From contig JANNXQ010000066.1 in the NCBI GenBank assembly GCA_031409655.1, forward strand, positions 1 through 64,000: a stretch of DNA of 64,000 nt, read 5' to 3'. This DNA is from Chthoniobacteraceae bacterium. GTDB lineage: Bacteria > Verrucomicrobiota > Verrucomicrobiia > Chthoniobacterales > Chthoniobacteraceae. Positions 1 to 64,000 of the stretch are shown here, piece after piece. Below the pieces are notes generated by a model. The model saw nothing but the letters and a program-made list of their open reading frames with translations. It did not search any database and was not told the origin of the DNA. Position numbers and translations under genes: made by a program. Numbering within the stretch: position 1 is the stretch's first letter; every line of letters begins with the position of its first letter.

Positions 1-6
1 CGCTAT

Positions 7-1222
7 GGAAACGCTGATTTAATCAGACGCGTGGGCAAAGGTCATGAGGAGGTGCGGGGTCGTAGAGGGATGGAAGCCCAACGGAGTTTCGCGCAGACCG
101 AGTATAGCCGCAAAAAGAAGATCACCCGGCGGGAGAAGTTCCTCGGGCAAATGGAGCGGGTGGTGCCGTGGGGGCGGTTGGTGGCGCTCATCGAGCCGCA
201 TTATCCCAAGGGCGAGCGCGGGCGTCCGCCGACGGGGATCGAGAAGATGCTGCGCGTTTACTTTTTGCAGCAGTGGTATGGGCTGGCCGATGAGGCGCTG
301 GAGGACACGATCTATGACAGCCAGGCGATGCGCAATTTTGCGGGCATCGACCTCTCGAGCCAGCGGGTGCCGGATGCGACGACGCTCCTGGGCTTCCGCC
401 ACTTGCTGGAGGCGCACGAACTGACCGCGGGCATCCTCGCCGAGGTCAACGCGCATCTGGAAGAGAAGCACCTGCTGCTGCGCGAGGGCACGCTGGTGGA
501 TGCCACGATCCTCGCCGCGCCCAGTTCGACCAAGAACCGGCAGCGCGAGCGCGACCCGGAGATGCATCAGACCAAGAAAGGCAACCAATGGTATTTCGGC
601 ATGAAGGCGCACATCGGAGCCGATGCGAAGTCCGGGCTGGTGCATACCGTCGTGGGCACGGCGGCCAACGTGTCGGACATCAGCCAGACGCACGCGCTGC
701 TGCACGGAAAAGAGAAGGCCGCGCATGGCGACGCGGGCTATCTCGGCGTGGAGAAGCGCCCGGAAATCATCGCCGCGCACGGCGCAGTCGAGTGGCGGAT
801 CGCGGCCCGGCGCGGCCAGCTCAAAGCCATGCCCGAGAGTTGGGTCAAAGACCTGACGCTGGGCTACGAGAAGCTCAAGGCCCGGGTGCGCGCGCTGGTC
901 GAGCACCCGTTCCACATCGTGAAGAACCTCTTCCGGCACCGGAAAGTGAGGTATCGCGGGCTCAAGAAAAACACCGCGCAACTGCACACTCTCTTCGCCC
1001 TGGCCAACCTGGTCATCGCGCGCAAGCACCTGCTCGCCGCCGCGTAAGCCCGCAACCTCCGCAAAACATCACCGCCAAGCCAGGCAACCGACCGCCAAGA
1101 ACATCAACCACCGCTCAGCACCGCGCAAAAGACCCAAAATCGCGACCAGCCATCATTGAAAAACCGCCGCCCTCGCACCGCAGAACGGGCCATTTGCGCC
1201 GTTCGAGTTAATCAGCGGTTCC
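7..1222 (+). mobile_element. Complete IS5-family insertion sequence (1216 bp)
   Basis: Terminal inverted repeats GGAAACGCTGATT (7-19) and AATCAGCGGTTCC (1210-1222); 4-bp direct repeat CTAT at 3-6 and 1223-1226; single transposase ORF. Confidence 0.95.
70..1047 (+). CDS. IS5-family DDE transposase
   Basis: Motifs MLRVYFLQQWY, VPDATT, LVDAT, WYFGMKAHIG, GDAGY, RALVEHPF; ATG at 70 follows AGAGGG. Confidence 0.95.
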   Translation: MEAQRSFAQTEYSRKKKITRREKFLGQMERVVPWGRLVALIEPHYPKGERGRPPTGIEKMLRVYFLQQWYGLADEALEDTIYDSQAMRNFAGIDLSSQRVPDATTLLGFRHLLEAHELTAGILAEVNAHLEEKHLLLREGTLVDATILAAPSSTKNRQRERDPEMHQTKKGNQWYFGMKAHIGADAKSGLVHTVVGTAANVSDISQTHALLHGKEKAAHGDAGYLGVEKRPEIIAAHGAVEWRIAARRGQLKAMPESWVKDLTLGYEKLKARVRALVEHPFHIVKNLFRHRKVRYRGLKKNTAQLHTLFALANLVIARKHLLAAA

Positions 1223-1224
1223 CT

Positions 1225-3663
1225 ATGGAAGGGAATCCCGACGCAGCCCCGAACATAGCCAGCGACGCATGGCATCCGGGGCGGAGATCTTTGGCGGCAC
1301 AGCTTTTTTTGCTCTCAGGAGCGAGTGTTTCCGTTTTCCTCGCAGGGGGACCGCAAGAGGGAAATCTTGCGGTATTTTTGATTTTCGCGGGGCTGGCCCT
1401 GGTCGCCTGCCGGCCGGTGGCAGAAGTGGATGGCATTCGCTGGGGCATCGCGGGAGGGCTCGTCCTCATGGCTTCCCTCGCGCTGCTGCCGCAAGGCTGG
1501 CTGCCGACACCCGCGTGGCGACAGGGACTGATGGCAGCGGGCGCTCCGCTTGGCGCGCCGATCTCCACGATGCCGGGCGAAACCCTGTTTTGGCTGGCCA
1601 TCCTCGGGGTCAGCGCGGGTATCGCGCTCTTCAGCCTCACCCACCCGATGCGCTCTTCTGGGAGCCTCACGGTGGCCACGGCGGGGGTGGTCATCTGCGG
1701 GGCTTATGCGGCGCTCGCGCTGTTTTGCCTGAAGTCTGGATGGGAGTTTCCCTTTGATCCCGATCCTGAGGAGTTCGGATTTTTCCGGAACAGGAATCAT
1801 ACCTCGGCCTTCCTGGTGACCGGCTGCGTGCTCGCGCTCGGGGTGCTTGCCGTGGCTTTTCGCCACCGCCACTGGGTCGCAGGCTCGGGCGCTGCGGTCA
1901 GTCTCGTCATCTGCCTCACCGGGTTGCTCTTTTTCACCACCTCGCGCGGTGGGATCGTGGTGCTCGTCGGCGGCGCGATGCTCTGGATCGGCGGGCTCGG
2001 ATCGGCGCATCGCTCGAAGCCTCTGCTCGTCTCCTTTGGGGCCGTTTTCGTCGCCGGAATTTTTCTCTTTCTCGCGCCGCAGAGTGTCGTGAAAAAGCGC
2101 ATGCTCGCCATCGTCGGCGGGGAGAAAAGCTCCGAGACAACGACAACGGCAGGCGGCGCCACTGCGGACCCACGGGTCCGAATCTACCGCGATACATTCC
2201 GCTTGATCGGCGATTTTCCGCTCACCGGGACGGGGCTTGGGACCTTCCGCTGGGTCTTCCCTCAGTATCGAAAGAGTGTCCACACGGACTCGCCGGCGGC
2301 GCATCCCGAGAGTGACTGGATGATGCTCGCCGCGGAGGCGGGATTGCCCTCCGTGGCGCTGCTCTTTTTCGGCATCGGGGTCCTGCTGCGCCGGGCCTGG
2401 CGGCAAAGAAGCCACCCCTACTGGCCCCTGCGGTGGGCGCTACTCTGCGCGGCGCTCTCCGCGGTGCTGCACGGTTTTGTGGACGTGCCCGCGCACCGAA
2501 CGGCACTGGGCTGGTGGGTACTCGTCATCGCGGGAGTCGGATTGCAGACACCACCGCGGCACCACCGGCGTCCGCCACGGTGGCAGCACGCGATCTTCGT
2601 CCTCACGGGCCTCGGCTCGGTCGCGCTCGGCATCCAACTGGCGCGCGCGCAGTGGTTCGCCGGTCCATCTTCGGCGCCGCTCGCGCCCTTTGCCGCATTG
2701 CCGAAGATCATCCAACTCCGCGTCGATGGCCAGCCTCAAGCATCCGCCGATGCCGCCCGCGCGGCCATCCGCGAACATCCGATGGCCGAACGGCTCTACT
2801 TTCACCTCGGCCTGGCGCTGCTCGAGATCGACGGCCAGACGGCGGAAGCGGAGCGGACGTTCCGCGCCCAGGCACTGCTCAATCCCTACTCCGCCACTCT
2901 GCGGATCGAGCAGGCCGCGGTCTGGCTGGAGCGCGATCCGCAGCGGGCTGCGGCACGGTGTGCGGAAGCCATCTCCATCCAGGAGCAGCTCGACAGCGGT
3001 CGCCAGTCTGCGGACAAAATTGCGGAGGTGCGTTTCCGGGAAATCCTCGCCCTCGCTGCTGAATCGCCAGCCGCCCAGCGTCACCTGCTCCCCGCCATCA
3101 TGCACCTGCCCGGGCACGCCCTCACCTTGCTGGAGCGCGCCGCGCCGGAGGTTGCCGCCGCCGAGCTGCCGCGAATGGTCGCCGATGAAACCTTCCTCGG
3201 ACGCCTCGACGGCCCCGCCCGCATCCGCTTCCTGGACGTGTGGTATAAAAATGGCGACCGCGACGCCCTCCTGGCGTTTCTCGCCAATCGCGCGGATTGG
3301 GAAAAGGCCGCGTGGCCGATCCAAATGAAACGCCTCGTGGATACCGGCAAACATGAGGAAGCCACCCGCGCCTCGGCCCAGCGATACGCCGTGAATCTGA
3401 CGCTCCCGCCGCCCGGCACCGACGACTCCGGTCCGCGCGCCGGGGACTCCACCAGCGCCGTGGAGGCCTTTCAACGCGCCTGGCGCGCGGGCAATACCGT
3501 CAGCGCCCGACGCCTCCTCGACGAGGCGCGTGCGCAGCCTCCCGTGCCGCCGGAAGTGTGGCGCCTGAGCGCCGCTCTCGCCGCGTCCGACGGCCTGTGG
3601 CCCGCAGCGTGGAGCAACCTTTCCCAATACATCCGCGCCGCTCGTCTCGATAGCCCGCCATGA
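1225..3663 (+). CDS. O-antigen ligase (Wzy_C) family membrane protein with TPR-like C-terminus
   Basis: Multiple TM segments, F.NRNH, TSRGG, PLTGTGLGTF and HPESDW motifs; start placed at MEGNPD directly after the IS end. Confidence 0.8.
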   Translation: MEGNPDAAPNIASDAWHPGRRSLAAQLFLLSGASVSVFLAGGPQEGNLAVFLIFAGLALVACRPVAEVDGIRWGIAGGLVLMASLALLPQGWLPTPAWRQGLMAAGAPLGAPISTMPGETLFWLAILGVSAGIALFSLTHPMRSSGSLTVATAGVVICGAYAALALFCLKSGWEFPFDPDPEEFGFFRNRNHTSAFLVTGCVLALGVLAVAFRHRHWVAGSGAAVSLVICLTGLLFFTTSRGGIVVLVGGAMLWIGGLGSAHRSKPLLVSFGAVFVAGIFLFLAPQSVVKKRMLAIVGGEKSSETTTTAGGATADPRVRIYRDTFRLIGDFPLTGTGLGTFRWVFPQYRKSVHTDSPAAHPESDWMMLAAEAGLPSVALLFFGIGVLLRRAWRQRSHPYWPLRWALLCAALSAVLHGFVDVPAHRTALGWWVLVIAGVGLQTPPRHHRRPPRWQHAIFVLTGLGSVALGIQLARAQWFAGPSSAPLAPFAALPKIIQLRVDGQPQASADAARAAIREHPMAERLYFHLGLALLEIDGQTAEAERTFRAQALLNPYSATLRIEQAAVWLERDPQRAAARCAEAISIQEQLDSGRQSADKIAEVRFREILALAAESPAAQRHLLPAIMHLPGHALTLLERAAPEVAAAELPRMVADETFLGRLDGPARIRFLDVWYKNGDRDALLAFLANRADWEKAAWPIQMKRLVDTGKHEEATRASAQRYAVNLTLPPPGTDDSGPRAGDSTSAVEAFQRAWRAGNTVSARRLLDEARAQPPVPPEVWRLSAALAASDGLWPAAWSNLSQYIRAARLDSPP

Positions 3664-4112
3664 TCCCGCTCGCTGCGTCCCGACTCATGAATCCCGCCGA
3701 AAAGGAGCTGCAACTCGTCGCTCGATTTTCGATCATCGAAGACCTGCACGAGCGCCTCGCCGCAGTGACGGAGCGCGCGCGCAAACTCCCGACGCTCGCG
3801 GACGCAGAAAAGATCGACGCCCACCGGGTGCAAGGTTGCGTCTCACGCGTGTGGCTCGTTGGCTCGATGGAGGGCGGACGCTGCCGCTTCCGGCTCGATG
3901 CGGATTCGGCGTTGGTGAAGGGACTCGCGGCCTTGCTCTGCGAGGTCTTCGACGACGGTGAAGCGCGCGACATCGTCCACTTTGAATCCACAGTGCTCAA
4001 CGCCCTGCGACTCTCGGAAAATCTCTCCCCCACGCGCCGCCAGGGGCTCAGCCAAGTGCAGCGCGCGATGCGCGAGTTTGCGGCGGGAGCGCTGGCGAAA
4101 AATCTCCCGTGA
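3660..4112 (+). CDS. sufE: SufE-family Fe-S metabolism protein
   Basis: RVQGCVSRVWL, DADSALVKGL, LSPTRRQGL motifs. Confidence 0.9.
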   Translation: MIPLAASRLMNPAEKELQLVARFSIIEDLHERLAAVTERARKLPTLADAEKIDAHRVQGCVSRVWLVGSMEGGRCRFRLDADSALVKGLAALLCEVFDDGEARDIVHFESTVLNALRLSENLSPTRRQGLSQVQRAMREFAAGALAKNLP

Positions 4113-4906
4113 TCGACGCCCACAATCATCTGCACGACGCGCGACTCGCTCCGCACTTGTCGGAGATCCGGCCCGCGCTCGCGCGACTCGCCGTCGAGCG
4201 CGCCGTGGTGAATGGCACGCGCGAAGCAGATTGGGCCGCCGTCGCCGCGCTGGCCGCAGAGCAGACGTGGGTGCTGCCTTCCTTTGGCCTGCACCCTTGG
4301 CACATCCACGGGCGCTCGGGCGAGTGGCTCGGGAATTTGGAGCGCCTGCTCGCGGCCCATCCATCCGCGGGCGTCGGCGAGATCGGGCTCGACCGCTGGA
4401 TCGCCGATCACGACATCGCCGATCAGAGCGCAGTCTTCCGCGCGCAACTCTCCCTGGCCGCAACGCTCAATCGTCCGGTGACGATCCACTGTCTGCGCGC
4501 CTGGGGCGCGCTTTGGGAAATCCTCCGCAGCCACGCATTGCCGGCTCGCGGCTTCCTCATCCACGCCTACGGAGGCCCGGCGGAAATGACGCACGGCTTC
4601 CTCGATCACGGCGGCTACTTTTCCTTCAACGCCTATTTTCTCCACGAGCGGAAAGCGGCGCAGCGCGAAATCTTCCGCCACCTGCCTGGCGATCGCATCC
4701 TCTTGGAAACGGACGCGCCGGACCTCCCACCGCCGGTGGAGCGCAATCCGCATCCGCTCACGGATACCGCGGGAAACGCGATCAATCATCCCGCGAATCT
4801 CGCGCTGGCCTACGCATCATTGGCGGAATTGCGCGGCGTCCCCCTGAATGAACTCGTGGCGCAAGTCCGGGGAAATTTTGCGCGCCTCTTCGTTTCGGCG
4901 GCGTGA
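4109..4906 (+). CDS. tatD: TatD-family hydrolase
   Basis: IDAHNH, GLHPW, VGEIGLD, IHC, LLETDAPD. Confidence 0.9.
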   Translation: MIDAHNHLHDARLAPHLSEIRPALARLAVERAVVNGTREADWAAVAALAAEQTWVLPSFGLHPWHIHGRSGEWLGNLERLLAAHPSAGVGEIGLDRWIADHDIADQSAVFRAQLSLAATLNRPVTIHCLRAWGALWEILRSHALPARGFLIHAYGGPAEMTHGFLDHGGYFSFNAYFLHERKAAQREIFRHLPGDRILLETDAPDLPPPVERNPHPLTDTAGNAINHPANLALAYASLAELRGVPLNELVAQVRGNFARLFVSAA

Positions 4907-5034
4907 CTCGCGCAAGCTCGCTGGGAGCGCCGCCGTCCTCGTGCGGCATCGTTCCAAACGCGCAGCGCCATTCGAAGATGCGCGCTCCGCGCGGAATGTT
5001 TTTTGGATGCCGCACGGGACAGCGGTGCTCCCGG

Positions 5035-6474
5035 CTACAGGCCTTCGGGACGCCAGGCATCCAGCGGCGTGAACTCGGCAGGATCGATCCGCACGCGCGA
5101 ACCAAACGGCGCGGCCACGATGCTCCGCGTGCTCAGGCTCCCCTGCTCCACGCGGACGGATGGAAAGCCCGCATCGAGCGCGCGGTAGAGATCGGGGTGG
5201 TGCTCGAGCGTTGCGCGTTGCACCGACTCCGGAAACTGGCTGAGGCCCGCAAAATAATGATGCCCATTCCGCTCGACGTGGGTGATGCCGAGCGTCGCAG
5301 CGACGGCGAGATCCTGGAGCAGCGCGACGGGACCGAGGTTCGTGAGATCTTCGCCGCTGAGATGCAGGTCGCGCTGCGGTTCGAGACGACGCCGCTGGGC
5401 GATGAGGCAGGCATTCGCGAGACCGCGGATCACGCCTTTGCAATTTTTATGACTCGTGCCCGCATAGCCTCCGTCGAGCGCGATCTCGACGGCATGGAGA
5501 TCACCTTCGCTCTCGTCGATGATGATCGGCGGCCGCTCGCGCCAGCCGCGCAAAGCCTCGCTGGTGGCTGGCGAGAGGGCCACGTCGCGATGCAGCGGCT
5601 GCTCCACAAAGATGAGCCCGCGCAGAAAACGCGCGATCACCGGATCGGCCTGAAATTCCTCCCAGAGCGCGCGGAAGGGCGCGACGTCGCGGTAGTTCTC
5701 ATTGCCATCGAGCGTGAAGGCGCAGCCTGGGGCCACGCGATCGAGCAGCTTCGCCAGCGCAGAGAGTCGGGCGCGGTCGTGTTCGACGTTGCCGCCGAGC
5801 TTGATCTTGAAATGGGTGAGTCCGTAGGCGGCCACACATTCCTCCAGCGCCTGCGGCAGACCATCGCGCACGCGTTCGGGCTCGGGGATTTCGTCGATCG
5901 TAAGCGGATCGGTGAGCCCCACGGTGTGCCGCGCGATCACGGAGGTGAGCGGCTCGCGCGGGAGGAAATCCGCGGAGGCCCCGGCGAGTTCCGGATGGAT
6001 TGCGCCAAAGTCGATGGCGAAGGCATCCTCCCGCACGGCGCGGGCGAAGGTCACGCCGGTCGCCTGGCAGAAGGCGTCGATGACGGCGCGCTCGACGATG
6101 GTGACGCCGAAATTCCAGAGCAGTGGCGGAAAGCCGCGCCCGGCACCCCACCTTTCCTGCGCCGCATGGACCGCTTGCCAGAGGGCGAAGACCGACGGTT
6201 GCACCCCGGCTTCCAGTGCGACGCGGCAGGCGTGATGGATCACTTCGATGATCTCCTCGAGGTCGTCGCGGAAGGTCGTCGCCGGATTTTTCGTGAACCA
6301 CTTCGGCACCAGATTATCCGCCGCCACTCCGTGCGCTACTCGACCATCGATCTCCGCCTTCACGCAGGCAAACAAGTGCGGCACCCGCGTCAGCGTGGTG
6401 ATGCCGTAGCGAAAGGGGATGCGGGTGGTGAGGTCGTTGACGACCAGGGAAGTTTCGAGGATGCGGATTTTCAT
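5035..6474 (-). CDS. Enolase-superfamily (mandelate racemase-like) protein
   Basis: HFKIKL, TLDGNE, FVEQP, IIDES, HKNCKG acid/metal-ligand pattern. Confidence 0.65.
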   Translation of the reverse strand: MKIRILETSLVVNDLTTRIPFRYGITTLTRVPHLFACVKAEIDGRVAHGVAADNLVPKWFTKNPATTFRDDLEEIIEVIHHACRVALEAGVQPSVFALWQAVHAAQERWGAGRGFPPLLWNFGVTIVERAVIDAFCQATGVTFARAVREDAFAIDFGAIHPELAGASADFLPREPLTSVIARHTVGLTDPLTIDEIPEPERVRDGLPQALEECVAAYGLTHFKIKLGGNVEHDRARLSALAKLLDRVAPGCAFTLDGNENYRDVAPFRALWEEFQADPVIARFLRGLIFVEQPLHRDVALSPATSEALRGWRERPPIIIDESEGDLHAVEIALDGGYAGTSHKNCKGVIRGLANACLIAQRRRLEPQRDLHLSGEDLTNLGPVALLQDLAVAATLGITHVERNGHHYFAGLSQFPESVQRATLEHHPDLYRALDAGFPSVRVEQGSLSTRSIVAAPFGSRVRIDPAEFTPLDAWRPEGL

Positions 6475-6478
6475 TGGA

Positions 6479-8146
6479 TCAGTCGGGGCGGGAGGAATGC
6501 CGGGCGCGGACATTTTGTCCGCTCACGCGGACGGCACCGAACCAAAGCGCGACCGTCCCAGCAGCGAAGACGAGGAAGCCGCCCGGGAAAAATTTCGCCG
6601 CCAGCACTTCCATCCCGAAGTGCTGCACCGTCCACCAATCGCCATCGGCCGCCGCGAGCTTTGCCACGAGTAAAGAGCGACCCTCGTGCGGCAGGTGGAG
6701 GGCCAGCAGGACACCGCCGGCCAGCAAGCTGAAAGGCACAAAGCCGGTGAGCAAATTCCACCACAAAATCCGCCGCAGCCGGACGGACGGCGCGCGGATA
6801 AAGACGCGCGCGACCAGCGCCATGAGGCCGAGCAGACAGACTTGCGTGAGACCGCCTTGCGCCGCGCCATAGCGGGGCGCAACGGAGAGGAGCAGACAAT
6901 TGAGAGTGAACGTGAGCGCCAGCGCGATCCCCCAGGGCCGGAGCGAGACGCCTCGCAGTTGCGTCGCGATCTCGGTCCGGAGCGTCCAGAGCGTGGGACC
7001 GAAAATGGTGAGCAGGGTGGCAGCCATCCAGGAACTGAGGGCGATCGCGGTGTAGTAGGCATCGTCCGCATTCTGCGCCATGGAACGCGGGCTCGGCGTG
7101 GCCCTCCAGCGATCACGCAGATCGGTCGGCAGAAGCCCGACGACGTGATCCACAAAGTTCAGCGCCACACGCGCTGGCAGCGACTGACCGGCATCCCAAG
7201 TGACCACAGGATTCTGCGCGACGCGCTGCGCGAGCCCGTAAGAAAGGACCGTCCAGAGCTGCCATCCGGCACACGTCCCGAGCATGATCGCGATCCCTGC
7301 CGCCCAGACGACTCGCCGGTGCGCGAGTTCCCGGATCGCCGGCCAGCCAAAGGCGACGAAAAGAAAGGGCACGCAGAGAGCCGACGATTCGTGAGCGGCG
7401 ATGGCCACACCGAACCAGAAGATGCTCAGCAGCGCCGAAGCATTTTCCCCATTTTCCCGATGGCGCAACGCCTCCAGAATCGCGGCGACGAAGAACCCAG
7501 CCGCCAGCCACATCGGCCAGAGATTTTGCAGATGCACGAGGTAGAAAGCGGAAAGGCAGACGCACGCCACGGCCCAGCGGCGACGGGCGAGCTGCGCCGG
7601 AGTCCGCGCCCCGGCGACGAGGACGAGGACACCCGCGGCCGTCGTCCCCGCGACGTAAATCTGGTAGGCGGCGAGGCTCGGATGAAACGGCAGGCAAAGG
7701 ATCGCGCCGGCGGCAAACGCGGGACTGCGGGCGAGGTGCGAAAGGCCGAAAGCCTGCTCCCAACTTGCTCTGGCCATGCCGAAGTGCTGCATCCAATCAC
7801 CGCCCATGAGCCACATGCCCGGAAAGGGAATCACGCACATGACGCCGAGCGTGAAGAGGCAGGTGAGGTAGTAAGTTCGCAGTTCCGGCGCGCCGAGGTC
7901 GAGGTCCCGGCGATGATAAATCCACAGCCCCACCACGGCCGCGAGCAGCCCGAGATACCAGGCCCACGGAGGCGTGCGCGTCATGATCGAAAACGTCCCA
8001 GCGAGGCACCACACGGCGCTGCCCATCAAGGGTGCGGCCCAGGCCCGGTCGTCAGCGCAGCGCGCGAGTTGCAAGGTGACTTGTCCCGTCGCGGCGAGGA
8101 TGAGCGGGAAGAGCAGGCACGCGGCGACGAGCAGGAGCGGGGTCAT
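6479..8146 (-). CDS. Polytopic membrane protein (possibly GT-C glycosyltransferase-like)
   Basis: About 14 hydrophobic segments, GDW..H loop; function inferred weakly. Confidence 0.6.
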   Translation of the reverse strand: MTPLLLVAACLLFPLILAATGQVTLQLARCADDRAWAAPLMGSAVWCLAGTFSIMTRTPPWAWYLGLLAAVVGLWIYHRRDLDLGAPELRTYYLTCLFTLGVMCVIPFPGMWLMGGDWMQHFGMARASWEQAFGLSHLARSPAFAAGAILCLPFHPSLAAYQIYVAGTTAAGVLVLVAGARTPAQLARRRWAVACVCLSAFYLVHLQNLWPMWLAAGFFVAAILEALRHRENGENASALLSIFWFGVAIAAHESSALCVPFLFVAFGWPAIRELAHRRVVWAAGIAIMLGTCAGWQLWTVLSYGLAQRVAQNPVVTWDAGQSLPARVALNFVDHVVGLLPTDLRDRWRATPSPRSMAQNADDAYYTAIALSSWMAATLLTIFGPTLWTLRTEIATQLRGVSLRPWGIALALTFTLNCLLLSVAPRYGAAQGGLTQVCLLGLMALVARVFIRAPSVRLRRILWWNLLTGFVPFSLLAGGVLLALHLPHEGRSLLVAKLAAADGDWWTVQHFGMEVLAAKFFPGGFLVFAAGTVALWFGAVRVSGQNVRARHSSRPD

Positions 8147-8173
8147 GCGAACAGCGGCGAAGTTTTCGCGGGG

Positions 8174-8268
8174 AACATCGAACGTCGAACGTCGAACGTC
8201 GAACATCGAACGACACTACCGGCTGCGTTCGTTCGGTGTTCGATGTTCGGTGTTCGACGTCCGATGTT
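8174..8268. repeat. Inverted heptamer tandem-repeat hairpin (AACRTCG)n / (CGRYGTT)n
   Basis: aacatcg aacgtcg aacgtcg aacgtcg aacatcg ... cggtgtt cgatgtt cggtgtt cgacgt ccgatgtt. Confidence 0.85.
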
Positions 8269-8291
8269 TTCCCCTTCCCCCACCCCGTCAC

Positions 8292-9554
8292 TCACTCCTC
8301 CACCCGATAGAGGTGCGTCTTGCTGCGCAGATAGAGCGCCTTCCCCGAGACCGCTGGCGACGCCATGAAGCCGTCCGGAAATTGATTCTCCGCCAGCAGC
8401 TTGAACTCCCGTCCCGTCGCAAAGGCCGCCACTTTTCCCTCCTCATTGCAGACGTAGATCCGCCCGCCAGCATAGACCGGCGACGCCGAGCAATTGCCTC
8501 CGACGCGCGCGGTCCACACGGGATTGCCCGTCTTCGCCTCGTAGCAACTCGCGATACCGCCGTCGTCGATCATGTAGAGCAGATCGTCCACGAGGAGGAC
8601 GCTGGGTTTGTTGGCCACGCTCTTCTTTTGCCGCCAGGCGAGCTGCTCTTCGGCGAGCACGCCTTTGCCACCGAGTTTCACGGCGACGAGCTGGCCCTTG
8701 CTGAAGCCGGTTTGAAAAAAGACGAGTCCGTGCCCGACCACCGGCCGCGAACTCGCGCTGTGCTGCGCGAGTTCCTCAAAGCGCCACACTTCCTTCCCGG
8801 TGCGCGGATCATAGGCGTAGTGCGCCTTGGCCCCGCTGCTCAGGAGCAGGGATTCGCCACCTTGCTCGATCACCGTCGGAGTCGCGAAGGCCTTGCGCAG
8901 ATCCCCTTCCCCGGTCGGTTTCCCCTCTTTGTCGAGATCCTGGAAGTCCACCGAACGCTTCGTCTCCCAGACGGTCTTGCCGGTCTTCTTGTCGAGCGCG
9001 ACGACAAACTGATGATCGCTGCCGTCGAAGTTCATGATCAGCAGATCGCGCCAGAGGATCGGTGATGAACCCGCGCCGCGATAGTGATTGCAGACGAAGT
9101 CGGTGCGCTCCCAAATTTTCGCCCCGGTCTTCATGTCGAGGCAGGCGGTGCCGGGCGAGCCGAAGGTGACATAGGCGCGGCCTTCCTCGAGCACCGGGGT
9201 CGGCGAGGCGTAGCTGTTGAATTTGTGGCAGAACTGCGGGTTGGCGACGCGGAAGAGCACCTCGTCGCGCAGCACTTTTCCCGTCTCCTTATCCACGCAG
9301 AGCACCGAGAGTTCGGTGCCGACTTCGGTCGCCGTGGTGAGCCAGATTTGCGATCCCCAGAGCACCGGCGACGACCAGCCCTTGCCGTGAATCGCGGTCT
9401 TCCACTTGACCTTTTCGGTATCGCTGAACTTGAGCGGCAGGGTGGTGGCGTCAGTGTGACCATCGCCAGTGGGACCGCGGAATTGCGGCCAGTTGGCCGC
9501 GGCAAAAAGGGACGAGGATGAGACGAGCAGGCAGACGAGGAGGCGGGAGAACAT
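8292..9554 (-). CDS. Secreted PQQ-binding-like beta-propeller protein (BamB-like repeats)
   Basis: Signal peptide, NWPQFRGP, repeated SSP/TG..W motifs. Confidence 0.9.
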   Translation of the reverse strand: MFSRLLVCLLVSSSSLFAAANWPQFRGPTGDGHTDATTLPLKFSDTEKVKWKTAIHGKGWSSPVLWGSQIWLTTATEVGTELSVLCVDKETGKVLRDEVLFRVANPQFCHKFNSYASPTPVLEEGRAYVTFGSPGTACLDMKTGAKIWERTDFVCNHYRGAGSSPILWRDLLIMNFDGSDHQFVVALDKKTGKTVWETKRSVDFQDLDKEGKPTGEGDLRKAFATPTVIEQGGESLLLSSGAKAHYAYDPRTGKEVWRFEELAQHSASSRPVVGHGLVFFQTGFSKGQLVAVKLGGKGVLAEEQLAWRQKKSVANKPSVLLVDDLLYMIDDGGIASCYEAKTGNPVWTARVGGNCSASPVYAGGRIYVCNEEGKVAAFATGREFKLLAENQFPDGFMASPAVSGKALYLRSKTHLYRVEE

Positions 9555-9626
9555 GGTGGTAAGCTAGTAATCCGCGAAGCGTCTTGCACCACAGAAACTT
9601 CCGCGCAGGCTTCTTCGCGCGCTCTT

Positions 9627-11201
9627 TCAGATGCCGTCCAACGTCGGATGCATCCATTCCACGAGCCGACGGCGCATCCGTTCGCGGTTCGAGGCGTCGT
9701 GAAATTCCACGGGATTGAAATCATCGGTGAGCACGCGGCCGCTGCGCGGATCGGTCTCGCGCACGTTTGCGACGATCTCGCGCATCCGCTCGCGCACGTT
9801 CGGATGCATGGCGTCGAAGTTCAGTTCGCGACGCTGGACCAACTCAGCGGCCGGAGTCGCGACGAAGAAGACATTGCCCGCACCGACCGCGTGAATGCGC
9901 ACGGCGCCGAAGACGGCTTGCAAGGTCTGCTGCATGGAGGCCGTGAGAAAATCCCAGCCGGGCGCGAAGTCTCCGAGACAATTGATGACCAGGACGCCGT
10001 CCGGTCGCAGGATCCGCCGCATGGCCGCGAAAGCTTCGCGCGTCATCAGATGCGAAGGCGCGGCATCACCGACAAAGGCGTCGAGGATGATGACATCGTA
10101 GCTTTTGCTTGTGGCATCCACGAACTGCCGACCGTCGCCAATGCTGATCTGCATCTTCGCCGTCTCGAGACCGAAATACTCCACGGCCAAAGGCACCACC
10201 GCCTCATTGATTTCCACCACATCGACGCGCGCGCCTTCGCGGGCAAAATCCATCGGAACGATGCCCACGCCAAGGCCGATGCAGAGCACGTCGTCGATGC
10301 TTTTCGCATACCGCTGCGCCAGGCCGTGCAGGCCGTAGGTGAAAAGCGAGATGCTCTGCTTCGCCACCGGGTCGTAATTATTCTGCGGCAGGTAATCGTT
10401 CAGGTAGTAGCGGTGACTGCCGTCGCGCGGTTCGAAGACTTGCAGCTCGCCGAAATACGAATGCCGCCGCGCGACCTCGCGAAGTTCTTCCGACCACGGA
10501 TGATCCTGCATCCTTATCCCGACGCCGCCGCCGACCAGCGCGAGCCCCATGACCAGGAGCACGCGCCCGGCGGTCGCGGCCTTCCCCCAGATCGCGAAAT
10601 AGAAAACCGCGAGCCCCATGAGCACGCCAGCGGTGGCCAGCATGGTCCATGAATTTGGCAGCAACGGGGTGAGCACGTAACCGACGAGCACGGTGCCGGC
10701 GACGCTGCCGAGGGTGCTCACGGCCGAGAGTCGCCCGACGGTACCGCCGACGCCCGCGACGGCCGAAGTGAGCACGCGAATGACGAAAGGGCCGACGGTC
10801 GCGAGCAGGGTGAGAGGGACGAAGAAGAGAAACAGCGACGCCAGGAGCGAGCCGATCGGGAGCGGCAAACGCAGCGTCAGAAAGGCGACCCGCGCGGTGA
10901 AGGGCACGGTCAGGCAGAGATACAATCCGGCGAGCAGCACGCAGGCGTAGAGCCGGCGGAGGTCTGGAGAGCGGTCCACCAGCCAGCCGCCAAACCAGTA
11001 ACCGGCCGCCAGCGAGATGAGGGTGACGGCGATCTGCGCGGTCCAGACAAAGTGCGAGGTGCCGACGAATGGGGTGAGCATTTTCGCCCCGAGGATCTCG
11101 ATGACGAGAATGGCCGCACCAGTGGTGGCAGCGCTGCCGTAGAGAAATCGGCGCAGGCGAGGAGAGACGCCCGCGGAGGCGGAAGAGGCAGATGTTTTCA
11201 C
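9627..11201 (-). CDS. Fused membrane / spermidine-synthase-like SAM-dependent methyltransferase
   Basis: N-terminal TM region then VLCIGLGVG, VEIN, GDGR, YDVIILDAF. Confidence 0.85.
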   Translation of the reverse strand: MKTSASSASAGVSPRLRRFLYGSAATTGAAILVIEILGAKMLTPFVGTSHFVWTAQIAVTLISLAAGYWFGGWLVDRSPDLRRLYACVLLAGLYLCLTVPFTARVAFLTLRLPLPIGSLLASLFLFFVPLTLLATVGPFVIRVLTSAVAGVGGTVGRLSAVSTLGSVAGTVLVGYVLTPLLPNSWTMLATAGVLMGLAVFYFAIWGKAATAGRVLLVMGLALVGGGVGIRMQDHPWSEELREVARRHSYFGELQVFEPRDGSHRYYLNDYLPQNNYDPVAKQSISLFTYGLHGLAQRYAKSIDDVLCIGLGVGIVPMDFAREGARVDVVEINEAVVPLAVEYFGLETAKMQISIGDGRQFVDATSKSYDVIILDAFVGDAAPSHLMTREAFAAMRRILRPDGVLVINCLGDFAPGWDFLTASMQQTLQAVFGAVRIHAVGAGNVFFVATPAAELVQRRELNFDAMHPNVRERMREIVANVRETDPRSGRVLTDDFNPVEFHDASNRERMRRRLVEWMHPTLDGI

Positions 11202-11258
11202 CCGCGTTTTCTACGAGGCCGGACGACCAGCGGCAAGCGCCCGGCGCGGGACGCTGAA

Positions 11259-12278
11259 TCAGCGGCGGCGACGACGACTCCCACCACAAATACCCACCAG
11301 AGCGAGGCCAAAGAGGCACGTCCCCGGTTCCGGGATCGGCGTCACCCAGCCGACAAATGTGGAGCCGCCACTGGTGCTGTCGGTCGCGCGAAACTTGGTG
11401 AAAGCATCCAGCACGGCGTTGGTCACGACCACGTTGCCGCTGTTCGCAGTGCCCACGGCGATCCGGCCCGCGGGGTCGATGTCGATGTCGCCCAGAAATT
11501 CGCCGGTCACGCTGAGGCTCTTGAGGAGTGCGCCCGAGGAGGAGAAACGCGAGATGAGCCCGGAGGAGCTCGTGAGGAAAAAGGAGCCGTCGTCGGCCAC
11601 CGCGATGCCGCGATAGTCGAGGCTCGGCACGGTCACCGAACCGAGGGAAGCACCGGTCAACGGGTCGAGCTTGAGGACCGTGTTCGTCCCCGTCAGGGCG
11701 TAGAGGATGCCGTCGAGGCCGAGGTCGAAATCGATGGGCTCGATCGAAGGCGCGATTCGCACCGAGCCGCCCCCCGCGAGGTCAAAGCGCACGATGCCTT
11801 GTGGCTCCTGGCCGGGGCCGAAGGTCCGCATGTCGGAGACGAAGATGGTCTGGCCCACCTGATCGATCCCGCCATACGTGGTGTTGTTCACCGTGCTCCA
11901 GCCCGGCGCCGTCGTCTGGGTCCAGGTGGACGTGGCAACATTGAAGCGCGAAAGCGTCGGCGTGAAAGTGCCATTGAATAGATACACATCCCCATCGGCC
12001 CCGTAGAGCAGGTCGCGGGCGGCTTCGGTGGAGGGCACCGTGCCGCCCGGAGCCGGCACCCGGCTGAGGGTCTGCAACCGGGTGCCTGCAGACGTGTATT
12101 CCCGAATCCAACGGGGCGCGTTAGACGAGCCAGTGAATTCATTCACCGAGACGATCAGACCGCCCGCGGTCAGGCTGGCCGCCTTTGCGGACTCCCCGCT
12201 GAGGCAGAGGAGAGCGATAAAGCCCCGGAAAAGCGCCCGCTTCAAGTTCAGGCAAGCGCTCAAATCAATCGGATTCAT
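11259..12278 (-). CDS. PEP-CTERM sorted surface protein (beta-propeller-like)
   Basis: Signal peptide; C-terminal IPEPGT + TM + RRRRR. Confidence 0.85.
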   Translation of the reverse strand: MNPIDLSACLNLKRALFRGFIALLCLSGESAKAASLTAGGLIVSVNEFTGSSNAPRWIREYTSAGTRLQTLSRVPAPGGTVPSTEAARDLLYGADGDVYLFNGTFTPTLSRFNVATSTWTQTTAPGWSTVNNTTYGGIDQVGQTIFVSDMRTFGPGQEPQGIVRFDLAGGGSVRIAPSIEPIDFDLGLDGILYALTGTNTVLKLDPLTGASLGSVTVPSLDYRGIAVADDGSFFLTSSSGLISRFSSSGALLKSLSVTGEFLGDIDIDPAGRIAVGTANSGNVVVTNAVLDAFTKFRATDSTSGGSTFVGWVTPIPEPGTCLFGLALVGICGGSRRRRR

Positions 12279-12396
12279 TCCTTATTTCCATAAATTCAAG
12301 ACGGCAGGATGCCAAGATTTTTCCCTCCACCGCCAGAGCTCGGAGCCTTTTGAAAGCCCCAATCCTCCGACCTTGGAACCTCCGCTGAGAGAGAAA

Positions 12397-12472
12397 GAGG
12401 AAGCCTGGAAGCCAGAAAACAGCGACCAGCCCCGCCCTCAGCTCCTTCCTGGTTTTCTGGTTTCCTGCTTCA
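12397..12472. repeat. Inverted 9-mer repeat hairpin (intergenic)
   Basis: ggaagcctggaagccagaaaac ... ttcctggttttctggtttcctgcttc. Confidence 0.55.
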
Positions 12473-12524
12473 TGATTGGTCGTTCGGGAGGCTGCTGGGG
12501 TGGACCTAGCACCCCGCTCGCGCC

Positions 12525-13526
12525 TTATCCCAGCGCTACGGGGTCGTGCTTCGCCGATTGTTCGCCAAAGAGCTGCCGGATCACCTCCTCCACCGGCAGT
12601 TCCTGGACGCTGATGTCGGTGACCTTGCAGGTCGTGAGCACTTCGCGGCAGGTCTCGGTGACTTTCGCGCGCACGACTTTCAGGCGCACGGTCTGCGGCG
12701 TGCGTTCGACGACTTCGCCGAGGCCCGTGAAGTCGATGGCGTCGCGATCGGCGAAGCTGAAGGCGACGATCTTGTGCGTCGCAAAACGGTCGATGATGTC
12801 GCTCAGCGGGCCGTCAAAGAAGAGTCGTCCGTGGTCGATGATGATCACGCGCTGGCAGAGTTCCTCGATGTCCTGCATGTAGTGACTCGTGAGCATGGTC
12901 ACGATCTTGTGGTCCTGATTGTAGCTGCGCAGAAACTCGCGGACTTTCTTCTGGCTCGTGACGTCGAGACCGATGGTCGGCTCATCGAGGAAAAGCACCC
13001 GCGGCGAGTGCAGGAGCGCGGCGATGAGTTCCATCTTCATCCGCTCGCCAAGAGAAAGCTCGCGCACCATGGTGTCGAGCTTGTCGCCGACATCGAGCAG
13101 CTCCGTGAGTCCGCCGACGATCTTTTTGAAGCGCGCCTGATCGATGCCGTAGATCGCCCGATTCAGCTCCAGCGATTCGCGCGCGGGTAGATCCCACCAG
13201 AGCGCGTTTTTCTGCCCGAGCAGGAGCGCGAACTGGCGCTTCATCTCGTCCTTCCGCTCCCACGGCACAAAGCCAAGCACGCGGGCCGTGCCGCTCGTCG
13301 GATTGAGCAGGCCGGAAAGCATCTTGAGCACGGTGGTTTTGCCGGCGCCATTCGGCCCGAGGAAACCGACAAACTCGCCCTCCTCGATGGAAAAGCTCAC
13401 GCCATCCGCGGCCCGCACATCTTCATACTCGCGATGGCCAAGACCTTTGATTGCGCCCAGCAGGCCCGGTTGTTTCTTGTAGGTGCGATAGACTTTGGTG
13501 AGGGCTTGCGTCTCGATGACCGGCAT
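12525..13526 (-). CDS. ABC transporter ATP-binding protein
   Basis: GPNGAGKTT, LSLGERMK, LFLDEPT, SH; start MPVIET. Confidence 0.9.
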   Translation of the reverse strand: MPVIETQALTKVYRTYKKQPGLLGAIKGLGHREYEDVRAADGVSFSIEEGEFVGFLGPNGAGKTTVLKMLSGLLNPTSGTARVLGFVPWERKDEMKRQFALLLGQKNALWWDLPARESLELNRAIYGIDQARFKKIVGGLTELLDVGDKLDTMVRELSLGERMKMELIAALLHSPRVLFLDEPTIGLDVTSQKKVREFLRSYNQDHKIVTMLTSHYMQDIEELCQRVIIIDHGRLFFDGPLSDIIDRFATHKIVAFSFADRDAIDFTGLGEVVERTPQTVRLKVVRAKVTETCREVLTTCKVTDISVQELPVEEVIRQLFGEQSAKHDPVALG

Positions 13527-13631
13527 GGTCCGGACACTGTGCAGGAGTCGAGCGGAGCGGGCCAGCGTTTGTCTCCGCGCGCGCAAAAGGCAGGGTTGGC
13601 GGTGCTTGCCGACTGCGGCTACAGTCGTGCC

Positions 13632-15056
13632 ATGCCCGCCCCGCGTCTCCTTATCGCGCATGAATGGTTGAGCCCTTCCAGGACTTTGCCCGTCCTCAAT
13701 CCCTACACCGGCGCGGAGATCGCGCAGGTGCCCCTCGGGGACGCGGCCATCGTGGACGCGGCGATCGCGGCGGCGCACGCGGCCTTTCCGAAGGTCCGCG
13801 CAACGCCCGCGCACCTTCGCGCGGCGCTCCTGCTCAAGGTGGCGGCGGGAATCGACACGCGGCGCGCGGAGTTTGTGGAGACGATCGTGGCGGAGGCCGG
13901 GAAGCCAATCGTTTTTGCGGAAGCGGAGGTTTCGCGCGCGATCATGACTTTCACCATCGCTGCTGAAGAAGCGCGGCGGCAGCACGGCGAACTTCTGGAC
14001 CTCGACGGCCTGCCGCCGGGCGAGGGGCACTTCGGCCTGACGCGCCGCTTCCCGATCGGGGTCGTGAGCGCGATCACGCCCTTCAATTTTCCGCTCAACC
14101 TCGTCGCGCACAAAGTCGCCCCCTGCCTCGCGACCGCAAATACGATGGTCGTGAAACCCGCGACGAAAACGCCGCTGACGGCGCTCTTGCTCGCCGAGGT
14201 GCTCGTCGCAGCGGAAATGCCTGCGGGACAGGTGAATTTTGTGACCTGCACGAATGAGGACGCCCTGGCGCTCGTCTCCGATCCTCGCGTGAAGAAGGTG
14301 ACCTTCACCGGAAGCCCGACCGTCGGCTGGCGGCTCAAGGAGCAGTGTGGCAAGAAGCGGATCACGCTGGAGCTTGGCGGCAACGCGGGCTGCATCGTTC
14401 ACGCGGATGCGGATCTCGACGCGGCGATCCCGATGATCGCAATGGGTGGCTTCGCGCAGGCCGGGCAATCGTGCATCAGCGTCCAGCGGGTGCTGATTCA
14501 CGATTCGATCTACGATGACTTCCGCGCGCGGTTCGTCGCGCACGTCGCGGAAAAGATCAAGACGGGCGACCCTCGGGACCGTGCGACCGTCGTCGGGCCG
14601 ATGATCACTCCGGCGGCCCTCGCGGAGATTCGGGGGCGGATCGAGGCCGCAATCGCTGCGGGTGCGAAGGTGGTCTGCGGTGGGGCGACCCGGGGCCAGT
14701 GCCTCGAAGCGACGGTGCTCGAAGACGCGGGGGCCGATCTGGAGGTGTGCGCAAAAGAGGCCTTCGCCCCGATCGTGACGCTCCATCGTTACCGGGAGTT
14801 CCAGGAGGCGCTGGCTTTCGTGAACGACTCCGACTTTGGTCTCCAGGCTGGCATCTTCACCCGCGACCTGAAGCTCGCAATGCGGGCTTACGAGACCCTC
14901 GACGTTGGCGGGGTGCTGATCAATCAAGTCCCCACCTTCCGCGTGGAGAGCATGCCGTACGGCGGCATCAAAGACAGTGGCTTCGGTCGGGAAGGCGTGC
15001 GCTACGCCATGGAAGAGATGACCGAGCTAAAGTCGCTGGTGATGAAGTTGGGCTGA
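13632..15056 (+). CDS. Aldehyde dehydrogenase family protein
   Basis: ITPFNFPLN, FTGS, LELGGN, GQSCIS, EAFAP, PYGGIKDSGFGREG. Confidence 0.93.
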   Translation: MPAPRLLIAHEWLSPSRTLPVLNPYTGAEIAQVPLGDAAIVDAAIAAAHAAFPKVRATPAHLRAALLLKVAAGIDTRRAEFVETIVAEAGKPIVFAEAEVSRAIMTFTIAAEEARRQHGELLDLDGLPPGEGHFGLTRRFPIGVVSAITPFNFPLNLVAHKVAPCLATANTMVVKPATKTPLTALLLAEVLVAAEMPAGQVNFVTCTNEDALALVSDPRVKKVTFTGSPTVGWRLKEQCGKKRITLELGGNAGCIVHADADLDAAIPMIAMGGFAQAGQSCISVQRVLIHDSIYDDFRARFVAHVAEKIKTGDPRDRATVVGPMITPAALAEIRGRIEAAIAAGAKVVCGGATRGQCLEATVLEDAGADLEVCAKEAFAPIVTLHRYREFQEALAFVNDSDFGLQAGIFTRDLKLAMRAYETLDVGGVLINQVPTFRVESMPYGGIKDSGFGREGVRYAMEEMTELKSLVMKLG

Positions 15057-15067
15057 GCGGCGCTCCT

Positions 15068-17017
15068 TTACCGGCCACTCCGTGGCGCATCGGTCTCGGC
15101 ACCCGTGCGGCCTTGCCTTGCGTCCTCCGCCATTTTTCCAAGCGCCAGGTAGGCCGAATAGGAACCGATTTTCACGGCCTTCTCATATTCGGCCTTCGCT
15201 TCCGCCAGTTTGCCCTGAACCTGCAGATGGGCACCATAGGCGGCGATCACCTGCGCGGAGTTAGGGTCGAGTTCCAGCGCGCGGGCGAAGAGCGGACTCG
15301 ACTCGGAGAAGCGCCGCATGTCGTCGTAAGACCACGCGAGGGCGAGGACGATGTTCCGGTCCATGGGCGCAAGAGCGAGCGCCTTTTTATAGGCCTCGAT
15401 CGAGGCCTCAAAATACTGGTCGCTCTGCCCCGGCAGCACGCTCAGCTTTTGCGCGAGCGCAAACTGCGTCTCGCCGAACATTCGATAGTACTCCGGGTTT
15501 TGCGGATCGCGCTCAATCGCCAGGCGCATCAGTCTTGCCGCTTCGTTCGCGATCGCCGGATCGTCCATGTACTTCCAGTCCGAAAGGATTCGCTCTGCGA
15601 GGTGGCAATAGTAGGCCGCAGGCGCAAGCCGCGCGCTGAAGAACAGGATTGCCACACTGAGCGCTGGGACGGCGAACCGGGCGAGGAGTGGCAATCGAAA
15701 CGCCGGTGACACTTCGCCGGTCTTCGACGAGACGGGGTTGACGCCGGGATTGGCTAGGAGCGCAAAGATGACCGCTACGACCATCGCATTCGCAGGAATA
15801 TGGAGATTGAAGTCCACCAGCGAGTGTACGGTGTAGGCGGCCACGCAGCTCATTGCACCGATGGTGAGTGCGAGCGAATTACTGCCTCCCGCCGCCCGAG
15901 AGCCGTGATGGTTTCGCATGAAATCCGTGATCGACTGCCAGCCTGCACGAAGGTGAGCGATGAGCATCGCTAGGAACGCCAAAAAGCCGATTGCGCCGTA
16001 TTCGGCGAGCAGTTGGACGTAGTCGTTGTGTGAATAGATCGGATCGCTCTGGACTGCCGGCGCTCGGAACATGCGTCCATAGTAAAGGTAAGTACCGCTT
16101 CCGGTGCCGACGATCGGGCTAATTTGAAATTGCTTGAGGCCAGCCGCCCACAAGGACGCCCGAAAGGGAACATCGCTGGCGGAGGCCGATACCCGGGTCT
16201 GCACGACATCACTCCCTTTCATGAAAGAGTAGGCAGTGAATGCGATTGTTCCCATAATCACGACCACGGCGAGGACGACGACCGGAACATTCCCCCGAGC
16301 CTTTCGGCTCTTCACGACCAGGCTCAGGAGCACAAACACGAAGAGCCCCCCAAGCGAACTCATGTAGCCGCCCCGGCTCACTGAGAGCACGAGGCCCACC
16401 ACACACATCGCGGCTCCGTAGCCAACGACGATTCTCCCCCAAAGCTTCCACCGGCCCCACCAAGCGGAGGAAAGGCCAAGCAGAAAACCCAACTCAAGAA
16501 ACCCGGCAAGTTGATTGGGATTTCCGAAAAGGCCGCTCGCGCGAGGGCCGTAGTCGGCACGGGGCAGAAAGCTGAGCACCATGAAATTCTCGCCCTTGAA
16601 ATATTGGATTGCGCCGACAATTCCGTTTGCAAAACCGAGGATCAGAAGCACCCCGACCAGGTACGAACGCACCCGCGGGGACGTACCGTAGAAGACTACC
16701 GCCAGGTAAACCAAAGGTGCTGCCAAGAGGATGAAACGGTCCGGTCGCGCGAGATGCTCAACCGGGGCGAGGAAGGTCCGGACGACCATGTAGGCAAAGA
16801 AAATGCCCATCGTGACGAGCGGAGCGATTGCCGTTCGGGGCAGTTCTATCCGGCCAAACCGGAAGCAACTCAGCAATCCGACCAACGCGATCAACCCATA
16901 AGCGGGAAGACTGTACCCAAATGTCCACCCGCCTTTGAGGAGTTGCATCGCTGCGATTGCGATCGCGAGCAGGGAGATGAGCAAGATTTGCACAAGACGA
17001 GATGGAGGACTTCCCAA
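15068..17017 (-). CDS. O-antigen ligase family protein with TPR C-terminus (start uncertain)
   Basis: RASGLFGNPN, SRGG, GTGSGTY, HNDYVQ, HSLVDFNLHIPAN; TPR-like tail. Confidence 0.85.
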   Translation of the reverse strand: MGSPPSRLVQILLISLLAIAIAAMQLLKGGWTFGYSLPAYGLIALVGLLSCFRFGRIELPRTAIAPLVTMGIFFAYMVVRTFLAPVEHLARPDRFILLAAPLVYLAVVFYGTSPRVRSYLVGVLLILGFANGIVGAIQYFKGENFMVLSFLPRADYGPRASGLFGNPNQLAGFLELGFLLGLSSAWWGRWKLWGRIVVGYGAAMCVVGLVLSVSRGGYMSSLGGLFVFVLLSLVVKSRKARGNVPVVVLAVVVIMGTIAFTAYSFMKGSDVVQTRVSASASDVPFRASLWAAGLKQFQISPIVGTGSGTYLYYGRMFRAPAVQSDPIYSHNDYVQLLAEYGAIGFLAFLAMLIAHLRAGWQSITDFMRNHHGSRAAGGSNSLALTIGAMSCVAAYTVHSLVDFNLHIPANAMVVAVIFALLANPGVNPVSSKTGEVSPAFRLPLLARFAVPALSVAILFFSARLAPAAYYCHLAERILSDWKYMDDPAIANEAARLMRLAIERDPQNPEYYRMFGETQFALAQKLSVLPGQSDQYFEASIEAYKKALALAPMDRNIVLALAWSYDDMRRFSESSPLFARALELDPNSAQVIAAYGAHLQVQGKLAEAKAEYEKAVKIGSYSAYLALGKMAEDARQGRTGAETDAPRSGR

Positions 17018-17053
17018 AAAAAAGCCCCGGACGCAATCACGTCCGGGGCTTTT
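17016..17053 (-). terminator. Rho-independent terminator (possibly bidirectional)
   Basis: aaagccccggacg-caatca-cgtccggggcttt with an A8 tract on the left. Confidence 0.85.
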
Positions 17054-17094
17054 CGTTTAATTTTTCTTTATTGGTCGGGTCAGACCTGAGTCAG

Positions 17095-17310
17095 CTATGG
17101 GCTTGTCGGGCAAGGGCCAAGCGTTGTGCCCAGGACCGACTGATACCGCGGAAGCAAGTACAATGGGACTTGAATGGTCCGGTTACGGAAGCAGATCGTT
17201 TGCAGATCTGTCGGGTCAGCCGCTGCACGGAGCGGAGCAATGATGGAGAACGCCGAGGCGCCGGCCACCAATGCACACAGAAGAGAAACGGAGCGTTTTG
17301 ATTTGTTCAT
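17095..17310 (-). CDS. Small secreted protein (71 aa) with two-Cys motif
   Basis: Signal peptide then TICFRNRTIQV...GTTLGPC; followed by terminator. Confidence 0.65.
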   Translation of the reverse strand: MNKSKRSVSLLCALVAGASAFSIIAPLRAAADPTDLQTICFRNRTIQVPLYLLPRYQSVLGTTLGPCPTSP

Positions 17311-17660
17311 ATTTAAATATTTCACTGATCTGGAGGCGTTTAGTGTGATTCTTTTTCTTCCCAAAATGTTTTATCAAACTCACCCATTCGTGTCCACAAA
17401 TTTCTGCGGAAATCTACTTCGCTGAAGTTCGGGCCTGCTGGAGGGCTGCACTCCGAGTGGATTCGTCGGCATTCCCAATCTGAAAGCCGACACCATTGCC
17501 CCATGCCATTCAATCCCACTCAATCCTATGACGCAGCTTGCTCCCCGATAGGGCGTGAACACTTGAATGCCGCCGCTGTGCATAGTATTCAACAGTCTCG
17601 CGGAACTCCGGTCCAACCCCAGGCTCCCAACTTCGACTTCCACCCGCACCCGCTCTCCCA

Positions 17661-18272
17661 ATGCCCATCTACGAGTTTTTCTGCCCGGGGAATAATAAAA
17701 TCTATTCCTTTTTTGCGCGCAGCCTCGGGTATTCGAGCAAAGTTCCGCGGTGTCCGGATGATGCAAAACTTCCGCTGGAGCGGATGATCTCGAATTTTGC
17801 ATTCATCGGGAAAGCCAAGGAAGAGAAGCCTGCCCGGCATCCTAAAGATGAGGATGACCCTCGTATTCAGGCGGCCTTGGAGTCGGTGGAGCAGCAGCTT
17901 GGGGCGATGGACACTGACAATCCCGACCCACGGATGGTGGGCCGGATGCTCCGCAAGATGGCTGAGATCACGGGGGAAACGATGCCCGGGCAGGTGGATG
18001 AAGTCATGCGGCGATTGGAAGCGGGCGAATCTCTCGATCGGATCGAAGAGCAGTTCGGCGATAGCGATCCCTCTTCCGAGGACGCCGGCGGCGGCGACGA
18101 TTTTGCGAACCCCGAACAGGAAGCGCTAAGGGAGATCCGGGAGCGGCTCAAGGCCGTGCGGAGAGGGCCGACGCGCGATCCGGTGCTCTACGAGATGAGC
18201 GAATATCTCGATCTCGATGCCCCTCCGGCCAAGCCGCGCACCTCAAAACCGCGACGGGCGCAAAAAAAGTAG
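17661..18272 (+). CDS. FmdB-like zinc-ribbon regulatory protein
   Basis: MPIYEFFCP...RCP N-terminus with helical acidic C-terminus. Confidence 0.75.
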   Translation: MPIYEFFCPGNNKIYSFFARSLGYSSKVPRCPDDAKLPLERMISNFAFIGKAKEEKPARHPKDEDDPRIQAALESVEQQLGAMDTDNPDPRMVGRMLRKMAEITGETMPGQVDEVMRRLEAGESLDRIEEQFGDSDPSSEDAGGGDDFANPEQEALREIRERLKAVRRGPTRDPVLYEMSEYLDLDAPPAKPRTSKPRRAQKK

Positions 18273-18304
18273 CGGCAGCGGAACGGGTCCAGGCCGAATA
18301 CCGA

Positions 18305-19381
18305 TCACCCTCCCGCTGGCTCTAACGCGAGCCGGACGACGACCTCGATCTCGGCAGTCTGCGGGAACATATCCAGCGGGGCGACGGATTTCAGCGTGTA
18401 GGTGCGGCAGAGGATGGCGAGGTCCCGGGCAAGGGTGGCGGGATTGCACGACACGTAGAGGATCTCCGCCGGACGTCCGGCCAGCAGCAGGTCGCTGACG
18501 CGCGCCGAGATTCCGATCGCTGGCGGGTCCAGGATCACGGTCGTCCTTGCGGCGTCGTGGGTGGTGAGGATTTCTCCGAGCAGTGCGCCCACGTCTCCGT
18601 GGTGGTAATGCTCACGGTCGGTCGTCTTTCGGCGGGCGCGCTCGATGGCGTTCGCGTTTTCCTCGATCCCGATGACATTCTCGAAGATGTCTGCGAGATG
18701 CTTGGCAAAAAGACCGGCGCCGCAATAGGCATCCACCAGCAGAGCCTGCCCCTCACGCACGTTTGCGCGCACGACTCCGAGCATCAACTGAGTGACCTCC
18801 GGATTCGTCTGCTCAAAGAACGGCCCGCCTCCCGACGCCCGCAGCGAATAGTCGCCATCCGGCACGGAAGCATTGCGCAGTTCCCGCAGCGCCTTGTTCA
18901 CGGATGGTGCGGCGATCGCACATTCCTCCACATCCACGATGGCATGCGCCCCCTGCGCGAAAAATCCAACGACCCCGCCACCCACGTGGACGCGGATGCG
19001 GTTGCGATAGCCGTATTCATGCGGCGCCGCGACGATAGCCTGCATCGGCACGGTCTCCAGTTTTCCGACCCTTCGCAGCGTCTGCTCCACCTGGCCGTGC
19101 TTGAGCGCGAGCTGCTCGGCATAGGCGATGTGCTGGTAGGCGCAGCCTCCGCAGCGGGTAAAATAGGGACACGGCGGCTCGACACGCGCCGCGGATGGCT
19201 CGTCGATCGCCACCAATTCGGCCTCGACGAAGTTTTTCTTCTTCCGCACCACCCGCGCGCGGACCGTCTCGCCCGGGATGGTGAATGGAACGAAGACGAC
19301 CTGCCGATCCAGGCGCCCCACACCCCGGCCGCCAAAGGCCACATCGTGGATGGTGAGACTGAGCGGCGCGCCGGGATTCAT
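18305..19381 (-). CDS. TRAM-domain RNA (uracil-5)-methyltransferase, RlmD/TrmA family
   Basis: CPYFTRCGGC, FEQTN, DAYCGAG, LDPP, YVSCNPATLARD, DMFPQT. Confidence 0.9.
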   Translation of the reverse strand: MNPGAPLSLTIHDVAFGGRGVGRLDRQVVFVPFTIPGETVRARVVRKKKNFVEAELVAIDEPSAARVEPPCPYFTRCGGCAYQHIAYAEQLALKHGQVEQTLRRVGKLETVPMQAIVAAPHEYGYRNRIRVHVGGGVVGFFAQGAHAIVDVEECAIAAPSVNKALRELRNASVPDGDYSLRASGGGPFFEQTNPEVTQLMLGVVRANVREGQALLVDAYCGAGLFAKHLADIFENVIGIEENANAIERARRKTTDREHYHHGDVGALLGEILTTHDAARTTVILDPPAIGISARVSDLLLAGRPAEILYVSCNPATLARDLAILCRTYTLKSVAPLDMFPQTAEIEVVVRLALEPAGG

Positions 19382-19443
19382 AGGAGAAAAAGAAGAGGCT
19401 TCCGCCGGAAGACGGAAGCCTCTACTCGAGGGGAAAGTGTGGA

Positions 19444-19857
19444 CTACCAGCCGTAGTTACCCCGGGCGTAGCGATACTTCGTCTGGAAACCGAGTTCCGG
19501 CGGGAACTCCTCGTATCCACCGTGAACCCACGGGACATTCGACTTGTAAGGCGTGCGATATGAGCCGGCGGTGGTGGGGAAAGGGAAGGTAAAGAGTTCA
19601 TACACGCCTTTGTGGAAGCGGTAGAAGACCCGGCCCACGCCCTTCACGACGCCGTAGCTCGCGGACTCCGAGTTCCCTTCGCGATCGTTGAGCAGGCAGA
19701 TGGTGTTCGGGATTTCCGTCACCCCGAAAAAGATGTTCGACAACGCGCGCCCGAGTTTGCGCGTCGGCCCGTAATCATTCATCGGCGGATCCTGGATATC
19801 CGCAAAGGCACTCGCAGCGAGGAGGGAGAGAACAGTGATGCTGAGGAGGGTTTTCAT
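19444..19857 (-). CDS. Exosortase-system-associated secreted protein (TIGR04073-like)
   Basis: Signal peptide, RKLGRALSNIFFG..EIP, GVYELFTFPFP. Confidence 0.75.
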   Translation of the reverse strand: MKTLLSITVLSLLAASAFADIQDPPMNDYGPTRKLGRALSNIFFGVTEIPNTICLLNDREGNSESASYGVVKGVGRVFYRFHKGVYELFTFPFPTTAGSYRTPYKSNVPWVHGGYEEFPPELGFQTKYRYARGNYGW

Positions 19858-19915
19858 GAAGAGAAGGAAGATTAGCGCGGGAGTTTAGCGGAAGGCAACG
19901 GACATTTTCTCCGGC

Positions 19916-20584
19916 TCACCGAAACCAGTGGCCAAAGTGCTCCCACGACGCGGCGACCACCTTCCAGCAGATGGCCAGGTAGATCCAAGAAGCCGCTCCG
20001 GAGACATAGCCCGCGAGCACGAGGAGACCGTCCCGCTCCATGAGCCCGGCGGCGAGGCACATGATCGAGATCGCTGGGAAAAGATTACTGAACGGGATGG
20101 GCAACGGCAGCGACAGGATGAAGCCGCCAGAGATGATCCCGATTCCGATCAGGTTCACCATCCGCGGATGGGTGCGGAGAAAGTGCATCCGCGGGCGGAT
20201 CCGTTTCTCCATCTTTTCCACGACGGTGGCCACGGCTTTCACGATCCGCTCCAGGGTCCGATGCGGCACCGCTTTTTCCCGGATGAAACGGGGGAGCGCC
20301 GAGCGGTTTCCCACCGCGATCCGCAGGCCGAGCAGGCAGATCGCGACCCCAAAGGGCACCGAGAGTCCCGGTGCCGGCACGATGAATGGCGCCGCGAGGA
20401 CCAGGATGAGCATGGCCACGCCGCGCCCGCGCAAGATGCCCTCGATCTCACCGATCGTGATCGCCCGCCCGGCCGCTTGCACCAGGATCGCGCGCAGATC
20501 CTCCGAGAGCCGATGCGGCACCTCTTCTTCAGGCGGGACGCCCGGCACCGAAGGCGGATCAGTGAGAGGATGAGGAGCGGGCAT
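19916..20584 (-). CDS. exoD: ExoD-family exopolysaccharide synthesis protein
   Basis: RG...LILVLAAP, PGLS, RPR, LPLPIPFSN, ERDG. Confidence 0.85.
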   Translation of the reverse strand: MPAPHPLTDPPSVPGVPPEEEVPHRLSEDLRAILVQAAGRAITIGEIEGILRGRGVAMLILVLAAPFIVPAPGLSVPFGVAICLLGLRIAVGNRSALPRFIREKAVPHRTLERIVKAVATVVEKMEKRIRPRMHFLRTHPRMVNLIGIGIISGGFILSLPLPIPFSNLFPAISIMCLAAGLMERDGLLVLAGYVSGAASWIYLAICWKVVAASWEHFGHWFR

Positions 20585-21288
20585 CACGTTTTTTCACTGC
20601 CAGCACTCGCATCAACCGCGCCGCGCGCGAGCCCCCATCCAAAAATCGTGAGCGCCACGCCCAACACCCACGGTAAAATGTGATGCAGCCGATGCGCCAT
20701 CGCCGCCCCGACCCAGCCAATGACGATCTCGTCCTTGAGAATCATCTCCATGGCCACAAACCCCAGTACGCCACTGCCCAGCCAGATGATCCAGCGATGC
20801 GTCTGCATCAGGTTTGCCAACAACCCGCTCCCCCACACCACCAGCGGGATGGAAAGCAGCAGGCCGAAAATCACCAGCTTCATGTCCCCCTGCGCCGCGC
20901 CCGAGATCGCCAGCACATTGTCCAGGCTCATCACGACGTCGGCCACGATGATAATCCAGATTGCCTCCTTCAAACTCGCCGCGTGCCGGCCACTTTCCCC
21001 ATCTTCCTCAGTGCCGCGCAGGAGCTTGATCGCGATCCAGATCAGGGCCAATCCGCCCACCAACCGCAGCGCCGGCACCTTCATCAAGTAGGACACCGCC
21101 GCGATGAAAATCACGCGCAGGGCCACCGCTCCCGCCGTCCCCCAGATCCTCCCCCAAAACTGCTGCTGCGGAGGCAAGGCTCGGACGGCGAGCGCAATGA
21201 CCAGCGCATTGTCCCCCGCTAGGCAGAGATCGAGAATGACGATGCGGAACCATCGCCCCCAGAAGGCGGGATCAGTCAGGAATTCCAT
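20584..21288 (-). CDS. TerC/YjbE-family membrane protein
   Basis: DLCLAGDNALVIALA, ADVVMSLDNVLAI, GLLLSIP. Confidence 0.9.
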   Translation of the reverse strand: MEFLTDPAFWGRWFRIVILDLCLAGDNALVIALAVRALPPQQQFWGRIWGTAGAVALRVIFIAAVSYLMKVPALRLVGGLALIWIAIKLLRGTEEDGESGRHAASLKEAIWIIIVADVVMSLDNVLAISGAAQGDMKLVIFGLLLSIPLVVWGSGLLANLMQTHRWIIWLGSGVLGFVAMEMILKDEIVIGWVGAAMAHRLHHILPWVLGVALTIFGWGLARGAVDASAGSEKT

Positions 21289-21406
21289 GAAAGCGAAGGG
21301 TGCATGAAGGAGGCAAACGGGGAGCTGTGTCTAGGGCTGTTTCCCGCAGGCGGCAACTTCTATGCGCGCGCCGAATCAGTCCGCATTCCGGCGGCAACCG
21401 GAGGAA

Positions 21407-22309
21407 TCAGTGCGCGTCCTCGCCCCCCGGCCAGCGGGCGAGACTTTCTTCGTGAAAGTGGCGGGCCCGGCGCAGGCGGCGCAGGACTCCGTAGCGCGGA
21501 CTGAAGAGAAAGGCGGTGAAGAAAATCGCGCCAAGCACGAGGACGATCGCGGCGCCCGAAGGCAGATTATTCACGCGATAGCTGAGGAAGAGACCCACGA
21601 CCGAGCCAAACATTCCGAGAAATCCCCCACCCCAGAGCATCGCCGGGAAACTGTCGCAGAGCATATAGACCGTCGCCGCAGGCGCGATGAGCAGGCCGAG
21701 GAGGAGGATCACGCCGACCGCTTGCAGCGAGGAAATCATCGTGAGCACGAGCAGGACGATGAGCAGGAAATTCAGCGCGCCGACTCGCACTCCCTGACTG
21801 CGGGCCACCGCTGGCTCGAAGAGCGCGAGCAGATACGGCCTTTGCAATCCGGCGAGCACCGGCACCGCGACCAACGCCACGGCCCAAGCGATCCACAGAT
21901 CGCTATCCGAGAGCCCGAGGATATTCCCGAAGAGATAGTGCATGAGCGAAACCCGAACCGGCACAAAGGCCAGCAGCACGAGTCCCGCCGAGAAGGCGAC
22001 GGTGTAGAGGATCGCCAGCGCGGTATCTTCCTTGAGGCGGGAATTGCGCGCGATCAACTGCGCCCCGAGCGCCACGAAAAGCGCGGCGACAAGTGCGCCC
22101 ACAAAGAGCCCCGCCGGGGCCAGACCAAAGAGCATCACGCCCACCGCCAGCCCCGGGAGCAGCGAGTGCGAAAGCGAATCCGCCATCAGCGCCAGCCGCC
22201 GCAGCACGACGAACGCACCGAGAAATCCTGCGGTGAAACCGATGAGCGCCCCACCCAGCAGCGCGCGCCGCATGAACTCCTGCTGAAATGGTTCCGTGAG
22301 CCAGTTCAT
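21407..22309 (-). CDS. Zn/Mn ABC transporter permease
   Basis: VLRR.ALMADSLSH..LPG, HYLFGNIL, LLIAPAATV. Confidence 0.92.
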   Translation of the reverse strand: MNWLTEPFQQEFMRRALLGGALIGFTAGFLGAFVVLRRLALMADSLSHSLLPGLAVGVMLFGLAPAGLFVGALVAALFVALGAQLIARNSRLKEDTALAILYTVAFSAGLVLLAFVPVRVSLMHYLFGNILGLSDSDLWIAWAVALVAVPVLAGLQRPYLLALFEPAVARSQGVRVGALNFLLIVLLVLTMISSLQAVGVILLLGLLIAPAATVYMLCDSFPAMLWGGGFLGMFGSVVGLFLSYRVNNLPSGAAIVLVLGAIFFTAFLFSPRYGVLRRLRRARHFHEESLARWPGGEDAH

Positions 22310-23070
22310 GCGCCGTGGTGCAGGTGGTGATGATGCTGCGGGGCCGGCCCGGAAAAGACCCGCGTGCTGTAAGTCTTCGCGATGTTCTCCTCGGTAAAAA
22401 CCTCGCCCACCTGACCAGCCGCGATCAATTCGCCATTGAGGAGCAGCACGCGGTCGAAAATTTCCGGCACCGTCGCGAGATCGTGATGCGAGGCGAGCAC
22501 CAGTTTCCCCGCGTCCCGGAGCTGCCGGATGAGCACCTTGAGACTCTGCTGCGTGGGCTGATCGAGGCCGGTGAAAGGTTCATCGAAGAGAAAGACGTGC
22601 GCCTCCTGAGCCAGCGCCCGCGCCAGGAAAGCGCGCTGCTGCTGCCCCCCGGACAGCGCGCTGATCTGCCGATCCTCGAGGTCGCCCAATTGCATCGCCT
22701 CCAGCGCGGAATCGACCGCCGCGCGATCGACGGCATCAAAGCTCCGCCACCAACCGACGCGGATGTAGCGCCCCATTTCCACCAGTCCGCGCACCGTCGC
22801 CGGGAAATCCCAGTCCACCTCCTCACGCTGCGGCAGATAGGCAAAATCCTGCGTCGCCCCGCGCACCGCGTGACCGTGAAAGCTGATGCTCCCCGTCTCG
22901 ACAGGGAGCAGCCCGGCGAGCGCCTTGAGCAGGGTGGACTTCCCCGCGCCATTTGGCCCGAGTAGCGCGACGCACTGCCCGCAGTGAACCTCGAAGCCGA
23001 TGTGATGCAATGCCGGCACGCGGTTGTAGCTCACGGTGAGATCGGCGACGGCGAGTTGGTGGGAAGACAT
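22306..23070 (-). CDS. Zn/Mn ABC transporter ATP-binding protein
   Basis: GPNGAGKST, YLPQR..VDWDFP, LSGGQQQR, His-rich tail. Confidence 0.92.
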   Translation of the reverse strand: MSSHQLAVADLTVSYNRVPALHHIGFEVHCGQCVALLGPNGAGKSTLLKALAGLLPVETGSISFHGHAVRGATQDFAYLPQREEVDWDFPATVRGLVEMGRYIRVGWWRSFDAVDRAAVDSALEAMQLGDLEDRQISALSGGQQQRAFLARALAQEAHVFLFDEPFTGLDQPTQQSLKVLIRQLRDAGKLVLASHHDLATVPEIFDRVLLLNGELIAAGQVGEVFTEENIAKTYSTRVFSGPAPQHHHHLHHGA

Positions 23071-23093
23071 CGGCGTCAGGGGGCGGCCAGAGC

Positions 23094-23173
23094 ACGCCAA
23101 ACTTCAAACGAAGGGCGCGCGTATTCCGATGGGTTCATTTGGAGTTTAGCGTTTGAAGTTTGAAGTTTGGCGT
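23094..23173. repeat. Inverted heptamer repeat hairpin (AAACTTC / GAAGTTT)
   Basis: acgccaaacttcaaacg ... cgtttgaagtttgaagtttggcgt. Confidence 0.75.
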
Positions 23174-23188
23174 TTTCGCCGAAGCAAC

Positions 23189-23605
23189 TCACGGAAAGCT
23201 CAACACCTCATCAATCTCCCCCCTGCCCCAGCACGTCTTTTCATGCTCCCCGCCTTCGGGATCCGTGAGCCGCACCCGCATCGCCGCGAGCGGCGCACCA
23301 TCCGGAAACTTGGCCTCAAACTCCAGATCCACGCCTTCCTTCGGAAAGAGCAGCGAGACCGTATGTTCGAGCTCCACCTCCGTTGGCTGCGCGGTCCAGA
23401 TTTCCTTCCCGAGATGCCGCACCCGCACGCTCGTCGGCCGCACCGTGAAGGTGAGCGCCAGCCGGACCTCGGCCACCATCTCCGCGCTCGGCGCCACCTC
23501 CGCTGCGACCACCACCGGCGCCCGCGTCATCCGCGCCAGCGGAAACCCGAGCAGCAGGATGAAGCCAAACGCCAGCAAGGCGCGGAACAAAGGCGAACCG
23601 CGCAT
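23189..23605 (-). CDS. Hypothetical membrane-anchored protein in the metal ABC operon
   Basis: Abuts the substrate-binding gene; N-terminal TM. Confidence 0.65.
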   Translation of the reverse strand: MRGSPLFRALLAFGFILLLGFPLARMTRAPVVVAAEVAPSAEMVAEVRLALTFTVRPTSVRVRHLGKEIWTAQPTEVELEHTVSLLFPKEGVDLEFEAKFPDGAPLAAMRVRLTDPEGGEHEKTCWGRGEIDEVLSFP

Positions 23606-24487
23606 CTACTTCAGCCCGTCCACGATCGCCGTCACATTGTGTTTGTACATGCCTTCGTAGGTCGAGGCGCCACCTTCGCCGAGCCCATCGCCGTAAAGTT
23701 CCGCACCGATCTTCGCCCCAGTTTCGCGCGTGATCTCCTTGAGCACTTTTGGGTTCGCGAGACTCTCCGGGAAGACGGCCTTCACGCCCTGCTCCTTGAT
23801 GGTCTTCACGATCTCCGCGACTTTCTTTGAGGAAGGTTGATCTGCCTTCGAAACCCCCTCGACCGCATAGATCGTAAACCCGTTCTCTTTTGCGAAATAC
23901 TGAAACGCCTCGTGCGATGTCACGAGCTTCCGTTGATTGCGCGGCAGCTCCGCGAGCTTTCGCTTCGCCCACTTCTCGAGGGCGTCGAGTTGTGCGAGAT
24001 ATTTGTCCGCACTCGTGCCGAAGGCCGCCTTGTCCCCGGGACTGACCTTGCTCAGCACATCGCGCACGACCTTCGTCGCCTTTTCCATATTCCCGATGCT
24101 GTGCCACCAGTGCGGATCATCGACCATCTGCGAGGGATCATGGTGGTCCGCGATCTTTAGCGAGCCAAAATTATCACCCACTTCGACGAGCAGGCCTTTC
24201 GCTCCCGCGCCCTGCTGCAGTTTGCCCACATAGCCTTCCATGTGTTTGGCGGAAAGCAGGATGAGTTGCGCGCTCGCGACGATCTTCAAGTCTGCCGGCT
24301 TCGGCTGAAAATCGTGAGGATCAATCCCCGGCTTCACATGCCCCGTCACGGCTACACGTTCGCCACCCACTTGATTGACGATCTCCGTGAGAATCGTGGA
24401 AAAGCTCGAAACCCGGATTTTTTCGGCGGCCCGAGCGGGCGCCACGGCTAAAACGAAAGAGAGGAGTGGTGAGAGGTATTTGATCAC
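23606..24487 (-). CDS. Zn/Mn ABC transporter substrate-binding protein
   Basis: DPHDF.P, DPHWW, VTSHEAF.YF. Confidence 0.92.
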   Translation of the reverse strand: MIKYLSPLLSFVLAVAPARAAEKIRVSSFSTILTEIVNQVGGERVAVTGHVKPGIDPHDFQPKPADLKIVASAQLILLSAKHMEGYVGKLQQGAGAKGLLVEVGDNFGSLKIADHHDPSQMVDDPHWWHSIGNMEKATKVVRDVLSKVSPGDKAAFGTSADKYLAQLDALEKWAKRKLAELPRNQRKLVTSHEAFQYFAKENGFTIYAVEGVSKADQPSSKKVAEIVKTIKEQGVKAVFPESLANPKVLKEITRETGAKIGAELYGDGLGEGGASTYEGMYKHNVTAIVDGLK

Positions 24488-24515
24488 CCGAAGACCCTAG
24501 CCGCCCGCCGCCCCT

Positions 24516-24532
24516 TTGCAAAGAGATTGCAA
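24516..24532. promoter_or_regulatory. Putative Fur/Zur-family operator TTGCAA-N5-TTGCAA
   Basis: Dyad symmetry about 30 bp upstream of the metal ABC operon. Confidence 0.5.
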
Positions 24533-24719
24533 CAGCAACCTCCGGAAAAACACTACTTCCCCGACGGCACCCCTACGCCTTCGACTTCACTCCGACCTTC
24601 TCTTGGTCCTGCCGCTCAAGCTCCTGCTTTGCGAAGTCTTGGGCCGCAAGGAGCCCCTTACCCACAAGGAGAGTCACCATTAGGCCCAGGAAAAAAATCG
24701 GGATCACATATTCCATGGC

Positions 24720-24914
24720 CTAGTCCTTTTTCCTAACAGTGATCCCCGTGCCGAGGATGACCACTCTAACTCCAACCCAAAGACTCAAAATGCTCGGAAC
24801 CCAGATGCCGACAAAAATCCCGTAATCGTGGCTGACAAAAAACCAAAGCGAGACACTTGCCACGAAGCTCGCAAATGCGCCGATCAAGAATGGGTAGTCA
24901 ATCTTATGGAACAT
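24720..24914 (-). CDS. Small two-TM membrane protein
   Basis: GIFVGIWVPSIL motif shared with 28740-28955. Confidence 0.7.
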   Translation of the reverse strand: MFHKIDYPFLIGAFASFVASVSLWFFVSHDYGIFVGIWVPSILSLWVGVRVVILGTGITVRKKD

Positions 24915-24946
24915 GGAGATTTATTTAGAAAACTGCAGCAACCAAG

Positions 24947-24979
24947 CGCGGGGCTGGGGCACCAGGCCCCCAGCCCCGC
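24947..24979 (-). terminator. Hairpin downstream of the fasciclin gene
   Basis: gcggggctgggg-caccaggc-ccccagccccgc; weak U-tract. Confidence 0.5.
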
Positions 24980-24991
24980 AATGGAGGCTAA

Positions 24992-25486
24992 TTAGGGAAG
25001 AAGAACGGTGTCGATGACGTGGATGACGCCATTGCTCGCGGCAATATCGGTCTTCACGACCGTGGCCCCACCAACCGTCACCTTGCCGTCGGCTACCTTG
25101 ATGGCCACTTCCTTGCCGTTCACGGTTTTTGGACTGGAGGTTTTGACGTCTGCCGCCATCACTTTACCAGACAACACGTGGTAGGTCAGGATGCCCGCGA
25201 GCTTCTCCTTGTTCTCGGGCTTGAGGAGGCCTTCTACAGTGCCCGCTGGCAGCTTGGCGAAAGCGTCGTCGGTCGGCGCGAAGACCGTGAAGGGCCCCTT
25301 GCCATTCAAGGTATCGACCAAACCTGCGGCTTTCACGGCCGCGACCAAGGTGTTGAACTGGCCGGCGCCAGCAGCAACTCCGACGATCGTCTTCTCTTCG
25401 GCAGCCGACAGGTTGGTGGTGATGAGGGCGAGCGCCGCAGCGAAAGCCGTGGTGATTAGGGTGCGTTTATTCATAGGGTTTTGCAT
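24992..25486 (-). CDS. Secreted fasciclin (FAS1) domain protein
   Basis: [32 protein letters not shown]. Confidence 0.95.
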
Positions 25487-25581
25487 TGAGTTACTGAGTT
25501 TGTTTGCAGGGCGTTAATTCGCTTCTGCAAATGACCAAACGCTTCATGTCACGCGGCGGCTGCGGAATTAGTTCTCGAAAT

Positions 25582-27213
25582 TTACTCCGCCCCTGCATCC
25601 GCCACTCGCCGCCGCTCGTTCCAGCCGCCACTCACCCCGCATCTTTGCCGCACTTGCTCAGCTTGGTCTCGGATGGCGGCTTTCTCCTCCTCATCGAGCC
25701 GCTTGAGATTGCGCACTTGCATCACGACGCGTGGGTTTTTCGCCAGTACGGCCTCGTGGCGCCGCAAGAAGTCCCAGTACAATGTCGTGAAGGGACAGGC
25801 GCGGGGGCCGATGCGCTCGGCTGGATCGAAGCGGCAGCCAGTACAGTAGTTCGACATGCGCTGGATGTATTTGCCGCTCGCGATGTAGGGCTTCGAGGCC
25901 ATCACACCGCCGTCGGCGTATTGCGACATGCCGAGCGTGTTGGGCAGCTCCACCCATTCCACGGCATCGACATACACGGCGAGATACCACTCATGGACTT
26001 CCCGCGGGCGCACCCCGAGCAGCAGCGAGAAAAGGCCGGTGACCATGAGGCGCTGGATGTGGTGCGCGTAGCCGTGGTCGAGCGTTTGGCGGAGCGCATG
26101 GCGCAGGCAGTTCATCTCCGTCTCGCCGGTCCAGTAGAAAGGCGGGAGCGGCTCGCCAGCGCCGAGGGTGTTGCGTTCCACGTAGCCGGGCATGAAGCGC
26201 CAGTAGATGCTGCGCACAAATTCCCGCCAGCCAAGGATCTGCCGGATGAATCCCTCCACGCTCGCGATCGGGGCGCGCTTTTCGCGCCATGCGCGCTCGG
26301 CCGCGGCGAGCACTTCGCGGGGATCGAGCAGCTTGAGATTCAGCGCAGCGCTCAGGCGCGAGTGGTAGAGCCACGGCTCACCCGACCACATCGCGTCCTC
26401 CCAGCGCCCAAAGTCAGGGAGCCGGTGCGCGATGAAATCATCGAGCGCCGAACGCGCCTCCGCGGCGGTCACGGGCCAGTCGAATTTTTCCAGCTCCCCC
26501 GGATGCTTCGCAAAACGCGCGGAAACCATGGCAAGCACCACGCGCGTCGTCTTGTCCGGCGCGAAGCGACGCGGCGCAGGGAGAAGCCCGGGGCCGTCCT
26601 TGCCGAAGGATTCGCGATTGTCGTGATCGAAGTTCCACTCACCGCCAGCAGGCTTGTCGCCGTCCATGAGCACGCCAGTCTTCACCCGCATCTCGCGGTA
26701 GAAATATTCCATGCGCAGTTGCTTCCGGCCTTTCACGTGCGCATCGAACTCCGCAGCCGTGCAGAAAAAGTGGCGGTCGGCACGCATCTCCAAGGGCACT
26801 TCCCCATCGCGAGCGGCGGTGGCGATTTCCTCGCGCACACTCCACTCGCCAGGCTCGACGATGATGATCCTTTCCGGATGCGTCTGCGCGATGGTCCACG
26901 CGAGTTGCGCGGCGAAGGTTTCGCCGGGAGTTCCCTTGCCGGTCAGGCCGCTCCAGTCCGCAGCTTTTACCGTGAGCGCACGATAGAAGACTCGCCAGCC
27001 GCGCGCCAGCAGGGCATCGCGAAAGTGGCGCATCGCAGCGAGGAAGATGGCGATGCGCGGCTTCGCCACCCAAACCTTCTCCGATTCGTGCGCCACCTCC
27101 ACCATCCAGATGGCATCCGAGCGCGGGTCGAAGTCATCGAAGGCTGCCGAGCGCTCGTCGAGTTGATCGCCAAGAACAATCACGAGGTTCCGCACTTTAG
27201 CGCCACGCTTCAT
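25582..27213 (-). CDS. phrB: Fe-S cluster cryptochrome/(6-4) photolyase (PhrB/CryB class)
   Basis: VLGDQL, WNFDHDNR, RQILGWREF, YAHHIQRLM; four Cys (NC, YC.GC, ACPF). Confidence 0.9.
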   Translation of the reverse strand: MKRGAKVRNLVIVLGDQLDERSAAFDDFDPRSDAIWMVEVAHESEKVWVAKPRIAIFLAAMRHFRDALLARGWRVFYRALTVKAADWSGLTGKGTPGETFAAQLAWTIAQTHPERIIIVEPGEWSVREEIATAARDGEVPLEMRADRHFFCTAAEFDAHVKGRKQLRMEYFYREMRVKTGVLMDGDKPAGGEWNFDHDNRESFGKDGPGLLPAPRRFAPDKTTRVVLAMVSARFAKHPGELEKFDWPVTAAEARSALDDFIAHRLPDFGRWEDAMWSGEPWLYHSRLSAALNLKLLDPREVLAAAERAWREKRAPIASVEGFIRQILGWREFVRSIYWRFMPGYVERNTLGAGEPLPPFYWTGETEMNCLRHALRQTLDHGYAHHIQRLMVTGLFSLLLGVRPREVHEWYLAVYVDAVEWVELPNTLGMSQYADGGVMASKPYIASGKYIQRMSNYCTGCRFDPAERIGPRACPFTTLYWDFLRRHEAVLAKNPRVVMQVRNLKRLDEEEKAAIRDQAEQVRQRCGVSGGWNERRRVADAGAE

Positions 27214-27311
27214 AGAATTTTCGTCATGCGTTCCCTACGCTTGGCGCGACCTCCTGGCCGCTGCCGCCATTTTACTTCCAGGTGGATAAATCAAGAAAAT
27301 GCCCTCAAGAA

Positions 27312-27337
27312 GTATCCGGGAGCTTATTCGCAGCGTA
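27312..27337 (+). promoter_or_regulatory. Putative ECF promoter GTATCC-N16-CGTA
   Basis: Same architecture recurs at 33579-33604(-), 42678-42704(+), 63289-63314(-). Confidence 0.45.
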
Positions 27338-27378
27338 CCTCCACTGGGTCGTAGTTTTTCGTCCCCCATTCGTTTCAA

Positions 27379-27954
27379 ATGCTCACAGATTTCTTACTCG
27401 ACCAAGCTTCGTCGTACACCACCGGGTCCATGACCATTGAGGAACGTGATAAATTTGAACTTGTGCTCGAGTTTCACGAAGAGCTGCGCGAATTCGTCGC
27501 GGGGCTAGCCGAAGTGGCTGTTGTCTTGATTACTTCCAATCAAACCGTTGCCCGTCCGGGACCTTCACCAATTCTGAAGGCACGCATCTCCAACCGCGTC
27601 GCGGGCCTTCGTCAGCAGACCAACCACGCGGGCGTGGTGATGTCCGGACCAAACGGCTTGGTTCAGTGGGTGAACCCAGCCTTCAGCGCGATGTGCGGCT
27701 ACTCGCTGGAAGAACTGCGTGGCAAAAATCTTGGCCCAATCCTTCAAGGCGAACAGACGGATCGCGAAACCGCGGAGCGGATGCGGCGCGCGGTGCATGA
27801 GCGGCGTTCCTGCGCGGAGACGATCCTCAACTACCGCAAGAACGGAACTCCGTATTGGGCTGAGGTCGCGATCACGCCGATCCTCGATGATACTGGCGAG
27901 CTGCTCTGGTTAGTCGCCCGCGAATGCGAACTCGCAGAACGGGCCGCCGCCTAG
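27379..27954 (+). CDS. Anti-sigma-like N-terminal domain fused to a PAS (LOV-like, Cys-less) domain
   Basis: N-term ASSY..GSM..EERDKFE...ELREFV...PSPILKARI; C-term WVNPAF..MCGYS.EELRGKN...LQGEQTD, NYRKNGTPYW. Confidence 0.75.
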   Translation: MLTDFLLDQASSYTTGSMTIEERDKFELVLEFHEELREFVAGLAEVAVVLITSNQTVARPGPSPILKARISNRVAGLRQQTNHAGVVMSGPNGLVQWVNPAFSAMCGYSLEELRGKNLGPILQGEQTDRETAERMRRAVHERRSCAETILNYRKNGTPYWAEVAITPILDDTGELLWLVARECELAERAAA

Positions 27955-27965
27955 GCAACTGGTTC

Positions 27966-28544
27966 TTAGAGCTCCGGACTGATCACCTCGCGCAGTTTCA
28001 TGAGGCCCCTTCGGATTCGGGCTTTGATCGTGCCAAGGGGCTCCTTGAGTCGCTCTGCAATTTCGGTCTGCGTGAGGGAGGAGAAGAAAGCGAGCTCGAT
28101 TGCTTCCCGCTGGTCTTTCGAGAGCTTCTGAATCGCTTCGCGCACGAGCTTATTAGATTCGCCCGAAGCCAGAGCGTCAAAAGAACTCCGGTCGTCGAAC
28201 TGTTCGAAAGTCTCCGACTCCCGCTGCACATCATCCTGAAGGCGATTCCGGCGTTGCGTCGAACGCAGGCGATCAATCGACTTGTTGCGCGTCAAGGTCA
28301 CGGCCCACGTCATCGGCTTCCCCCGCGTGGGATCGTAAAGCGGGGCCTTTTCCCAGATCTGGACGAAGACATCCTGAAGCACATCCTCGGCGGCTTCCTG
28401 ATTGTTCAGCACTCGATAAGCGGTCGAAAACAGAACGCCCGAAAAGCGCTCATAAAGCTCCTCAAAACTCCGCCGGTCTCCTTGCGCGACTCGACGCAAA
28501 AGCGCGATTTCGGCTTCGAGTTGTTGAGCAGGGTCAGGGTCCAT
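27966..28544 (-). CDS. ECF RNA polymerase sigma factor (SigK/RpoE-like)
   Basis: AEDVLQDVF..IW, TW...RNKSIDRLR, LTQTEIAE...PLGTIKARIRRG. Confidence 0.93.
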   Translation of the reverse strand: MDPDPAQQLEAEIALLRRVAQGDRRSFEELYERFSGVLFSTAYRVLNNQEAAEDVLQDVFVQIWEKAPLYDPTRGKPMTWAVTLTRNKSIDRLRSTQRRNRLQDDVQRESETFEQFDDRSSFDALASGESNKLVREAIQKLSKDQREAIELAFFSSLTQTEIAERLKEPLGTIKARIRRGLMKLREVISPEL

Positions 28545-28739
28545 CGGAGCGAAGCATGAGGGAGCAACCGCACGCTGACAACAGAAACCGGACTCTCCGC
28601 CTCCGTCCCGGCCTCTCAGAGGAGCGCTCGCTCGGACCGGGCACGCAAATAGTTCGCCAATCAATCACCTCCCCCGTTGACTCAATCCACCTCCCGTCCA
28701 GTTTGCAGCAAAACCAAAAATCACCCGGCACCAACTCGT

Positions 28740-28955
28740 ATGAAACCCGCTCAACTCAAACAGCTCAGCAATCTCTGCTTCATCCTCGGCTTCGCCTCGA
28801 TCATCGGCTCCATCGCCATCTGGTTCCTCACCGGTGGACAGGCCGCCGACACCCAGGCGCACGCCGAGCGCTTCGGCATCTTCGTCGGACTGTGGGCGCC
28901 GACGTTTTTCATCCTCTCGAACCGCTTCGACCGCTACGCGGAAAAAGCGTCCTGA
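28740..28955 (+). CDS. Small two-TM membrane protein
   Basis: AERFGIFVGLWAPTF motif; similar to 24720-24914. Confidence 0.75.
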   Translation: MKPAQLKQLSNLCFILGFASIIGSIAIWFLTGGQAADTQAHAERFGIFVGLWAPTFFILSNRFDRYAEKAS

Positions 28956-28966
28956 CCACGCCAAAC

Positions 28967-30202
28967 GTGACTCGCCCTCCGCTCGCCCGCCACGAGGCGC
29001 TGGCTGCCTGGCAGGCGTTTTTGCCGCGGGTGCAGGACTACGCGGCGCGCAGAAATCATGTGGAGACGGGCCACGGCAATGTCTCCCGTCTGAGCGCCGC
29101 GCTGCGCCATCGCTTGCTCACCGAGGACGAGGTCATCCGCGACACGCTGGAGCACACTACTTTCGACGCGGCGGAAAAGTGGCTCCAGGAAGTCTGCTGG
29201 CGGCGCTACTGGAAAGGCTGGCTGGAGATGCGTCCGCAGGTCTGGACAAGCTGGCGGCGGCGGGTGCGCGAGCAGCGCCGGGATCTGCCAGGGGAGGTAT
29301 TGGAAAAGGCGGACGCCGTGGCTGCGGGGAAAAGCGGGGTCGCCTGCATGGATGCCATCGCGCGCGAACTGATCGAAACCGGCTACCTGCACAATCATGC
29401 CCGGATGTGGTGGGCAAGCTTTTGGATTCACGCCGAACGTCTGCCGTGGGAACTCGGCGCCGACTTTTTCTTCCGCCATCTCCTCGATGCCGATCCCGCC
29501 AGCAACACGCTCTCCTGGCGCTGGGTCGCGGGCCTGCAAACCCCCGGCAAGACCTACCTCGTGCGCCGCTCGAATCTCGAAAAGTATGCGCCCGAACATC
29601 TGCTCCGGGATGCGCGCGGCAGTGAGCGCATCGCCGACGGCGCGGTCACGCCAGCCCCGCAGCAAGAGCACGCCGACACTTCCAAAAAGATCGCGCGCGC
29701 GCATCCCACCACCCTGCCTGCGACCGCCGCGCGGAGCGGCCTGTGGCTCCACGCGGAAGACCTCGCGCCCGAGCTCGGCCCGCTCGCGGCGTTCACTCCC
29801 ACTGCCGTGGCCGCCTTCACCAGCGAACGAATCTATCGCCAGCACTACGCCCTCAGCGCCACTCGCATCGCCGCCCTGCGCACGGTGCTCGCCGATGGCA
29901 TCGCCCGGGCCACGGCGCACTACCGGTGTTCCTGCGTGCTGCTCGATGCCGACCACACCGCGACCAGCCTCACCGAGTGGGCGCGCTCACATCAGCTCAC
30001 GGAAGTCGTCGCCTTCGCCCCCACAGTGGGTCCGATCCATGATCTCATCCCACGGCTTTCCCATCACCTCGAAGAATCGGGTATCCGTCTCACCCTCATC
30101 CAGCGCCCGTCCGATGCGCTCGCATTTTCTCTCGCCGGCGGTGGCTTCTTTCCCTTCTGGGAAAAGATGAGCCGGCACCTGCGCCCGCCCCCCGTCGCAT
30201 GA
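28967..30202 (+). CDS. Photolyase FAD-binding-domain protein with inverted domain order (NewPHL-like); start approximate
   Basis: VSRLS..LRH, QEVCWR.YW, GYLHNHARMW, HLLDAD.ASN..SWRWVAG at the N-terminus. Confidence 0.85.
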   Translation: MTRPPLARHEALAAWQAFLPRVQDYAARRNHVETGHGNVSRLSAALRHRLLTEDEVIRDTLEHTTFDAAEKWLQEVCWRRYWKGWLEMRPQVWTSWRRRVREQRRDLPGEVLEKADAVAAGKSGVACMDAIARELIETGYLHNHARMWWASFWIHAERLPWELGADFFFRHLLDADPASNTLSWRWVAGLQTPGKTYLVRRSNLEKYAPEHLLRDARGSERIADGAVTPAPQQEHADTSKKIARAHPTTLPATAARSGLWLHAEDLAPELGPLAAFTPTAVAAFTSERIYRQHYALSATRIAALRTVLADGIARATAHYRCSCVLLDADHTATSLTEWARSHQLTEVVAFAPTVGPIHDLIPRLSHHLEESGIRLTLIQRPSDALAFSLAGGGFFPFWEKMSRHLRPPPVA

Positions 30203-30453
30203 AAGCCGCGCTCGCGCCGGATCAGATTTCCCACCTCATCCGGCTCGCGTGGGAAGATCGAACCAGCTTCGAGGAGATCGAAGAGCACACCGGCCTGGTC
30301 GAAAGCGAGGTCATCGCCGTGATGCGCCGCGAACTGAAACCCGCGAGCTTTCGCCTCTGGCGGAAAAGGGTCAGCGGTCGCATCACCAAACATCGCGCCC
30401 TGCTCGAACGCAGCCTCAAGCGATCACAAACCCTCGACCCTGAGAGCGACTAA
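30199..30453 (+). CDS. TIGR03643/DUF2805-family protein
   Basis: AWEDRTSFE.I, MRRELK..SF.LWRKRV.GR..KH. Confidence 0.85.
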   Translation: MKAALAPDQISHLIRLAWEDRTSFEEIEEHTGLVESEVIAVMRRELKPASFRLWRKRVSGRITKHRALLERSLKRSQTLDPESD

Positions 30454-31229
30454 CCGAGGCCGAGGATCCAGCCTTCCACGCCAGCCAGCGTGCGCTCGGC
30501 GGGAGTGAGCCGCGGCTCAAAGCAACCGCCCAGCCCGCCGGCGGCATCGCCCTCCTGCATCCAGCGCGCCACGCTGTAGGCATCGTGCTGATGGGCGTTG
30601 CGGCCCTCGGTCGGAAACGTCCGGCTCCACAGCGCTGGATACACTTCGGCGATCACCGAGCGCCCTGGCGGCGGCACCCAGCCGTCGAAGGGCCAGAAAT
30701 GCAGGCGCGCGCCGAGTTGCGCGCGGAGGAAGCGCAGCCACGGCAGCCCGGCGTGCGTGGATTTCGCCACGCTCCCCTGCACGTCGAAGTGAAACACTGA
30801 CTTCGCACGGCAGCGTTCCTCCGCGAGTCGCCGCCAGCGCGAGCTGCCGGTGCGCTCAGCCCCGCGCCCGCGCGATCCGTCGCGGATGAAATCGACATAC
30901 ATGTGGTCCTCGTCGGTCGGCCAGTGCCGCTGGAAGTCGTCGAGGAATGCGGGCCAGTCGGGCGCGAGCCGGTGGACTTCGAAGTAGCGCATCGGGAACG
31001 AAAACGCGTGGTCGATCCCGACCAGCGTGGGCGGCCCGGATCGGAGTTCGCTCGCGAGCCACTCCGCCAGGCCGCGCCGCGTCCAATACTTGCGCGGGCT
31101 CGGCGGCGGCGGAATCTCGGCGCGTGGTTGTTCGCAGGTCGCCGCGTAAAGGCGCAAGCCGGGCAGGCTTTTCGTCGGCGTTTCCGCGCCGGAGTAGTCG
31201 ATGCCGAGGTAGCGTGCAAAGAGCGACAT
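30450..31229 (-). CDS. Hypothetical protein, RNase H-like (DUF429-like) putative nuclease
   Basis: YLGIDYSGA, LVGIDHAFSFP, AEVYP, HQHDA, EGWILG. Confidence 0.65.
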   Translation of the reverse strand: MSLFARYLGIDYSGAETPTKSLPGLRLYAATCEQPRAEIPPPPSPRKYWTRRGLAEWLASELRSGPPTLVGIDHAFSFPMRYFEVHRLAPDWPAFLDDFQRHWPTDEDHMYVDFIRDGSRGRGAERTGSSRWRRLAEERCRAKSVFHFDVQGSVAKSTHAGLPWLRFLRAQLGARLHFWPFDGWVPPPGRSVIAEVYPALWSRTFPTEGRNAHQHDAYSVARWMQEGDAAGGLGGCFEPRLTPAERTLAGVEGWILGLG

Positions 31230-31248
31230 GGAAGAGCGTGCGGGTGAT

Positions 31249-31404
31249 TCAGTCGGAGCGAGTTTTGCCTTTTTGCATCCGGCAGCGGTCGCTGCAAAAT
31301 TTCACTTCGTTCCACACGCGCTCCCATTTCTTCCGCCAGGTGAAGGGCCGTCCGCACGCGACGCACACTTTCTCCGGCAGATGCTGTTTCTTCACGCCTC
31401 TCAT
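31249..31404 (-). CDS. DUF2256-family small Cys protein
   Basis: [19 protein letters not shown]...VKFCSDRCR. Confidence 0.88.
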
Positions 31405-32270
31405 GGTTCCTCCGCGGCGGGCGGCGGTGGCTCGTTCCTCGCGCGGAGCGAATCCAGATACGCGTTCTTGGGCGCAGGTTTTGCGGGGCGTTCTTCGCTC
31501 TCCAGCATCGCCTGCACCCGCGCGCTGCTCCCGGCGATGAGTCCCGCGATGAGCGAGGCCTCGGGCAGATTCTTCCAATACTTCTTCGGCATCTCGGATT
31601 GCATCGCGCGCACCTTGAGCCGCGCGGGATTGAAGATGCTGCGGTAGTAAGTGCGCCACAGTTCGTCGAGCGCGTCCTCATCCGGCGCGGCGCTGCGGGG
31701 CACGCCGGAGGTGAAATGGAGCGCGCTGCCGTCCCAATGCGCGCATTCGAGCGGCGTGAGGATCGACCAGTCCATGCCGGCGAAACGCTTTTCAAAAAAG
31801 CGCGCGGCCAGTCGCACGATGCGATGCTCGGGCTCGAACCACGCGACGAATTGCTCGCGTCCCGTGGCCTGGTCCGTTGCCACGAGGCGGAAGCGGACGA
31901 AGGCATGCATCTTGTGAATGTCTCGGCCGATGGCCTTGCACCATTGCGCAAGATGGCGCACGTCGCGGTCCGTGGGCACGGCGAGGAGATGCCGCTCGCC
32001 GCCGTGCGTGAGACGCCAGAGCACGCGGTAGAGCACGCCCCAGCGGCGAGCGTCGCTGTGCGCGGCGACGCTGCGGGCCATGTCGAGAAATGCGGGCGGC
32101 ACTTTTGGAACTGCGCCGCGCGGAGTGGCATCGTCGGTCGTGGCGAAAAGGCCGGGCTCTTGCGCGTCGTCGGACCACAGCACGTCATCGGGCGGCACGC
32201 GCAACGCGAGCAGTTCGCGGGCACGGTCGCGCCATGACTCGAAGACCGGCTGGATGACGGCGGTGCGCAT
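31401..32270 (-). CDS. TIGR03915/DUF4130 putative DNA-repair protein
   Basis: [46 protein letters not shown]. Confidence 0.88.
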
Positions 32271-32272
32271 AG

Positions 32273-33562
32273 CTACAGTTCGCCCGAGCGCACGGATTCG
32301 ATATCGCCAGCGACCGGCGACAGCGGTGCGTCGAAGTCCAGTTCCGCCTGCTTCGGCGGCGGGAGGAAGCGCGCGCGCAGCGCATCGTCGTCGAGCCCGA
32401 GCCGCGCAGGCGTGTGGTCCGCGGCGATGATGAACGGCAGCACTTTTTTCATCGGCACGCGCAGGCGCAGCAGGTCGGCGAGCCGCAGTCGGGTGTAGCG
32501 ACGCGCGCCGAGGATGCGGTCCACATTGCGCACGCCGAGTCCCGGCACGCGCAGCAGGATTTCACGCGAGGCCTTGTTGATGTCGGCGGGGAATATCGCG
32601 CGGTTCCGCAGCGCCCACGCGAGCTTCGGGTCGAGTTGCAGGTCGAGGTTCGGCGCGGCGTCGGTGGTGATTTCATCCACCTTGAATCCATAGAAGCGCA
32701 GCAGCCAGTCGGCCTGATAAAGCCGGTGCTCGCGCACGAGCGGCGGTGCCTTGATAGGCAACAGCGACGACGGCTCGGGAATCGGACTGAAGCCCGAGTA
32801 ATACACGCGCCGCAGCCGGTAATCGCCGTAGAGCACATCCGCCCGCCGCAGGATGACCGCATCCGTGGAATCATCCGCGCCCACGAGCATCTGCGTGCTC
32901 TGCCCGGTGGCGAAGGGCGGCGGCTTCGGCGCATCCGGCTTGCGCTTTTCCGCGTGGCGCTCGTCGATTTTCCCGCGGATGTGACCCATCGCTTCCTGCG
33001 TCCGCGCGAGGTTTTTTTCCGGTGCGAGTTTCGTGAGACCCTGCTGCGTGGGCAGTTCGATATTGATGCTGATGCGGTCCGCATAGCGCCCCGCCATTTC
33101 GATGAGCGCGGGCGACGCCTCGGGAATCGTCTTCAGGTGGATATAGCCGCGAAAGCGATGCTCCTCGCGCAGCTTCCGCGCGACTTCGATGACCAGCTCC
33201 ATCGTGTAGTCCGCACTGCGGATGATGCCGCTGCTGAGGAAAAGCCCCTCGATGAAGTTGCGCTTGTAGAAATCGAGCGTGAGCCGCACCACTTCGTCCG
33301 GCGTGAAGCGCGCCCGCTGCACATTGCTCGAGCGCCGGTTGATGCAGTAGTGGCAGTCGTAGAGGCACGCATTGGTGAGCAGCACCTTCAGCAGCGAAAT
33401 GCAGCGACCGTCCGGCGCGTACGAATGGCAGATGCCCGCCCCGCCCGTCGAGCCCACGCCCGCGCTGCCGCGCGAGTCCTTCCGTGCCGCACCACTGCTC
33501 GCGCACGAGGCATCATACTTCGCGGCGTCGGCGAGGATTTCGAGTTTCTGCGGCAAGTCCAT
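32273..33562 (-). CDS. Putative DNA modification/repair radical SAM protein (TIGR03916-like)
   Basis: AAKYDASCASSG, C.YDC.YC, REHRLYQADWL, HhH tail LLRVPGLG. Confidence 0.92.
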   Translation of the reverse strand: MDLPQKLEILADAAKYDASCASSGAARKDSRGSAGVGSTGGAGICHSYAPDGRCISLLKVLLTNACLYDCHYCINRRSSNVQRARFTPDEVVRLTLDFYKRNFIEGLFLSSGIIRSADYTMELVIEVARKLREEHRFRGYIHLKTIPEASPALIEMAGRYADRISINIELPTQQGLTKLAPEKNLARTQEAMGHIRGKIDERHAEKRKPDAPKPPPFATGQSTQMLVGADDSTDAVILRRADVLYGDYRLRRVYYSGFSPIPEPSSLLPIKAPPLVREHRLYQADWLLRFYGFKVDEITTDAAPNLDLQLDPKLAWALRNRAIFPADINKASREILLRVPGLGVRNVDRILGARRYTRLRLADLLRLRVPMKKVLPFIIAADHTPARLGLDDDALRARFLPPPKQAELDFDAPLSPVAGDIESVRSGEL

Positions 33563-33698
33563 ATCAGCTCCAAGCTGATACGCACCGCGCGCCGCGCTGG
33601 ATAGCCGCATCGCTGAGCGGTGTGATGAAAAGCGGTGCGCCGATCACGAACACCAGTCTCAAACCTTCCGCAGCATGCCGGTGTCGAGTGCGCCGTTA

Positions 33699-33950
33699 GA
33701 GAAAAGCGGGCCGAGCCACAGCGCTGCCCGTGTTCGCCTAGAGATCATTGAACTGCCCGCCGACATCGAGCGCCTGCTTGAAATGATCGAACCCCGCCGT
33801 CACCACGCCCGCCGCCGCGCGGATGGCGATGAACGCCACCGCGAACTTTGCGATGCGCGATTGCAGCGCCAGCATCTTGCCGCTGATACGCGCGAGCGCA
33901 CCGCTCAGGCGGCTGTCGTCGGCATCGAATACTGCGGTGGCTTTCGACAT
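33699..33950 (-). pseudogene. Phage tail tape-measure N-terminal fragment with nonsense codon
   Basis: MSKATAVFDADDSRL...ALDVGGQFNDL*ANTGSAV; TTGAC 14 nt before the ATG. Confidence 0.5.
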
Positions 33951-34002
33951 ACCGCCCGCGCGGCGTCAACATCGCGCGGATACCTCTGCAAAATGTTCGC
34001 CA

Positions 34003-35640
34003 TCATCTCCGCTGCAACCCGAGCGCCTTGATCCGCGAGGCCAGGGTCGTCGGCTTCATGGCGAGCAGCGCGGCAGCACCGTCGGGGCCGAAGATTTTTC
34101 CGCCGGTCTGGGCTAGCGCAGCGGCGATGCTTTCACGTTCCCGCTGCTTCAACTCCGAGCGGGTGACGACGGGGCTGCCGACTGTGCTCTGCGGTGCGGT
34201 CGCCGGGAGCGAGCGTATGGAAGAAGCTGGATTGAATTGCAGCGGGCCACCTTGCGCGAGGATGACGGCGCGTTCGACGGCGTTTTGCAGTTCGCGGACG
34301 TTGCCGGGCCAGTCGTGCGCGGTGAGCTGGCGGGCGGCGGCGTTGGTGAATTTCGGCGCACGACGGTTCATCCGTTTCGCAGCGGTGTGGATGAAGTGCT
34401 CGGCGAGTCGCGGGATGTCTTCGCGGCGGTCGCGCAGCGGCGGGTTTTCGACGGGGAAGACGCTGAGGCGGTAGAACAAGTCCTGCCGGAAACGTCCGGC
34501 TTCGACCTCGGCTTTGAGGTCGCGATTGGTCGCGGCGATGATGCGCACATTCACTTTCCGCGTGCGGGTGTCGCCGACTCGTTCGACTTCCTGCTCCTGC
34601 AGCACGCGCAGCAGCTTGGCCTGCATGGGCAACGGGATTTCGCCGATCTCATCGAGGAAAAGCGTTCCGCCATCGGCGAGTTCGAATCGTCCGACTTTGT
34701 CGCGCAGCGCTCCGGTAAATGCGCCGCGCGTGTGGCCGAAAAACTCGCTTTCGAAGAGTGCTTCGGGCACAGCGCCACAGTTCACCGTGATCATCGAGCG
34801 GATCGCGCGGGGGCTGCGCTCGTGGATCGCGCGAGCGACGAGTTCCTTGCCGGTGCCGCTTTCGCCGGTGATGAGCACGGTCGCATCGGTCGGCGCGACG
34901 AGTTCGATCTGCTGTTGCACTTTTCGGAGAGCCGGACTTTCGCCCACGAGATCGCCGCTGCCGCGCACGGTGCCTACTTCCTCGCGGAGGTAGCTGACTT
35001 CTTCCTCGAGGCGCGCCTTCAGGAATTCGATCTCCTCGAAGGCGCGCGCGTTTCCAATCGCCACCGCTGCATGGTTCGCAAAGATCCGCAGCCAGTCGTT
35101 CACGTCGTGGGGAAGACTTCGGCGTGAGAAAACCGCCAGCACTCCGAGAACCTGCCCGCGAAACTGCAACGCGCGTCCGGTGAACGAGACCACCCCCTCG
35201 GCCGGGCCCCAGTCAGGCAGCCCGTCGTGACCCGGCCCCGGCTCCATCATGTCGGTGGCTATTGAGACTCCGGTTTTCGCGATCGTCCCGATGTTAGTGA
35301 CACCAATCGGAGATCGCGACCAGCCTTGCGCCGAGTCTTCCAATGCATCCAGGCGGTGCCACTCCTCGTTCGGATTTCTCAGCGCGCCCGCGCTGGCGAC
35401 GAGGTGCAGGCATTCACGCTGGTCGGGACACTCTTTGCGCATGTTGCAGCGAGCACATTTGTCGCCTGGCTCGATCAACCAGATGCGCACCAGAGCATCA
35501 TCCGTGGTCAGTGGTCCCTGGTCTTCGTTATCGATCCTCAGGCACTGACTCACATACTCGGTGATCTGAAGCAGAGTCGCGTCCACGGATCGATGCTCGG
35601 AGATTGCCACGACCACTTCCTGCAACGCGTTCATGTTCAT
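34003..35640 (-). CDS. GAF + sigma54 AAA+ Fis-type activator (FhlA-like)
   Basis: [39 protein letters not shown]-terminal HTH; Cys cluster in the GAF region. Confidence 0.93.
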
Positions 35641-35778
35641 GGCGGCGTTGCTACGAGGAAAAGTCGTAGTTTCACAGTGAAAACTCGTAATATGCGAGAT
35701 GTCGTAGTCTTTCGGGCGGTGCGTAGAAATTGGCGGCTTACTCTGTAGAAATGGGCTTTTCGCCCCCTGCCACCGGCG

Positions 35779-35793
35779 TGGCACGCGTCGTGT
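35779..35793 (+). promoter_or_regulatory. Putative sigma54 -24/-12 promoter
   Basis: TGGCACGCGTCGTGT = GG-N10-GT (one mismatch to GC); dyads CTACGA..TCGTAG and TTTCACAGTGAAA upstream at 35651-35708. Confidence 0.55.
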
Positions 35794-35874
35794 GTAATAG
35801 GGGCATGCACGACAAACCACGAACGCCATGCCCGGCGACGCCATTTCACCTAACCAAACAGCCCCAAAAACCAC

Positions 35875-36465
35875 ATGAACCGCATCCATCAAACCGAACC
35901 CACCACCGCCACCGGCAAGACCGGTCAACTCTTCAACACCGTGCAGAAAAGCCTCGGCTTCGTGCCGAATCTGATGCGCGTCCTCGGGAATTCGCCTGCC
36001 GCAATCGAGGGTTACCTCGGATTTAGCGCCACCCTCGCCAGCGGTCTGCTGCCGGCGAAATTGCGCGAGCAGATCGCCCTCGCAGTCGGCGAAATCAACG
36101 GCTGCGGCTACTGCCTCAGCGCCCACACGCTGCTCGGCGGCAAGGCGGGCCTCAGCCAGGAGGAAGTCCTTGCCGCACGCCGCTCGTCGGCCACGGACAG
36201 CAAGTCCAACGCTGCGCTCAAGTTCGCCCGCAGTGTGACTCTCCAGCGCGGTGACGTCGCCAACGCCGACCTACAGGCAGCCCGCAGCGCCGGTCTGAAC
36301 GACGCCGAAATCGTCGAGGTCGTGCAGAACGTCGTGCTGAACATCCTTACCAATTACACGAACAACGTCGCCCGGACCGTCATCGACTTCCCCGAGGTGA
36401 AGCCCGGCGAACTTGCACCCGTCGCCGCCGAGGCCTGCACGACCGCTGGATGCGGCTGCGCCTGA
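35875..36465 (+). CDS. AhpD/carboxymuconolactone-decarboxylase family peroxidase-related protein
   Basis: E.IAL....NGCGYCLSAH. Confidence 0.88.
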   Translation: MNRIHQTEPTTATGKTGQLFNTVQKSLGFVPNLMRVLGNSPAAIEGYLGFSATLASGLLPAKLREQIALAVGEINGCGYCLSAHTLLGGKAGLSQEEVLAARRSSATDSKSNAALKFARSVTLQRGDVANADLQAARSAGLNDAEIVEVVQNVVLNILTNYTNNVARTVIDFPEVKPGELAPVAAEACTTAGCGCA

Positions 36466-36538
36466 AACCCATTTTCGCCGGACGCAATTCGCTCGCCCAT
36501 CGGACAAACCTACAAACCGGACAACGGAAGTCACACAT

Positions 36539-37285
36539 ATGAAACTCGACAACAAAATCGCCCTCATCACCGGCGGCAACAGCGGCATCGGCTTTGCTAC
36601 CGCGCAGGAATTCAAACGACTAGGCGCACGCGTTGTCATCATCGGACGCAAGCCGGACGCGGTCGCGAAAGCGGCGGCGGAACTTGGTGGCGACACGGTC
36701 GGCGTGACGGCCGATGTCGCCCGCGTGGCCGACCTCGACCGCGCCTTTGCCGAGGTGCGCGAAAAGGCGGGCCGCGTGGACATTTTTTTCGTGAATGCCG
36801 GCATCGGGCGATTCGCTCCCGTGGGCGACAGCACCGAGGCGCTCTTCGATGAAATCACGGACACCAATTTCAAGGGCGCCTACTTCACCATTCTCCGCGC
36901 GCTGCCGCTGATGCATGACGGTGCGTCCATTGTTCTGACCTCGACCGTCGCGGTTCACTTCGGCCTGCCGGGAGCGAGCATTTATGCGGCGGGAAAGGCA
37001 GCGCTGAACAGTCTCGCGAAGACGCTCGCCATCGAACTCGCGGGTCGCCGCATCCGCGTGAATGTCATCAGCCCCGGCCCCATCATGACGCCGATTTTTG
37101 GCAAGATGGGCATGGACCAGGAGACGCAGAATCAAGTCGCCGCCGGCTTGCTAAGCGGCATCCCGTTGCAGCGCTTCGGCACGTCGGAGGAGATTGCAAA
37201 AACAGTCGCCTTTCTCGCGTCCGACGATGCGGCGTTCATCACCGGCCAGGAACCCGTCGCCGACGGCGGCATGTCGCAATCGTAA
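36539..37285 (+). CDS. SDR-family oxidoreductase
   Basis: ITGGNSGIG, NAG, YAAGK, IRVNVISPG. Confidence 0.92.
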   Translation: MKLDNKIALITGGNSGIGFATAQEFKRLGARVVIIGRKPDAVAKAAAELGGDTVGVTADVARVADLDRAFAEVREKAGRVDIFFVNAGIGRFAPVGDSTEALFDEITDTNFKGAYFTILRALPLMHDGASIVLTSTVAVHFGLPGASIYAAGKAALNSLAKTLAIELAGRRIRVNVISPGPIMTPIFGKMGMDQETQNQVAAGLLSGIPLQRFGTSEEIAKTVAFLASDDAAFITGQEPVADGGMSQS

Positions 37286-37318
37286 CGCTCAACACCAAAA
37301 CAAAACCAACCAAACATC

Positions 37319-37762
37319 ATGAACACACTCGACCTCACTCAACGTCCGCCCCGAAGCCCGCGCGTCCGCCTTGGCGGCTACGCCATGCTCGCCCGCGTGC
37401 TCGACAAGGCCCGCGCTTCGCTCATCGGCAAGGCCGGCGATTACAAATACGGCAACCCAATGGACCAGCACTTTTTCGCCTTCACCGGCATCGCGCAGGA
37501 TGCGCTGCTCGAGCAGGTGAAAACCGATGAGGGCGATTGGGCGCTGCTCGTTTGGGTGAATGCGAACGCGTCGCCGAAACGCGCGCCGCACGAAATCCGC
37601 GCGTGGTCCGCATGGCTCGAAACGATGCCTGTCGGCGAGGCCGAAGACCTCGAGTGGTTCGCCGCGCAGGCGAAGCGCATCAACCCCGCGCGCACCGACC
37701 TCCAGACCATCATGGACTATCTCGACGCCGACGACCACGTGAGCTACGGAGGCGCAGCGTAA
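37319..37762 (+). CDS. DUF5069-family protein
   Basis: [25 protein letters not shown]. Confidence 0.75.
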
Positions 37763-37775
37763 TTTTTCCACGACC

Positions 37776-38207
37776 ATGAGCACCCCACGCCCACCACTCC
37801 CGCCTTTCACCGGAGAAACCGCGCGCCAGAAAGTGCAGGTCGCCGAGGACGCCTGGAATTCGCGCGACCCCGAGCGCGTCTCGCTCGCCTACACGGCCGA
37901 CACCGAGTGGCGCAATCGCGCCGAGTTCTTGCACGGACGCGAGGAAGTCGTCGCTTTTCTCCGCCGCAAATGGGCGAAGGAACACGACTATCGCCTGCGC
38001 AAAACGCTATGGGCCTTCACCGGAAATCGTATCGCCGTGCGCTTCGAATACGAGTGGCACGACGACGCCGGCCAATGGTGGCGCGCCCACGGGAATGAGA
38101 ACTGGGAGTTCGACGCCGACGGCACCATGGCGAAGCGTTACGCCAGCATCAACGACCAGCCCATCGCCGAGACGGAACGCAAATTCCGCTGGGAACGCCC
38201 GGCCTGA
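37776..38207 (+). CDS. DUF1348 (NTF2-like) protein
   Basis: [33 protein letters not shown]. Confidence 0.9.
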
Positions 38208-38220
38208 CATCATCCGACCT

Positions 38221-38823
38221 ATGGCTGCCAGATTCATGCAACTCGTGCTCACGCCCGCCGTGCAGGCGGCGCAGGAGCATTACTTCGGGCGGCACCAGGT
38301 GGTCGCCGACGCTCCCGAGCGCGACGCCTTCACCGACGAAGAAGCCGCTTTCATCGCGAGCCGCGACAGCTTCTACATGGCCACGACGAACAGCGTTGGC
38401 TGGCCTTATCTCCAGCACCGCGGCGGTCCAACGGGCTTCTTGAAAATGCTCGGCCCAAACGGGCTCGGCTTCGCCGATTTCAAAGGCAACCGCCAGATGC
38501 TCAGCACCGGCAACCTCGTCGGCGACGATCGCGTGTCGCTCTTCCTCATGGATTATCCGAACCGCGAGCGACTGAAGATCCTCGGCCACGCCCGCGTCCT
38601 CGACGCTCGTGAAAATTCCAACCTCGCCGATCAACTCAGCCCCACGCCCGAGTTGCGCAGCAAGATCGAGCGCCTCTTCCTCATCGACGTAGTGAGCTTC
38701 GATTGGAACTGTCCGCAATACATCACCCCGCGCTTCACCGAGGCGGAGGTCGAAACGCACCTTGCCCCGCTCAAAGCGCGGATCGCAGAGCTGGAGCAGC
38801 AGCTTCGCAGAGACACGCGCTGA
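38221..38823 (+). CDS. Pyridoxamine 5'-phosphate oxidase-family FMN-binding protein
   Basis: GWPYLQHRGGP.GF, ADFKGNRQ, DWNCPQYI.PR. Confidence 0.88.
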   Translation: MAARFMQLVLTPAVQAAQEHYFGRHQVVADAPERDAFTDEEAAFIASRDSFYMATTNSVGWPYLQHRGGPTGFLKMLGPNGLGFADFKGNRQMLSTGNLVGDDRVSLFLMDYPNRERLKILGHARVLDARENSNLADQLSPTPELRSKIERLFLIDVVSFDWNCPQYITPRFTEAEVETHLAPLKARIAELEQQLRRDTR

Positions 38824-38858
38824 ATCGAGACTCCCGAACTACCGGCATTGGAAAGTGA

Positions 38859-38930
38859 TTGCGGGAGCCGGACTCGAACCGACGACCTCCAGCGCATGAG
38901 GCTGGCGAGCTGGCGCCGCGCTACCCCGCG
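38859..38930 (-). tRNA. Atypical/pseudo tRNA-fMet (CAT)
   Basis: CGCGGGG..TCCCGCA acceptor with C1:A72; anticodon arm CCAGC-CTCATGC-GCTGG; T arm GTCGG-TTCGAGT-CCGGC; shortened D-loop; no encoded CCA. Confidence 0.65.
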
Positions 38931-39114
38931 ATTTTCGGGGCTGGATACTTCCAGCCCGCTTGTCGGAGAGCGCGTGTCAAAAGGAACCGGGTGAACGTGT
39001 TGATGACTGCGGCCGCGCTGCGCTTGGAGCCGTGGCGCGCGACCCACGCGGGAAGTTTCGCGCCGAGCTTTTGCGCGCCGATCCACGGTTTTGCAGCGTA
39101 TGAGTCATGCACCC

Positions 39115-39561
39115 ATGCACCCCGAAATCCTCGTCCGCTATCTCCACTTCGTGTCCATCCTCGCGCTGACGGTCGCGATCTTCGGCCAGCATCTCCTGCT
39201 GCGCCCGAGCCTGCCGCGCCGCGAGGTGCAGCGGCTCGCCGTCCTCGATCTGGTCTATGCGCTGGCCGTGCTTGGGGTGCTGGGAACGGGACTCCTGCAA
39301 TGGCACGTCGTGGGCAAACCCGCGGTCTTCTATTCCAGCAACCCGGTGTTTCACACCAAGCTCGGCCTGTTCGGATTGATCGGGATCGTCTCCATCTATC
39401 CGACGATTTTTTTTGCCCGGAACAAAAAGGGCGAGCCGACCGAGACCGTGAGTATGCCGCGCGCGGTGGTCTGGAGCGTGCGCCTCGAACTGCTCCTACT
39501 TTTGGTCATGCCGCTGCTGGCGACCCTCATGGCGCGCGGCATCGGACTCAAGGGCTCGTGA
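39115..39561 (+). CDS. DUF2214-family membrane protein
   Basis: YLHF, D..Y, FY..NP.F..KL, SIYPT, LLATLMARGIG. Confidence 0.85.
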   Translation: MHPEILVRYLHFVSILALTVAIFGQHLLLRPSLPRREVQRLAVLDLVYALAVLGVLGTGLLQWHVVGKPAVFYSSNPVFHTKLGLFGLIGIVSIYPTIFFARNKKGEPTETVSMPRAVVWSVRLELLLLLVMPLLATLMARGIGLKGS

Positions 39562-39593
39562 ATCGCAGGAGGCGCCACTTTCCGCTGCTGCCC

Positions 39594-40502
39594 ATGACGC
39601 TCGCTTCTATCTTCGCGATGCTCCCCGGCTGCGCGTCCCTCACGCCTTACCAAGATGCCATCGCCAAGGTGCCGCAGGAAAACTTCCTGACCTTCCGCGG
39701 TCGCAAGGTCCATGTGGAGGAACACGGTTCCGGCCCGCCGCTGCTCTTGCTGCAGGGGTTTGCGGCTTCGACTTACTCCTTCCACAAACTCGTGCCGTTG
39801 CTAGCGCGACACTTCCGGGTCGTGGCCATGGATTACTACGGATTCGGCTACACGGAGCGCCCGCAGACGACGGATGAATTCGGCATCGACGCGCAGTTGG
39901 AACTCATCCGGCATGTCATGCAGGCGAAGCGGATGGGTCCGGCGACTGTGTTAGGCCAATCCTACGGAGGCACCCTGGCCCTGCTGCTGGCGCAGTCCGA
40001 TCCCGGGTTGGTCGAGCGACTCGTGCTCATCAGCGCCGTGTCGGAATTCGGCGAGTCACCCGCATGGGTGCGATCCTCGGTCACGCGATGGCTGGGTTAC
40101 CCCGCGAGCCGGCTCTTACTTTCGTCGCCGAAGCGTTTCCGCGCGATGCAGCAGCGGGCGTATCACCGCGAGGAAGTGCTCACCACGGAGGTCGCGGAGG
40201 CTTATCGCACGCGGCTTTTGATCGAGGGCTTGAAGGAGACTTACTTTGCTTTTACCGCAGGCATGGCCAGCGGAGCCAGCCCCGACTTGAATCTGACCGG
40301 CGTGAAGCTCCCCGTCCTCGTCATGGCCGGTCGGCATGATCGGATCGTGCCTTTGGAAAGCGCGCAGCGGCTGGTCGCCGCGCTCCCCGACGCGCGGCTC
40401 CTGGTCCTGGAGGAGAGCGGGCACTCCGCGCCCGAGGAAGAGCCCGCGACCGTGGCCAAGGCAATCCGGGAATTTGCCAGCCAGACTCGGGGAACGCCGT
40501 AA
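39594..40502 (+). CDS. Alpha/beta-fold hydrolase
   Basis: GQSYGG nucleophile elbow, G.HD..VP, SGH..PEE. Confidence 0.88.
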   Translation: MTLASIFAMLPGCASLTPYQDAIAKVPQENFLTFRGRKVHVEEHGSGPPLLLLQGFAASTYSFHKLVPLLARHFRVVAMDYYGFGYTERPQTTDEFGIDAQLELIRHVMQAKRMGPATVLGQSYGGTLALLLAQSDPGLVERLVLISAVSEFGESPAWVRSSVTRWLGYPASRLLLSSPKRFRAMQQRAYHREEVLTTEVAEAYRTRLLIEGLKETYFAFTAGMASGASPDLNLTGVKLPVLVMAGRHDRIVPLESAQRLVAALPDARLLVLEESGHSAPEEEPATVAKAIREFASQTRGTP

Positions 40503-40534
40503 GCAGCTGCTCTCACGGCACCGGATGCCTTTCA

Positions 40535-40829
40535 TACGATTTACACAGTCTTATCGCCTGAATGCTCTGGGAACGCCAACGGCGTTCGATCGTCCAGCCC
40601 AGGGTTGCGCGCCGCGCGCTACCCTGGGTTCTGGATTGAAAATGGGACATAACCCTGAAGGGGTTGAATCCATCGGGTCGCTCGCGCCGAAGGGTGAAAC
40701 CCTTTCAGGGTTTATACCGCTTTTTGCCGGGGCACCCAGGGTAGCTCGTGCCTCGCAACCCTGGGCTTAAGGATGGAGCACCTACGGCGCTCTCAACGCA
40801 TTCATGCACTTCGACCGTGTGAAACGTAT
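40535..40829. repeat. About 295-bp nested palindromic (REP/MITE-like) element between convergent genes
   Basis: atacgatttacacagtc/gaccgtgtgaaacgtat; agcccagggttgcg/cgcaaccctgggct; aaccctgaagggg/ccctttcagggtt. Confidence 0.8.
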
Positions 40830-41599
40830 CACACCCGCTCCAGCGGGAAAATGGTCACGTCCACCCCACGCGACATGATGACGTGATCGGGCGGACGGCC
40901 CGTAGGCGCGATGCCGTCGAGCGGCAGCAGATTTTCATCCCACGCCGTCACCTCTGCGCGGCACAGCGGATACGGCTCATGGAAAACCGCGCCGCACCGG
41001 AGACCATCAGGCGCGCTGGAATAGAGCCGGTAGCGTTCGACGAGAAAGAACTCCAGCGAACCGGGCGCAGGCTGCGGCAACTCCGCGCCGGGGGCGTAAT
41101 CAAACACGCAACTCGCGCCATTTGCCTGCGCGCCGGTGCGCACCGATTCGTAATGGATGAGGCCTTCCGGCGTGCGGCTCGATGTCATCTTCGCGTGCTC
41201 ATAGGGCAGATGAAAAAGCCGCTGCGCGATCTTCACCGCGAGCCATTGATTTGCATCGAGCGAGTAGAACCACACGCCCGGCACACCCGCGCGGTCATGC
41301 ACATAGGTGCGCAGATTCATCTCCATGAAATCCGAAATGCCCAGGACTGCGGGCAGAAATCGCGGACGGATATTGCGCATGAAGAACGGCACGACGCCGA
41401 GATACGCCTTGCCGCCAAAGGTATCCACGAACAGCCCCTCCGGCAGCGTCGCCTGAATCGCCGTCGCGGGATACTCCCAGTGCAGGAAAAGGAGGTCGCG
41501 CCAATGCTGATACATCACGGGGCTTCCCGCCGGCCGCAGCCGCGCGGCGAGCCGCTGAGTCGCGTCGGGAAAGTGCGGAATTGCTGGTGCGGCGATCAT
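40829..41599 (-). CDS. DUF2071 (YqjF) family protein
   Basis: MYQHWRDLLFLHW, EMNLRTYV, GVWFYSLDA, FLVERY.LY. Confidence 0.88.
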   Translation of the reverse strand: MIAAPAIPHFPDATQRLAARLRPAGSPVMYQHWRDLLFLHWEYPATAIQATLPEGLFVDTFGGKAYLGVVPFFMRNIRPRFLPAVLGISDFMEMNLRTYVHDRAGVPGVWFYSLDANQWLAVKIAQRLFHLPYEHAKMTSSRTPEGLIHYESVRTGAQANGASCVFDYAPGAELPQPAPGSLEFFLVERYRLYSSAPDGLRCGAVFHEPYPLCRAEVTAWDENLLPLDGIAPTGRPPDHVIMSRGVDVTIFPLERV

Positions 41600-41654
41600 C
41601 CTGGTGCGCCCTCCGTTACGCCCGACGCGAATAGAATGAAACATGAAAGACTGA

Positions 41655-42635
41655 ATGCCGCCCTCAATTCAAAACGTGGATGTATTGGTCATCGGCGCGG
41701 GCATGGCCGGGTTGATCGCGGCGGCGGAGTTGCAACAGTCTGGCCGCAGCGTGCTCGTGCTCGATAAAGGCCGGGCCGTGGGCGGGCGCATGGCGAGTCG
41801 GCGGATCGGGGCGGCGACCTTCGATCATGGCGCGCAATTCATCACGGCACGCGATTCCCGATTTGCCGCCGTGCTCGAGCAGGGGCGGCAGGCTGGGGTG
41901 GTCGAGGAATGGTGCCGCGGATTCGCGGAACACGCGGACGGGCACCCGCGCTGGCGCGGCAATCCCACGATGACTGCCATGACGAAACACCTCGCCCGCG
42001 GTCTCGAGGTGAGCTTGGAAAAACAGATCGTGATGCTGCGACGCGAAGCGGATCGTTGGCGCGCGGAAACCAACACGCGGGAAGTATTCTCCGCGGCGGC
42101 GGTGGTTTTGACGCCGCCGGTGCCGCAATCGCTGGCCCTCCTCGACGTCGGCGGGGTAACACTTTCGCCCGAGACCCGCTCGCGCCTCGCCAGCATCGAA
42201 TACGAGCGCTGCCTTGCAGTCATGGCCGTGATCGAGGGTCCTTCGCGCCTGCCGCCGCCGGGCGGTCTCGCACCCGCCGCCGGACCGATCGGGTGGATCG
42301 CGGACAACCAACAAAAGGGCATCTCCGCGGAGCCGGCTGTCACCATTCACGCAACCCACGCCTTTAGTCTCGAACACTGGGATCATGACCGGCAGGAGAG
42401 TGGCCGCGCCCTGCTCGACGCCGCCGCACTATGGCTGGGTGTGGGAGTCAAAACGTTTCAAGTCCAGGGCTGGCGCTACACCAAACCGTTGCGGGTTGAT
42501 GCGCAACGGTGCGCGCTGCTCAGTGAGTCGCCGCCGCTCGTGCTTGCCGGGGATGCCTTTGCCGGGCCGCGGGTCGAGGGGGCTGCGCTTTCGGGTTGGG
42601 CTGCGGCTGAGCTCATCCTCTCACTGCCTCGGTGA
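41655..42635 (+). CDS. FAD-dependent oxidoreductase (renalase-like)
   Basis: IGAGMAGL, DKGR.VGGRMASRR, DHGAQF, VEGAALSG. Confidence 0.88.
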   Translation: MPPSIQNVDVLVIGAGMAGLIAAAELQQSGRSVLVLDKGRAVGGRMASRRIGAATFDHGAQFITARDSRFAAVLEQGRQAGVVEEWCRGFAEHADGHPRWRGNPTMTAMTKHLARGLEVSLEKQIVMLRREADRWRAETNTREVFSAAAVVLTPPVPQSLALLDVGGVTLSPETRSRLASIEYERCLAVMAVIEGPSRLPPPGGLAPAAGPIGWIADNQQKGISAEPAVTIHATHAFSLEHWDHDRQESGRALLDAAALWLGVGVKTFQVQGWRYTKPLRVDAQRCALLSESPPLVLAGDAFAGPRVEGAALSGWAAAELILSLPR

Positions 42636-42731
42636 GACCTAGGCCGCCCTCTGGAGGCGGCAGCCATCGGGAAAGAGGCATCTGAATTCATTTCCTAGGT
42701 CGTAACAGATCACACACCTAAATCCTCATTT

Positions 42732-43541
42732 ATGAACCTAACTCTATCCTCCCTAGTGTCCAAAACTTCTACGTTAGCATTGATCGCGCTGTTGGCGCCC
42801 ACTAATGTATTTGCCGCTACAGGAGGCGACCTGAAAGCGGATGACTTCGTCGGTGTATCCTTCTGGATGATCTCGATGGCATTGGTCGCCGCGACGGCTT
42901 TCTTCTTCCTGGAAATCCAACGGGTTTCTGCGAAGTGGAAGACTTCTCTCACAGTTTCCGGTCTGGTCACCCTCGTGGCGGCGTCCCACTATTTCTACAT
43001 GCGCGACGTCTGGGTCAGCACCGGTCAGACCCCCACTGTTTTCCGTTACATTGATTGGCTGATCACTGTGCCGCTGCTCATGGTGGAGTTTTACCTTATT
43101 CTCTCAGCCATTACCAAAGTCCCGGGCGGGGTGTTTTGGCGTCTGATGATTGGGACGTTCGTGATGCTCGTCGGTGGATACCTTGGAGAGGCTGGCTACA
43201 TGAGCGTTTGGCCGGCTTTCATTATCGGCATGGCCGGCTGGGCCTTCATTCTCTGGGAGATCTTTCTCGGCGAAGCAGGGAAGATCAATGCGGCTTCCGC
43301 TCCTCCTTCCGTGCAGAAGGCTTTCAGCCTAATGCGGTGGATCGTGGTGGTGGGCTGGTCGATCTACCCAATCGGTTACTTCCTGGGCTACCTCACCGGT
43401 GCGAGTCCCGCGGACAGTATGAAGCTTCTCAACATCACCTACAACCTTGCAGACGTGGTGAACAAGATTGCCTTCGGCGTCATCATCTGGACCGCTGCCG
43501 TGAGCGAGACAGACAAGGCCGCGGCCACGACGATTCGCTAA
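42732..43541 (+). CDS. Proteorhodopsin (DTE motif, green-tuned Leu)
   Basis: 7 TM; HY, RYIDWLITVPLLMVEF, YNLADVVNK. Confidence 0.97.
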   Translation: MNLTLSSLVSKTSTLALIALLAPTNVFAATGGDLKADDFVGVSFWMISMALVAATAFFFLEIQRVSAKWKTSLTVSGLVTLVAASHYFYMRDVWVSTGQTPTVFRYIDWLITVPLLMVEFYLILSAITKVPGGVFWRLMIGTFVMLVGGYLGEAGYMSVWPAFIIGMAGWAFILWEIFLGEAGKINAASAPPSVQKAFSLMRWIVVVGWSIYPIGYFLGYLTGASPADSMKLLNITYNLADVVNKIAFGVIIWTAAVSETDKAAATTIR

Positions 43542-43676
43542 TGCGTGCGCTCTTCGGGACGTTGAAGCGAACGAAGCTTCAACGCCCGGGCCAAGTTGGC
43601 TGTGAGTTGCCGCGAGGTCTCTCCCGCCTACCAGAGCATTTCGAGGTCATCGGCGAAGTTAATCCTTCCTTATCCC

Positions 43677-44582
43677 ATGAATACATTCACCCCATTCGCC
43701 TGTGGCGCACCACCCGAGGCCTCGGAGGCTTTGCTTGGTGAGGCGGAAGAGCTGATGCTGCGCTTGGTTAGGGGGGAAGAAGGTGAGGACGTTGGGGTTG
43801 CCCCGGCTACGGTGACTGCCGCCACCAGCCACCTTGCCTCAGGTGGTCACCGGGTTCGGGCTCGTCTGGCGCTTCACGCTGGCGCGGCACTTGGCCTGCC
43901 CTCAGGCGATTCCGTCGCGCTCGCAGCAACTGCAGAGCTTTTGCACAATGCGTCACTCGTGCATGACGATCTTCAGGACCGCGGGGAACTCCGGCGCGGC
44001 ACCCAGACAGTCTGGGCTGCCTATGGAGACGAGGTGGCGATCTGCACTGGAGATTTGCTGCTCTCAGCCGCTTACGGAGCGCTCGCCACGGTCCACAATT
44101 CCTGGCTCCTGCCGGAACTGATCGCGCTGGTGCATGCGCGCACTGCCATGGTGATCCGCGGGCAATGCGCCGAACTCTCCGCAAGGGGACAACAAATCGA
44201 GGACATGGCGGTGTATGAGGAAATCGTCATCGGGAAATCTGGCGCACTCCTGAGCCTGCCGCTCGAGATGGCCTTTGCAGCCGCTGGGAAGAAGGCATGG
44301 ATGGGCGAAGCGCGGCGTGCGGCGGAGGCCTTTGGCATCAGCTATCAGATCATGGACGACATGGAGGATGTCGAAAGTGACGCGGGCGGCGACGCCGGAC
44401 CGCGCGCGGTGAATGCCCTCTTAGTTTTGAAAGCCGCTGGCTACGGAGCGAACGCGAACGCGGTAGCGCGAAAGATCGGTCTGCGGCATCTTCGCACCGC
44501 GGTGGAATCCGCAGATCGTCTCCCGAAAGGGTCCGGTGCATATCTGCGGGAACTCACGCTGGCGCTCTGCCGGCGGCTCTAG
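43677..44582 (+). CDS. crtE: Geranylgeranyl diphosphate synthase
   Basis: ELLHNASLVHDDLQD, RRG, YQIMDD. Confidence 0.88.
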   Translation: MNTFTPFACGAPPEASEALLGEAEELMLRLVRGEEGEDVGVAPATVTAATSHLASGGHRVRARLALHAGAALGLPSGDSVALAATAELLHNASLVHDDLQDRGELRRGTQTVWAAYGDEVAICTGDLLLSAAYGALATVHNSWLLPELIALVHARTAMVIRGQCAELSARGQQIEDMAVYEEIVIGKSGALLSLPLEMAFAAAGKKAWMGEARRAAEAFGISYQIMDDMEDVESDAGGDAGPRAVNALLVLKAAGYGANANAVARKIGLRHLRTAVESADRLPKGSGAYLRELTLALCRRL

Positions 44583-44601
44583 GTTCCTGCAAACTACTCC
44601 G

Positions 44602-46074
44602 ATGCGCGCCCTCGTCATTGGTGCCGGATTCGGAGGAATCGCGGCCGCGCTCAGACTGCGCGCCAAAGGATATCGCGTCTCGCTCATCGATCGCTGCGCT
44701 CATTTGGGCGGTCGCGCGCAGATCTTCGAGCGCGAAGGCTTCCGCCACGATGCCGGCCCGACCGTCATCACCGCGCCGTTCTTGTTCGAAGAATTGTTTG
44801 CGCTCTTCGGCGAGCGGTTTTCCGACCATGTCAAACTGGTCCCTTTGAAGCCGTGGTATCGCTTTCACTTCGCTGACGGTGACCACTTCGACTACGGCGG
44901 CACGCTGGAGGAAACGCTGGCGGAGATCGCCCGCATTGAGCCGCGGGATTGCGATGGTTACCATGCGCTGCTGGCCCACTCGAAGCGCATCTTCGACGTC
45001 GGCTTCACAGAGTTGTCCGCGCTTCCGTTCGACCGCTTCATGACGATGGTGCGCCAGATTCCTCGACTGATCGGGCTGCGCAATTACGAGACCGTTTGGG
45101 GAATGGTGTCACGCCATCTGATCAGTCCAAAGCTCCGCCAAGCCTTCTCGATTCAGCCCCTGCTGGTGGGTGGCAATCCGTTCGACACCACCAGCATTTA
45201 CGGGCTGATCCACTTTCTGGAGCGCGCCCACGGGGTTCACTTTGCGATGGGCGGCACGGCGGCGATTACCCGCGCCTTGGGTGCGCTGATGGAGCGGCAA
45301 GGCATTGAACTTAGACTCAACACGACGATTGATGCGGTGAACATCGAACGCGGAGTCGCGAAAGGGGTGACGCTGGCGGACGGCCAGGTGCTCACTGCGG
45401 ATGTGGTCGTGTCGAATGCCGATGCCGCCCATCTTTACCGCCACATGATCGAGCCCTCGGAGCAAGCCACCTCGACTCGGATGAAGCTCGCGGCGGCGCA
45501 CTATTCGATGGGTCTGTTCGTGCTCTATTTCGGGACGACGCGGACTTATCCCGAGGTCGCGCACCACACGATTTGGATGGGTGCGCGCTATCGCGAACTG
45601 CTCAACGATATCTTCCACCACAAGATCCTCGCGGAGGATTTTTCGCTCTACCTGCATCGCCCGACGGCCACCGACCCGAGCTTTGCGCCCGCCGGTTGCG
45701 ACAGCTTCTACGTGCTTTGTCCGGTGCCGAATCTGCAGGGGAAGATCGACTGGAGAACGGAAGGACCGCGCCTTCGGGATCGCATCGTGGCGGCGCTGGG
45801 GCGCACGATTCTGCCGGGCCTCGCCTCGACCATCACCGCGGATTTTTACAAGACGCCCGAGGATTTCCGGGATGCTTATCTCAGCGTGCATGGTGCGGGT
45901 TTTTCCGTGGCACCATTGTTTCGGCAGTCGGCTTGGTTCCGCTTTCACAATCGGGCCGAAGGAATCAAGAACCTCTTTCTCGTCGGCGCGGGCACCCATC
46001 CCGGAGCTGGGATGCCTGGAGTGCTCTGCTCGGCCAAAGTTATCGACGCGCTGGTTCCGGCGGCGGCCCACTGA
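44602..46074 (+). CDS. crtI: Phytoene desaturase
   Basis: IGAGFGG, DAGPTVIT, LVGAGTHPGAG.PGV..SAK. Confidence 0.95.
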   Translation: MRALVIGAGFGGIAAALRLRAKGYRVSLIDRCAHLGGRAQIFEREGFRHDAGPTVITAPFLFEELFALFGERFSDHVKLVPLKPWYRFHFADGDHFDYGGTLEETLAEIARIEPRDCDGYHALLAHSKRIFDVGFTELSALPFDRFMTMVRQIPRLIGLRNYETVWGMVSRHLISPKLRQAFSIQPLLVGGNPFDTTSIYGLIHFLERAHGVHFAMGGTAAITRALGALMERQGIELRLNTTIDAVNIERGVAKGVTLADGQVLTADVVVSNADAAHLYRHMIEPSEQATSTRMKLAAAHYSMGLFVLYFGTTRTYPEVAHHTIWMGARYRELLNDIFHHKILAEDFSLYLHRPTATDPSFAPAGCDSFYVLCPVPNLQGKIDWRTEGPRLRDRIVAALGRTILPGLASTITADFYKTPEDFRDAYLSVHGAGFSVAPLFRQSAWFRFHNRAEGIKNLFLVGAGTHPGAGMPGVLCSAKVIDALVPAAAH

Positions 46075-47021
46075 TGAAAGCGGCGACGGAAACTCCTGCT
46101 CGCGCCGCGTGGGTCGAAGCCGATGCCAGGCTGGCGGCGAAAGGGCGCAGCTTTCATTGGGCGCGGCATCTTCTCGGAAAGACCCATGCGGCGAGAGCGA
46201 CGCGGCTTTACGGCTTCTGTCGCTACCTCGACGATCTCGCGGATGAAGCTGCATCGATCGAAAGCGCGCGTGCGAATCTCGCCGCAGCCAGCCGGGCAAT
46301 CGCCTCGGGCGAATCCGGCGACCCAGTGCTCAGCGATGGGCTCCGCCTCATGACGGAGTGCCGGATCGCGCCGGGCCTCGCGCTGGAGCTAATCGAGGGA
46401 CTCGTCTCGGATCTTGATCCCGTGCGGATTACCGATGAGGCGGCTCTCCTCCGCTACGCCTATCGAGTGGCTGGGACCGTCGGCGTGATGATGTGCGGGG
46501 TGCTGGATGTGCATCGCCCGGCGGCTTATTCCCATGCCATCGATCTCGGCATCGCCATGCAGCTTACGAATATTTGCCGGGACATCGCGGAGGATGCCGC
46601 TCTCGGCCGTCGCTATCTTCCTGCGTCCATGATTGGCGACGTGGGTCCGGAGAAACTGATGCCGCCCGCCGAAGGTCTTCATCCCCGTCTCCGCGAGTGC
46701 GTGGCTTCACTGCTGGAGAAAGCGGATCATTACTATGTCAGCGGTGAAGCTGGCCTTTCCTATCTCCCGCTGCGGGCTCGCTGCGGCATTCTCGTCGCAG
46801 CGCGCGTCTATCGCGAGATTGGGTGGAGGCTGCGCGCGCGCGATTGCACTTACTGGCTCGGTCGCATGGTGGTGAGCGATCGTGAAAAGGCGGCGCTCAC
46901 CGCTCACGCGCTCTTGACTGCACCCTTAAGGAGATCCTTTTGGCGGCAGCCATCGTCGCACGACGCCAGTCTGCATGTCGCCTTGCGAGGATTGCCCTGC
47001 ATCGGAGTGAACCCATGCTAA
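46074..47021 (+). CDS. crtB: Phytoene synthase
   Basis: RSF.WA, YGFCR.LDD.AD, YRVAGTVG, MQLTNICRDI.ED. Confidence 0.95.
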   Translation: MKAATETPARAAWVEADARLAAKGRSFHWARHLLGKTHAARATRLYGFCRYLDDLADEAASIESARANLAAASRAIASGESGDPVLSDGLRLMTECRIAPGLALELIEGLVSDLDPVRITDEAALLRYAYRVAGTVGVMMCGVLDVHRPAAYSHAIDLGIAMQLTNICRDIAEDAALGRRYLPASMIGDVGPEKLMPPAEGLHPRLRECVASLLEKADHYYVSGEAGLSYLPLRARCGILVAARVYREIGWRLRARDCTYWLGRMVVSDREKAALTAHALLTAPLRRSFWRQPSSHDASLHVALRGLPCIGVNPC

Positions 47022-48193
47022 CGAACACCGACATCATCATCCTCGGCGGCGGCTGTGCCGGCCTGAGTCTGGCGATGCGGCTCGCCAGTCTCGGCGAGCG
47101 TGGCCCGCGCACGGTCGTCATCGAAAGCCGGCCGCGCTATACCAACGACAGGACCTGGTGCTTCTGGGGCGCTGGCTCGCCGCGGCTGAGTCACCTCGCG
47201 CGGCATCGTTGGACGACGGTTTCGCTCGCGACTGCGGATCGCCGCGTCACGGCGGATTGCCGCGCGACGCCGTATCAGATGATTCCGGCGGAGACCTTCT
47301 ACACCGCAGCGATCGAAGCGATCGCGGAAGCACCTCGCGTCGAACTCGCGATGGGCGAAACCATCACGTCCGAGCCACGGAAAGACGGCGACCTTTGGCG
47401 GATCGAGACCACCGCGGGCCAGCGCTGCGCAAAGATGATTGTCGATACCCGCCCCGGCCGGCGCCCGGAACGCGGCGCGGCATCTTTATGGCAGTCCTTT
47501 TCCGGTCAGGAGATCGAATGCGACGCGGCCCGCTTCGATCCGGACTCCGCCACCCTGATGGAGTTTTTGCCGACCAAAAATGGCCGGACCTCTTTTCTCT
47601 ACGTGCTCCCTGTCTCGCCGCATCGCGCCCTCGTCGAGGCCACCGTCTTCGCGCCGGACCCGCTCGGCCCGCACGATCTCGCTGCGGAACTCGATGCCGG
47701 CATCGCGCGGCAGGTCGATGGTGCGGGTTTCTCCGTGCTCCGGTCCGAGCACGGCATTCTTCCCATGGGTCAGGCGGCTCCTGCTCCCAGTCCCGACGTT
47801 TCCTATGTCCGCGCAGGAGTGGCTGCGGGCGGTGCGAGACCCGCGTCCGGTTTCGCCTTTCAGCGGATTCAACGCTGGGCGGACGCCTGTGCCGAGGCGC
47901 TCGCATCCGGGCAGCCACCCGTCGCGCATCCTCCCGATCCCTGGCGGATGCGGGCCATGGATAGTCTTTTTCTCCGCGTCCTTCGCGCCCGGCCCGAGAT
48001 CGCGCCCGATCTTTTTCTCGCACTTTTTGCCATGAGAAATCCCGGGAGAATCGTGCGCTTCATGAGCGACTGCGCGACGTTTTCGGACTGCCTCGCGATC
48101 GCCCTCGCGCTCCCGGCGTGGCCCTTCCTGCGGGAAATCCCCGGCGGGTTCGCGGCTCGCCCCCTAGCACCCGCAGGAGGCCGCAGCGGATGA
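47015..48193 (+). CDS. crtY: Lycopene beta-cyclase
   Basis: GGGCAGLSLA, DRTWCFW, F.YVLP, E.GILPM, RPASGFAF. Confidence 0.9.
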   Translation: MLTNTDIIILGGGCAGLSLAMRLASLGERGPRTVVIESRPRYTNDRTWCFWGAGSPRLSHLARHRWTTVSLATADRRVTADCRATPYQMIPAETFYTAAIEAIAEAPRVELAMGETITSEPRKDGDLWRIETTAGQRCAKMIVDTRPGRRPERGAASLWQSFSGQEIECDAARFDPDSATLMEFLPTKNGRTSFLYVLPVSPHRALVEATVFAPDPLGPHDLAAELDAGIARQVDGAGFSVLRSEHGILPMGQAAPAPSPDVSYVRAGVAAGGARPASGFAFQRIQRWADACAEALASGQPPVAHPPDPWRMRAMDSLFLRVLRARPEIAPDLFLALFAMRNPGRIVRFMSDCATFSDCLAIALALPAWPFLREIPGGFAARPLAPAGGRSG

Positions 48194-49419
48194 ATGCCCT
48201 GCGCATCCAGGGACTGGTTTTCAGCCTCGGGGCACTGCTGCTCGCTCTCGCGGCCACGGCCATCGGGCCGCCTGGCTCACGGATCGAATTGCTCGTCGTC
48301 GCGGCCCTCATCGTCGTCCTCGGCGTGCCCCATGGCGCGCTCGATACCATCTTCGCCCGCCAGCTCTACGGGATCCGCACGCTCCGGGATTGGCTGCGCT
48401 TTGGAGTCATCTACCTCCTGCTGGCGACGCTCGTCGTGGGGCTGTGGCGCCTGCAATCCACGCTGTTTCTCCTCGGGTTTCTGGTTATTTCCGCGGCGCA
48501 CTTTTCCGGGGATCCCGCCCGCGGAACGCCGTGGCCAGCGCGCGTGCTCTACGGAGGCGCGGTGGTCATTCTTCCCGCCGCACTCCACTCGGTCGAGATC
48601 ACGCGGCTCTTTTCGCTGCTCGCGGGAGAAGATGCGGCGGCCCTCTTGGTCCCATGGCTGCGTCTCCTCTCGTGGCCGTGGCTGATCGGGCTGTTTCTCG
48701 CCGCCACGCATCGGGCGCAAACGGATTGGCTGACGGCTTTGGAATTGGGATCGGTCGGCCTCCTCGCAGTCCTCGCTTCGCCGCTCTTCTCCTTCGTCGT
48801 CTTCTTCTGCGGAATGCACAGCGCCCGGCACATCATCCGGACGATCGACTACTCGGGCCGATCCTCGCTCGGCCTCATCCTCGGAGCCGCGCTTCTGCCC
48901 ATGCTCGGCGTGCTGGTCGCATCCGCAGCCGCCTGGCATTTCCTCGGTGGCACGCCGCTCGACGCGCGAGTCATTCAGTTAGTCTTCGTCGGCTTGGCCG
49001 CACTGACTGTTCCGCACATGGCCCTGGTGGAGCGAGTGCGACTCTCAGGCTGGGTCAAGGGAGCCGCGGCGATCGCCACGGTATCCACCCTTCTCATCTC
49101 CAACGTCTCCGCAGCGGAAGAAAAGTCCGTCGGCCGCGTCGCAGCTGCCTTCACGGCCGAGTCAGCGCTCGATACCTCGAAGTTCCAACCCCGAGCCGGA
49201 CAGATTCTGGCAGCAACCCGCCTTGAGTTCCACCGCCACGGGGGGTTATCAGGACGATCTGCTTCCCTACCCCGGTGCCGGAGGCAGGCGGGACATTCCG
49301 TTCTGGGCGGAAATAGCAGCCGACGACTTTGCCGTGGATCCGGGAGATTCCATCGCTCAGGCGGTGCGCGGATCGTTAATCGCCCGTTGTCCCAATCCGG
49401 TGGGCGTTTCGCGTGTTGA
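48190..49419 (+). CDS. blh: Brp/Blh beta-carotene 15,15'-dioxygenase with read-through C-terminal extension
   Basis: GVPHGALD, SAAHF, HSARH, LAALTVPHM; homology ends near 49070. Confidence 0.88.
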   Translation: MNALRIQGLVFSLGALLLALAATAIGPPGSRIELLVVAALIVVLGVPHGALDTIFARQLYGIRTLRDWLRFGVIYLLLATLVVGLWRLQSTLFLLGFLVISAAHFSGDPARGTPWPARVLYGGAVVILPAALHSVEITRLFSLLAGEDAAALLVPWLRLLSWPWLIGLFLAATHRAQTDWLTALELGSVGLLAVLASPLFSFVVFFCGMHSARHIIRTIDYSGRSSLGLILGAALLPMLGVLVASAAAWHFLGGTPLDARVIQLVFVGLAALTVPHMALVERVRLSGWVKGAAAIATVSTLLISNVSAAEEKSVGRVAAAFTAESALDTSKFQPRAGQILAATRLEFHRHGGLSGRSASLPRCRRQAGHSVLGGNSSRRLCRGSGRFHRSGGARIVNRPLSQSGGRFAC

Positions 49420-49465
49420 AATCAGAAGGCCGGTCGTGATTCCGAGACGAGCGGCAATCCCTCCG

Positions 49466-49793
49466 ACTTTGGTGCCGAAATCCAAGGTAATTCAAACCGA
49501 TAAATGAGAAGTCCGGCCCACCCGTCCGGCCTCTTCGACGAAACCGACTTTCGCCCCCGGAAATCCGCCGTTCGGAAAATCGCGGTATTGCTTATTCGTT
49601 ACCGCGTGGTGCCTCGCAAGGTCATGGGGGCGACCGTTAAGACAATAATGGCCAAGTCCGATCAGGCAAAGAATTAAGCATCAAGGGCGACGATGGAAAC
49701 GTAACACTTAACCACGCGAGACATCTCAAGACCAACGTGAATTCCAGCAGCGGCGTCATCGAGTTCGCGAACAGTTTAGCGTGGCCCAAGTGA
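49466..49793 (+). pseudogene. Degenerate fasciclin gene
   Basis: YRVVPRKVMGATVKTIMAK, frameshift, GKELSIKGDDGNVTLN...KTNVNSSSGVI...PK* aligns to the intact copy at 49884. Confidence 0.8.
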
Positions 49794-49883
49794 TAATTAG
49801 AATGCGGCGGGGGACGACTTAAAGGTCGTTCCCTCCGCACATAACCAAAAACAACAAAACAGAAAAAAGGAAACTACCTAATC

Positions 49884-50300
49884 ATGAGCACATCAACTGA
49901 TATCGTGGCCGTCGCCCTCGGCGCTGGCATCTTCAAAACCCTCTGCGCCGCTCTGACCGCCGGCGGGCTCATTCCGACGCTACAAAGCGCAGGCCCGTTC
50001 ACGGTTTTTGCGCCGACTGACGAAGCATTTGCCAAGCTGCCGGCCGGAACAGTCGAGGACCTCCTCAAGCCTGAAAACAAGGAGAAGCTCGTCGCGATTC
50101 TCACCTACCACGTCGTGGCCGGGAAAGTCATGGCGGCGGATGTGAAAACGATGAAGGCCAAGACGGTTAACGGGCAGGACCTGGACATCATCGTCGCGGA
50201 CGGCTCCGTAACCGTAAACGGTGCGAATGTCGTCAAGACCGATGTGGATGCCAGCAATGGCGTCGTCCACGTCATCGACAGCGTCGTGTTGCCTAAGTAA
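49884..50300 (+). CDS. Fasciclin (FAS1) domain protein, no signal peptide
   Basis: [30 protein letters not shown]. Confidence 0.95.
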
Positions 50301-50420
50301 TTAGTCGTGGGTGGGCGGAGGGCGTGGTGCTCTCCGCCCCGACCACCTGAAGAATCTAGTCTCGAGTAATTGTGTCCCCGCGATTTCGACTCATAGGAGG
50401 GGGCTCTATTACTCCGGTGT

Positions 50421-50823
50421 ATGGTGAATGAAAGTCCGATCATGATCTTCGATGGCCGCTGTAATCTATGCAGCCGGTGCGTGCAGTTCGTTTTGACGCG
50501 GGACCGCAGAAAGCAGTTTCGGTTTGTCGCCATCCAAACTCCCGCGGGGAGGGAATTCGTCGATAGATTTGGAGTTGGTCCGCCACTGGACAGTATCGTG
50601 CTGATGGCCGATGGGGTAGCCTACATCAAAAGCACCGCGGTGCTGCACATTGCCGCCCGGCTCAACGGCCTGTGGCCGCTGCTGAAAATCTTTCTGGTCG
50701 CTCCACGTCCCATCCGCGACTGGGTTTACGATCTGGTTGGCAAAGAACCGTTACCGCTGGTTCGGCGAAAAGCTGGCCTGCATGATTCCCACCCCTGAGG
50801 TGCGCAGTCGCTTACTCTTATAA
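50421..50823 (+). pseudogene. DCC-family thiol-disulfide oxidoreductase (DUF393), +1 frameshift near 50740
   Basis: FDGRCNLC; conserved tail KNRYRWFG...C continues in another frame. Confidence 0.8.
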
Positions 50824-50886
50824 GTGCGTCCCCCCTCCTGGCGGCCTCACGCCTGCCGAAGGTCTGATCGCGTGGATCGCGAACAA

Positions 50887-51615
50887 TCATTTGAAAGGAA
50901 ATCCGCGGAGCAAAAACTCGATCGAGCCCCAACCAATCACCCCGCCGACGATAGTGGCCACGCCGGTCGCGGCACCCAGCCCGAGCGCCACTGCGGGCGA
51001 GTCCGTCCGAAGGACCGCCCGGCACCACAAGGCCAGACTTCCGGCGATGATCAGTTCGGCGACGATGATGTAAACCGGAGTGTGGCTCAGCATCAGGCAA
51101 TCGCGGTAGCGCCACCAGTTCGCACCCCACGCCATTTCCTCGTAGAAGGGAATAAGCAGCGCACCGAACAAGGCGGTGGCGAGGGTTCCGCGCAGCTTTC
51201 CGAAACGTGCGATGACTGCATCGCCAACGATTCCCGCCTGAATGGCGACCACGGCCCAGGAGAGCGGCATCCACCACGGAGACTCCAGAATCATCGCCGA
51301 GCCTGCGACGGAATAGTCCAGCGTGCCGGTGTGCCGGACGCAAAGGTAGTCGGCTACGAGTTCCATCAGCCCAAAGACTCCCGCCGAGAGGATCACCATC
51401 ACAAAACGTCGGTCGGATTGCGCGACCGCATAGCAGACAAACAAGGCGAGGTTGAGCGCGTTCAGGGCCACGGCAGTCCGCCCATCGGAGCCAGGCCAGG
51501 ATGAGCAAGCGGCGGCAAAAGCCACGGAAAGGATAACAGAAACGCCAGCGATCTGCAGACGTGCAGACGACCGCAGGTGGCTCGGCATCGAGGGCGGGTG
51601 TGACGGAAAACGCAT
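50887..51615 (-). CDS. Hypothetical multi-TM membrane protein
   Basis: Hydrophobic ORF; GTLDY, P.WMP..W, WW.Y, P.YI. Confidence 0.65.
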   Translation of the reverse strand: MRFPSHPPSMPSHLRSSARLQIAGVSVILSVAFAAACSSWPGSDGRTAVALNALNLALFVCYAVAQSDRRFVMVILSAGVFGLMELVADYLCVRHTGTLDYSVAGSAMILESPWWMPLSWAVVAIQAGIVGDAVIARFGKLRGTLATALFGALLIPFYEEMAWGANWWRYRDCLMLSHTPVYIIVAELIIAGSLALWCRAVLRTDSPAVALGLGAATGVATIVGGVIGWGSIEFLLRGFPFK

Positions 51616-51829
51616 CGCGTTTGTTACGACCTGTGAATCCGCAAAGAGCTGCCTATTCTTCACGATCGTCCTCGCCACGAACATCTCGCAACGATGAAAG
51701 GCGGCGAGCGCGATGTAGTCGGCGCTGACCGACGCCTCAATGGTCATGGGGATGGACGACGCAGCGTTTCATCGATCCCGCTGATATTGTCCGGCTGGAC
51801 TCCGTGAGCGTCACACTGCAACGCGCTGG

Positions 51830-53068
51830 CTAGCGGAGGAGAGCGTCCGCGGTGCGGAGGCCGGAGAGGATCGCGCCCTCGATGGATGCGCTGGTGAGGT
51901 GATCTCCGCAGCAGAAGATTCCGTCGATTTCCCGAAAACACGGTCCGAGCGGTCCGGTGATGGGTGGCTGCTCGGGCAGGGCGCGCGCGATCCGGTCGGT
52001 GCGGAGGTGCCGCCAGGCGCGCACTTCCGGTCCGAACCAGGGTTCGAGTTCCGCGCGGATCTGCGTTTCAAAATCCGGGATCGCGGGCGGGCCGAGGACG
52101 GAGATGGAGATGAGCGCCTGGCCCGGCGGCGCGTAGCCGGGCGCGACATCGGAGAGCACGCAGACGTTATTGATCAGGCCGCGGCCAGTGCCGTTGAGGG
52201 CGATGATGGCTTCGCACAGCGGTGATTTTCTCGCAGCGAAATAGAGTCCGGTGACGGCGCGCCAGTCGGGCTCTTTGGTCGCGAGGCCGGGGATCAACCG
52301 CGCGGCGGTCGTGGCATCGGCGGCGACGACTACGGCATCGCCGCCGAGGGATTCGCCAGACGCCAGCGTGATCTTTCGATGCGCAACTTCCGTCACCCGC
52401 GCGCCACGACGGATTGCGTCAGCCGGCAAGCGGCGGGCGAGCTGACGCGGGATTTCCTGCATTCCCTTCGCGGGCAGGGTCGCGCTCCCCCGCGAGAACA
52501 TTTGGAAAGTGAACTCAAACATCCGGCTCGAAGTGCGGAGGTCTCTTTCCAGAAAAATGCCGCCGTAAAAGGAGCGGAAAAATACGTCGATCATCCGGCG
52601 CGAGAAGCCCGCGCGGCGGAGATAAGCCTCGGTCGTGAGGTCTTCGCGGGCGGCAATGTCTTCGAGGGTCGAGCGGCTGATCCGCCACTTCAGCACGGCC
52701 ACCCGCAGCTTGTCGGCCAGCGAACCGACGGGCGCGAGCGCGCTGGCGAGCAAATGGCGCGGGTCGCGGAAAACATCCATCACCCGGTGCAGACGGCCAT
52801 CGAGATAAACGAGGGCGCCCGGCCGGAACGGGCGCAGATCGAGGCGCGGCAGGTCCAGAAATTTTCCGGCTTCCGGATACGCGTCGAGATAGACTTGAAA
52901 GCCGCGATCCAGCCGGAAGCCATCGACCACGTCGGTCCGCACGCGCCCGCCCACGTCGTCGCTGGCTTCGACGATCAACGGCTGCGATCCGGCTTCTCGC
53001 AGCCGGACGGCACAGGCGAGGCCGGCCAATCCGCCGCCGACGATGAGCACCCGTTTCTTCGGCGTCAT
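51830..53068 (-). CDS. Flavin-containing amine-oxidase / phytoene-dehydrogenase-like oxidoreductase
   Basis: VGGGLAGL, GGRVRTD..DGF.LDRGFQV, SIEGA..SG. Confidence 0.88.
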   Translation of the reverse strand: MTPKKRVLIVGGGLAGLACAVRLREAGSQPLIVEASDDVGGRVRTDVVDGFRLDRGFQVYLDAYPEAGKFLDLPRLDLRPFRPGALVYLDGRLHRVMDVFRDPRHLLASALAPVGSLADKLRVAVLKWRISRSTLEDIAAREDLTTEAYLRRAGFSRRMIDVFFRSFYGGIFLERDLRTSSRMFEFTFQMFSRGSATLPAKGMQEIPRQLARRLPADAIRRGARVTEVAHRKITLASGESLGGDAVVVAADATTAARLIPGLATKEPDWRAVTGLYFAARKSPLCEAIIALNGTGRGLINNVCVLSDVAPGYAPPGQALISISVLGPPAIPDFETQIRAELEPWFGPEVRAWRHLRTDRIARALPEQPPITGPLGPCFREIDGIFCCGDHLTSASIEGAILSGLRTADALLR

Positions 53069-53526
53069 CGTTGCCGGCTGTTTTCCCGGCGACCGACCTC
53101 GTCGCGGCGCATGGGCATGGCATCGATGAGGGTGAACCATTTCGTGAGCTTGAGCGTTTCGCGCTGGCGCGATTTTTCGCCACCGTCCTTTCCGATCAAA
53201 ATGAAAACGGCCTTCGTCTCCCGCTCGCTGAGCTTGAGTTTCTCCCGCAGCGCGGTCGTCTGCTGCGGATCGAGCCGGACGGTGCCGGGAATGCGGGCCG
53301 ACCCGGGTGAAACATCGATTACCTGCAAATCCCGCTCGTCGATTTCCGCACGATTCGCGGCGAGTGCAGCGGTAAGCTGAACGCGGGCTTCTCCTGGCGG
53401 AACGGATGCGATGATGAGGCGACTTTTCCCGCGATAAGGATCGAGAGGTTCGGCTGAAGCGTGCTCGTTCATGAGGAAAAAATGTCCGGCGAGGAAAGCG
53501 GCGTGGCAAACGTGACGAACGGTCAT
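53065..53526 (-). CDS. DUF4174-family protein
   Basis: ERDL, ILIGKDGGEK, IDAMPMRR.E. Confidence 0.85.
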   Translation of the reverse strand: MTVRHVCHAAFLAGHFFLMNEHASAEPLDPYRGKSRLIIASVPPGEARVQLTAALAANRAEIDERDLQVIDVSPGSARIPGTVRLDPQQTTALREKLKLSERETKAVFILIGKDGGEKSRQRETLKLTKWFTLIDAMPMRRDEVGRRENSRQR

Positions 53527-53711
53527 GCAGGAAGGTGATTGGCGGTCAGTCGATTTGGCGTGCGCGCGATGGAAAACGACACGTCTCAAACTAGCTGTCC
53601 GACGGGATTTTCTCCCCGTCCCCCAATGTTTGAGCCCGTGGAGGAAACCCGTGCTGCGTCTGCAAAAGCACCGAGCGATCCCGAGGCATGATGGTGCTAT
53701 GATCAGCGGAG

Positions 53712-54053
53712 TTGAACGCCGTCCTCATCCTCTTCTCCGCCATTTCGTTTCTCGGATACGGGTCGGCTTGCTTCCTTTCCCGTTCCACGGAACGCGAGTT
53801 CATTCGCTATGGCATGGGTTCACAGCGCCCGTTGGTCGGTGCGCTGCAAATCGGCGCGGCCATCGGGCTGCTGGCTGGGCTGAGCCAGCCATGGATGGGA
53901 CGCGCGGCGGCGCTCGGGTTGGCCGCGATGATGCTGATCGCGGTCGGGGTCCGAATCCGAGTGAAAGATAGCCTGCTGCAAACGACCCCGGCACTTTTCT
54001 ACCTCGTGCTCAATGCCTACCTGAGTTGGGCCGGGTTTTGGCCAAGCCGATAG
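53712..54053 (+). CDS. DoxX-family membrane protein
   Basis: EF.RYG, VGALQ, A...RIRVKD. Confidence 0.75.
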   Translation: MNAVLILFSAISFLGYGSACFLSRSTEREFIRYGMGSQRPLVGALQIGAAIGLLAGLSQPWMGRAAALGLAAMMLIAVGVRIRVKDSLLQTTPALFYLVLNAYLSWAGFWPSR

Positions 54054-54416
54054 CTAAAGCAAGGCGATGGCCGCGCACATCGCGAGCACGGCGATGGACG
54101 GCAACGCTTTCTGAATTGGGTCCTGCACTTTCAAATGCATGACGAACGCGCCCAGCATGAGCACTCCCATGACGATCGCCGCCGGCCGGGCCAGGCCGGG
54201 AATCCAGATGGCCACCAGCAGGGTCAGGGCCAGTCCGACTTTCAGCACGCCGACCAGATACATGATCCACGATGGCAGCCCGTAAGTGCCAAACTCCTCG
54301 CGAATGGTGCATGCGTCGCCTCCGCGATAAGGGGTTTTCCGGCCCGCACGCAGGATCCAGACATTCAGGATGCCGAGGGCCACGATGAGTTGCAAAGCGA
54401 TGCGGACAGTTTCCAC
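54054..54416 (-). CDS. DoxX-family membrane protein
   Basis: NVW..R, T.YRGG, EEF..YGLP, MHLKV.DP..KALP. Confidence 0.8.
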   Translation of the reverse strand: METVRIALQLIVALGILNVWILRAGRKTPYRGGDACTIREEFGTYGLPSWIMYLVGVLKVGLALTLLVAIWIPGLARPAAIVMGVLMLGAFVMHLKVQDPIQKALPSIAVLAMCAAIALL

Positions 54417-54494
54417 GGTGGATGATTGAGCCGGATTTGACTCACGAGCAAGTTGCCGTGCCGTCTCCAGACCCGCAAGCGAATCTCCGAATGG

Positions 54495-54637
54495 GCGAAA
54501 GTGCCGACGAGATCGCGCAGCAAATCAGGCAGACCATGCTGCTCGAACTCCGCGAAGATGTTTCCATAGCAGGCGACCCACACGAAGAAGATCGAAGCGG
54601 CCACCAAGGCCTGGAGGGAAATAGCCAACTCATGCAT
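54495..54637 (-). pseudogene. Truncated DoxX-family gene
   Basis: QALVAASIFFVWV..Y.NI..EF..HGLPD.LRDLVG, then homology is lost. Confidence 0.6.
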
Positions 54638-55095
54638 GCGTCGCCTCGCATCGCGACTCTGGCAGGGATTGGAGCGGAAATTCGCGCGCCTCGCAGTGCC
54701 GCCCATTCCATGGGACTCTTCCAGATTGCCACTGCCGGTGACAGTGGAAGCAGGAGCACTCCTACGTTCGACAAGGACCAGAAGGCTCTCGCCGAAGCCG
54801 CAGCCACCCGCGTCCTGTCCCTTGCCGGCCAGCGGAACCGGCATAGGACACCGCCTGCGCGCATCCGGCGGGACAATGCGAGACAGGCGTCCCCACCTGT
54901 CATCAAACAGCGATGAGCAAGTTGGCGCCCGGACATCCGCTCACACCCACTCCGCGCACATCAGCTCCGCCTGCGCGAGCACGGTCTTCACCGCCTCCTC
55001 CTGCAAGTCCGGCGGGTAGCCGTGTTTCTTCAGGATGCGCTTCACCATCACTTTGATTTTCGCTCGGGCGCTTTCGCGGTGTGTCCAGTCGATGG

Positions 55096-55179
55096 CCTGG
55101 CGAAGTGCGAATGCAGAAGTGCGAATTACGGAGTTCCGGCCATTCGACATTCCGAATTCGTCATTCGACATTTGCCCCG
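55096..55179. repeat. Heptamer inverted-repeat cassette replacing part of hsdR
   Basis: cgaagtg cgaatg cagaagtg cgaatt ... cattcga cattccg aattcgt cattcga catttg. Confidence 0.75.
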
Positions 55180-55273
55180 GTCCTTGGCGAGTTTGATCAG
55201 CTCTTCGATGACCTGCATCGTCGAGATGGCTCGATTGTGGTAGGCGTTGAGGGTCTTCTTGAGTTTCTCGCTG

Positions 55274-55353
55274 AGCCGAGCCGCTGGAGCGTGCGAGACA
55301 GACAGCGCGAAGCGATGGGCGAAGCCCGCAGGCATGGGAATGCCGGAGCCAAC
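55274..55353 (+). mobile_element. Structured mini-insertion element (copy in hsdR)
   Basis: AGCCGAG..GAGACAG..CAAC; removal restores QSQVFSEK. Confidence 0.75.
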
Positions 55354-55486
55354 ACCTGGCTCTGCACGAGGTTGCGTTTGGAGCGGACTTTGAGTTCGTC
55401 CTTGAGCAGCTTCTCCAGCAGCTCGGCGGCGACGTTCTTGTGTTTGAGGCCGCGCACTTCGGCGAGGAATTGGTCGCTCAAGATGC

Positions 55487-55571
55487 AGCCGAGGGAGCGT
55501 GCGGAGCGACCGAGACAGACAGCGCGAAGCGCTGGGCGCAGCCCGATTGAGCCGGGGGCGAAGGAGTCAAA
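55487..55571 (+). mobile_element. Structured mini-insertion element (copy in hsdR)
   Basis: AGCCGAG..GAGACAG..CAAA; splits PDI/ILSD. Confidence 0.75.
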
Positions 55572-55729
55572 TGTCCGGCTTGGGCAAACCGGCGGCGGTG
55601 AAGACGTCGATCACCTGGCCTTCGGTGGTGATGGCCTTGCTGACGAGCTGGCGGATGGCGGCGTCGATCTGCTCGGGCGTCTTCCGGTTAGTGCTGCTCT
55701 GCTTGTTCAGCGCGGCTTGCAGGGCTTGG

Positions 55730-55814
55730 AGCCGAGCCGACTGGCGGGAGGCGAGACAGACTGCCGCAGGCAGCCCGCAGGGCGAACCCGCCGAGAGGCA
55801 GCGGGTGAGGCAAC
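55730..55814 (+). mobile_element. Structured mini-insertion element (copy in hsdR)
   Basis: AGCCGAG..GAGACAG..CAAC; splits RDDVS/FQAL. Confidence 0.75.
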
Positions 55815-56046
55815 AAACTCACGTCGTCGCGGATCGCGGTGGCTTCATCGCTCGCGGCGCAGAGGGCAAAGGCGCGGGAAAGCTCCGTCACCACTTGCAC
55901 CCAGCGCTTCTTGCCGTCTTCCTGTTCGAGGATGTGTTCCTGTCCGGCGGGGATGAGCGCGAGGCGTTCGGTGGGTTTGCCGGTGGTCCACTTGTCCCAG
56001 TTGAAACCGCGCATCAGGTCGCAGGCGATGCCGTGTTTCTCCAGCA

Positions 56047-57561
56047 TCACGGCGATGGCTTGCGCGGTGTCGAAGGTCGAATTCCCCTGGCCGCCGCTCT
56101 CGGTGTAGGTGACGAGCGCCTTGGCCTGACTCGCAGCATGCTCACGAGACCTGCCGCCAACGTCAACACGGCTCCGATCCCAAGACCGATCCGAGGCGCT
56201 GCACTGGCGGATGTCAGAGTGAAAAGCAAGCTCACGACAACCGCACCGGCGGTTTGCCCAAACAGCCGGGCGGTGCCCTGCATACCTCCCGCCGCGCCAC
56301 TCCGCGCGCTCGGTGCGGAGAGGAACATGTTGCGGTTGTTGGCCACATTGAAGAAGGCGAAACCGATGCCGCATAGCATGGTGAACGGCACGAGCGGCAG
56401 CGGGTTGCCCTTCAGCGGCCACAGAGCGACGGCCCCAAGCCCAATCGCGAGAAACAAACCCCCAAAGGCGCAAAGCCAGGCTGGCGACACGCGGTCCGCG
56501 AGACGGCCCGCGAATGGAGCCGTGATTGCCACCGCCAACGGCCAAGCCGTCATGTATAGTCCTGTCATCCAAGTGTCCTGCCCAAGCCCGTGCTGGAGGT
56601 AATAGGGTAACGCAACCATGCCTGCGGTCTGCCCAGCGAAGCAACACACCGAGGCGATCACCGAGTAGCGGAATGAATCATCACGCAGCAGGTCTAGCGG
56701 GATCAGCGGCACCTTTTTCGGCATCTCCCGCTGAATCAGCGCAACCAGTTCAAGAGCTGCTGCGGCGAGAAGAAACACACCTAGCATCGGCCTAGCTGGT
56801 AGCATTTCCGCACCAACCACCAACGAAGCAAAGGCTCCGGCGTTCAATGCCACACTGACCAAATCCAACCGACGTGCTGTCCCGCCGACCTCGGGCAGCG
56901 CGCGGGTGGCGAATAGCACCAACACACCCAAGGGCAGGTTGATGGCGAAGAGCCACGGCCAGTCCGTGGCTGAAAGGATCGCAGCACCGAGCGACGGGCC
57001 GGCGGCAGCCGCCAACGCTACGGCAAGGGCGTTCCAGCCGATTGCAGCGCCGAGTCGTTGCTTTGAAACGACGACACGCAGCAGTGCGACGCCGAGAGCC
57101 ATGACGGCAGCACCCCCAAGACCTTGGAGGAAGCGGGCCGCGACAAGCCAAGACAGCGATGGTGACAACGCGCACAACACGGACGCCCCCGTGAACAGCC
57201 CAACACCCGCCGTAAAGACTCTGCGATAACCCAGGCTTTCTCCGAGTGCGGCGCAGGGCAGCAGGGCCATCAGCAGCGCAGTCTGGTAGGCGGTAATTAC
57301 CCAGACCGACATGGCTGGCGTCACATGGAGGGAGCGCGCGATTGTCGGCAGAGCGACGTTTGCTATGGCTGCGTCCAGCACCACGAGCACCATGGCCGCC
57401 AGCACGGAGGCGATTGCGGTCTTGCTCCCTAGATTGCGCACGTCCGGCACTGAGACATCGCTTTGTTCCGGTGATTCCGCCCGGTGGGTCTTGGAGGATG
57501 GGGCATCGAAAGCGATGGGGCCGGGTGCCAAAAGGCGTCCACTGGATTGGCTAAGTGGCAT
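56047..57561 (-). CDS. DHA2-type MFS efflux transporter (3' end runs into the hsdR remnant)
   Basis: LD.AIANVALPTI, W...AY, ARFLQGLG, W.WLF.INLP.G. Confidence 0.9.
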   Translation of the reverse strand: MPLSQSSGRLLAPGPIAFDAPSSKTHRAESPEQSDVSVPDVRNLGSKTAIASVLAAMVLVVLDAAIANVALPTIARSLHVTPAMSVWVITAYQTALLMALLPCAALGESLGYRRVFTAGVGLFTGASVLCALSPSLSWLVAARFLQGLGGAAVMALGVALLRVVVSKQRLGAAIGWNALAVALAAAAGPSLGAAILSATDWPWLFAINLPLGVLVLFATRALPEVGGTARRLDLVSVALNAGAFASLVVGAEMLPARPMLGVFLLAAAALELVALIQREMPKKVPLIPLDLLRDDSFRYSVIASVCCFAGQTAGMVALPYYLQHGLGQDTWMTGLYMTAWPLAVAITAPFAGRLADRVSPAWLCAFGGLFLAIGLGAVALWPLKGNPLPLVPFTMLCGIGFAFFNVANNRNMFLSAPSARSGAAGGMQGTARLFGQTAGAVVVSLLFTLTSASAAPRIGLGIGAVLTLAAGLVSMLRVRPRRSSPTPRAAARGIRPSTPRKPSP

Positions 57562-57563
57562 GG

Positions 57564-58109
57564 TCAAGCAGTCTTCAGCGTCCAGACGCCATTCTGTTCA
57601 ACATACCTCGTCACTCGGTGGTCCTCTTTGTCCTCTTTCTTCAAATCCCGCTCTGTGAAACGGAAGAGCAGTGCGGGTCCAGAAAGGCAACGGGTGTCGT
57701 GAATATCTCCCGGCAGATACACCTGCACCTGTCCAGCACGCACGATGGTGGAATTCCTTTTCACCAGTTTCACGCCGCCACTCTGGTCCTCGATTCGGGC
57801 ATACGTTCCCATCTCGACTTCGCCTTGCTGAATCGCATAGATGACCCACGCCCTGCCGTGGTCATGCGGCGGTCGATAAAGCCCCGCAGGTTCCGTGTGC
57901 GCCAACAGCATGAACCCTTGGGTCGGATGCCGGAACAGCTCCTCGTAGAGCGGAGCTTGGCGGTGCAGCGCCGCCAACCACTCTTCCGAGTCTGGCGCTT
58001 TGACGAGTTCCTCCAAATGCTGGCGACAACCAGCGACCACTTCGGAAGTCAGTGGTCCCCAAATCGACCCGACTCCATCAACAAACTTTTCCAACGAGTT
58101 ATTAGTCAT
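57564..58109 (-). CDS. Cupin-fold (cysteine-dioxygenase-like) protein
   Basis: PPHDHG..W..Y, PGDIHD. Confidence 0.75.
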   Translation of the reverse strand: MTNNSLEKFVDGVGSIWGPLTSEVVAGCRQHLEELVKAPDSEEWLAALHRQAPLYEELFRHPTQGFMLLAHTEPAGLYRPPHDHGRAWVIYAIQQGEVEMGTYARIEDQSGGVKLVKRNSTIVRAGQVQVYLPGDIHDTRCLSGPALLFRFTERDLKKEDKEDHRVTRYVEQNGVWTLKTA

Positions 58110-58258
58110 AGTATTTCTTTTTGTTCGGCGCGGATGCACCTGATTCAATTGTTCGTCCGGAGGTTAGGCCGAGCACGCACGCGGCGGAAGGCGCGCCGTT
58201 TGCACTGTGTTCATGCACCAGACGCCACATCTCTTTTGGATTGTGCTACGATCGGCGC

Positions 58259-59191
58259 ATGGAAAAACCCGACCTGAACCTGCTTGTCACCCTGGATGTG
58301 CTCCTCGCGGAAGGCAGCGTGGCGCGTGCGGCCCGACGCTTGCGGCTTAGTCCGTCGGCGATGAGCCGTGCGTTGGCGCGACTACGCGAGACGACGGGTG
58401 ATCCTCTACTGGTCCGGGCCGGGCGCGACCTCGTTCCCACTCCGCATGCGCTCGAACTGCGCGAACGAGTCGCTCTGCTCGTGCAGGACGCTGAAGCCGT
58501 TCTCCGCCCCGTCGAGAAGCTCGACCTCAAACAACTCGACCGAATGTTCACGCTGCGGACCAGCGAAGGCTTTGTGGAGAACTTCGGACCGACTCTCATT
58601 GCTCGCATCCGGGAGGAAGCTCCGGGCGTGCGGCTGTGCTTTATGCAAAAGCCCGACAAAGACAGCGCGGCTCTACGCAGCGGGATCGTCCATTTGGAAA
58701 CCGGTGTGGTGGAAAAGACGACGGCTCCCGAACTGCGTGTGCAGGCATTGTTCCAAGATCATTACGTTGGCGTCGTGCGAGCAGGTCATCCGTTGAGCAA
58801 AGGCAAGATGACCTCCGTCCGCTACGCTGGCGGCAAACATATCAGCGTTTCGCGCCAAGCTCTTGAAAAGGGGCCGTTCGATGAAGTTCTGGAGCCATTG
58901 GGTCTTCAACGGGAAATCGTCGTGGTCGTCGGCGGCTTCTCGACCGCGCTGGGCCTGGCTCGGGCTTCCGATCTGATCGCCAGCGTTCCCGAACGACACA
59001 CCGGAAACCTGCGCGCCGGAATGCATAGCTTCCCACTTCCGGTCTCAGTGCCGGAGTTCACGGTTTCAATGCTCTGGCACCCGCGATTGGACGCCGATCC
59101 GGCACATCGCTGGCTTCGCGGGTGCGTTCGGGACGCGTGCGCGGACCAATTCGCCGATTCATCGTCACCTGAACGAGTGGCCAAAGGCTGA
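58259..59191 (+). CDS. LysR-family transcriptional regulator
   Basis: DLNLL, SV..AA.RL.LSPSAMSRALARLR...DPL.VR, D.AH.WLR. Confidence 0.93.
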   Translation: MEKPDLNLLVTLDVLLAEGSVARAARRLRLSPSAMSRALARLRETTGDPLLVRAGRDLVPTPHALELRERVALLVQDAEAVLRPVEKLDLKQLDRMFTLRTSEGFVENFGPTLIARIREEAPGVRLCFMQKPDKDSAALRSGIVHLETGVVEKTTAPELRVQALFQDHYVGVVRAGHPLSKGKMTSVRYAGGKHISVSRQALEKGPFDEVLEPLGLQREIVVVVGGFSTALGLARASDLIASVPERHTGNLRAGMHSFPLPVSVPEFTVSMLWHPRLDADPAHRWLRGCVRDACADQFADSSSPERVAKG

Positions 59192-59206
59192 AGCGTTATC
59201 GCGAAC

Positions 59207-59301
59207 GGGGTGAAGATTTCCAACGGGAACAATTGCGCGTCCACAGGATGCTTGTCATCGGTGGTCGCGACATGGAAGCAGGCGCGGTGAGTGTGCGCCT
59301 C
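59207..59301 (+). pseudogene. thrS: Fragment resembling the threonyl-tRNA synthetase C-terminus
   Basis: G.KI.N, frameshift, VH.MLVIGGRDMEAGAVSVRL. Confidence 0.55.
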
Positions 59302-59534
59302 AGTATTACGCCGTCGGGCGGGAGCGAGGATATTTTCGCTTGAACGGAGAGGAGATTACGCTCGCCATTCGAACCAGCCGGATCTTTGAGAAAGTGGATA
59401 AACTCTGGAAACAAGTTCATCATCACGGGTCGATCGAAGACGCAGAACTTTTGTCGAAGTATCAGGGTGCCGTGATGGGGCAGAAAACGTAGTGGTTCAA
59501 TTCTGGGAGCGGGGAGTGAGGGGGTATGGTAGAT

Positions 59535-60239
59535 TCATTTGCGCCTCCTTGAAACAAGTGGCGCTCCCCCGACAAAATTATTGGCTGCGGACTCCTCCAG
59601 CATCCACCGACTCATGTCCGCATACGATACAGGCAACCAGGAGTTTAGTGAGCCCGGCCAGTCGGCGGAAGCGACGGGACGCTCGGTGCTACCTCGGGAG
59701 TTGACTGCGGCTCGAACGAGCGTCCAGCGAAGCGACGCAAAAACGCCCTCGCCGAGGGCATCGACGACGGCTTGCTGTTCGGTAGCTCCACGACCCATGT
59801 TGCCTGGCATCCACGAGAAGAAGCGCATAAGCCGGTTCGCCGGCTCTCCTGGTAATGAGGTAAGCAATGTGTTGATGATGACGATGCGGTCAACGTATGC
59901 GGCGGTCATGGACTTCTCCACTGAGGGCATGTTCGCAGAAAGTAGTGCGCCTGGATCAGACGTTGTCGCCGTCACCCCGAGGGCTGTGAGCACCGTATCC
60001 GTGCCGGAAAATGCCTCTGTAAGCGTAGCCACATCGGTGAGAGTCTCGACAACGACAACACGAGAGCCGCCCGGCACGTTGGTGATGCGTTCAGGCCGTG
60101 AACGGACGATGGCGGTGAAAGTGATCCCCTCTGAGCGGCAGACGCTGAGAATACTTTGTCCAAGACCACCTGCCGCTCCAATGACGGCCACATGACGAGG
60201 TAGTGGCCTAGATTGGCTAATTGTGGCTGGTGTCGTCAT
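59535..60239 (-). CDS. NAD(P)-binding Rossmann protein (atypical SDR), cassette-like
   Basis: VAVIGAAGGLG, A.VRS.P, WTLVR; starts 25 nt after the attC. Confidence 0.8.
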   Translation of the reverse strand: MTTPATISQSRPLPRHVAVIGAAGGLGQSILSVCRSEGITFTAIVRSRPERITNVPGGSRVVVVETLTDVATLTEAFSGTDTVLTALGVTATTSDPGALLSANMPSVEKSMTAAYVDRIVIINTLLTSLPGEPANRLMRFFSWMPGNMGRGATEQQAVVDALGEGVFASLRWTLVRAAVNSRGSTERPVASADWPGSLNSWLPVSYADMSRWMLEESAANNFVGGAPLVSRRRK

Positions 60240-60264
60240 GGTTGAGAATGCGTTATTATTCTTG

Positions 60265-60328
60265 GCCTAACGTTCAAATTGAGGGGTGCGCCGCTTTTGG
60301 CGCGTCCCGCTCGAATGCAGTGTTAGAC
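60265..60328 (-). mobile_element. Integron attC recombination site
   Basis: Minus strand GTCTAAC...GAGCGGGACGCGCCAAAAGCGGCGCACCCCTC...GTTAGGC, 64-bp imperfect palindrome. Confidence 0.85.
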
Positions 60329-60966
60329 CAGGCTGCCGCGTGTTTGTTGTCGAAACCTTTCGTGATCAGCCAGACACCGAAAGTAATTTCAAAAAGCCCT
60401 CCCGGAATCGACAGTATGATGCCATACGGCAGACCTGCAATTTCGAGCACCGCACCCGCGAAAAAGACTGCGTAGCCGACAAAACCCCACGCCGCAAGAA
60501 AGCGCGGCACGATGCGACATCGGTAGAGCAGGGCGCAGAATAAGAGGCTGCCGAAGCCGAGCACAGCCATGCCGGTCTGGTAGGCGAAAAAGTTGCCTCG
60601 GCTAGCGGTCATAATCGCTGTCTGAGTCACTGGACTCTCTGCGGTAACAAGCAATAGCAGGCTCTTAACTCCGACAGCGAGTGCAATTGCCTCGATTGCG
60701 CGTGCAGCCAGATATGACCATGCTACCGCTCGATTGAAACGAACGAGCATCGGCAAAAGTAACAGGCCGATGCTGGCGACAATTGCCGAGTTCACGAGCA
60801 TCAGCGCAGCACCTGCGATGAATTGTGCCCTCTTGAGGGCAAGTTCAACGGTCGGATTCGTTGCTTCGATGATTCCAGTTACCATGCCCGTTCCAATCCC
60901 GTAGGCGAGAAATGCTGAAAGAAACAAGACTCCTGCTATGCGCAATTTCGCTCTGTCGGATTTCAT
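60274..60966 (-). CDS. DUF4386-family membrane protein (gene cassette)
   Basis: RIAGVLFL, Y..AR..EA, VPRFL..WG..GY, PGGLFE..FG.WLI.KGF. Confidence 0.82.
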   Translation of the reverse strand: MKSDRAKLRIAGVLFLSAFLAYGIGTGMVTGIIEATNPTVELALKRAQFIAGAALMLVNSAIVASIGLLLLPMLVRFNRAVAWSYLAARAIEAIALAVGVKSLLLLVTAESPVTQTAIMTASRGNFFAYQTGMAVLGFGSLLFCALLYRCRIVPRFLAAWGFVGYAVFFAGAVLEIAGLPYGIILSIPGGLFEITFGVWLITKGFDNKHAAAWSNTAFERDAPKAAHPSI

Positions 60967-61105
60967 ACTGGTGAATTCCTTTCGGTTTCGACGAGCCCAA
61001 GCTCAGCGACGGGCGAGGCTGGCGCGGCCGCTGCGTGGTGGGGGATGAAGTGCTGCACCCAGGCGGGGGAAGTTTGAAGGATGAATGATAAAGGAAGAAA
61101 GGCGG

Positions 61106-61462
61106 TCAGGCTGTGTTGCGCGCTTTCTTGATGATCGTGACGAAGATGGCGGTCAGTTCGTCGCACTCGGCACGAAGGGGTTGCAGCTTTGCCGCTGGCA
61201 CGATTTCTCCATCGACGAGGAGTTCCAGCCAATACGCGGATTCTTCGAGCTCCCGTAGCGAGTCGCCGCACTTCGCGATGAACTCGGCTTTGCTCCGCCC
61301 GCGATGGGCCTCCCGATAATTCGCCCCGACCGATGTTCCCGAGCGGAGCAGTTGTTTGCCCAGCACCTGAGCCTCCGTCGATTTCGGCAGGCTTCCGAAC
61401 AGGCGAATGATTCGCAGCGCAAACTGCTTGGTGCGGTCCTTGAGGTCGTTTTCTTCCCTCAT
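61106..61462 (-). CDS. Four-helix-bundle protein (23S rRNA IVP / TIGR02436-like) in a heptamer-flanked cassette
   Basis: RTKQFA, QLLRSGTSVGANYREA..GRS..EF, E.EES.YWLELL. Confidence 0.92.
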   Translation of the reverse strand: MREENDLKDRTKQFALRIIRLFGSLPKSTEAQVLGKQLLRSGTSVGANYREAHRGRSKAEFIAKCGDSLRELEESAYWLELLVDGEIVPAAKLQPLRAECDELTAIFVTIIKKARNTA

Positions 61463-61558
61463 AATTCTGATTTTCCTCCTCCTTCTGCATTCTCACTTCT
61501 GCCTTTCCGCGGGACCAGCGAGCCTCGGCGGGCACCCAGAAGACGTTCTCGGCTTTGT

Positions 61559-61690
61559 ATTGCTCAGCGCCTCCGCGCTGCCCCTTCGGGCTGCCTGCAG
61601 CAGGCTGTTTGCCGTGCGCTTCCGCGCCCGCCCTTGCAGGCTGCACTTCGTGCAGGCTATCTCGTTCCACTCGGTTCGCTCCGCTCGGCT
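61559..61690 (-). mobile_element. Structured mini-element with a nested second copy (61608-61676), in-frame in hsdM
   Basis: AGCCGAG..[AACCGAG..GAGATAG..CAAA]..CAG..CAAT; removal restores DPDEYK. Confidence 0.72.
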
Positions 61691-61808
61691 CGTCGGGGTC
61701 TTCGGCATTGGCCCCGGCGTATTCGCCCTGGCCGGCGAGGAGCTTGGCGCGGTGCTCCTCGACGGTGTCGGAGATATACTTGAGGAAGATGAGGACGAGG
61801 ACGACGTG

Positions 61809-61874
61809 GTTGATAGGCGCCGCCGCACCCACCCTTCGGGTCGCCTTCGGCGATCTGTCTCGCTCCGCTCGGCT
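61809..61874 (-). mobile_element. Structured mini-element, in-frame in hsdM
   Basis: AGCCGAG..GAGACAG..CAAC between AAEY and HVVL. Confidence 0.75.
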
Positions 61875-61904
61875 GTATTCCGCCGCGTCCATGTTGTTGC
61901 TCCG

Positions 61905-61937
61905 GTTGCCTTCGGCTGTCTCCGCTTCGCTCCGGCT
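61905..61937 (-). mobile_element. Minimal 33-bp structured mini-element, in-frame in hsdM
   Basis: AGCCGGAGCGAAGCGGAGACAGCCGAAGGCAAC after LWLTAD. Confidence 0.7.
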
Positions 61938-62192
61938 GTCGGCGGTGAGCCAGAGCTTGGCCTCGAAGCCGATGGTGGCGGTGGAAGAACTGCTGCCGTT
62001 TTCTTTTTTAATGCGGGCCATGGAATCGGCACGATGAAGAGCACTGGGGGAAACAGCACGCCAGAACCTTGGGCGCATCTGGCGTGGTTTTGATGCAGGC
62101 ACAGGTGCCGGTCGCGGTGCGATCAACCGCCACCACCGTCTGCGAATCGCCGTTCGCTCCCGCGGAGGGTGAAGGCTAAACGCGGGCGCGCA

Positions 62193-63278
62193 TCACGCGG
62201 AGGGCGGGAAGACCCAGAGGGCGGGGCGGCCGGCGTTGCAATGCACGGCGCGGCCGAGCAGCGTGAAGGTGGCCCACGAGTAGTAGAGATTGCTGCGGGC
62301 GAGATTGCCGGGGACGAAGCCAGGGAACGGATGACCGAGCTGGCGCAGGCGCATTTCGGCGGACGGGACGGGGTAGAAGATGGTCTGCACGGCGGCATTG
62401 GGGCTGCCGTCCTCGCCGACCAGATCGGGGAAGCGCGTGATCCAGGCGCGAGGGTCGAGCCCGGAATCGGCGGCGGCACGGTCGGCGGCGAACACGGCTT
62501 TGCGGCTCAAGGCGGGCAGCACGAGCAGGCCGGCGAATGCCCAGAGGGTCATCCAGCACGCGTGGCCGAGCAGCGCCACGGCAGGCGTGCGGTCGGCAAG
62601 ATGGAAGGCTTGCGTGCCGGTGAAAGTGCCGAACAGATTCCAGCACAGGATCAGCACGAAGGCACGGGCCGGCAAGGCGTGGGCGATCTGCCATCGGCGA
62701 CGGCTGCATTCCGCAGCGAGTTCTGACTTTGGCAAAATATCCATCCAACTCGCGGGCAGCAGACTTTTCGCGCGACGTCCGAGCCCGACGATCCCGCCGG
62801 TGAAGGCCGGGTCGTTGACGGCTGCGGTGAGAACATTTTCCCCATCGTGCGCGTGTGACGTGGTCGCGACGCCGCCGATGACGCGCAGGAGATGCAGCCG
62901 TCCGAGCGCCAGCGCCGTCGTGGCGAGCACGATGCCGGCGCTGAATCCGCCGGTGAGCCGGAGACTGATCGCACTCACGATTCCCACGCCGGCCAGCACG
63001 AGCGTGTGACCGAGCGCGCCGCGCGACCAGCCGCGCAGGAAAGTCATCACGGACGGGCGCGGCCCGGGCATCAGCGTCACGCCGCCGATGAAATCAAAGA
63101 CCGCCTGCGTCGCAATCACCCCGGCGCCAATCGCGAGAAGCAGCGGTGTGCCGGGCGCGTCTGCGCGGCAAGTCACCAGCCAGTAAAGCCCGGCGCACGC
63201 GGCCAGCACCCAAGTGCCGACATTCGTAATGCCGAGCGCCAAGCGGCGGCGGGCGAGTTGCGTTTGCGCGGGTGTCAT
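62193..63278 (-). CDS. Hypothetical membrane protein
   Basis: Long multi-TM ORF; ends LLGRAVHCNAGRP.LW..PP. Confidence 0.7.
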   Translation of the reverse strand: MTPAQTQLARRRLALGITNVGTWVLAACAGLYWLVTCRADAPGTPLLLAIGAGVIATQAVFDFIGGVTLMPGPRPSVMTFLRGWSRGALGHTLVLAGVGIVSAISLRLTGGFSAGIVLATTALALGRLHLLRVIGGVATTSHAHDGENVLTAAVNDPAFTGGIVGLGRRAKSLLPASWMDILPKSELAAECSRRRWQIAHALPARAFVLILCWNLFGTFTGTQAFHLADRTPAVALLGHACWMTLWAFAGLLVLPALSRKAVFAADRAAADSGLDPRAWITRFPDLVGEDGSPNAAVQTIFYPVPSAEMRLRQLGHPFPGFVPGNLARSNLYYSWATFTLLGRAVHCNAGRPALWVFPPSA

Positions 63279-63405
63279 CGGCTTGCTCTACGTCGCGCAT
63301 CGGCGAGCGGTCGCCTTTGGGGGAAGTTGGTTGCCAGTTGACCAGTGAATCCGGCTTTTGCGCGTCCGCGGCGGGGCCATCATCCGTTACCAGCTCATCG
63401 CCACC

Positions 63406-63813
63406 ATGACCCCGACCCCTTCTGCACCGCGCTGGATGCGCAATGTTCTCCTCGCTGCGGGCGCTTACAATGTGCTCTGGGGCGCGTTCGCCGTGCTCTT
63501 TCCAAATGCGATCTTTCGCTGGCTCGACATGCCGCTGCCGAACTACCCGCAGTTCTGGCAGTGCATCGGCATGATCGTCGGCGTTTACGGCCTCGGCTAT
63601 GCGATTGCTGCGTTCGATCCCGCGCGGCATTGGCCCATCGTGCTCGTCGGTTTTTTGGGGAAAGTGTTTGGTCCGCTCGGGATGGTGGAGGCGCTGTGGA
63701 CCGGCGCGCTGCCGTGGGGCTTCGCGCTGAATTGCGTGACCAATGATCTTATCTGGTGGGTGCCTTTCGCGCTCGTCTTGAAACACGCGTGGGTCCGCAA
63801 TACCGCGGCATGA
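63406..63813 (+). CDS. Conserved membrane protein (peroxiredoxin-associated type)
   Basis: AAG.YN..WG, WQCIGM.VGVYG.GY, HWPIVLVG.LGK..GP.G, TNDLIWW.PF. Confidence 0.75.
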   Translation: MTPTPSAPRWMRNVLLAAGAYNVLWGAFAVLFPNAIFRWLDMPLPNYPQFWQCIGMIVGVYGLGYAIAAFDPARHWPIVLVGFLGKVFGPLGMVEALWTGALPWGFALNCVTNDLIWWVPFALVLKHAWVRNTAA

Positions 63814-64000
63814 CGGCCCTCCTCACTGCTCACGCCGCCGCGACCTGGGCGCTCGTCGGTCTCATCTGGACGGTGCAGATCGTCCACTACCCACTCTTCG
63901 CGCAAGTCGGCGCGGACGCCTTTCGCAGCTACCACGCGCGCCACACGCGGCGGATCACCTGGATCGTCGCGCCGCTCATGGCCACCGAACTTCTCACGGC
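63810..64000 (+). CDS. Conserved hypothetical membrane protein (truncated by the window edge)
   Basis: GLIWTVQIVHYPLF..VG...F..YH..H..RI..IV.PLM..E. Confidence 0.72.
   Translation, partial: MTALLTAHAAATWALVGLIWTVQIVHYPLFAQVGADAFRSYHARHTRRITWIVAPLMATELLT

Follow-up and report, generated by a model that had tools for sequence, protein, structure and literature searches.

The window analysed here, a 64,000 nt stretch of a contig from a Chthoniobacteraceae bacterium, contains seven short hairpin-forming inserts in the genes of a type I restriction-modification system. This raises the question of what these inserts are, and how they reached their present positions.

Seven inserts in decayed hsdR and hsdM genes

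The positions and strands of the inserts, including one copy nested in another, could be reproduced from a preliminary description of the locus (Table 1). The inserts interrupt what remains of two genes, namely the C-terminal part of hsdR (PF11867) and the N-terminal part of hsdM (PF12161). As previously described, they carry no open reading frame, no terminal inverted repeats and no target duplication; as the latter two features are absent, a classification as MITE was rejected. The minimal copy comprises 33 nt as first listed (61905-61937), or 39 nt when six converted bases are counted. An unfiltered model search of the 64 kb ranks four listed copies far ahead, in line with the earlier statement that the copies are confined to hsdM and hsdR. 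The other three listed copies score weakly with 13-18 bits and are joined in this part of the ranking by an unlisted intergenic stretch at 13545-13588 (20.9 bits).

Table 1. Element copies and neighbouring features in the window.
Feature	Position	Strand	Context and remarks
Element copy, long-first-hairpin variant, 77 nt + right triplet	55274..55353	+	antisense in hsdR, frameshifting
Element copy, long-first-hairpin variant, 82 nt + right triplet	55487..55571	+	antisense in hsdR, frameshifting
Element copy, 82 nt + right triplet	55730..55814	+	antisense in hsdR, frameshifting; 43.9 bits
Element copy, 63 nt, split by nested copy	61559..61690	-	sense, in frame in hsdM; 129 nt net
Nested copy, 66 nt + right triplet	61608..61676	-	in linker of outer copy; 63.8 bits
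Canonical 63-nt four-hairpin copy	61809..61874	-	sense, in frame in hsdM at Lys codon; 83.5 bits
Minimal copy: first hairpin, linker, one small closing hairpin	61899..61937	-	net +30 nt, in frame
Relic, 3' part of type I hsdR gene (PF11867)	54941..56139	-	sequence frames, domain match
Relic, 5' part of type I hsdM gene (PF12161)	61512..62021	-	frame stays open across all four copies
Four-helix-bundle gene (PF05635), flanked by 7-mer-like repeats	61106..61462	-	separate insert kind; deletion junction inside hsdM
Palindrome of 7-mer repeats replacing part of hsdR	55100..55178	.	separate insert kind; sequence and frames
Cargo between the two hsd arms: MFS transporter, LysR regulator, DUF4386, two further ORFs	56047..60966	.	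element-free

Several of these alleles recur elsewhere. The copy at 55274..55353 is also found on contig C158 and in genome G533, and the site of 55730..55814 is also filled in locus L096 and in genome G542. For 61559..61690, an un-nested form exists in L174/L176 and the identical nested form in G533. The PF05635 cassette type is likewise present in hsdM of G542.

A fold shared with tRNA-linked repeats

In large alignments, covariation supports four hairpins and two short end stems, which place the two insertion junctions next to each other. The first hairpin combines a tandem GA with a GNA triloop and is followed by a stem of two pairs, which encloses up to three further hairpins and whose interior can be exchanged or shrunk. 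Stem pairing is retained in 91.9% of 756 cells, a count that, like the model R1 used below, is lowered by one row (L216) included on the wrong strand, and double-sided changes are seen in 15 of 21 pairs. Shuffles scored as high in 0 of 500 cases on four of five measures and in 4 of 500 on the fifth, and slid controls reached at most 45% pairing. The end pairs are maintained in 145/145 and 82/83 copies, and in 141/144 and 130/144 copies of a pooled set. As the folding of individual copies does not surpass that of shuffled sequence (z of -1.8 to +0.9, 11 of 11 folds), the structure rests on covariation and not on folding energy. The proposal of a structure-defined, non-autonomous family is supported, and the covariation holds in large alignments.

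The triloops are of the GNA/ANA type, and with L216 left out, the stem mismatches comprise 7 G-T vs 6 A-C among 735 cells. Both orientations are found inside one terminase gene and inside one transposase gene, for which reason translational bypassing and intron-like splicing were dropped as explanations. Together, the triloops, the tandem GA pairs, the few G-T pairs and the two gene orientations point to a single-stranded DNA form; such hairpin motifs are stable in single-stranded DNA.

While the preliminary description could not assign the inserts to a named family, they almost certainly represent, in free-standing form, the folded core of the tRNA-linked repeats (TLRs; Rfam RtT, RF00391), which were reportedly described in 1978. 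A pattern derived from the window retrieved 15 tRNA-linked loci, 14 of which pass the RF00391 gathering score. Conversely, model R1, built from verrucomicrobial copies only, matches 15 of 15 given tRNA-linked loci including the E. coli RtT, with the annotated RtT at proK scoring 31.8 bits (E 7.5e-7). By its sequence and its fold the cassette is the same one, down to the tandem GA hairpin that the accessible part of the RtT literature reports from covariation, and at E. coli proK it occupies the same kind of site, G|AAT of the repeated T-loop. RtT is this cassette, sitting within the T-loop of a tRNA 3' end that has been duplicated.

In the available parts of the relevant papers, the defining features of TLRs are a duplicate of 18-19 bp from the 3' end of the upstream tRNA or rRNA and a location in stable-RNA operons, and TLRs are regarded as RNAs of unknown function (PMC8144298; PMC8250186; 10.1101/2020.02.04.933952). 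The window copies, in contrast, lack a tRNA part and are found within protein-coding genes, in both orientations; they gave no match to RF00391, neither at the gathering score nor at E values up to 10. Neither a tRNA or rRNA 3'-end copy nor a stable-RNA operon was found at the window copies, the sole Rfam match of the window being a tRNA at 38859, and 10 other scanned element loci of this genome contained no tRNA. Such a tRNA end and operon setting was seen in a few verrucomicrobial relatives (L106, L207, L208). One verrucomicrobial hsdM copy reaches 29.3 bits against RF00391, under the threshold of 45.

A reading of the TLR core as a mobile insert, offered here together with its minimal parts, its fold and an unusual junction rule, was not found in print, in a literature search that most subscription papers lay outside. 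TLRs are still without a known function as far as the available text of PMC8144298 goes, and what is annotated as RtT may be selfish DNA and not a regulatory RNA. A link between RtT and CoCoNuT systems was discarded, as the candidate texts, in their available parts, do not contain that word. The raised mobilome coverage of the tyrT region was not used as support because its authors, in the part of the report at hand, ascribe it to RNA/DNA hybrids (10.1101/2024.07.17.603846). The TRIP1 repeats of E. coli are of other loci and lengths according to their partly available description (PMC10888264).

Junctions, targets and distribution

Many unrelated sites have empty alleles, and these define the insertion footprint. 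The element is inserted behind a G or C; of the host sequence that comes next, the first two bases are replaced by AA, and the third is retained if it is A, C or T while G is turned into C; no duplication is formed. In agreement with this rule, the base before the element is G or C in 140/144 cases, and a G after the AA occurs in 2/144 vs 33% expected. Copy 61809..61874 provides an example, with AAG in 8 of 8 empty alleles and AAC in the filled ones. The empty alleles of the three hsdR copies were found on contigs of three public runs, which represent mixed communities and not one strain; that of 55487..55571 shows two bases overwritten by AA. Exactly three host bases are concerned at nearly all sites having an empty allele, so that the earlier estimate of ca. 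3 nt replaced per insert is confirmed with one exception, the 33-nt copy. There, nine host bases are lost or converted, and its true end may therefore be 61899. The empty alleles are not compatible with parses of the IS91 type (CAAG/GAAC target) or of the integron type. Insertion at the DNA level, as originally suggested, is supported, and we regard a DNA-level mobile insertion as very probable.

The whole genome (G000; 306 contigs, 94.9% complete, 5.3% contamination) contains ca. 31 copies; as in all tallies given here, kin and shared alleles enter the count repeatedly. Profile matches go down to an E value of 1e-11, whereas the best values in the reversed genome were 4.9 and 1.0, so the family exceeds chance. 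The element is widespread in related Verrucomicrobiota and is also present on some phage contigs. Its distribution is patchy, with detection in 28 of 80 family genomes and, with a stricter pattern, in 6 of 400 phylum genomes, the present genome being the richest carrier under the strict pattern; this also names genomes in which the element seems to have moved often. Besides the many unrelated sites, this patchiness, the phage contigs and the occurrence of nested and tandem copies speak for mobility. The commonest length is 63 nt (34/98 sites). Plasmid searches yielded two weak partial matches with a window copy, and with an RtT-type copy a list of matches in which several records are chromosome-sized. 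Three near-full matches were found in named phages, all of them Salmonella records and one annotated as RtT. Among 61 unassigned flanks, PHROGs named four.

The proposed preference for defence genes stands only in part. With 14 of the 31 copies the enrichment in hsd is strong, but it concerns relics of one hsdM/hsdR clade, and the other type I clades of the genome are free of the element. Further targets are transposase genes, a terminase, other repeats and some ordinary genes. A family-level sample of 52 copies, which is non-random as loci were partly chosen for copy pairs and six earlier-examined loci were dropped, has 15 copies in transposase frames vs 9 in hsd. The same insert-carrying hsd arms are found in other genera, where they enclose different cargo, and shared multi-insert alleles account for some of the excess in hsd. 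Across genomes, hsdM is open in 11/13 variants and hsdR in 1/10, although the events are not independent. The element appears to land mostly in exposed or dispensable DNA, i.e. transposase genes, other repeats, tRNA T-loops and one widely shared hsdM/hsdR clade. Copies that keep the frame seem to persist in hsdM and ordinary genes and those that break it in hsdR and transposases, and the insert-laden arms appear to move between lineages by recombination, which would inflate the hsd count. The locus illustrates the decay of one restriction-modification clade, with restriction broken, the methylase frame kept and the arms persisting around variable cargo.

Possible routes of mobilisation

On balance, we lean towards an RtT-core cassette that spreads as a non-coding single-stranded DNA element and is moved in trans by a predicted HUH (Y1, TnpA-REP-like) enzyme; the choice of an HUH enzyme as mobiliser is a guess that may well prove wrong. 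The putative enzyme would cut out the folded single strand and paste it in trans, with the fold setting the two junctions side by side. Insertion would take place after G or C, whereby the next two host bases would be overwritten with AA and a G in third place changed to C. TnpA-REP enzymes cut folded single-stranded DNA at C|T and C|A and then rejoin it, according to the available part of PMC8266576. Arguments against a single-stranded DNA element are the unremarkable folding of single copies and the fact that the E. coli cassette is known as a transcribed RNA. The HUH chemistry itself is at odds with the overwritten host bases, which are unlike the clean paste of IS200/IS605, and offers no explanation for the G-to-C change; moreover, there is no GTAG tag and no mobilising gene among those searched. 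Neither an excised circle nor excision within a single strain was observed, the public contigs with empty alleles stemming from mixed communities.

The genome has 13 Y1 genes, and the element does not flank any of them (330 nt upstream and 520 nt downstream of the domain, and also by position); they carry other palindromes and were otherwise met only as targets of the element. A limited search of 38 viral and 30 family loci revealed no left end with gene-sized cargo. The two GIY-YIG matches of the genome lie at loci without an element copy. A convergent copy pair in G516 was rejected as a candidate, its flanks being ordinary DNA and one copy lying inside an IS110 gene. The reverse transcriptase considered in the preliminary description has lost ground, as the genome, 94.9% complete and searched for the family RVT_1 (PF00078), gave no match.

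With IS200/IS605 elements and their non-autonomous derivatives, the PATEs, the element shares the lack of terminal inverted repeats and target duplication and a 3' end that is often TCAA. IS200/IS605 elements are pasted cleanly and leave a fixed tetra- or pentanucleotide target intact, while the element has one conserved upstream base (G/C) and overwritten host bases, and no tnpA/tnpB-carrying parent was found in the 38 viral and 30 family loci. A further similarity is that the linker dinucleotide pairs with the bases before the 3' junction, resembling the guide pairing described in the available text of PMC8266576. REP/REPIN sequences (TnpA-REP/RAYT) are likewise short, non-coding, folded as single-stranded DNA and presumed to be mobilised in trans; the accessible sections of the literature report intragenic REPs in the verrucomicrobium Opitutus terrae and a group 3 enzyme that cleaves C|A (PMC8266576, PMC3733652). 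The element differs by an A-Y-A-G linker in the alignments, with no GTAG/CGTC tag at the hairpin foot, by its multi-branch fold without inverted doublet and by the overwritten junction bases, and no REPtron was found in our searches. Rickettsia palindromic elements and other in-frame intragenic repeats are also palindromic DNA in coding regions, often in frame (PMC3733652, in part), but their sequence is unrelated, and the element has many frame-breaking copies and strongly favours mobile genes and a single hsd clade. A retro-element or retron-derived repeat is disfavoured, as there is no PF00078 match in the incomplete genome and no G-U excess. Rather tentatively, the cassettes may represent an old, cross-phylum class of minimal single-stranded DNA transposons, in which a putative enzyme would read a 45-65 nt fold and rewrite three bases; the E. 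coli TLRs would then be stranded copies, and the inner loop could carry cargo.

A dedicated transposase would be dispensable if a nuclease-resistant folded strand were captured at breaks or stalled forks by end-joining or template-switching polymerases. Such host-repair capture would explain the lost and changed bases, i.e. the overwritten junctions and the 9-nt loss, and would fit the accumulation of several unrelated repeat families in the same hsdM genes and the failure to find a partner gene in the searches made; a bacterial end-joining polymerase is known (PMC9943667, available in part). Copies at deletion junctions in four hsdM relics agree with it too, but recombination between two copies also explains them. 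We consider capture improbable, as the footprint (G/C before, AA after, three bases) is too regular for end-joining and the covarying end stems indicate that something reads the fold. A lower probability still is given to a tiny retro-element, for which RtT-like cassette transcripts would be reverse transcribed and inserted. The gammaproteobacterial cassette is indeed transcribed with tRNA operons (available text of PMC8144298) and always in tRNA sense at the loci seen, and one verrucomicrobial copy (L064) adjoins a reverse-transcriptase-like frame. However, apart from the missing RVT_1 match in this genome, the pairs show no excess of the G-U type, the triloops are DNA-typical and target duplications are absent.

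A deliberate targeting of hsd, with later excision toggling restriction, would account for 14/31 copies in roughly 0.1-0.2% of the genome (span estimated), for the use of at least seven hsdM and eight hsdR sites across genomes, for hsdR being broken while hsdM is open, and for empty alleles in the same habitats. This is very unlikely, since the hsd carriers encountered are themselves relics that have undergone deletions and taken up other inserts, and excision could not reverse the amino-acid exchanges at the junctions (Lys to Asn, Phe to Leu). The copy-free hsd clades, the higher share of transposase frames in the family-level sample (15/52 vs 9/52) and the recurrence of identical filled alleles across genera speak against it as well. 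Hardly credible, finally, is an assembly artefact, i.e. mosaic contigs pieced together from numerous organisms with conserved hsd and transposase genes in common. The 306 contigs, the 5.3% contamination and the lack of a compared public contig spanning the hsd arms would allow for it, but the same filled sites, the nested one included, are present in independent assemblies, and copies also occur in single-contig and four-contig genomes and in cultured isolates.

Fold, footprint and working form

On the triloop strand, where the hairpins close with GNA triloops, the order from the 5' side is a host G or C, an A, a base x2, one further base and a tandem GA hairpin (C-GA-GC-GNA-GC-GA-G). After this hairpin come an A, a base y, usually an A, a G and a base m; up to three hairpins then precede a base k, a C and AA. 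A tandem GA hairpin was noted earlier in RtT, the tRNA-linked repeat RNA (Rfam RF00391), in the available text of PMC8250186 and 10.1101/2020.02.04.933952.

Pairing of x2 with y was found in 145/145 copies and of Gm with kC in 82/83; in the pooled set the counts were 141/144 and 130/144, with three states per pair, the m:k misses being mostly short forms whose ends the parser may have misplaced. E. coli adds a fourth x2:y state. In a 36-row alignment, which includes kin rather than independent rows and from whose sequences the structure itself was drawn, 91.9% of cells are paired, 15 of the 21 pairs change on both sides and pairing exceeds that of all shuffles and slid controls. Single copies folded no better than their shuffles in 11 of 11 folds. 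According to the fold model, the two end stems bring the 5' and 3' junctions side by side, and the closing stem contains one GAA hairpin (at window 61937), an A/T-rich loop or up to three hairpins. Among 735 stem cells, G-T pairs (7) are as rare as A-C mismatches (6), and the loops are GNA or ANA; as GNA-type loops and related motifs are stable in DNA, these features favour the view that the element works as single-stranded DNA.

The element is preceded by G or C at 95 of 98 distinct non-gammaproteobacterial sites, and no other flank position is conserved; the commonest length is 63 nt (34 sites), and at 54 sites the length is divisible by three. Filled sites were compared with empty alleles (the same site without insert) from relatives, paralogues and public contigs, the last representing mixed communities with other differences present; several loose matches were excluded. 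The host triplets AAT, AAA and AAC are kept, and AGT, AGC, AGA, GGA and TGA become AA plus the unchanged third base. AAG becomes AAC at a lysine codon of hsdM (AAG in 8/8 empty alleles) and also at an hsdR site, a 7-mer repeat, a palindrome and window sites 55274 and 55730, while AAA to AAC is represented by one weak case. G follows the AA in 2/144 copies, compared to 33% in the genome. The joints seen in contigs show empty alleles, not excision.

Relation to tRNA-linked repeats

The gammaproteobacterial matches sit in T-loops where the 3' part of a tRNA is repeated, and 14 of 15 such tRNA-linked loci reach at least the Rfam RtT gathering score. With the RtT model, two of five verrucomicrobial loci scored under gathering and three gave no score, and the window copies gave no match. 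Conversely, a model from the 36 verrucomicrobial rows matches 15/15 tRNA-linked loci, including the annotated RtT that follows proK in E. coli; there the cassette interrupts a repeated T-loop at G|AAT. The window inserts are thus homologous to the core of the RtT family. By definition they are not members: tRNA-linked repeats are defined by a copied 18-19 bp 3' end and described as without known function (available text of PMC8144298), and the inserts share the core without this tRNA part. The same text counts 22 such repeats in K-12. Among 5426 genomes of E. coli, 4799 carry related sequence, at a median of eight places, and 11 of the 12 rows listed are annotated RtT.

In one verrucomicrobial genus (loci L106, L207, L208) the cassette occupies the T-loop of tandem tRNA-Glu-linked repeats, an arrangement of the E. 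coli type in another phylum. In Rahnella and Ewingella (6 and 12 model matches per genome), copies lie within a larger repeat (L020, L030, L032, L058), and the three loci scanned lack a tRNA gene up to a distance of 1.5 kb. Further copies are nested in other repeats (L229 and L051 of genome G516, L004, L088, L074), which we take to resemble integron attC sites.

A pattern scan of species genomes returned at least 122 loci. Among 80 matches listed with titles, 52 were from Verrucomicrobiota, 27 from Gammaproteobacteria and one from an actinomycete, which was rejected as a family member. From these matches the window's own genome is taken to be verrucomicrobial. The strict pattern was found in 4/60 relatives and 6/400 genomes of the phylum, the left-end motif in 28/80 genomes of the family and zero controls. 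Two scans gave 8 and 38 viral loci, many of the short two-hairpin form; in phage contigs (L269-L303) this form has a GG/CC closing pair and stands ahead of tandem small genes. A Pfam scan of stop-free flanks named as hosts transposases of the IS3, IS66, IS1380, IS4/IS5, ISL3, IS256, IS21, IS110 and Y1 types, together with hsdM, hsdR, terminase, amidoligase, YhcG, thiC, gidA and cytochrome-domain linkers. In the last sample of 52 copies, 15 touch transposase domains, 9 lie in hsd genes and most others are without assignment. Both orientations occur, even inside a single gene.

Copies in hsd genes

All seven inserts of the preliminary description are present where it placed them, three antisense in the 3' third of the type I hsdR gene and four sense in the first 110 codons of hsdM. 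Both genes are relics, the operon middle being swapped for ~5 kb of cargo; a PF05635 four-helix-bundle cassette occupies a deletion inside hsdM, and part of hsdR is replaced by a 7-mer palindrome. In a model search of the window four copies scored far above background. Scores were weak for the minimal copy and for both long variants in hsdR, which rank beside one intergenic candidate at 13545.

Profiles built from copies gave 23 matches in the genome at E < 0.5, seeds included by construction, against a best match of E 4.9 in the reversed genome; the covariance model gave 18 strong and 4 short matches. With six long-first-hairpin and three further short copies, the catalogue comes to 31. The inserts are real, beyond chance and not an artefact.

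Coordinates of features in the genome
Feature	Sequence	Position	Strand	Remark
PF05635 four-helix-bundle gene	window	61106-61462	-	7-mer repeat flanks
Intergenic stretch	window	13545-13588	+	20.9 bits, first hairpin only; decayed copy or chance
hsdM 5' and hsdR 3' arms	window	54941-62021		bracket different cargo in four genera (also L340, L342, L343)
hsd copies	window; C158, C291, C279; C256, C198			seven; one each; two each
Y1 transposase domain	C138	15902-16189		open frame of 934 aa
Y1 transposase domain	C102	35377-35604		open frame of 1374 aa

The proposed preference for defence genes stands as a numerical excess but narrows in scope. Inside hsdM or hsdR relics lie 14 of the 31 copies (a partial fifteenth candidate, on C122, has a flank that reads as hsdR-like), far beyond chance when two duplicated sites are dropped (13/29; hsd span estimated at 6-12 kb), but every one of them is in a single hsd clade or a near relative of it. 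No copy overlaps another six hsdM and five hsdR frames of the genome, all of them open. The remaining copies are in an IS66 transposase, a sulfatase, other palindromic or 7-mer repeats, or DNA without assignment.

Insertion sites are used repeatedly: three very dissimilar variants occupy a single hsdM codon pair, and across genomes at least seven sites in hsdM and at least eight in hsdR are filled. A purpose-built anti-defence switch was set aside, as the window's filled arms recur in three other genera with different cargo between them (in genome G533 even the nested copy recurs, at 86% identity) and other repeat families accumulate in the same genes. The arms, both pseudogene ends, resemble a slot for recombination, and we infer that the excess reflects a sink combined with hitch-hiking. 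The frame is kept in 11/13 hsdM and 1/10 hsdR variants (p ~0.0006), a tally of non-independent events confounded by length class and orientation.

Other insert families in this hsdM clade (L179, L190, L173/L186, L343) include an in-frame nuclease-like cassette, presumably DUF559-like, short palindromes that take the place of about as many host codons, and a 48-nt insert common to several alleles. At L188, L191, L196 and L200, copies or composites span large hsdM deletions, as if two copies recombined. The PF05635 gene type also lies at deletion junctions inside hsdM relics at L342, L174 and C179; the genome has eight related frames.

Candidate mechanisms

The inserts represent a new form, mobile in appearance, of a repeat core that was known but lacked an explanation, and their mobility may be ongoing. 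The data demonstrate the family identity, the covarying fold, the footprint and the range of host sites. Such a reading was not found in the searched literature, which comprised the main texts of mostly open-access papers. By analogy, the most likely mechanism is an HUH enzyme that would move the cassette in trans, because enzymes of this class recognise folded single strands, generate no duplication and are able to cleave at C|A (available text of PMC8266576), and all three junctions have a strong base ahead of A. The overwritten host bases and the missing GTAG tag set the element apart from described HUH members and argue against any of these; they leave room for capture of the cassette by repair, which we consider unlikely, and for an RNA route, which seems less probable still. 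No partner enzyme was found in searches of the genome for Y1, GIY-YIG and RVT_1 domains or at left-end loci in viruses and the family. The host frames of the Y1 domains on C138 and C102 are apparently housekeeping genes.
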